A stretch of 26,853 nt of DNA, taken from IMG/VR virus record IMGVR_UViG_3300036796_000024, positions 1-26,853 of that record; one strand, given 5' to 3'. Below are positions 1 through 26,853 of this stretch, in pieces (position 1 is the first letter of the stretch; every line of letters begins with the position of its first letter). The stretch comes from a virus (lineage: Duplodnaviria > Caudoviricetes). The notes beneath the pieces were generated by a model, which was given only the letters and a program-made list of their open reading frames with translations, was not told the DNA's origin and did not search any database. A program made the position numbers and the translations under genes.

Positions 1-60
1 TATGAGGACTTGGGATGCGTCAAGTCGGAGGCTCAGCCATAGAACCGCATATAAACATCA

Positions 61-89
61 AGCCCTGGGTTAATAGCTCAGGGCTTTTT
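61..89 (+). terminator. Intrinsic terminator upstream of the lysis cassette
   Basis: AGCCCTGGGT-TAAT-AGCTCAGGGCT hairpin followed by a T-run. Confidence 0.75.
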
Positions 90-92
90 GCA

Positions 93-178
93 TTTTTGTT
101 TTGCGTTCACCCCAAATCCCGGAACACCCTCATTCCTTCGTAGCGCATCGCGGTAACGGGGTGAGCGCAAACCAAAAA
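93..178 (+). other. Long stem-loop in the holin upstream region (candidate structured RNA)
   Basis: TTTGCGTTCACCCC (100-113) pairs with GGGGTGAGCGCAAA (158-171): 14 bp with one GU, extendable to 93/178, enclosing 44 nt. Confidence 0.55.
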
Positions 179-256
179 ACAATTGGCGCTATCTGCGCAT
201 TCACTTTTCCCTTCAAACAAACACACAGCACAGCCCTTAACCGGGAGGTGAGAGAT

Positions 257-598
257 ATGCGTATGCCTGACAAACAACCCGATATCTGGGCTCAACTATT
301 CCTGTGGCTGATGTCAGTGAAAGAGCAGGGCATTGGTGCTCTGCTGGCGGCCACGATGGCCTATCTGCGAGGCCGGTACAACGGCGGCAAATTCTGGCGA
401 ACGGTAATCGACGCCATCATGTGCGCGATGATCGCCTGGTTCGTCCGTGACCTACTAGATTTTGTAGGTCTGAAAACTGACCTCGGCTACATCGCCAGCG
501 TATTCATTGGATATCTCGGCACTGACTACTTTGGTGGTCTGCTGCGCCGGGTTATTGGCAACAAGACAAATACAGGTGCCAGCGATGCAAACCAGTGA
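257..598 (+). CDS. S: Lambda S-type (class I) holin/antiholin with Met-Arg-Met dual start (113/111 aa)
   Basis: [23 protein letters not shown]...[17 protein letters not shown] closely matches lambda S; SD GGAGGTG at 244-250; ATG257-CGT-ATG263. Confidence 0.95.
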
Positions 599-1025
599 GA
601 AAGGTATTGCTCTGATCAAGCAATTTGAAGGCTGTCGTCTGGCTGCATACCAGGATAGCGTCGGGGTCTGGACCATAGGTTACGGCTGGACTAATCCTGT
701 AGATGGTAAGCCGGTAAAGGCTGGAATGACCATCACTCAGGAAGTTGCTGAGAGACTTCTGAAGACTGGCCTTGTCAGCTACGAGAATGACGTGTCGAAA
801 CTGGTTAAGGTAAATCTGACTCAAGGCCAATTCGATGCTCTGGTGTCATTCACCTATAACCTTGGCGCACGTTCGCTATCGACTTCGACTTTGTTGAAAA
901 AGCTGAATGCCGGTGACTATCGCGGTGCTGCGGATGAGTTCCCGCGCTGGAATAAAGCTGGCGGCAAGGTTCTGGCGGGATTGACCCGTCGCCGTGAGGC
1001 AGAGCGATCTCTGTTTCTGTCATGA
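585..1025 (+). CDS. Endolysin, GH24 lysozyme (P22 gp19/T4-like muramidase), 146 aa
   Basis: E-x8-D-x5-T triad in [21 protein letters not shown]; [17 protein letters not shown] and GLTRRREAE motifs; overlaps holin end; no SAR segment. Confidence 0.95.
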
Positions 1026-1483
1026 GCCGCGCAACGTTAATCGCCATCGCCGTCGTGGCCGCAATCCTGTTTAGCCTTTGCTGGGCAGTCGATCACTACC
1101 GCTCTAACGCCATCACGTACAAAGAGCAGCGCAATACAGCAATCACTGAGCGAGACTCGGCAAAGGCCACCATCGCTGACATGCAAAGCCGCCAACGCGA
1201 TGCTGCAGCAATTGACGCAAAATACACCGGAGAGCTGGCTGATGCCAAACGCACCATTGAAGATTTGCAGCGTGATGTTGCTTCTGGCAAGCGCCGGCTG
1301 CAGCTCAACGCTACCTGCTCAAATGGTGACGCCGCCACAACCGGCAGCCTGGGCGATGCTTCCGCCGCCCGACCTACTGACTCCGCTGAACGGGATTATT
1401 TCACTCTCCGACAGCGAATCGAAACAGTGACCGGCCAGGTTAACTACCTGCAGGACTACATCAAGCAGCAGTGCCTCAGATAA
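1022..1483 (+). CDS. Rz: Rz inner-membrane spanin
   Basis: N-terminal TM helix, coiled coil, AAIDAKYTGELADAK and AERDYFTLR...YLQDYI..QC motifs; follows the endolysin. Confidence 0.93.
   Translation: MSRATLIAIAVVAAILFSLCWAVDHYRSNAITYKEQRNTAITERDSAKATIADMQSRQRDAAAIDAKYTGELADAKRTIEDLQRDVASGKRRLQLNATCSNGDAATTGSLGDASAARPTDSAERDYFTLRQRIETVTGQVNYLQDYIKQQCLR
1242..1430 (+). CDS. Rz1: Rz1 outer-membrane spanin lipoprotein embedded in Rz (+1 frame), 62 aa
   Basis: ATG1242 after GGAGAG; lipobox LASAGC; Pro-rich PPQPAAWAMLPPPDLLTPLNGIIS typical of Rz1. Confidence 0.9.
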   Translation: MPNAPLKICSVMLLLASAGCSSTLPAQMVTPPQPAAWAMLPPPDLLTPLNGIISLSDSESKQ

Positions 1484-1485
1484 CG

Positions 1486-1513
1486 AAGCCTCGGCATAGT
1501 CCGGGGCTTTTTT
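1486..1513 (+). terminator. Intrinsic terminator after the lysis cassette
   Basis: AAGCCTCGG-CATAGT-CCGGGGCTT followed by TTTT. Confidence 0.85.
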
Positions 1514-1527
1514 ATGCACCAAAAACA

Positions 1528-1656
1528 GCGCCCGCAATGCGCCTCTAACCAAGTCGAACCAACCCTTTGATATGAGCCCTTGAGGGAGTCAGTTAGTGCT
1601 GGCGAGCCTCGACGGGCTGATTTCCATTGCGGCAAGGGTTCATTTCAAAGAAAGGT
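1528..1656 (+). promoter_or_regulatory. Structured 5' leader of rha (nested stems plus loop-bulge pseudoknot, SD at the stem base)
   Basis: 18-nt arms 1565-1582/1633-1650; 11-bp inner stem 1584-1594/1615-1625; hairpin loop CCGCAAT 1532-1538 is the exact complement of bulge ATTGCGG 1626-1632. Confidence 0.65.
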
Positions 1657-1663
1657 ATACGCC

Positions 1664-2341
1664 ATGCAATTAGTTGAAATTAAGAAACTAGACCTTGTTA
1701 CAAACACTGCGGCGATAGCCGAAGGTGTGGGTCGTGATCATGACACCATCATAAAGCTGGTTGATCGAAACAAAAGCGACCTGGAAGAGTTTGGTGAGGT
1801 CGGATTTGAAATCCGAGCTGGCTACAACAATGCCAAAGTTCGTGTTGCGTTGCTGAATGAGCAACAAACCACGCTGCTTATCACCTATATGCGAAATAAC
1901 GAGATTGTAAGGTCGTTCAAAAAGCGCCTGGTGTCAGAGTTCTTCTCGATGCGAAGTGCTCTTGCCAAGAAGAAGATGGATCGAAATTCAGCCAGGCTGG
2001 AATACAAGCCAATGACCGATGCCATCAAGCATGAGCGCGAGTTACAGGGAAAGCAGATTGCCCCTCATCATTTCAGTAATGAAGCCGACCTGATTAACAG
2101 GCTTACGCTTGGAATGACGGCAGCTAAGTTTCGTGTGCATCATGACATCGGGAAGAAAGAAGCAATCCGCGACTATCTTACTCCTGAGCAAATCCATTGC
2201 ATTACTGAACTCCAGCGCGCCAACACTGTTTTTATCAGCATGGGCTGGGATTTTGAGCAACGGAAAGAGGTGTTGAAAGGCATGTTCGATCGTAACCATC
2301 GACAACCCCTCATCGAAGAGCAGCACCGCCTGGCAGCCTAA
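1664..2341 (+). CDS. rha: Rha-family phage regulatory protein, 225 aa
   Basis: SD AAAGGT at 1651-1656; IAEGVGRDHDTIIKLV...LLNEQQTTLLITYMRNNEIVRSFKKRLVSEF pattern of pRha; position after Rz as for P22 orf201. Confidence 0.85.
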   Translation: MQLVEIKKLDLVTNTAAIAEGVGRDHDTIIKLVDRNKSDLEEFGEVGFEIRAGYNNAKVRVALLNEQQTTLLITYMRNNEIVRSFKKRLVSEFFSMRSALAKKKMDRNSARLEYKPMTDAIKHERELQGKQIAPHHFSNEADLINRLTLGMTAAKFRVHHDIGKKEAIRDYLTPEQIHCITELQRANTVFISMGWDFEQRKEVLKGMFDRNHRQPLIEEQHRLAA

Positions 2342-2413
2342 GTGTAATTTTGCACTTTGCTTAAATAGCATACGATTGACGAGAGCCACTTTCACAACGG
2401 CTCTTCATCGCAC

Positions 2414-2436
2414 AGGTCACCTCCTGGTGGCTTTTT
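2414..2436 (+). terminator. Intrinsic terminator downstream of rha
   Basis: AGGTCACC-TCCT-GGTGGCTT followed by TTT. Confidence 0.7.
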
Positions 2437-2646
2437 AAATGCATCACCACAGCGTCACCCCGTCGCAGTCTCTCCATCTCAACGAAGACCATGCCGCCAT
2501 AGCGGGCTCCTCACATGCGAGTGGATGGAGTTAATCAGTAGCGGGTTACACCGGGTTTCCGCACAAGCGGGTTATCCCTCATTAGCAGTCAACCTGAACT
2601 GCGGTGGATGAATCAGGAAAACACTCAACTAACACAGAGGTTTGAA

Positions 2647-2805
2647 ATGGAAACAGGCATTCTGACGTACAAGTGGACACTTAAGCCTGGCATGAAGTGG
2701 CTGCTGATTATCTCAGGACTTCTGCGCTGGGACTGGCTCATCAAGAAGTGCTACAGCATTGAGCTGGTAACTGGAGATACAGCCGAGATTAAAAGCGGCC
2801 GGTGA
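2647..2805 (+). CDS. Small hypothetical phage protein, 52 aa, Trp-rich with a hydrophobic segment
   Basis: SD AGAGG at 2636-2640 before ATG2647; METGILTYKWTLKPGMKWLLIISGLLRWDWLIKKCY... Confidence 0.65.
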   Translation: METGILTYKWTLKPGMKWLLIISGLLRWDWLIKKCYSIELVTGDTAEIKSGR

Positions 2806-2808
2806 TTT

Positions 2809-2857
2809 ATAAAATTCTGCAAAGGTCGTCATGTTGATGGCCTTGACAGAGTTTTAT
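2809..2857 (+). other. About 21-bp RNA hairpin in the leader of the 2928 gene (possible RNase III-type site)
   Basis: ATAAAATTCTG/CAGAGTTTTAT (11 bp) plus AAGGTCGTCA/TGATGGCCTT (10 bp); GU pairs favour the + strand. Confidence 0.6.
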
Positions 2858-2927
2858 GTAAGTTTTTGATGGCCCTGGTGTCGACTAATCCGGGCGGATA
2901 TCAATCTAACCCAGAGGATTGTTCTAA

Positions 2928-3371
2928 ATGACCAGCAAAACAGAAACGATAGCCATCACCATTGAGGTTGATTCCAATGAGCTTCCGCAAAAGATTCAAG
3001 ATATAAACAAAGCGCTGATGAGTTATGGCTTTACTCCAAAGCCTGGGCAGGTGTTTATCAGTGAAGCATTAATTAATCCTGCTGACACTCAGTCCATAGG
3101 AAAAGTGGTTGATGAAAAAGGTGTTACCCGTGTTCAGTTCTCTGGTCCGTTTGAAATCACTGTTGACAATGGCTCTATTGGTGGTGTGTCGGAAAGTATC
3201 CTTGCCAATGCTAAGGCAATTGCAGAGTTAGAATCCGCCGTACAAAAACACATTAGTAAAGAATCGGGCATTGAAAGTCCTCGGATGCGGCAGATTATCC
3301 GAGAAGAGATGCTAATGCAGATGTTCCCTGGCGGCATCTTAAGCATTTACTCGGCGGCATCCAGAGGTTGA
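2928..3371 (+). CDS. Accessory protein, 147 aa, carrying short motifs resembling tape measure termini and the J C-terminal (DUF1983-like) region
   Basis: SD AGAGGA at 2913-2918; motifs IEVD..NKALMSYG, GQVFISEALI, AIAELESAVQ and PGGIL have counterparts in this window's TMP and J. Confidence 0.8.
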   Translation: MTSKTETIAITIEVDSNELPQKIQDINKALMSYGFTPKPGQVFISEALINPADTQSIGKVVDEKGVTRVQFSGPFEITVDNGSIGGVSESILANAKAIAELESAVQKHISKESGIESPRMRQIIREEMLMQMFPGGILSIYSAASRG

Positions 3372-3381
3372 GGAATAAGTA

Positions 3382-3897
3382 ATGGCGAAACCAGATTGGG
3401 AGGCCATCGAATCGGCTTACCGGGCTGGTTCCTTGTCGGTAAGGGCCATCGGTGAAAAGCATGGCGTTAACCATGCCACCATCCTGAAGAGAGCAAACAA
3501 AGAGGGATGGCAGCGCGACCTGACAGAGAAGGTCAGATCGGCAACTAAGGCTAAGGTAACCAAGTCGGTAACCAAAGACGGTAACCAGTCACCAGTGGTT
3601 ACTGATGATCAGATTATTGACCAGGCATCCGATGAGGCCGCCGCTGTAGTCATGGCTCACCGTGAAGGGTTGGCAGCATGGCGAGGAATCACCAATAAGC
3701 TTCGTGACTTCCTCGAAGACGCAGAGATAACCGAAGAGAATCACGCCTCCATGTCGCGCTCGATAACGGCTGGCGTCGATGCTCAGATAAAGGTTATCAA
3801 CGCTGAGCGCAAGGCGTACAACCTCGATACGGACGAAGGTAGCAAGACGGTCGATGACCTGTCTAACCTGATGGATTCATTGTCTCAGGGGGCTTAA
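3382..3897 (+). CDS. terS: Terminase small subunit
   Basis: N-terminal HTH MAKPDWEAIESAYRAG.LSVRAIGEKHGV...RANKEGWQRDL; SD GAGGA; stop overlaps the terL start. Confidence 0.88.
   Translation: MAKPDWEAIESAYRAGSLSVRAIGEKHGVNHATILKRANKEGWQRDLTEKVRSATKAKVTKSVTKDGNQSPVVTDDQIIDQASDEAAAVVMAHREGLAAWRGITNKLRDFLEDAEITEENHASMSRSITAGVDAQIKVINAERKAYNLDTDEGSKTVDDLSNLMDSLSQGA
3555..3602. repeat. GGTAACCA repeat cluster inside terS (candidate pac/TerS-binding region)
   Basis: GGTAACCA at 3555, 3567 and 3580; GTCACCA at 3588; inverted TGGTTAC at 3596. Confidence 0.6.
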
Positions 3898-5369
3898 TGA
3901 AACCTGAGCACTTAAAGCTGCTGGCAGATAAAGACTGGCGGCTGAACAATCTCTACTGGATCATCGACAAAGAGGGTAAGCCTACGCGGTTCAGGATGAC
4001 GCCTGAGCAGCGGGAATACTTCGAGGGGATTCACACCCGCAATATCATACTGAAAGCTCGACAGCTCGGCTTCACCACTGAGGTGTGCATCATCCAGTTG
4101 GATGCGGCACTGTTCGAGTCGGCGAAATGCGCGCTGATCGCCCACACGCTGAATGACGCAAAGCGCCTGTTCCGCGAAAAGGTGAAGTACGCATACGACA
4201 AACTGCCGCCGGAAATCAAAGCAGCCAACCCGGCCAGCAATGATTCGTCTGGTGAGCTCGTCTTTAAGAAGGGTGGGTCGTTGTACGTCAGCACGTCGTT
4301 TCGTGGCGGTACGCTGCGTTACCTGCACGTTTCAGAGTTCGGAAAAATATGCGCCAAATGGCCCGACAAAGCCCGTGAAATCGTCACTGGTGCGTTTGAG
4401 GCAGTATCGACTGGATGCTTCGCTACTATCGAGAGCACAGCTGAGGGCCGGGCGGGTTACTTCTTCGATTACTGCCAGACGGCAGAGAAAGCCTTACTGC
4501 AGGGCAAGCCGTTATCTGCACTGGACTGGAAGTTTTTCTTCTTCTCATGGTGGAAGAACCCGCAGTACGCAATCGATCCGGTAGAGCCTTTACCGCAACG
4601 CCTGGTTGATTACTTCGCTGAGATGGAAGCGAAGCATGGCGTGGTCGTCAATGAACGCCAAAAAGCCTGGTACTACGCGAAAGAGAAAACGCTCGGCGAT
4701 GACATGAAGCGCGAATACCCGACCATCCCGGCCGAGGCGTTCCAGCAGTCTGTCGAGGGCGCGTACTACGCCAAACAGTTCCGCTGGCTCTACACCAACA
4801 AGCGAATCGGCCAAATCCCAGATAACTCACACCTCCCGGTTCACACGTTCTGGGACATCGGCGTGGGCGACTCCACGGCTATCTGGTTCGTTCGCGAAGT
4901 TGGCGAAGAATTCCACGTTATCGACTACTACGAAAACTCAGGCGAAGGTCTACGGCACTATATGAAAGTGTTGAAAGACCGAGGCTATGAGTACGGCGAG
5001 CACTGGGGGCCGCATGATATCGAGAACCGAGAATTCGGCTCTGATGCCAAGTCCCGCAAAGAGCTAGCCCGAGAAGGCTACGAAATCGACGGCCAGAAAT
5101 ATTCGATGACATTCAAAGTTGTTCCGAAGGTCGGCGTAGACACTGGCATTGAATCGGTGCGCGAGATTCTAGCTAAATGTGCATTCGATGACGTGAAGTG
5201 TGCCGAAGGAATAACGCACCTTGAGGGCTACCGCAAGGAGTGGGACGGCAAGCGAGGGTGCTGGAAAGACAAACCACTTCATGACCATACGTCACACGGC
5301 GCTGATGCCTTCCGTTACTTCGCAGCAGCTAAGCACAACCGCAAGCAAGTAGGCGGTATATTCTTCTAA
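3897..5369 (+). CDS. terL: Terminase large subunit
   Basis: Walker A-like ILKARQLGFTT, Walker B-like LHVSE, coupling motif EST, RNase H-fold WDIGVGDSTAIWF and SHGADAFRY. Confidence 0.96.
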   Translation: MKPEHLKLLADKDWRLNNLYWIIDKEGKPTRFRMTPEQREYFEGIHTRNIILKARQLGFTTEVCIIQLDAALFESAKCALIAHTLNDAKRLFREKVKYAYDKLPPEIKAANPASNDSSGELVFKKGGSLYVSTSFRGGTLRYLHVSEFGKICAKWPDKAREIVTGAFEAVSTGCFATIESTAEGRAGYFFDYCQTAEKALLQGKPLSALDWKFFFFSWWKNPQYAIDPVEPLPQRLVDYFAEMEAKHGVVVNERQKAWYYAKEKTLGDDMKREYPTIPAEAFQQSVEGAYYAKQFRWLYTNKRIGQIPDNSHLPVHTFWDIGVGDSTAIWFVREVGEEFHVIDYYENSGEGLRHYMKVLKDRGYEYGEHWGPHDIENREFGSDAKSRKELAREGYEIDGQKYSMTFKVVPKVGVDTGIESVREILAKCAFDDVKCAEGITHLEGYRKEWDGKRGCWKDKPLHDHTSHGADAFRYFAAAKHNRKQVGGIFF

Positions 5370-5380
5370 GGAGCCACTCA

Positions 5381-6823
5381 GTGAGTGAACAAAGTAGCGA
5401 GGTCAAATTCCTCGTAAACGCCCTTGCTGAGCAAATAGGGCGGCAGCGCATGCTGTATGCCGGTCGCAATGGCAACGTGAAGCGCACGAAGCTATGGGAT
5501 GAGTTCGGTTACCCGGACACAATTTCATTCGATATGCTTTATCGCGCCTATCGTCGAAACTCAGCGGCCTTCGCTGGCGTTCATAAAACGCTGGATGACT
5601 GCTGGGTTGACCTGCCAACCATCATTGATGGCCCTGAGTCTACCGAGGCGACGAAAACCACTGAATGGGAAGCCGATGTCACCAAGCTAATCAAGCCGCA
5701 CTGGCCCCGCATCAAAGATGCAGACCGGAGAAATCTGGTTGGAAGATACTCGGCAATTCTTCTGCAGATAAAAGATGGCAGGACATGGGATCAGCCGGTA
5801 GATACCGCGACAGTAAAAAAACTCGGGCACGCAGCATTGGTTAAGCTGATTCCTGCATGGGAATCGCAGATAAAGCCGACTAACTACGACAATGACACCC
5901 TATCCGACACCTATGGCATGCCGACTGCTTATGAGTTTAACGAGCAGCCCGTGGGTGATGACGGGACGTATGGAGTAGTCAGAAGCGTGGTTGTCCATCC
6001 CGACAGGGTGATCATCCTTGCTGAAGGGTCAGAAGATGATAACGCCCTGGCTGGAGTTCCGCTTAATGAGGCTGGTTACAATGACCTGCTCGACATTGAG
6101 AAGACGAAAGGCGGCAGCGCGGAAGGATTCCTGAAGAACGCCAGCCGTCAACTGGGCATCACTTTTGATTCTGCCACCGACATGTCAGTCATAGCCGAAC
6201 AAGCAAAGAAGGCTGGCTATAGTGATATCGGTGAGGCAATGAATGACAAGATTGGCAAGCTGAATCGCGGCACTGATTCTGCCTTAGTCACTCAATCTGG
6301 TACCACATCAGTGTTGTCAGTCGCTCCGGCAGACCCCACCCCATCATGGACAGTGTCAGCAAATAGCTACGCATCAACAATCACCTGCCCATTTAACATC
6401 CTGTTCGGCAAGCAGACTGGCAACCTTGCTTCTGAAGAAGACAAGAAGGCATGGGCTATCAGGCGCAATAGTCGGCGAAATGGCTGGCAGTCAAAGTTAG
6501 TTACCGATGTGGTGACCCGGTTCTGGAAGGTTGGATTCATCAGCCCGCCTGTAAGCGGTGAAGTGTCTGTTACATGGTCAGATTTGTTGGCCCCAGGTGA
6601 CGCTGAGAAGCTGAATAACATGGACAAGATGGCTGACATCGCCGTTAAGACGCAGCAGGCATACGGCACCCCTGCCGTAGATGCTAATGAGGTCAGGGCG
6701 GCCGGTGAACTTGAGCCAATCAAAGAGATTCAGCCTCCCGACCCAAACAAAAAGGTGACCACCGATGATCCTCTTACCGGAGCAAAAGACGAGAATCGGA
6801 ACGCCGATAGTACCGCGCAATAA
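5381..6823 (+). CDS. Portal protein (DUF1073-like)
   Basis: 480 aa directly after terL; GTG start with SD AAGGAG; VHPDRVII and ILFGKQTG.LAS.ED motifs typical of this portal class. Confidence 0.88.
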   Translation: MSEQSSEVKFLVNALAEQIGRQRMLYAGRNGNVKRTKLWDEFGYPDTISFDMLYRAYRRNSAAFAGVHKTLDDCWVDLPTIIDGPESTEATKTTEWEADVTKLIKPHWPRIKDADRRNLVGRYSAILLQIKDGRTWDQPVDTATVKKLGHAALVKLIPAWESQIKPTNYDNDTLSDTYGMPTAYEFNEQPVGDDGTYGVVRSVVVHPDRVIILAEGSEDDNALAGVPLNEAGYNDLLDIEKTKGGSAEGFLKNASRQLGITFDSATDMSVIAEQAKKAGYSDIGEAMNDKIGKLNRGTDSALVTQSGTTSVLSVAPADPTPSWTVSANSYASTITCPFNILFGKQTGNLASEEDKKAWAIRRNSRRNGWQSKLVTDVVTRFWKVGFISPPVSGEVSVTWSDLLAPGDAEKLNNMDKMADIAVKTQQAYGTPAVDANEVRAAGELEPIKEIQPPDPNKKVTTDDPLTGAKDENRNADSTAQ

Positions 6824-7757
6824 GAAAGACCCCACGCAGTCAGCGCGACAGGTAAGCCGGATGTTCAATGATATCGAACGCCGGTACCTGGACATAAAGC
6901 GGCGGCTGAAGGTGCTATTCGACCAGAGGATGACTGGCCGCGAAAGGGTGGATAACTGCCAGAAGTCTTGGTTGATGTGCAATAACGAAGGTGCAGAGCC
7001 TACGCTCTATCAGGTTAACGCCGGTACGTACATCTACGACATGACAGCTGCGCAGCTTGCTGACCTGCTGCAAGTGGTGCAAACCATCCTGGATGACGCG
7101 TTGCTGGATGGAGGCAGTCAGCGGCTCTGGGCGCTGGATTATGTCGCGGCAGAGTATGAGCGAGGAGCTCACTCGGCATACACCAACCTTTCTGCTCAGT
7201 CATCGGTATACGCCAGCCAGACAACACTTCAGCAGCTGCTATCAACTGCGGCATACCAGAACCAGATCGCCAGCGCATTTATCAGCACATACAGCGACTG
7301 GAAAGGCATTGCCGACTCTGCCAGAGCTGACCTTGCGAACATCATTGCTGATGCGATAGGGCGCGGCATAAACCCACATGAAACCGCCAGCATCGTTAGC
7401 AAGCGGCTTGATGTGTCGATGGCAAAGGCAAAGACCATCGCTCAGACAGAGCAGGTTGGAGCGCTTCGCCAGGCGCAGTGGAATGAAACTGACTGGGCAT
7501 CTGACAGGCTTGGTCTGAATACCGGCTTGATGTGGCTTTCAGCGCTAAAGGCGACAACCCGGAGCTGGCATGCAGCCCGTCACGGGCGCATTTACACGAC
7601 CGAGGAAGTCCGTGACTTCTACGCTGACGGCGGCAACCGGTACAACTGCTACTGCAGTCAGATTCCATGCCTGCTGAATGATGACGGCACCATCTATAAC
7701 GAAGGCCTGTCCGATCGACTGGCTAAAGAGCGCAAAGAATGGGCTGAAGCAGCCTAA
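6765..7757 (+). CDS. Head morphogenesis protein (Mu gpF/SPP1 gp7 family)
   Basis: AKTIAQTEQ, TRSWHAARHG and YNCYCS motifs; follows the portal, overlapping it by 59 nt. Confidence 0.88.
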   Translation: MILLPEQKTRIGTPIVPRNKKDPTQSARQVSRMFNDIERRYLDIKRRLKVLFDQRMTGRERVDNCQKSWLMCNNEGAEPTLYQVNAGTYIYDMTAAQLADLLQVVQTILDDALLDGGSQRLWALDYVAAEYERGAHSAYTNLSAQSSVYASQTTLQQLLSTAAYQNQIASAFISTYSDWKGIADSARADLANIIADAIGRGINPHETASIVSKRLDVSMAKAKTIAQTEQVGALRQAQWNETDWASDRLGLNTGLMWLSALKATTRSWHAARHGRIYTTEEVRDFYADGGNRYNCYCSQIPCLLNDDGTIYNEGLSDRLAKERKEWAEAA

Positions 7758-7774
7758 ATCACAGAGGACACGGC

Positions 7775-9169
7775 ATGAAACGCAATCGCGTTAACGTGCT
7801 GACCGTCGTCAACTCCGCTTCAAACATCACCACTGAAACCATCGACGGCAAGCCACATATCGTGGTTCGCGGCATCACGCCTGTCGTGGACGATATTGTG
7901 ATGAACCGGAAGTTGTACCCGGCAGCCGAAATCGAAAAGGCATACAACACCCTTGAGCGAAACCCAATGCCACTCGGCCACCCGAAGGTAGACGGCAAGC
8001 ATGTTTCAGCCCGCGACGTACGGGCGGTGAACAACTACCACGTCGGTGCATGGCTCCAGAACGTCAGTCATGAAGATGGCCGGGTTAGCGGTGACATGTA
8101 CGTTGACCGACAGTATGCAGAGTCCAGCGAGAAGGGTAAGCGACTGGTTAACCGCCTTGATGAAATGGCGGTAGGAACCAACGTAGAGCCGATTCACATC
8201 TCAACAGGTCTTCTGTACTCCGGCATCGCCGCCAATGGCGAGTCAAAAGGCAAGAAGTACAACGAAATCGCCACGAACATGAACTTTGACCACGTAGCCG
8301 TGCTGCTTGATGAGCCCGGAGCGGGTACGCCAGGAGAGGGCGTTGGTATTTTCGTGAATGCTGAAGGCGATGAGCAAGAGATTGAAGTGGCTATGCTCTC
8401 AAGTGCATCAGACCTCACACGCGAAGGTCTGCTAAACAAAACAAAGTTCTTCTTCACCAACGCCTCCAACTTCTCTTTTGACGATATCCAGCGAGCTATC
8501 AGCGACAAGCTTGGGGAGTCGAGAGAGGGCGATAAGTGGCTCTGGCCTGAGAGCGTTTGGCCGGACAGTTTCATCTACCGCAATGACACCAAATACCTCA
8601 AGCAAAAATACCTCATCGGCGATGACGGCAAGGCCGTGTTCGTCGGCGAACCTGTAGAAGTCGTGCGCAAGCCAACTGAGTACGAAATCAAAACCAACGG
8701 AGTTAATAACCCCATGAAAGACATGATCGTAAATGCGCTCAAAGCGAAGGGTAAGCCGACCGAAGGCAAGACCGAAGCGGAGCTGCTGGATGCATACAAC
8801 CAGATGACAGCAGATGAAGCCAAGGCAAAATCTGAAACCCCAGAAGAGAAGGCCGCTCGCGAGAAAAAAGAGGCTGATGAGAAGAAAGCCAAAGAGCAGG
8901 CGACCAACAGCGAAGCACCATCATGGTTTGCGCCATTCGCAGAGAAGCTGGACGCTATCGAAGCTGGCATTGCCGTTAACTCTGACAAAGAGAAAGGCGA
9001 AAAGAGGGCTGCTGTTAAAGCGAAGTTCGGCCTTGATGACATGGCGGTTAACGCACTGGACGGCGCAGCACTCGATGGCCTGTTTGCTCAATGCCAGACA
9101 TCTACTGGCCTGAGTGGCGCATATCGCCAGGCAACGAACAACCAATCTTTCAGCGACATGCCGGAGTAA
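7775..9169 (+). CDS. Prohead protease/scaffold protein (DUF2213-like N-terminus, charged C-terminus)
   Basis: PMPLGHP, ISTGL and DHVAVLLDEPGAG motifs; K/E/A-rich C-terminal third; position before the capsid genes. Confidence 0.8.
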   Translation: MKRNRVNVLTVVNSASNITTETIDGKPHIVVRGITPVVDDIVMNRKLYPAAEIEKAYNTLERNPMPLGHPKVDGKHVSARDVRAVNNYHVGAWLQNVSHEDGRVSGDMYVDRQYAESSEKGKRLVNRLDEMAVGTNVEPIHISTGLLYSGIAANGESKGKKYNEIATNMNFDHVAVLLDEPGAGTPGEGVGIFVNAEGDEQEIEVAMLSSASDLTREGLLNKTKFFFTNASNFSFDDIQRAISDKLGESREGDKWLWPESVWPDSFIYRNDTKYLKQKYLIGDDGKAVFVGEPVEVVRKPTEYEIKTNGVNNPMKDMIVNALKAKGKPTEGKTEAELLDAYNQMTADEAKAKSETPEEKAAREKKEADEKKAKEQATNSEAPSWFAPFAEKLDAIEAGIAVNSDKEKGEKRAAVKAKFGLDDMAVNALDGAALDGLFAQCQTSTGLSGAYRQATNNQSFSDMPE

Positions 9170-9175
9170 TAAGAA

Positions 9176-9616
9176 ATGGCTAAAGACGGTAAGCACGTAA
9201 TTCACGCAGGCGGCATCTTCGCCAACCCACAGCTGCACCGTGAGGGCGCGGCAGCGGCAGACACTAAGCCGGGTACTGTTGGCTTCTTCGATAACACCAC
9301 GAAGAAATTCACCGCATCTGTAGACGGTAAAGAGGATGCAATCCTCTACGTCGCCAACTACGACTATCTGCGTTGCAAAACGGTGGATGACACCATCGCC
9401 GCGGGCGACTGGGTTGTAGGGTTCCACCCGACACCAGGTGTGTTCTTCAACGTACCAGCAGCTGCAGGCACCTATACAAAGGGTCAGCCGCTGTCGATCG
9501 TCAATGGTCGCGTTAAAGCCAAAGCCGCCGACGAGGCAACTCGCGCCTATGTGGAAGAAGACCGCTCATACACCATCGCGACAGCAGGCGACCTCCTGCG
9601 CGTAGTAATCAAGTAA
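9176..9616 (+). CDS. Probable capsid decoration (cement) protein
   Basis: 146 aa, Ala/Gly/Thr-rich beta-type protein between scaffold and major capsid genes. Confidence 0.7.
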   Translation: MAKDGKHVIHAGGIFANPQLHREGAAAADTKPGTVGFFDNTTKKFTASVDGKEDAILYVANYDYLRCKTVDDTIAAGDWVVGFHPTPGVFFNVPAAAGTYTKGQPLSIVNGRVKAKAADEATRAYVEEDRSYTIATAGDLLRVVIK

Positions 9617-9627
9617 GGAGAACCTGA

Positions 9628-10704
9628 ATGTTTGTATTTTCCACCAAAAAGGCCACTGAGACTGGCAACCTTGAGGTTAACTCATCCCAGTTCAAAAAGC
9701 TGGTATCCGCACGTAACGCCAGCGCTCAGGCTGCAGCAGACTTCATTGCACGCACCAAATGGCGCGGTGATGCAGAGGACGCGCCTGAGCTCAACGCTGT
9801 GAACGCCATTGACGACATCCGCCGCCTGTACAAGGCCTACGATCAGACCGTTCTGGCGCAATTCGAGCCGAACACCGAGTTCACCCTGCTGAACGACCTG
9901 ATGCCTCTGTCTCGCTCAGTTCGCCTTGAAGAATCTGTGTACGAGTACGCTCGCACCGGTGGCCGTGGCTGGGCTCACACATCCATGTCCGGTCAGATTG
10001 GCGCGGCTCTGGATGCTAAGTCCTACACCTTCGATGGCACAATGGTGCCGATTCATGACAGCGGCTTTAAGTTCAACTGGCGTGATCCGGTATTCAACAA
10101 AGGCTCAGCGCTTTCTTCCCTGGCAGATGCGCAGTCTGGCTCTGTCGATGACGTTCGCCGCCAGTATGTTAACTACATCTGGGAAGGCTTCCGCGATGCG
10201 GCAGGCAACTACGTTAAGTTTGACGACAAGACGTGGAAGGGGCTTCGCCATGATGAGCGAGTGGCTCAGGTCACCTTGACCGTAAACTTCGCAACCAGCA
10301 CCGATCCGAAAGCTATGCGAGCCGCAGCTATTGCCCTGCGCGATGTGCTGAAGCTGCAAAACTACCAGTACGGCCAGCAGACCTGGTACATCTCATCCGA
10401 GATCATGTCTAACTGGGAGCAGTACTTCGACGTTAACTCCCTGCGCACCGTGCTGGAAGAGATTGCCAAACTGGCTGGTATTTCTGCCATCAAAGAAGAC
10501 TCCCAACTGACCGGCAACGAAATCCTGATCGTGCCACTGGCTGCAGGTGTTATCGCGCCAATCGTCGGCCAGGCATTCGGCACCGTCGCTGACCCTCGTC
10601 AGTTCTACAACTCTGACTATGTGTGGCGAACCTGGGGCGCTGCTGGCCTGATGGTTAAGCAAGACATCAACGGTCACTTCTCTGTTGTTCACGCTTCGAG
10701 CTAA
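9628..10704 (+). CDS. Major capsid protein
   Basis: 358 aa, SD AAGGAG, strongly biased codon usage, VPIHDSGFKFNWR motif, canonical position. Confidence 0.88.
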   Translation: MFVFSTKKATETGNLEVNSSQFKKLVSARNASAQAAADFIARTKWRGDAEDAPELNAVNAIDDIRRLYKAYDQTVLAQFEPNTEFTLLNDLMPLSRSVRLEESVYEYARTGGRGWAHTSMSGQIGAALDAKSYTFDGTMVPIHDSGFKFNWRDPVFNKGSALSSLADAQSGSVDDVRRQYVNYIWEGFRDAAGNYVKFDDKTWKGLRHDERVAQVTLTVNFATSTDPKAMRAAAIALRDVLKLQNYQYGQQTWYISSEIMSNWEQYFDVNSLRTVLEEIAKLAGISAIKEDSQLTGNEILIVPLAAGVIAPIVGQAFGTVADPRQFYNSDYVWRTWGAAGLMVKQDINGHFSVVHASS

Positions 10705-10714
10705 GAGGTAAATC

Positions 10715-10891
10715 ATGGCACTCGTAAAAGTTATTTCCTCAAATATCTTCGCGGGTGCCGGTCTCAAAAAGGTAGAGGCCGGTTCCACGATTGAAGTTAG
10801 CGAAGAGCGGGCGGCGTCATTGATTGTCGCCGGGCTGGCTGAAGAAGCCAAAGAAAAACAGCTAGAGAGCAAAGCACCTAAGAAGGCATGA
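10715..10891 (+). CDS. Small post-capsid protein, 58 aa (position of lambda FI-like packaging chaperones); not in the ORF track
   Basis: SD AGAGG; read directly: MALVKVISSNIFAGAGLKKVEAGSTIEVSEERAASLIVAGLAEEAKEKQLESKAPKKA*; fills the gap exactly. Confidence 0.8.
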   Translation: MALVKVISSNIFAGAGLKKVEAGSTIEVSEERAASLIVAGLAEEAKEKQLESKAPKKA

Positions 10892-10893
10892 CC

Positions 10894-11271
10894 ATGGCAG
10901 AGCAGATAACAGCAGCGCAGGTTAAACAGCAGTTGTCTGCGCTTGGTTACACCATTCCTGATTTCATGATTGACGCTTACATCTGCAAGCTTGATGGCAT
11001 AAGTCAGTGCCTGGAGGCGGCTGGCTACGATGAATGCGACCTGATTTTGATAAAGGTGTACGCCGTAACGTTAATGGCCGTCACCGCTTTCAGTCAGCGC
11101 ATTAAGTCACAGTCAGCGCCTTCAGGGGCATCCCGATCGTTCGACTATAGCGGCGATATCAAGAACATGAGGAACGCGCTTCTGGCGCTGGATAAGTCCG
11201 GATGCACCGGCTCGCTCCCCATCGATGTTGGTAGCTCTGTTGGGTTCTTTGATGTCGTCGGAGGCTGCTGA
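10894..11271 (+). CDS. Probable head-tail adaptor protein
   Basis: 125 aa; IKSQSAPSGASRSFDY motif of adaptor-type proteins; position after capsid genes; alternative start at 10888. Confidence 0.7.
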   Translation: MAEQITAAQVKQQLSALGYTIPDFMIDAYICKLDGISQCLEAAGYDECDLILIKVYAVTLMAVTAFSQRIKSQSAPSGASRSFDYSGDIKNMRNALLALDKSGCTGSLPIDVGSSVGFFDVVGGC

Positions 11272-11438
11272 TGTGGATATCCGTAAAGCAGCGAATGCCG
11301 GAGTCATTCGTGCGCGTCTGGGTGATGACCGACACCGGGCGGGAGACTACCGGATACGTTAAATCTGACGGCGAGTGGTTCATTAACTGCGAGAAAATCC
11401 GGGCGACTGGTGCGCAGGTTCTGAGGTGGCGAGAATGA
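11271..11438 (+). CDS. Small DUF551-like protein, 55 aa; not in the ORF track
   Basis: MWISVKQRMPESFVRVWV...GEWF...VLRWRE*; coupled by TGATG and ATGA overlaps on both sides; SD GGAGG. Confidence 0.75.
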   Translation: MWISVKQRMPESFVRVWVMTDTGRETTGYVKSDGEWFINCEKIRATGAQVLRWRE

Positions 11439-11782
11439 GTAATGTTGCCAACTGGAGCTACACCGCTCCGTGCACCATCTGGCGAAACCTTGGCTTTGCT
11501 GAGAATGGCGACTCGTTAGGATGGTCAGACCCCGAAGCCATCATGGCTGACTATCAAGGTGGATTGTCGGCGAAAATCGGCAGCATCGGGACGGAAATCA
11601 CCGTTAAAAACACCTTCTGGACTGAGTTCGAGGAGGCAAAGCGCGGGGATTACATCCTGATTGGCTCGTCGACTGAAGCAGACCCGATAAACGCTGGCGC
11701 TGATGAGGTGATGCAGGTTATACGCTATGCCGACACCTTTGAACGCACAGCAGATGACTATGCAATCCTGACTGGAGCTTGA
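11435..11782 (+). CDS. Probable head closure/head-tail joining protein
   Basis: 115 aa, MSNVANWSYTAPCTIW...; neck cluster position. Confidence 0.65.
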   Translation: MSNVANWSYTAPCTIWRNLGFAENGDSLGWSDPEAIMADYQGGLSAKIGSIGTEITVKNTFWTEFEEAKRGDYILIGSSTEADPINAGADEVMQVIRYADTFERTADDYAILTGA

Positions 11783-11783
11783 T

Positions 11784-12227
11784 ATGGGCGTTAAAGTGAA
11801 AGGCGTCAACCAGTCAAAGGCCAAGCTAGATGCTCTTCTCGCAGACGTTCAGGGCCGGAAAGTGGTGAGAGCAGTCCAGTCTGCGTTATTCATCATTGGC
11901 GCTGAGGCTGCGGCGATGACGCCAAGGGATACGAGTACGCTGGTTAACTCCCAGTTCAGGGATTTGCAGTTTATAAGTACCAGTGTTAATGGTCGCGTAG
12001 GGTTTTCTGCCGATTATGCGCTTTATGTTCATGAGGCATCAGGAAAGCTTAAAGGCAAACCAAGGTCCAGCGTGAAATCATTCAACACCAGTGACGGACG
12101 CACGGCATTTGCCTCTAATCAGGGTAATTTCTGGGACCTGTCGGGTGAGCCTAAGTTTCTTGATAAGGCAGCCACCAGGACAAGGAAACAGGTCGAAGAG
12201 GTGATTAAGAAGGAGCTAAGCCTATGA
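11784..12227 (+). CDS. Neck protein, HK97 gp10-like
   Basis: TPRDTSTLVNS, GRVGFSADYALYVHE and PKFLDKA motifs. Confidence 0.8.
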   Translation: MGVKVKGVNQSKAKLDALLADVQGRKVVRAVQSALFIIGAEAAAMTPRDTSTLVNSQFRDLQFISTSVNGRVGFSADYALYVHEASGKLKGKPRSSVKSFNTSDGRTAFASNQGNFWDLSGEPKFLDKAATRTRKQVEEVIKKELSL

Positions 12228-12625
12228 CTCCACCGATGTATAAGCGGGTGCATGATGTCTTTATAGAGAACGGCTTAACTGATGGGCTAAATGTTCAGGT
12301 GCTAGTATGGACAGATGACCCAGGAGATAAGCGCCTGGCTAAACGCTACATCGTTTTTCGCAATTCAGGCGGATCGAATATTGATAAAGACAGTGGCGGC
12401 GATTATCTCGTCGAGGTAATGGTCATATCGGGCAAAGGCGTGACCGAGTATCAAAAGGCAGATGACGCCGTTAACCGCATCATCGAGTTCGTGAAGCAAA
12501 ATCCATTGGTCAGTAAATGCCTCGGCCAGATAACCAATCTCGGCGGCATTCCCGCGCCGGTTCTCTCTACTGAGGGGCGGCTCGTTTACCGCCTCATGTT
12601 CGCCTGTCTATACGGCAGCGATTAA
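12224..12625 (+). CDS. Probable tail terminator protein
   Basis: 133 aa immediately before the tail tube gene; ITNLGGIPAPVLSTEGRLVYRL. Confidence 0.7.
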   Translation: MTPPMYKRVHDVFIENGLTDGLNVQVLVWTDDPGDKRLAKRYIVFRNSGGSNIDKDSGGDYLVEVMVISGKGVTEYQKADDAVNRIIEFVKQNPLVSKCLGQITNLGGIPAPVLSTEGRLVYRLMFACLYGSD

Positions 12626-12643
12626 CAAAACACCAAATCAACC

Positions 12644-12668
12644 AGGTCGCCATGTGCGGCCTTTTTTT
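12644..12668 (+). terminator. Intrinsic terminator before the major tail gene
   Basis: AGGTCGC-CATGT-GCGGCCT followed by a T-run. Confidence 0.75.
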
Positions 12669-12690
12669 ATGCTCATAAGAGGCCTAAGAC

Positions 12691-13431
12691 ATGGCAATTT
12701 GTCAGACCGATAACACAAAACTCTTTGGCCGCGCCGTCATTCTGGAAGTGGCTGACGGTTGCGCCGATGCGGTGCCTACGGAGGCAGATTTCAAGCTGCT
12801 GATGCCTGGCACATCAAAGACGTTCGATATGTCCCCGAACACGACCACATCATCCGCTGACGATACGAAAGGCTGGGTTGAGAACATCGTAACCTCTAAC
12901 GACCTGACGCTCAGCTTTGAGGGAGAGGTGCGCGTTAACGACCGTTCTGATCAGTACGGGGTGTATAAATTCATCAAGTATTACGTCGCAGAGGCAACGG
13001 CTGGCCGGCAGCCAACGCTGTGGGTGCGCATGACCTTCGGCCAGATTCAGATTCAGGGTTATATGGTTATCACAGCGCTCAGCAATGACGGCGGCACCGA
13101 TGACATTGTTACTCTGTCTACTGAGTTCAAAGTGGCTGATGGTTCTACAGTGCAGGTGACAGACGTTGCTGATGAAGTTGCTGTTACCGACGTTACTGTA
13201 GCGCCTAAGACAGCATCTATCGCTGTAGCTGCGACTCGCCAATTAACTGCAACCATCGCGCCAGCTGATGCCACCAACAAAGCCGTTACCTGGTCATCTT
13301 CCGATGCGACCAAGGCAACGGTAAGCAATACCGGTCTGGTTACTGGCGTAGCTGCTGGTACGGCAACAATCACCGTGACGACTGAGGGCGGCGATAAGAC
13401 CGACACCGCAGCTATCACCGTGACTGCGTAA
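12691..13431 (+). CDS. Major tail tube protein with C-terminal Ig-like (Big_2) domain
   Basis: Tube domain then VAVTDVTVAP...LTATIAPADATNKAVTWSSSDATKATVSNTGLVTGVAAGTATITVTT. Confidence 0.92.
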   Translation: MAICQTDNTKLFGRAVILEVADGCADAVPTEADFKLLMPGTSKTFDMSPNTTTSSADDTKGWVENIVTSNDLTLSFEGEVRVNDRSDQYGVYKFIKYYVAEATAGRQPTLWVRMTFGQIQIQGYMVITALSNDGGTDDIVTLSTEFKVADGSTVQVTDVADEVAVTDVTVAPKTASIAVAATRQLTATIAPADATNKAVTWSSSDATKATVSNTGLVTGVAAGTATITVTTEGGDKTDTAAITVTA

Positions 13432-13480
13432 TTAATACAGAGGGCTCATGTGAGCTCTCGATATTGATTATGGGGGAGCA

Positions 13481-14155
13481 ATGACACCTTTAACCGAAAT
13501 TGGCGAGTTCCTGATAGGTGCTGGCCGCCGCGAATACTTCTTTCGACCATCCTTCGCCGCAATGACGCGCATAGGGTCTCCAGCAGAGGTTGTGCAGGCC
13601 TTTTACGATTTAAATCATGACGCAGTGTCACCGCTGCTTGCTCGCGCCTATGAGGCTTACGGGAGCGTTCCTGCGTGGCTGATGGAATACGTCAGTAAAC
13701 CAGGGTTTGCCGATAAAACCATTGGGGCAGCGATTAACATCCTGCAGGCGTGCTGTGAGGATGATTGCGCAGCGCTGACAGGTGCAATGGTGCCGAGTCG
13801 CAGCCGCCCAGGTGAACTAATCTGGATGCCCGGTGCGATGTCATTTGCAGAGATGGTGATGATAGCCAGCTCGCTTATCACTCACGGCATCATAGGCAAG
13901 GCGAAAGTCCGAAAGCTGCAGCGCAACGAATCAGGCCAGATGACGCGAGAGTTTCACGCTATCGAGTACATCAACGCTGCCCGGTCGCACTTCGGCATTT
14001 CTAAAGACGAAGCGATGAAGCTGACGATGACAGAGTTTCAACTGCTGCTGAACACCAAATACCCTGAGCAGAAAGGCTTCACGAAAGAAGAGTATGACAC
14101 TGTTGTCGATGACTATTTCGCGAAGAAGCAGCGGAAGTTAGATAAAGCGGCATGA
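13481..14155 (+). CDS. Tail assembly chaperone (DUF6246-like), 224 aa
   Basis: Between tail tube and tape measure; YFFRPSFAAMTRIG and EAMKLTMTEFQLLL motifs; SD GGGGAG. Confidence 0.75.
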   Translation: MTPLTEIGEFLIGAGRREYFFRPSFAAMTRIGSPAEVVQAFYDLNHDAVSPLLARAYEAYGSVPAWLMEYVSKPGFADKTIGAAINILQACCEDDCAALTGAMVPSRSRPGELIWMPGAMSFAEMVMIASSLITHGIIGKAKVRKLQRNESGQMTREFHAIEYINAARSHFGISKDEAMKLTMTEFQLLLNTKYPEQKGFTKEEYDTVVDDYFAKKQRKLDKAA

Positions 14156-14247
14156 CCTCTGTTTTGCGTTGCCTTGCCGCCATCCTTTGCTAACATGTTG
14201 CTACTTGTTACTTATGGGGATAGGGCGCGTCCCTGCGCCATTACTGC

Positions 14248-15165
14248 CTATCTGTGAAGGCGTTTCATCATCTCTTCAATGCGGAAGCCTGGAACAGAAC
14301 CCGGCTTGATGTGAGATGTTTCTCTTGCGAGAGCCTGGTAGCACATGCTTATCACGTAAGTTGTGTCCCGGCTTAAGTCCCAGAAGTCACCGGCAAGGCG
14401 AGATTCCATATCACGGAGAGATGGGTAAATCTTATAACTCAAATCACGAGCGCGTTGCATCCAAAGGAACAGACTAACGAAACGCAGCAGCTCTGTGTCG
14501 TTAAACTGAGGTGCGTCAAGTTTTGGCAGTGCCTCCTGCTTGCCGAGGAATTCACCTTCGATAGACCTCAGAAACTCGACAGCCTCAAGTGATTCGCTGG
14601 CCGATAACTGGTTGATGTGCTGAACGTCGAACCGGTCATGCACCAACTTCCAGATTGCCTGGTACTTCATGCCTGACTTGTTGGCGATCATCTTTTCGAC
14701 GTACTGGCGAAGTGGTGTGCGTTCGTCAGAAGATGACTTGCGCTGCTTCGGTTTTTTCTGCTGTTCGGCGACTTCTGCTTTAACATTAAAGTAGCAATCT
14801 TCCAGTTGCTCGAAAACTTCCCATGCTTTATCTGTTTCGAGCATCTTAGCGTGACGGGCTGCCCCGCGCTCAGTCCAAAGAATGAGGTGTTTTGCACGGC
14901 TTGCGACTAACCCTCTTAAAGATGGTTTGTCTTTAAATTCTTTTAATTCAGCACCTTCTAGTTTGAAATAATGCTTTCCGATAGCGAAGCGTCCAGCATT
15001 ACGGAGGTAGTTGTTCTGGATATGCTTAACTTCTGAACCGTACAAATTTGCCAAGTTTTCAGTAGTGATAACTCTCATTCCCTCATGCCCTACAGGCGGC
15101 AGTTCGCTTGCAGAAATTGCGGAGGTTTGCGTGATTGGTGCGTTGGTTTTTGCTACATTAGTCAT
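14248..15165 (-). CDS. ant: Antirepressor (ORF6N N-terminal domain, P22 Ant C-terminal-like domain)
   Basis: RVITTENLANLYG...LILWTERGAARHAKMLETDKAWEVFEQLEDCYF is ORF6N-like; QFNDTELLRFVSLFLWM...IYPSLRDMES resembles the P22 Ant C-terminus; SD AAGGA. Confidence 0.88.
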   Translation of the reverse strand: MTNVAKTNAPITQTSAISASELPPVGHEGMRVITTENLANLYGSEVKHIQNNYLRNAGRFAIGKHYFKLEGAELKEFKDKPSLRGLVASRAKHLILWTERGAARHAKMLETDKAWEVFEQLEDCYFNVKAEVAEQQKKPKQRKSSSDERTPLRQYVEKMIANKSGMKYQAIWKLVHDRFDVQHINQLSASESLEAVEFLRSIEGEFLGKQEALPKLDAPQFNDTELLRFVSLFLWMQRARDLSYKIYPSLRDMESRLAGDFWDLSRDTTYVISMCYQALARETSHIKPGSVPGFRIEEMMKRLHR

Positions 15166-15232
15166 GTCTTTATTCCTTCGAAGGGATTGGACAAATAGAG
15201 GCCCTGGCTATCGTAAGTAGCTGGGGCTTCGT
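15166..15232 (+). ncRNA. sar: Sar-like antisense RNA covering the ant ribosome-binding site
   Basis: Extended -10 TGcTACATT (15151-15159) inside the ant start; two hairpins whose GU pairs form only on the + strand; GAAGCCCCAGCT...AGCCAGGGCCTC resembles the P22 arc-ant intergenic region as remembered. Confidence 0.7.
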
Positions 15233-15235
15233 CAT

Positions 15236-15258
15236 ATTGGTAGCCACTGGCTACCAAT
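15236..15258. promoter_or_regulatory. Perfect palindromic operator in the Omnt position
   Basis: ATTGGTAGCCA-C-TGGCTACCAAT, an 11-bp perfect inverted repeat at the predicted Pant start site. Confidence 0.85.
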
Positions 15259-15259
15259 G

Positions 15260-15288
15260 TTGAAATGTTAGTATCCATGGGCTATCAT
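15260..15288 (+). promoter_or_regulatory. Pmnt-like sigma70 promoter overlapping Pant
   Basis: TTGAAA (15260-15265), 17 bp, TATCAT (15283-15288). Confidence 0.8.
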
Positions 15289-15293
15289 GTCAA
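15265..15293 (-). promoter_or_regulatory. Pant-like sigma70 promoter
   Basis: TTGACA (15293-15288), 17 bp, TAACAT (15270-15265) on the - strand. Confidence 0.85.
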
Positions 15294-15319
15294 CACAATA
15301 TTTGAGCAAGGTAACTTCC

Positions 15320-15562
15320 ATGTCATCACCAAGAAACCCACAATTTAACGTCAGAATTCAGCCAGAATTAAAAGAGAAGGTGGCAGCTCTTGCAGAAAGG
15401 AATAAGCGATCTGTCAATGCGGAAATTGTTGCGGCTTTAGAGGCGTGGGTTGAAGCTGGATTCTCCACTAACCCCGCTGGTAGCCTCGCTGAGATTGCTA
15501 AATCGTTGGATGGGTTAAGGGTGCTGATTGAGAGACAAGAAGCATCAAGGGGGCAAGATTAA
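15320..15562 (+). CDS. mnt: Arc/Mnt-family ribbon-helix-helix repressor (Mnt-like, 80 aa)
   Basis: PQFNVRIQPELKEKVAALAERNKRSVNAEIVAALE is Arc-family; extra C-terminal helix as in Mnt; divergent from ant; ATG15287 lies within the promoter, so 15320 is preferred. Confidence 0.85.
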   Translation: MSSPRNPQFNVRIQPELKEKVAALAERNKRSVNAEIVAALEAWVEAGFSTNPAGSLAEIAKSLDGLRVLIERQEASRGQD

Positions 15563-15568
15563 ATTACA

Positions 15569-15739
15569 ATGCCAACCATCAAGCCAAAAACAGATCAGTA
15601 CCAACTACGATTGCCTCATGGGTTCCGAGATCAGTTAGAAGAAGAGATGAAAAAGGATGGCGACTCATCATTAGCTGCGTGGATCAAGAGAGTGCTGAGG
15701 AAAGAATTACAGTCTCGTGGCGTTGAGCCAAAGGGATAA
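15569..15739 (+). CDS. Second small ribbon-helix-helix-like protein, 56 aa; not in the ORF track
   Basis: Read directly: MPTIKPKTDQYQLRLPHGFRDQLEEEMKKDGDSSLAAWIKRVLRKELQSRGVEPKG*; alternating beta strand YQLRL then two helices. Confidence 0.75.
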   Translation: MPTIKPKTDQYQLRLPHGFRDQLEEEMKKDGDSSLAAWIKRVLRKELQSRGVEPKG

Positions 15740-15772
15740 ATTTAATGCTGATTGTCTTTTTCTGATTTTGAC

Positions 15773-15800
15773 TTGAGCCTATGGCCCTAGATGTTAATAT
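15773..15800 (+). promoter_or_regulatory. Moron promoter for the lipoprotein gene
   Basis: TTGAGC, 16 bp, TAATAT with extended -10 TG at 15792-15793. Confidence 0.55.
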
Positions 15801-15831
15801 GTTTCTGATTGCAATCAATGGAAACTAAATA

Positions 15832-16188
15832 ATGAAAAAAGTATTAGCTGTTGCTTTGGGCGTAATGATGTTGGCAGGTTGTAGTTCTCGCGTTGCAGAT
15901 CTCACTGTTGCGAGCACTAAAAACTATAACCTTAACTCCAATAATTTCATCAAGGGCGCGCGAGTTACTGCAGAGGACTCTGCGCCTGTGGTCATTTTCC
16001 CTTTGGGCATTCCCAATGTGAAGACAGCTATCGACAGAGCTATTGAGAAGAACCGCTGCTCAGTTGCCCTTTCTGATGTGGTCGTAACTCAATTTAACCA
16101 TTCTTTCCTGTTTGGTAAGTTTGGGTTCCTCATTGAGGGAACTGAGGTTATTGATCGGGGTCAACCTGGCTGCCAGAACGCAAGCTGA
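15832..16188 (+). CDS. Moron-encoded lipoprotein, 118 aa, probably outer membrane
   Basis: Signal MKKVLAVALGVMMLAGC with lipobox LAGC and Ser at +2; own promoter and terminator. Confidence 0.85.
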   Translation: MKKVLAVALGVMMLAGCSSRVADLTVASTKNYNLNSNNFIKGARVTAEDSAPVVIFPLGIPNVKTAIDRAIEKNRCSVALSDVVVTQFNHSFLFGKFGFLIEGTEVIDRGQPGCQNAS

Positions 16189-16206
16189 AAAATAAACTAT
16201 TTACAG

Positions 16207-16232
16207 AAACCTCGCTAAGGCGGGGTTTTTTT
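16207..16232 (+). terminator. Intrinsic terminator of the lipoprotein moron
   Basis: AAACCTCGC-TAAG-GCGGGGTTT followed by TTTT. Confidence 0.85.
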
Positions 16233-16250
16233 ATGCCCGGAGAAAAACAA

Positions 16251-18626
16251 ATGGCAGAAAAAGCAGGGTCTATTTACTTTGAGGTCGATGCTGAATTGTC
16301 AGGTCTCTTGGATGCACAGAGGAAGGCAAATAAAACTCTAGATTCTATCGGCAACTCCGCAACAAACGCATCAACTAAAATTTCTGGGCTCGTCACTGGT
16401 ATATCAAGATTAGCCGGAGCCATTGCGGCATCTGTCATCATTGAGTTTGGTAAAAACTTCCTGCAAGCCGCAGATGCTGTTTCTCAATTACAGGCAAGGA
16501 TAACTCGGCTCTCTCCTGATTTAGTTGCAGCAAACCAGACGTTTGGAGAGTTAGCCGATATTGCATCAAAAACAGGCGCTGGGTTGCGTGATACTACCAA
16601 GCTTTGGGAAACCTTAACCTCATCGCTAAAAGAGTCTGGGGCGACAAACGCGCAGGTTCTTAATCTTACGCAAACACTACAGAAAATAGGTCGCATTGGC
16701 GGATCATCTGCTGAAGAGATGGCTAATGCCCTGAGGCAGTTCGGACAGTCAATATCTGGCGGTGTTGTAAGGGCAGAAGAGTTCAACTCAATTCTTGAGC
16801 AGATGCCAGAGTTGGCCAGGCAAATCGCAAAAGGTATGGGCGTGAGCATAGGGCAGCTTCGCCAACTAATGTTAGCTGGTAAGTTATCAGCCGAAGACGC
16901 GCTTAATGCGATTCAGAGAAGAACGGAAGATGTAAACAGTGAATTCGATAAGCTGCCGAGGACACTGGACCAAGCAACTGGATCGCTTTCAATATCATTC
17001 GCCAAATTAACAGCTTCTGTCAACGAAGCTACAGGGGCTTCTCATTTGGCTGTGGAAGTCATTGACCGATTATCAGGATTTGTTGCCAAGCTCGGAGATA
17101 ACTCAACAAGTACTGCTGAGAAGTTTTTATCAATGGCCGCTGCAATTTCAAAGATAACGCCATCAATTAGCGGTGCGACAGTAGTTAATTGGCTGTGGCC
17201 TGACGATGGTCAGAAAAAGCAGAAAGAATACGATGATCTGGTCAATGACTTCATTAAGTCATCGCAGAACGGCTACGAGCAAGCAAAGAAAAACGCAGAG
17301 GGAAGGAAAGAGATTTCACTTGCTGGCGCAGATGCTGACAGCAAAGCAACAGAGAAGCTAGTCCAAAACTCAGCTCGTAGACTTGCCTTATCAAAATTAG
17401 AGGGTGAGGCCAGAGCACGTCTTCAGGCTAAATATGATGCTGCTGACGCCGGAATAAAAGACCCTGAGAAAGTTAAAGAACTTCAGGACCAGTATGCAGC
17501 AACATACAGAAACGTTCAGGCCCAGAAAGAAAGCAACAAAGAAAGCAAATCATCAGCATCCTCAGCTGAGTCCGTGGCGCAGAAGCTGGCGAACCTGAGG
17601 CAGCAATCAGAACTGGCGGCAGACTCAACGCGAGAGCTAAGCCGTGAACAGGCGATTCTTAAGGCCCAACAGTCCCTTGGCAAGGCAGCCACGCAAGACC
17701 AGATCAAACTAGCCGGCGAGTACGCTGCGAAGACATGGGATGTGGCTAACGCTTTAAAAATGAGGCAGGAAGCAGAGCAGGCTACCAGGTTCGTTAACCA
17801 GGAAGTCTCAGCTGCTAAGGTGCAGCGTGACCCGTACACTGGCGAGGCCGTAGACCCTTACGCTCAGGTTAACGAGGAAGAGTCTCGCAAGCTGGAAGCA
17901 CTCAGGAAATACCAGCAGCTCGGTGCTGTTGATGCCCAGCAGTATGAAGATGGGAAGACCGCCATCATGCAGCAGGCAGCCAATGAGCGTATTAACATTG
18001 CTCAGGATGAATCACGTAGGCAGGTTGATGTGATGAATACGCTGCTAGGTGGGTTGGGTGATAGCTTCTCTGGTCTCGCTGATATCATCTCAAAAAGCTC
18101 TGGCGATACCAGTGATGCCTACCGCGTCCTGTTCGGCATCGGTAAAGGGTTTGCTGTTGCTCAGGCCGGACTAAACCTTCAACTCGCACTTTCTAACGCT
18201 ATGGCTTCCGGCCCGTTCCCCTGGAACTTGTCAGCAATGGCGAGTGTAGCTGCGGCAGGCGGTTCGCTAATCTCCTCTATTGCCGGAGCCACATATGGCG
18301 GTGCTCGTAAAAACGGTGGCCCGGTATCTGCAGGGGAAATGTATCGAGTAGGTGAGGGCGGCATGCCTGAGATTTACCAGGCTAGCTCCGGTAGGCAGTA
18401 CATGATACCTGGCGATAATGGAAAGGTGATCAGCAATAAGGATATGCAGGGTGACGGTGGAGGTGGCGCATCATTCAACCCTGTAATGAATCTTACAATA
18501 AATACTACAGGAGGAGTTGGTGAAGAGGATATATCCAGGCTCCGTAAAGTATGGAATAACGATATGATGAAAATGATGGTCGACCAGAGTAGAAGGCCTG
18601 GAGGTATTCTGGCGCCAAGGAAATAG
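16251..18626 (+). CDS. Tail tape measure protein, 791 aa
   Basis: ALRQFGQSISGGVVRAEEFNSILEQMP tape-measure motif; long Ala/Gln-rich helices; GARKNGGPVSAGEMYRVGEGGMPE near the C-terminus; SD GGAG. Confidence 0.95.
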   Translation: MAEKAGSIYFEVDAELSGLLDAQRKANKTLDSIGNSATNASTKISGLVTGISRLAGAIAASVIIEFGKNFLQAADAVSQLQARITRLSPDLVAANQTFGELADIASKTGAGLRDTTKLWETLTSSLKESGATNAQVLNLTQTLQKIGRIGGSSAEEMANALRQFGQSISGGVVRAEEFNSILEQMPELARQIAKGMGVSIGQLRQLMLAGKLSAEDALNAIQRRTEDVNSEFDKLPRTLDQATGSLSISFAKLTASVNEATGASHLAVEVIDRLSGFVAKLGDNSTSTAEKFLSMAAAISKITPSISGATVVNWLWPDDGQKKQKEYDDLVNDFIKSSQNGYEQAKKNAEGRKEISLAGADADSKATEKLVQNSARRLALSKLEGEARARLQAKYDAADAGIKDPEKVKELQDQYAATYRNVQAQKESNKESKSSASSAESVAQKLANLRQQSELAADSTRELSREQAILKAQQSLGKAATQDQIKLAGEYAAKTWDVANALKMRQEAEQATRFVNQEVSAAKVQRDPYTGEAVDPYAQVNEEESRKLEALRKYQQLGAVDAQQYEDGKTAIMQQAANERINIAQDESRRQVDVMNTLLGGLGDSFSGLADIISKSSGDTSDAYRVLFGIGKGFAVAQAGLNLQLALSNAMASGPFPWNLSAMASVAAAGGSLISSIAGATYGGARKNGGPVSAGEMYRVGEGGMPEIYQASSGRQYMIPGDNGKVISNKDMQGDGGGGASFNPVMNLTINTTGGVGEEDISRLRKVWNNDMMKMMVDQSRRPGGILAPRK

Positions 18627-18647
18627 AAAAGCGGCCTAATGCCGCTT
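18627..18647 (-). terminator. Terminator of the antisense moron (possibly bidirectional)
   Basis: AAGCGGC-CTAAT-GCCGCTT with an A-run on the left, i.e. a T-run on the - strand. Confidence 0.7.
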
Positions 18648-18652
18648 AACTA

Positions 18653-18892
18653 TCATTCTTCGCCAAGGGCAGTTTTCACTATCTCTCTTATCATATCATT
18701 CACATAATTGGCTGCTTCTTTTATTTCTTCTTTAGAAACTGTATCACTTTCTATCTCATCGAAATTCATTGTGCTTTTTTCAGTGAGTTTTTTAAGAATC
18801 TGCTGTTGATCTTCATTAAGGACAGCAATTACATAACTAAGAACAGTTTTCACTGCCATTGCGGTAAGAAGTGATTCATTTTGAATGGTCAT
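18653..18892 (-). CDS. AT-rich antisense moron, 79-aa acidic helical protein of unknown function
   Basis: Strong SD AGGAGG; extended -10 upstream; terminator downstream; inserted between TMP and M. Confidence 0.8.
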   Translation of the reverse strand: MTIQNESLLTAMAVKTVLSYVIAVLNEDQQQILKKLTEKSTMNFDEIESDTVSKEEIKEAANYVNDMIREIVKTALGEE

Positions 18893-18927
18893 TTAGTGCC
18901 TCCTAAGAATTTAGAGATAGAAAGTAG

Positions 18928-18936
18928 ATTATATCA
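18928..18936 (-). promoter_or_regulatory. Extended -10 promoter of the antisense moron
   Basis: TGaTATAAT on the - strand, 35 nt upstream of the start codon. Confidence 0.65.
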
Positions 18937-18968
18937 TTGGCTGCATAGTACAAAAAATGAGGATAATC

Positions 18969-19319
18969 ATGCCAGAGATATTCACCTGGAAGCCTGAGCG
19001 AGGATACACAGTCAGCAGGCAGCCAAACGTTGCAGTGGTTAAGCTTGGCGACGGGTATGAGCAGCGCCAAGTAAAAGGTATCAACCCTTTGATGGATAGC
19101 TACTCGCTGACCTTCAAAGGAACTGATGGCCTGTGCGGTAGAGCTAACATCGCTAAGGCTGTCGATGCCTTCCTGAAAGCCAGAATGTCTGTGGAGGCGT
19201 TCTACTGGACGCCATCTGACACCGGAGTGCAGCGGCTGTTTGTGTGCCGGTCGTGGAGCACCACAAAGACCGGTCCACACTACGAACTTACAGCTACATT
19301 TGAACAAGTGCCACGATAG
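18969..19319 (+). CDS. Distal tail protein, lambda gpM-like
   Basis: FTWKP...VVKLGDGYEQRQVKGINP...AFYWTP...LTATFEQV; SD GAGGA. Confidence 0.92.
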   Translation: MPEIFTWKPERGYTVSRQPNVAVVKLGDGYEQRQVKGINPLMDSYSLTFKGTDGLCGRANIAKAVDAFLKARMSVEAFYWTPSDTGVQRLFVCRSWSTTKTGPHYELTATFEQVPR

Positions 19320-19339
19320 CCACCTCCGGGTGGCTTTTT
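19318..19339 (+). terminator. Intrinsic terminator after M
   Basis: AGCCACC-TCCG-GGTGGCT followed by TTTT. Confidence 0.75.
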
Positions 19340-19354
19340 CAATGGGAGTTATCC

Positions 19355-20059
19355 GTGCGCGACATACCAGCAGAATTGATTATCGAGAGCGTTGACGCTG
19401 GCGTTGGCGCGTTTATCGACCTGTTCGAAGCAGACTTGCAGCCCTACGGCGGCGACGTTGTTCGCTTCCATTCAGGGACGAATGGCTTCTACACGGACGT
19501 AATCTGGAAGGGGCGAGCATATCCGGCTTACCCGATTGCCGTCGAAGGTTTCGAGATGAAAAACGAAGGGACGTATGCGCGGCCAACCATGGCAGTGGCA
19601 AACGTTTCTGGCCTAATCACCGGCATTAACAGCGACTTTGACGACATGTTAGGAGTCGTCATTACGCGCCGCCAGGTACCGGTTAAACATCTTGACGCTG
19701 TTAACTTCCCGAATGGCAACCCGGATGCCGACCCCACCAAAGAAGCTGTTTCCCGGTACATCGTGGAGGAAATGACCGAAGAGACATTTGAGCAGGTAAC
19801 TTACTCACTGGCTACTCCTGTTGACTGTGATAACGCCATTATCCCGGCGCGGACAATTCTGGCCGATGTATGTCAGTGGGTGTATCGCGGTGAAGGATGT
19901 CGCTATGACGGTCCGCCAGTTGCAGATGAAAGAGACAGTCCCACAACCGATCCGAACCGCGACCGGTGCTCTCATCGTCGCTCTGGCTGCAGGATGCGAT
20001 TCAAGCGCCCCGAACCAATGCCAATCAGCAGCTTCCCAGGCTCTCAGAAGGTTTCCTGA
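19355..20059 (+). CDS. Minor tail protein, lambda gpL-like
   Basis: WKGRAYPAYPIAVEGFE, YARPTMAVAN, C-terminal Cys cluster CQWVYRGEGC...CSHRRSGCRMRF. Confidence 0.94.
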   Translation: MRDIPAELIIESVDAGVGAFIDLFEADLQPYGGDVVRFHSGTNGFYTDVIWKGRAYPAYPIAVEGFEMKNEGTYARPTMAVANVSGLITGINSDFDDMLGVVITRRQVPVKHLDAVNFPNGNPDADPTKEAVSRYIVEEMTEETFEQVTYSLATPVDCDNAIIPARTILADVCQWVYRGEGCRYDGPPVADERDSPTTDPNRDRCSHRRSGCRMRFKRPEPMPISSFPGSQKVS

Positions 20060-20778
20060 TGAAAGAGTGTATCGACTATGCGGCAACGTCGCAGGATGAA
20101 GTGTGCGGGCTGATCATCGACGACAGTCGCCTGCTCCGCTGCCGTAATTCACACCCCGAGCCAAATACTCACTTCCGAATCAGTGATGATGACTGGCTGG
20201 CTGCTGAAGAGGTCGGTGAGATTACTGCAGTTTTTCACTCCCACCCTCAGAATCAGCAAGGCCTGTCAGGTGCTGACCGGAAGGCGCAAATTGCTACCGG
20301 GCTTCCGTGGTGGCTTGCCAGCGGTGGAAAGCTACATAAGTTCAGACCAGTGTCATTCCTTCTGGGGCGCAGATTCGAGCATGGTGTGATGGACTGCTAT
20401 AGCCTGTTCCGGGATGCATATCATCTGTGCGGCATTGACCTTCCTGATTTTGAGCGGAACGGCGGATGGTGGTTGCGCGGAGAAAATCTGTACCTCAAAA
20501 ACATGCCCGTTAACGGATTTTACCAGGTATCCACTGAATTAGCCCGGCCTGGCGATGTAATTATCCGGCAGCCATTCGATGGTGCCGATCCGTGCCATGC
20601 AATGATTCTCCTGGATAACAATATGGTGCTTCATCACGACCATGCAGGACACCTCAGCAGACGAGAGCCGATGCGTCCGGCATTCATTAAACAGACACAT
20701 TCGATATGGAGGCATGAGCGGTGCTCATCTTTAAATTTGCAGGCCATCTACGCCGACATTTCCGCAAAGTCGAGCTAA
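20059..20778 (+). CDS. Tail assembly protein, lambda gpK-like (JAB/MPN plus NlpC/P60)
   Basis: EVCGLI, FHSHP...LSGADR (JAMM motif), then GRRFEHGVMDCYSLFRDAY and HAMI..MVLHH; TGATG coupling to L. Confidence 0.94.
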   Translation: MKECIDYAATSQDEVCGLIIDDSRLLRCRNSHPEPNTHFRISDDDWLAAEEVGEITAVFHSHPQNQQGLSGADRKAQIATGLPWWLASGGKLHKFRPVSFLLGRRFEHGVMDCYSLFRDAYHLCGIDLPDFERNGGWWLRGENLYLKNMPVNGFYQVSTELARPGDVIIRQPFDGADPCHAMILLDNNMVLHHDHAGHLSRREPMRPAFIKQTHSIWRHERCSSLNLQAIYADISAKSS

Positions 20779-21248
20779 ACGTAGATACGCCAGCGCAAGG
20801 CCTCCGGCTTCTACTCGCTCAAAACCAGGATTTTAAGAAAGCATTCCTGAGTTCAAATATGAGACTGAGGATCGCCGGCGAGGAAATAGAAACCTCATCA
20901 GTACAGTGGCACATGGACAGACATCTCAATGACGGAAGTGTGATTTTGTTCGTTCCGGTAATTGAGGGAGCGATAACTGGCGTCACAGCTGCATATATCG
21001 CGATTGCAATCGCAGTGGCCTCTGTTGCTTACTCCGTCTACATGTCAAGAAACATGAAGACAAAAACCTCAGCAGAATCTGCACAGACCGACAGCATCAC
21101 CAACAACTCATTCACGAATGCCGAGAACCGAATAGGGCAAGGCAGGCCAGTACCAATCCTCCTGGGTGAAATGGTGGTAGGCAGTAACGTCATATCCCTC
21201 GGGATAGACACGACAAACAATATGGACTGGCAAGAGTCGATTAGCTAA
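20721..21248 (+). CDS. Tail assembly protein, lambda gpI-like
   Basis: FVPVIEGA, hydrophobic segment, NRIGQGRPVPILLGEMVVGSNVIS. Confidence 0.92.
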   Translation: MLIFKFAGHLRRHFRKVELNVDTPAQGLRLLLAQNQDFKKAFLSSNMRLRIAGEEIETSSVQWHMDRHLNDGSVILFVPVIEGAITGVTAAYIAIAIAVASVAYSVYMSRNMKTKTSAESAQTDSITNNSFTNAENRIGQGRPVPILLGEMVVGSNVISLGIDTTNNMDWQESIS

Positions 21249-21249
21249 C

Positions 21250-21273
21250 AGGCCACCTTCGGGTGGCTTTTTT
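21250..21273 (+). terminator. Intrinsic terminator before J
   Basis: AGGCCACC-TTCG-GGTGGCTT followed by TTTT. Confidence 0.8.
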
Positions 21274-21289
21274 ATTTCCGGAGAACGCG

Positions 21290-24200
21290 ATGTCATCAGG
21301 CGGCGGTAAGGCTTCAACACCCACACTTATTAACGATAACCTACGCTCAAAGCAATTCCTGAAGGTTCTGGACCTCATCAGCGAGGGGCCAATTTACGGA
21401 CCGGTTGACCAGGATCACCTTTCATCTTTTCTTCTGAACAAAACGCCGGTGACCAGCGTTAACGGTGACACAAATATCAACGGCGTAAGCGTGGCCTGGC
21501 GGCCAGGCTCCGAAACTCAGTCTCCTATTAATGGCTTTTCTGCCATTGAAGCGACGACCATCGTAAACAACGATATCACTTTTGATACTCCACTGGTCAG
21601 AACCGTTTCTGACGTTGATGTAACAAGGGTCAGACTGAATATCGGCGTTCGCAGTCTTGTAGAGCAGGATACAAAGGGAAATCAGAAAAACACATCCGTC
21701 ACCATGTCCATTGATGTTCGAACCGGCAACAACGCTTTCCAGCCCGTTAAAACCGTGACTATTGGCCCCAGCAAAATATCAGGAGAATATCTGGAGGCGC
21801 ATGTAATCGACGCTCCAGACACAAAGCCATTTGATATTCGTGTTCGCCGTATAACGCCTGACAGCACCAGTGACCTGCTTAGTAACGGAACGGTGTGGAA
21901 TAGTTACACAGAAATCACTGACGACAACCTTACATATCCGTTCTCTGCTATCGCCGGTGCAGTCATTGACCGTGACCAGTACACCGACACGCCGACGCGC
22001 ACTTATCACCTGCGTGGGCTGATTGTTGACGTGCCGGATAATTACGATCCGATTGCCCGCACCTATACCGGGCTGTGGACTGGTGGCTTCAAAAAGGCAT
22101 GGACTAACAACCCGGCATGGCTTTTCCGGGCTCTGGTGACAAACAATCGATATGGGCTTGCTCGCCGCGCTGGCTATATCGATGTTGATGATGGCTCGCT
22201 CTATATTCTTTCTCAATACTGCGACCAGTTGGTTAACGATGGATATGGCGGCAAGGAGCCGCGTCATGTTCTCAACGCATACATCACAGAGCAGTCAAGC
22301 GCCAGAGATATTCTGGACAAGATTGCCGGGATGTTTCGTGGAGTGGCGTTGTGGGATGGCATGCGTTTAACAGTGATGCTGGACGCACCTCAAGACCCGA
22401 TAGCAGCTATCAGCAATGCTAACGTTGTAGATGGGAAGTTTAGCTACAGCTCAGTGAAGCAGTCAGAGCGTTATAACGCTGTCGTCGTATCATGGACTGA
22501 CCCAAACAACGGCTGGCAGGACGCGAAGGAATACGTTTCCGACGATACGCTAATCAGCCAGAGCGGAAAGTACAACGAAACGACCATTGAGGCATTTGGT
22601 GCGACATCTCGCGGTCAGGCGTGGCGAGCGGGTAAGTGGCTGCTGGAAACTGCAAAGCGTGAGAACAAACGTGTAACGTTCCAGATGGCGCGTGATGCCA
22701 TCGCGTTCACACCCGGTGACATTGTTGAGGTGATGGATAATAACCACGCTGCCGCACGTCTCGGCGGGCGTATCATCTCACATGCGGGCTCTATCATTAC
22801 CGTTGATGCTGATGTCTCTGAGCTTGCTGGCAGCGGCGATGGAATGTCCATCATGGGAAGCAACGGGAAGCTGGTTAAGTATGATATTGCCAGCGTCGCA
22901 GGAGACAAAATCACGCTTCGCACCGCTCCGGTATGGGTTAAAGACGGCACTGTATTCGTTATCTCTACAGCGAGCGTTAAAACTCGACTGTGGAAAATCC
23001 TCGGCGTTGCAGAGACCGAAAACAATTCCGTCTACAGCATTACCGCAGGACTTCAAGACCCTAACAAGCAAGCTGTTGTTGATGAGGGGGCAGTCTTCGA
23101 TATACCGAATGATACTGCCAATGGTTATCGTGTCCCGAACATCGAAAACCTGCGCATCATTAACACCAATACTGAGACTGTTCAGGTTACTGCTACGTGG
23201 GAGACTGCAACCACAACGCGCAAAATAACGTTCGAGCTGACCATATACACCGAAGATGGAAAGGTTGTATCGCAGCACGAAACAGACCAGTTCCGTTATG
23301 AGTTTTACGGCATAGATGCAGGGCGATACTCGCTTGGCGTTCGCGGCCGCAACGAGAACGGCATGAAAGGTGCAGAGACTCAGGTTAGTCTCGTGATTGG
23401 TGCGCCGCCTGCCCCCTCAAGCATTGTATGGACTCCAGGGCTGTTCTCAGCTGATCTTGTTCCGGTGATGAATATCTCAGCTACCACAGACACTTCGTTC
23501 GAATTCTGGTATTCAGGAGAGAAAAGGATAACGAACCCAGCCGTTATCGAAGATCAGGCCCAATTCCTCGGACGTTCAACCCAATGGACGTTACACGGGC
23601 TCCAGGCTGACAAAACCTACTATGTCTACGTGAGAACCCGGAATGCCTTTGGGGTATCCGATTTTGTTGAGGCGTCAGGGCAGGCATCCTCTGATATTCC
23701 AGGGATGAATGACTATATCGACAAGGCCATTCGCGATTCCGATGCATTTAAAAACGTGCAGGAAGGGGTTGATACTAACCTGGAGGGGATCATGGAGAAT
23801 TCCCTGGCAAACCACGGAACGGTTGAGCACCAATTCCAGCAATATGGTGAGGTCCGTGCAGATGTTCTCGTTGTGAAAACAACGGTTGCAGAAGTCGATC
23901 ATGCACTGGCTGACCTGTCAGAGTATGTGCAGGCTCAGGTAGGTGATCTGACGGCAGCGGTTAACCAAAAAATGACAGCCGAAGTAAAAAGCGACGGAAC
24001 AGCAAAGGCGAGCTATACGCTTAATATGGGGATTGTAAGAGATGGTGTGAAGTACAACACTGGATTTGGCATGTCCCTTGAGCCATCAGGCAGCTCCTAC
24101 AAATCCACTGTAGTATTTGCAGCTGACCAGTTCGGTATCTACTCAGGAAGCGACCCAGGCAATTATCAGGCTGCGTTCTTTGTATTTAACGGACAGGCAT

Positions 24201-24448
24201 TTATCAACTCTGCATTCATTCAAGACCTGTCTGTAACTAATGAAAAGATTGGTGAGTATATCCGGTCTAACAATTACTCCCCCGGAGCTTCTGGCTGGAA
24301 TATACCCAAAAGCGGCAAGATTGAAATTAATGGAGGGGCCATTTCAATAAATAGCACGGGTGACGGGAGTGGTAGAACGGTATTAGATAATAATGGATTA
24401 ACTGTATATAACGGGAATTCGCAAGTTGTTGTTGTTGGTTTTTATTAA
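21290..24448 (+). CDS. J: Central tail fibre/host-specificity protein J, 1052 aa
   Basis: MSSGGGK...LDLISEGPIYG, WTGGFKKAWTNNPAW, FN3-like region, DUF1983-like C-terminus FAADQFGI...NGQAFINSAFIQD. Confidence 0.96.
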   Translation: MSSGGGKASTPTLINDNLRSKQFLKVLDLISEGPIYGPVDQDHLSSFLLNKTPVTSVNGDTNINGVSVAWRPGSETQSPINGFSAIEATTIVNNDITFDTPLVRTVSDVDVTRVRLNIGVRSLVEQDTKGNQKNTSVTMSIDVRTGNNAFQPVKTVTIGPSKISGEYLEAHVIDAPDTKPFDIRVRRITPDSTSDLLSNGTVWNSYTEITDDNLTYPFSAIAGAVIDRDQYTDTPTRTYHLRGLIVDVPDNYDPIARTYTGLWTGGFKKAWTNNPAWLFRALVTNNRYGLARRAGYIDVDDGSLYILSQYCDQLVNDGYGGKEPRHVLNAYITEQSSARDILDKIAGMFRGVALWDGMRLTVMLDAPQDPIAAISNANVVDGKFSYSSVKQSERYNAVVVSWTDPNNGWQDAKEYVSDDTLISQSGKYNETTIEAFGATSRGQAWRAGKWLLETAKRENKRVTFQMARDAIAFTPGDIVEVMDNNHAAARLGGRIISHAGSIITVDADVSELAGSGDGMSIMGSNGKLVKYDIASVAGDKITLRTAPVWVKDGTVFVISTASVKTRLWKILGVAETENNSVYSITAGLQDPNKQAVVDEGAVFDIPNDTANGYRVPNIENLRIINTNTETVQVTATWETATTTRKITFELTIYTEDGKVVSQHETDQFRYEFYGIDAGRYSLGVRGRNENGMKGAETQVSLVIGAPPAPSSIVWTPGLFSADLVPVMNISATTDTSFEFWYSGEKRITNPAVIEDQAQFLGRSTQWTLHGLQADKTYYVYVRTRNAFGVSDFVEASGQASSDIPGMNDYIDKAIRDSDAFKNVQEGVDTNLEGIMENSLANHGTVEHQFQQYGEVRADVLVVKTTVAEVDHALADLSEYVQAQVGDLTAAVNQKMTAEVKSDGTAKASYTLNMGIVRDGVKYNTGFGMSLEPSGSSYKSTVVFAADQFGIYSGSDPGNYQAAFFVFNGQAFINSAFIQDLSVTNEKIGEYIRSNNYSPGASGWNIPKSGKIEINGGAISINSTGDGSGRTVLDNNGLTVYNGNSQVVVVGFY

Positions 24449-24461
24449 TGAGGAGGTACTT

Positions 24462-24725
24462 ATGGCGTTTGGTGCGAAAATAACAATGCCAAATGGAGAC
24501 TTTGATGTGGTTAATGCTTTTGCTCCTTCATATTACTTGGACATCATCCAAGGAGAGCAGGCGGGACAGAGAGCGTACAATCTACCACCAGGTAAATCAC
24601 CTTCCGTTGTAGCGATTGGGGAGGTTCGCTATCGTTCTGATGGTGTAGCCAACCTTTCTATATCTGGTAATGTGGTTTCTTGGTCTAATTTACGAAATGA
24701 TACATTGATAGTTTCGGCGGTATGA
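24462..24725 (+). CDS. Small post-J tail tip protein, 87 aa
   Basis: SD AGGAGG; MAFGAKI...SISGNVVSWS pattern of the small gene after J in T1/N15/phi80-type tips. Confidence 0.7.
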   Translation: MAFGAKITMPNGDFDVVNAFAPSYYLDIIQGEQAGQRAYNLPPGKSPSVVAIGEVRYRSDGVANLSISGNVVSWSNLRNDTLIVSAV

Positions 24726-24726
24726 T

Positions 24727-25401
24727 ATGGCTATTGGAATGAAGATTTCCAGGCGCGACGGAACATTTTTCGCATCACCTGATTTCACACCACTGATGCT
24801 GGTACAAGTTCAGGATGTAAACGTCCAGTCAGAGATAGGCCAGCCAGTTATTGGCACAAACGTTCCAAATGGAAAACAATGTTTCATGTTCGCTCGCGCA
24901 AGAGATGACGCTAGTGCAGGGATTTACGCTTACGTAAGGAATGGGGGCAATGGATACAAAGAGATAGTGGTAAATGCTGCCCTTTCTAACATATCTGGAG
25001 CCGGGTATACAGTATTTAGATTCTATCTTTTTTCAAACTTTATCCCATGGAGGCCAAGGTGGGGCGTCTTCTTTTTCAGCCCAACGACTGGCGAAATGAT
25101 TTACTCTGGAAATATGCTTCCATTACAAGTTATGAACTGGAATTATCTCTCACCTGCACCATCAGGATATCCATGCGCTGTGATCCCCTCTCTTCATGAT
25201 TTTACTGTGGAACCTATGCAAGAACGTGAATATCTCTGGACAGAAGACGTTTTTCACGGAGGAACAAATGGCTTAGATATAGTCCCCGTGACGGTAAGGA
25301 TTGTATCTGGAGTTGATGATAGCGCGGCTGTGCGGGCTAACTGTCTGTATATTGATACGCGCCTTTACGACGCGTATTACAGGATTTCACTTAATGTTTA
25401 A
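24727..25401 (+). CDS. Post-J tail tip protein, probable receptor-binding component, 224 aa
   Basis: MAIGMKI...WGVFFF...GEMIYSGNMLPL...LYIDTRLYD; lies between J and cor. Confidence 0.65.
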   Translation: MAIGMKISRRDGTFFASPDFTPLMLVQVQDVNVQSEIGQPVIGTNVPNGKQCFMFARARDDASAGIYAYVRNGGNGYKEIVVNAALSNISGAGYTVFRFYLFSNFIPWRPRWGVFFFSPTTGEMIYSGNMLPLQVMNWNYLSPAPSGYPCAVIPSLHDFTVEPMQEREYLWTEDVFHGGTNGLDIVPVTVRIVSGVDDSAAVRANCLYIDTRLYDAYYRISLNV

Positions 25402-25629
25402 CCCACACTTGGATAAATCAACTTCCCTCGCGTTTGCCCATTGTAGTTGATATGGTCCGCCTAACTGAACCAGCAACCCATTCGGCGATTCTTTAGTTGC
25501 CATGACTGGAATATTATAACCGCCATGGATATTGTTTGCTTTGGCATAGCAAATAGGCTTGGCAAGCATGTGAGAGCAACCAGAAACTGCAATCAGTGAC
25601 GCGAGGCATAGCAACTTAATGGTTTTCAT
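25387..25629 (-). CDS. cor: Cor-like superinfection exclusion lipoprotein, 80 aa
   Basis: Lipobox VSGC; P-x-C...GG...G-x-P-Y-x-x-x-W...C pattern of phi80/N15 Cor; SD AAAGGA; adjacent to tip genes. Confidence 0.78.
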   Translation of the reverse strand: MKTIKLLCLASLIAVSGCSHMLAKPICYAKANNIHGGYNIPVMATKESPNGLLVQLGGPYQLQWANAREVDLSKCGLNIK

Positions 25630-25779
25630 GTGTAATTCCTTTTAAGGTTGGTTATATACCCACAGGCAATTAGCTATTTCTGACTTTACCATGAAATCTG
25701 GCAGCAACCAGCTTGTCTGTGAGCAAAAGTTAGCCGCCTACCAATTTTAGTAGGTTTGACGGGTAATGATGATTTAAAA

Positions 25780-25828
25780 TTGATCGGTACAAACGATCAA
25801 TCTTCGAAAATTGATCTATCGTACCAAT
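25780..25828. promoter_or_regulatory. Cluster of three GATC sites within two OxyR-like half-sites
   Basis: GATC at 25782, 25795 and 25813; ATCG-N7-CGAT (25783-25797) and ATCT-N7-CAAT (25814-25828). Confidence 0.65.
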
Positions 25829-25857
25829 TTTAAAAGCCTTAGCAATACTGCTAGCGT
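25829..25857 (+). promoter_or_regulatory. Candidate promoter for the membrane moron
   Basis: TTTAAA, 17 bp, TAGCGT with extended -10 TG at 25849-25850. Confidence 0.45.
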
Positions 25858-25883
25858 TCTCTCATTGAATGAGAGGAGTATGC

Positions 25884-26171
25884 ATGTCGGTTAAGTACAC
25901 GGATGGGGCAAAGGTATTTATTGGAGCGGTATTGGTATCTTTAGCGATACTTTTGGTGATTATTTGCCGTATGACTAATGGGAGTAGCCAGGTGAAGCGG
26001 GATGTTTATAAGGTTCCCGAGCCAGAGGTAAAGTGCGTTGATGAAAACAAGATTGGATACCTGAACACTATGTACCCCAGGGATGGTTTGAAGCTTATTT
26101 ACGATTCAAAATCATCAGCAATATGCCTGAAGAGAGTTCAGGAGTATCGATGGTCTATCCATAAGGGCTGA
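25884..26171 (+). CDS. Moron-encoded single-pass membrane protein, 95 aa
   Basis: SD AGAGGAG; TM segment VFIGAVLVSLAILLVIIC; soluble domain with two Cys; own terminator. Confidence 0.75.
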   Translation: MSVKYTDGAKVFIGAVLVSLAILLVIICRMTNGSSQVKRDVYKVPEPEVKCVDENKIGYLNTMYPRDGLKLIYDSKSSAICLKRVQEYRWSIHKG

Positions 26172-26187
26172 TCGAAACATTTAATAG

Positions 26188-26209
26188 AACCCGCTACGGC
26201 GGGTTTTTT
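26188..26209 (+). terminator. Intrinsic terminator of the membrane moron
   Basis: AACCCGC-TACG-GCGGGTT followed by TTTT. Confidence 0.85.
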
Positions 26210-26233
26210 AATGCATAAAATTCAGGAGTAATC

Positions 26234-26853
26234 ATGTCTGCAGGAACACTTACGCTCACAAACAACAGCGCAGCAGTATCGGGCTCGGGAACGTCATTTA
26301 ATACTGAACTGGCGGCGGGTGATTTCATCGTTGTCACTGTCGGCGGTGTGCCGTACACGCTGCCGGTCAAATCAGTTGAGAGTGCAACAGCATTAACGCT
26401 CGTCAGCGTTTATACCGGGCCGACACAAGGCGGGGCGGCCTGGTCAGCTGTGCCACGCGTTGCAATGAACCTTGTCACTGCTGCGCTGGTTGCCCAGAGT
26501 GCCGAGGCTCTGCGCGGACTGAACTACGACAAGCAGAATTGGCAGCAGTTTTTCACAGCTGAAGGTGATGTGACAATCACTCTCCCAGATACCAGCCAGA
26601 CGACGGGCCCTTCAGCCAAGAAATTGAGTAATTTAGTGTCTGGAAAAGCTGACAAAACTGATCTGGATAAATATGCAAAGAAAGGTGCAAATGGAGACAT
26701 TACATCATTAACCGGTCTTACAACTGCTTTAAGCCTGGCGCAGGGCGGCCTTGGCTCGAATACAGCGGCTGGTGGACGGACGACACTTGGCCTTGGGTCT
26801 GCGGCAACAAAGGATACTGGGATTGGTGCCGGGCAAATACCTGATATTTCCAG
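26234..26853 (+). CDS. Side tail fibre protein, 5' part (runs off the window; not in the ORF track)
   Basis: SD CAGGAG; MSAGTLTLTNNSAAVSGSGTSF...AEALRGLNYDKQNWQQ...KGANGDITSLTGLTTALSLAQGGLG...LGLGSAATKD fibre motifs; open to the window end. Confidence 0.9.
   Translation, partial: MSAGTLTLTNNSAAVSGSGTSFNTELAAGDFIVVTVGGVPYTLPVKSVESATALTLVSVYTGPTQGGAAWSAVPRVAMNLVTAALVAQSAEALRGLNYDKQNWQQFFTAEGDVTITLPDTSQTTGPSAKKLSNLVSGKADKTDLDKYAKKGANGDITSLTGLTTALSLAQGGLGSNTAAGGRTTLGLGSAATKDTGIGAGQIPDIS

Follow-up and report, generated by a model that had tools for sequence, protein, structure and literature searches.

The window analysed here, a stretch of 26,853 nucleotides, covers the late half of a lambdoid siphophage genome. 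Between its lysis and packaging genes lies a small gene whose product recalls pieces of the tape measure protein (TMP) and of the tail tip protein J. We asked whether this likeness is real, where its pieces come from, and what such a protein would do for the phage. The open reading frame is located at 2928-3371, as the preliminary description of this DNA had reported, on the plus strand and encodes 147 amino acids. It is preceded by a probable purine-rich ribosome-binding site (2913-2918, +; read from the sequence) and its stop codon lies 10 nt upstream of terS, the terminase small subunit gene (3382-3897, +). The GC content of the gene is 44%, compared with 50.5% for the window. The gene order is holin, endolysin, Rz, rha, a 65-aa ORF, the 147-aa gene, terminase, head genes, TMP and J, where neighbours without a Pfam match carry names that we presume from recognition of their sequences. 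The Rha-family gene (1580-2341, +) stands after Rz, and the order Rz, rha, accessory genes, packaging is that of phi80. Named members of the terS cluster of the window come from Enterobacter, Escherichia and relatives. The phage has its own TMP (16233-18626, +; PF20155, TIGR02675) and its own J (21263-24448, +; PF09327, PF24489, NF049904). The 147-aa gene is sense to the late operon and no promoter-like (sigma-70-like) site was found upstream of it; from the lambdoid organisation, its expression would be late and Q-dependent.

A conserved non-coding leader (2806-2925, +) precedes the gene and is found at 72-75% identity in Klebsiella phages, one lambda-like isolate and five E. coli genomes. 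In all three of the records read, the leader stands 5' of a different gene, of 211 aa, just upstream of terS. It has no Rfam match and is possibly a portable leader or a recombination joint for the terS-adjacent slot. The 65-aa ORF between rha and the 147-aa gene (2608-2805; phrog_20573) showed no match to phi80 AtiEcA. The tail region also carries several morons, namely a lipoprotein gene (phrog_7441; 15832-16188, +), a reverse 79-aa ORF right after TMP (18653-18892, -), a Cor superinfection-exclusion gene (25387-25629, -) and, at 14248-15739, an antirepressor with two small genes that we take to be Arc-like by recognition.

Searches with the single sequence were not informative. No match to the 147-aa protein was obtained from Pfam, PHROG, NCBIfam or a word search, from tblastn against phages and plasmids, or from pattern scans of viral and metagenome sequences, and among PDB sequences only Rok was returned (E = 0.4). 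A hit on a genomic contig (L004) was, in our reading, a chance match to an AsmA-like protein, and the three loci returned by a degenerate motif scan were all chance. A viral scan with alignment A1 confirmed 0 of 104 candidates by a check that was built on the 147-aa protein itself. In the ESM Atlas, an unnamed 152-aa cluster scored 0.92 and a 225-aa cluster, 27% of which has PF09327, scored 0.83; both are leads only.

At 90% identity the 147-aa protein clusters with no other sequence. Among 401 genomes, eight weak matches were obtained: two were J genes, five were unrelated, and one (L196, in G770) was a family member, namely a frame of 189 aa that directly follows lysozyme and Rz and contains the same three modules. 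A search with L196 returned 45 relatives, those with names coming from Hafnia and Serratia, and also led to phi80 ORF x171.28 ("similar to N15 gp59") and to genes of Fraca, AsXd-1 and CharmingMan. A 50-member profile that excluded the 147-aa protein scored it at 30.7 bits over aa3-137, with 0/2000 shuffles as high (best shuffle 11.6), and scored N15 gp59 at 38.8 bits. With 107 further members the protein reached 42.5 bits; these members had been found via an alignment in which it was one of 30 rows. An exhaustive profile search yielded 134 clusters at 50% identity, all of 48-403 aa and none a full J or TMP. The closest relative, P0232, shares 32% identity over aa4-139 (E = 6e-13). The family profile marked 22 places in 17 of the 401 sampled genomes, and rapid indels were seen among family members. 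The family is so far uncharacterised, its phi80 and N15 members being annotated as hypothetical only; a literature search, mostly of openly accessible papers, found no description of it or of tail-mimic decoys.

Phi80 x171.28 and N15 gp59 (PHROG 17079) are in the same profile family and the same lysis-to-packaging slot as the 147-aa gene. They share with its product the strand-helix module, the DUF1983-like motif and the TMP-like end, whereas the extra N-terminal domains of the phi80, N15, Hafnia and Serratia members are absent from the 147-aa protein, which has no PHROG 17079 match. In P0017-P0062 and P0139-P0211, the first 55 aa form an N-terminal domain that is strongly conserved, has no name in Pfam and matches neither J nor TMP; some members (L209, P0088) consist of that domain and the TMP-like end only. 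A second N-terminal module, helix-rich, of ~80 aa and without a Pfam hit, is present in phi80 x171.28 and relatives (L204:3853-4100, L219, L222, L228, L205). Fraca and P0188 carry both N-terminal modules together.

The preliminary description had read the protein as a mosaic of the tail proteins of this very phage. Pairwise comparison with its own J and own TMP gave best E values of 0.75 and 0.20, respectively, none significant, and the gene has no DNA similarity to the J or TMP gene of the window. The mosaic stands at the level of the family, not as copies of the phage's own tail proteins. A profile of the C-terminal third of J scored the 147-aa protein at 6.8 bits, with 1/2000 shuffles as high (2/2000 with an earlier profile). 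A profile of the Pro-Gly-Gly-class TMP C-terminus, built from 18 sequences, scored it at 8.9 bits with 1/2000 shuffles as high, while 253/2000 shuffles reached the score of an earlier TMP-C profile of mixed classes. Individual segments were compared with 40 shuffles each (eight segments against three sets), using samples of 25/73 J and 25/54 TMP-N sequences and segments that were picked post hoc.

On these segment shuffles, three of the six motifs that had been proposed hold, one (aa59-70) is weak and two fail. Segment aa40-52 (3045-3083, +) matched the J DUF1983/central-straight-fibre motif with 0/40 shuffles as high; earlier, aa40-50 had been aligned with it. Within this segment, Q41 and F43 map on Q922 and F924 of lambda J, in the HepS trigger, and the motif fits the family consensus better than it fits the cognate J. 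Segment aa90-106 (3195-3245, +), which contains the aa97-106 match reported before, resembles the end of the J coiled-coil shaft (0/40) and is a helix in both AlphaFold models. The shaft and fibre roles of these J parts are established from the lambda structure. Segment aa120-139 (3285-3344, +) consists of a helix and Pro-Gly-Gly like the TMP C-terminus (0/40), which is in agreement with the TMP-C profile and bears out the earlier match of aa120-138. The motifs quoted for J (aa977, at 24191) and TMP (aa789, at 18597) agree with the translations. The order of the pieces is scrambled relative to J, as had been noticed, since the DUF1983-like piece (J aa977) precedes the coiled-coil-like piece (J about aa881).

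The remaining motifs were less secure. Segment aa58-73 (3099-3146, +), in which an ending typical of J had been seen at aa59-70, weakly resembled the strand pair at the extreme C-terminus of J, a likeness favoured by the profile of the J extreme C-terminus (9/2000 shuffles) and not by the segment test (6/40). That strand pair contains the TaiEcA escape residue (phi80 J V1185). The sequence of P0232 differs at the stretch matching aa59-71, and the J C-terminal likeness of the 147-aa protein may therefore be a swap or chance. Segment aa6-35 (2943-3032, +) is a strand-Asp-helix module typical of the family; it weakly resembles both TMP N-termini and the J helix that follows the last FN3 domain, all J and TMP scores being below 5 bits. 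A TMP N-terminal origin of aa10-34, as first suggested, was rejected, with 7/40 shuffles as high by segment, 80/2000 by the TMP N-terminus profile and no TMP at 5 bits or more. The match of aa72-77 to J was likewise discarded, because 31/40 shuffles scored as high for aa72-80.

AlphaFold modelled three or four separate helices without a confident fold (pLDDT 52, pTM 0.31; shallow alignment). The low confidence may be due to the thin alignment; taken at face value, the models suggest a protein without a compact fold. J and TMP, as the source of the short motifs (for J, PF09327 Phage_Tail_Tip/DUF1983 and PF24489), are about 800-1100 aa long compared with 147 aa here, and in the small protein the pieces are reordered and most domains are missing, with intact J and TMP present in the same phage. 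The protein has no Pfam or NCBIfam J match (no PF09327) and is encoded outside the tail operon. It is not a TMP either, as it has no TMP domain and only its last 20 residues resemble a TMP end.

By sequence comparison, the mosaic is real and family-wide. Among 148 distinct members, 104 scored above the 99th percentile of 1480 shuffles on J, 70 on TMP-C and 34 on TMP-N, in a set that is partly circular because J-like parts helped to collect it. A second set was drawn from 107 new proteins, 74 of which have an unrelated N-terminal domain and 72 at least 30 residues after it. When these 72 were scored only after the N-terminal domain (>99th percentile), 47 were J-like, 45 TMP-C-like and 35 both; 57 were either once the J C-terminal profile was included, and 13 were TMP-N-like. 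The TMP-like end was at the C-terminus in 78/148 members versus 5/1480 shuffles. The J pieces that are kept, and their order, differ between members: N15 gp59 has an FN3-like domain, AsXd-1 and L210 have J DUF1983 strands (46% identical in AsXd-1), the phi80 and Fraca members have the J helix after the FN3 domains, and P0062 has the J C-terminal strand pair, which scores up to 18 bits in members other than the 147-aa protein. PF09327 is carried by several members, the phi80 member scoring 23.4 bits against a cut-off of 22. The family could account for small "tail tip fiber protein" annotations outside tail operons.

Whether the motifs track the cognate tail proteins had also been raised. When the protein of the window was ranked against tails, its own TMP end came first by one point and its own J was low. 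Over the family, with pairs omitted where J or TMP was truncated or could not be identified, permutation gave p = 0.14 for J (n = 15) and p = 0.33 for TMP-C (n = 16), and cognate tracking was rejected. The lack of tracking fits mimicry of a consensus.

All 22 genomic copies were on the late-gene strand, in line with the late-expressed accessory protein proposed in the preliminary description. Nineteen lie between lysis and packaging genes, 17 of them with a Pfam-confirmed Rz-like, HNH or terS neighbour and two presumed to lie there from shared neighbours; in the five named phages the family gene is also in this interval. The other three copies are inside tail operons, two of them identical copies in G907, and this position fits a structural role too, which speaks against a decoy. 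The identical members of G907 (L224, L229) are located between the tail terminator and tail tube genes. Neither the single protein nor the family profile had a match in 80 proviral loci with near-identical terS, so that the family gene is an exchangeable accessory.

The J- and TMP-like pieces overlap published defence targets, namely the HepS trigger, the TaiEcA escape site and the Tab-linked TMP C-terminus, as the preliminary description had anticipated for tail-directed defences. The activator of HepS is lambda J 902-933, a peptide whose 32 residues suffice, with Q922 and F924 at the interface, and the Phe-bearing J peptide is reported to activate HepS, not to block it (PMC13043305). In the 147-aa protein, aa40-50 correspond to the core of this trigger with Gln and Phe kept, and its upstream part is replaced by proline-rich residues unlike the trigger hairpin. 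The activating Phe is kept in 81/92 members with the motif, and so many members might trigger HepS rather than block it. According to the legend of Fig. S6 in PMC11364771, the TaiEcA escape residue HK106 V1176 equals phi80 J V1185, which sits in the last strand pair of J. In the Pseudomonas Tab system, sensitivity follows the TMP C-terminus and no escape mutant could be isolated (PMC10884400). A review states that Bil tags the central tail fibre and that SNIPE associates with TMP (PMC13434031). The overlap is suggestive and no proof, because conservation within J and TMP is also highest in these motifs.

The best reading, to which we give an even chance, is that the gene encodes a late multi-epitope decoy for tail-targeting defences. 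Such a non-essential protein, assembled from short pieces in altered order that recall the C-terminal third of J and the C-terminus of TMP, would be produced late in infection from a Q-dependent transcript. It would bind host or prophage defence proteins that block or tag tail parts, so that assembly of the genuine J and TMP could proceed, to the presumed benefit of the phage. It should be effective against stoichiometric blockers (Tai-, Tab- and Bil-like) and ineffective against peptide-activated sensors (HepS-like), unless, owing to its altered flank, it binds them silently. A broader version, held more tentatively at somewhat under an even chance, is that lambdoid phages carry a recombining, late-made cassette of conserved structural-protein epitopes that mops up several unrelated defences. 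If true, the module content of each member would be a map of tail surfaces under immune attack, including those attacked by undiscovered defences. The J or TMP motifs targeted by Tai, Tab, Bil, HepS and SNIPE are hard for phages to mutate, and a decoy of such motifs would be a general way round these defences, in contrast to the one-to-one anti-defences described so far.

Results with phi80 limit the decoy reading, as do the HepS-activating Phe, the shortness of every motif in the 147-aa protein and the failure of two of the six. The order in phi80 is rha, tai, ati, a reverse ORF and the family gene; the latter (x171.28, ABF05_gp49) is taken to be orf66, equated by position. Phi80 lacking orf62-66 was propagated and spotted (He et al., PMC11364771), and in the text available of that paper a titre drop among the single deletions is reported only for orf64. 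Phi80 without ati was still inhibited by TaiEcA although the family member was retained (PMC11364771); the phi80 member is therefore no anti-TaiEcA. This member is without the J C-terminal strand pair, where TaiEcA escape maps.

The same motifs could act against tails instead of for them. A dominant-negative poison, whose pieces stall nascent J or TMP trimers during the tail assembly of competing phages or tail-stealing satellites, would explain why the pieces derive from trimer-forming parts of J, a homotrimer (PMC13043305), and match the cognate tail no better than others. We consider it unlikely, since all 22 copies are late-oriented with no promoter-like site upstream of the gene in the window, and the poison would be synthesised alongside the J of the same phage; the known blockers Tai and Tab are constitutive, with tai on the opposite strand (PMC11364771, PMC10884400). 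We also doubt, to the same degree, that the protein is an accessory assembly chaperone or minor virion part shielding unassembled J and TMP ends until the tail tip forms. The late-operon position, the three copies inside tail operons and PF09327 in several members point that way, whereas module content and order vary freely with no co-variation with the cognate J or TMP, the gene was not found in 80 close terS relatives, and phi80 grows without it (PMC11364771).

Patchy presence (17/401 genomes), rapid indels and the lack of a known phi80 phenotype would all suit a functionless or near-neutral patchwork that illegitimate recombination with tail genes left behind and that perhaps serves as a passive reservoir for shuffling tails. 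This is rather improbable given that reading frames stay open and motifs persist at the protein level throughout 134 clusters, that the tail genes of the window show no DNA identity to the gene, and that the TMP-like end keeps its C-terminal place far more often than in shuffles. A deliberate trigger of tail-sensing abortive systems, for example to time lysis or to harm co-infecting phages, would account for the activating Phe, as a 32-residue J peptide suffices for HepS (PMC13043305). We regard it as very improbable: activation, which Gifsy phages avoid, would presumably cost the carrier its burst if it came in its own late phase, and the proline-rich residues before the motif differ from the trigger hairpin.

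Returning to the decoy, its nearest functional parallels are AtiEcA (phi80 orf64; PMC11364771) and anti-Tab (JBD26 gp30; PMC10884400), which are likewise small late-operon genes. These late counter-defences occupy the slot beside the packaging genes and neutralise a tail-assembly blocker by binding it, and the available text of both papers does not describe them as tail mimics. Each has a defence gene of its own as partner, whereas the 147-aa gene has no tai gene nearby. Comparison of the 147-aa protein with AtiEcA gave no blastp match at E < 1, and tblastn gave no AtiEcA match in the window. TaiEcA had no match in the window either, where no reverse ORF of at least 50 aa was present within 2400-3130 of this late-half contig, and no TaiEcA or AtiEcA homologue was found in 47 context loci. 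Tai and Tab blockers are expressed constitutively in the lysogen from a promoter of their own; the 147-aa gene is sense to the late operon, with no sigma-70-like site upstream. The 147-aa protein resembles Ati and anti-Tab in timing and place and belongs to neither group. A direct test of the idea is feasible in E. coli K-12, because the classical phages phi80 and N15 carry members.

Other genes occupy the same region in related elements. In most of the 80 proviruses with this terS (L005-L084), a 64-77-aa beta-rich protein is encoded directly upstream of terS. In L038, L047, L075 and L080 this place is taken by a strand-helix-helix protein of 63-68 aa, loosely reminiscent of the first and last family modules, that does not score with the family profile. 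A 485-aa glycosyltransferase-like gene (weak PF00535) is located closely 3' of the family gene in L208, L228, L205, L206 and L207, and the downstream gene of this type in CharmingMan is annotated as a glycosyltransferase. The lysis-packaging slot also holds an alginate-lyase-domain gene (L215:217-1416) and an unnamed 292-aa gene (L212:2004-2882).
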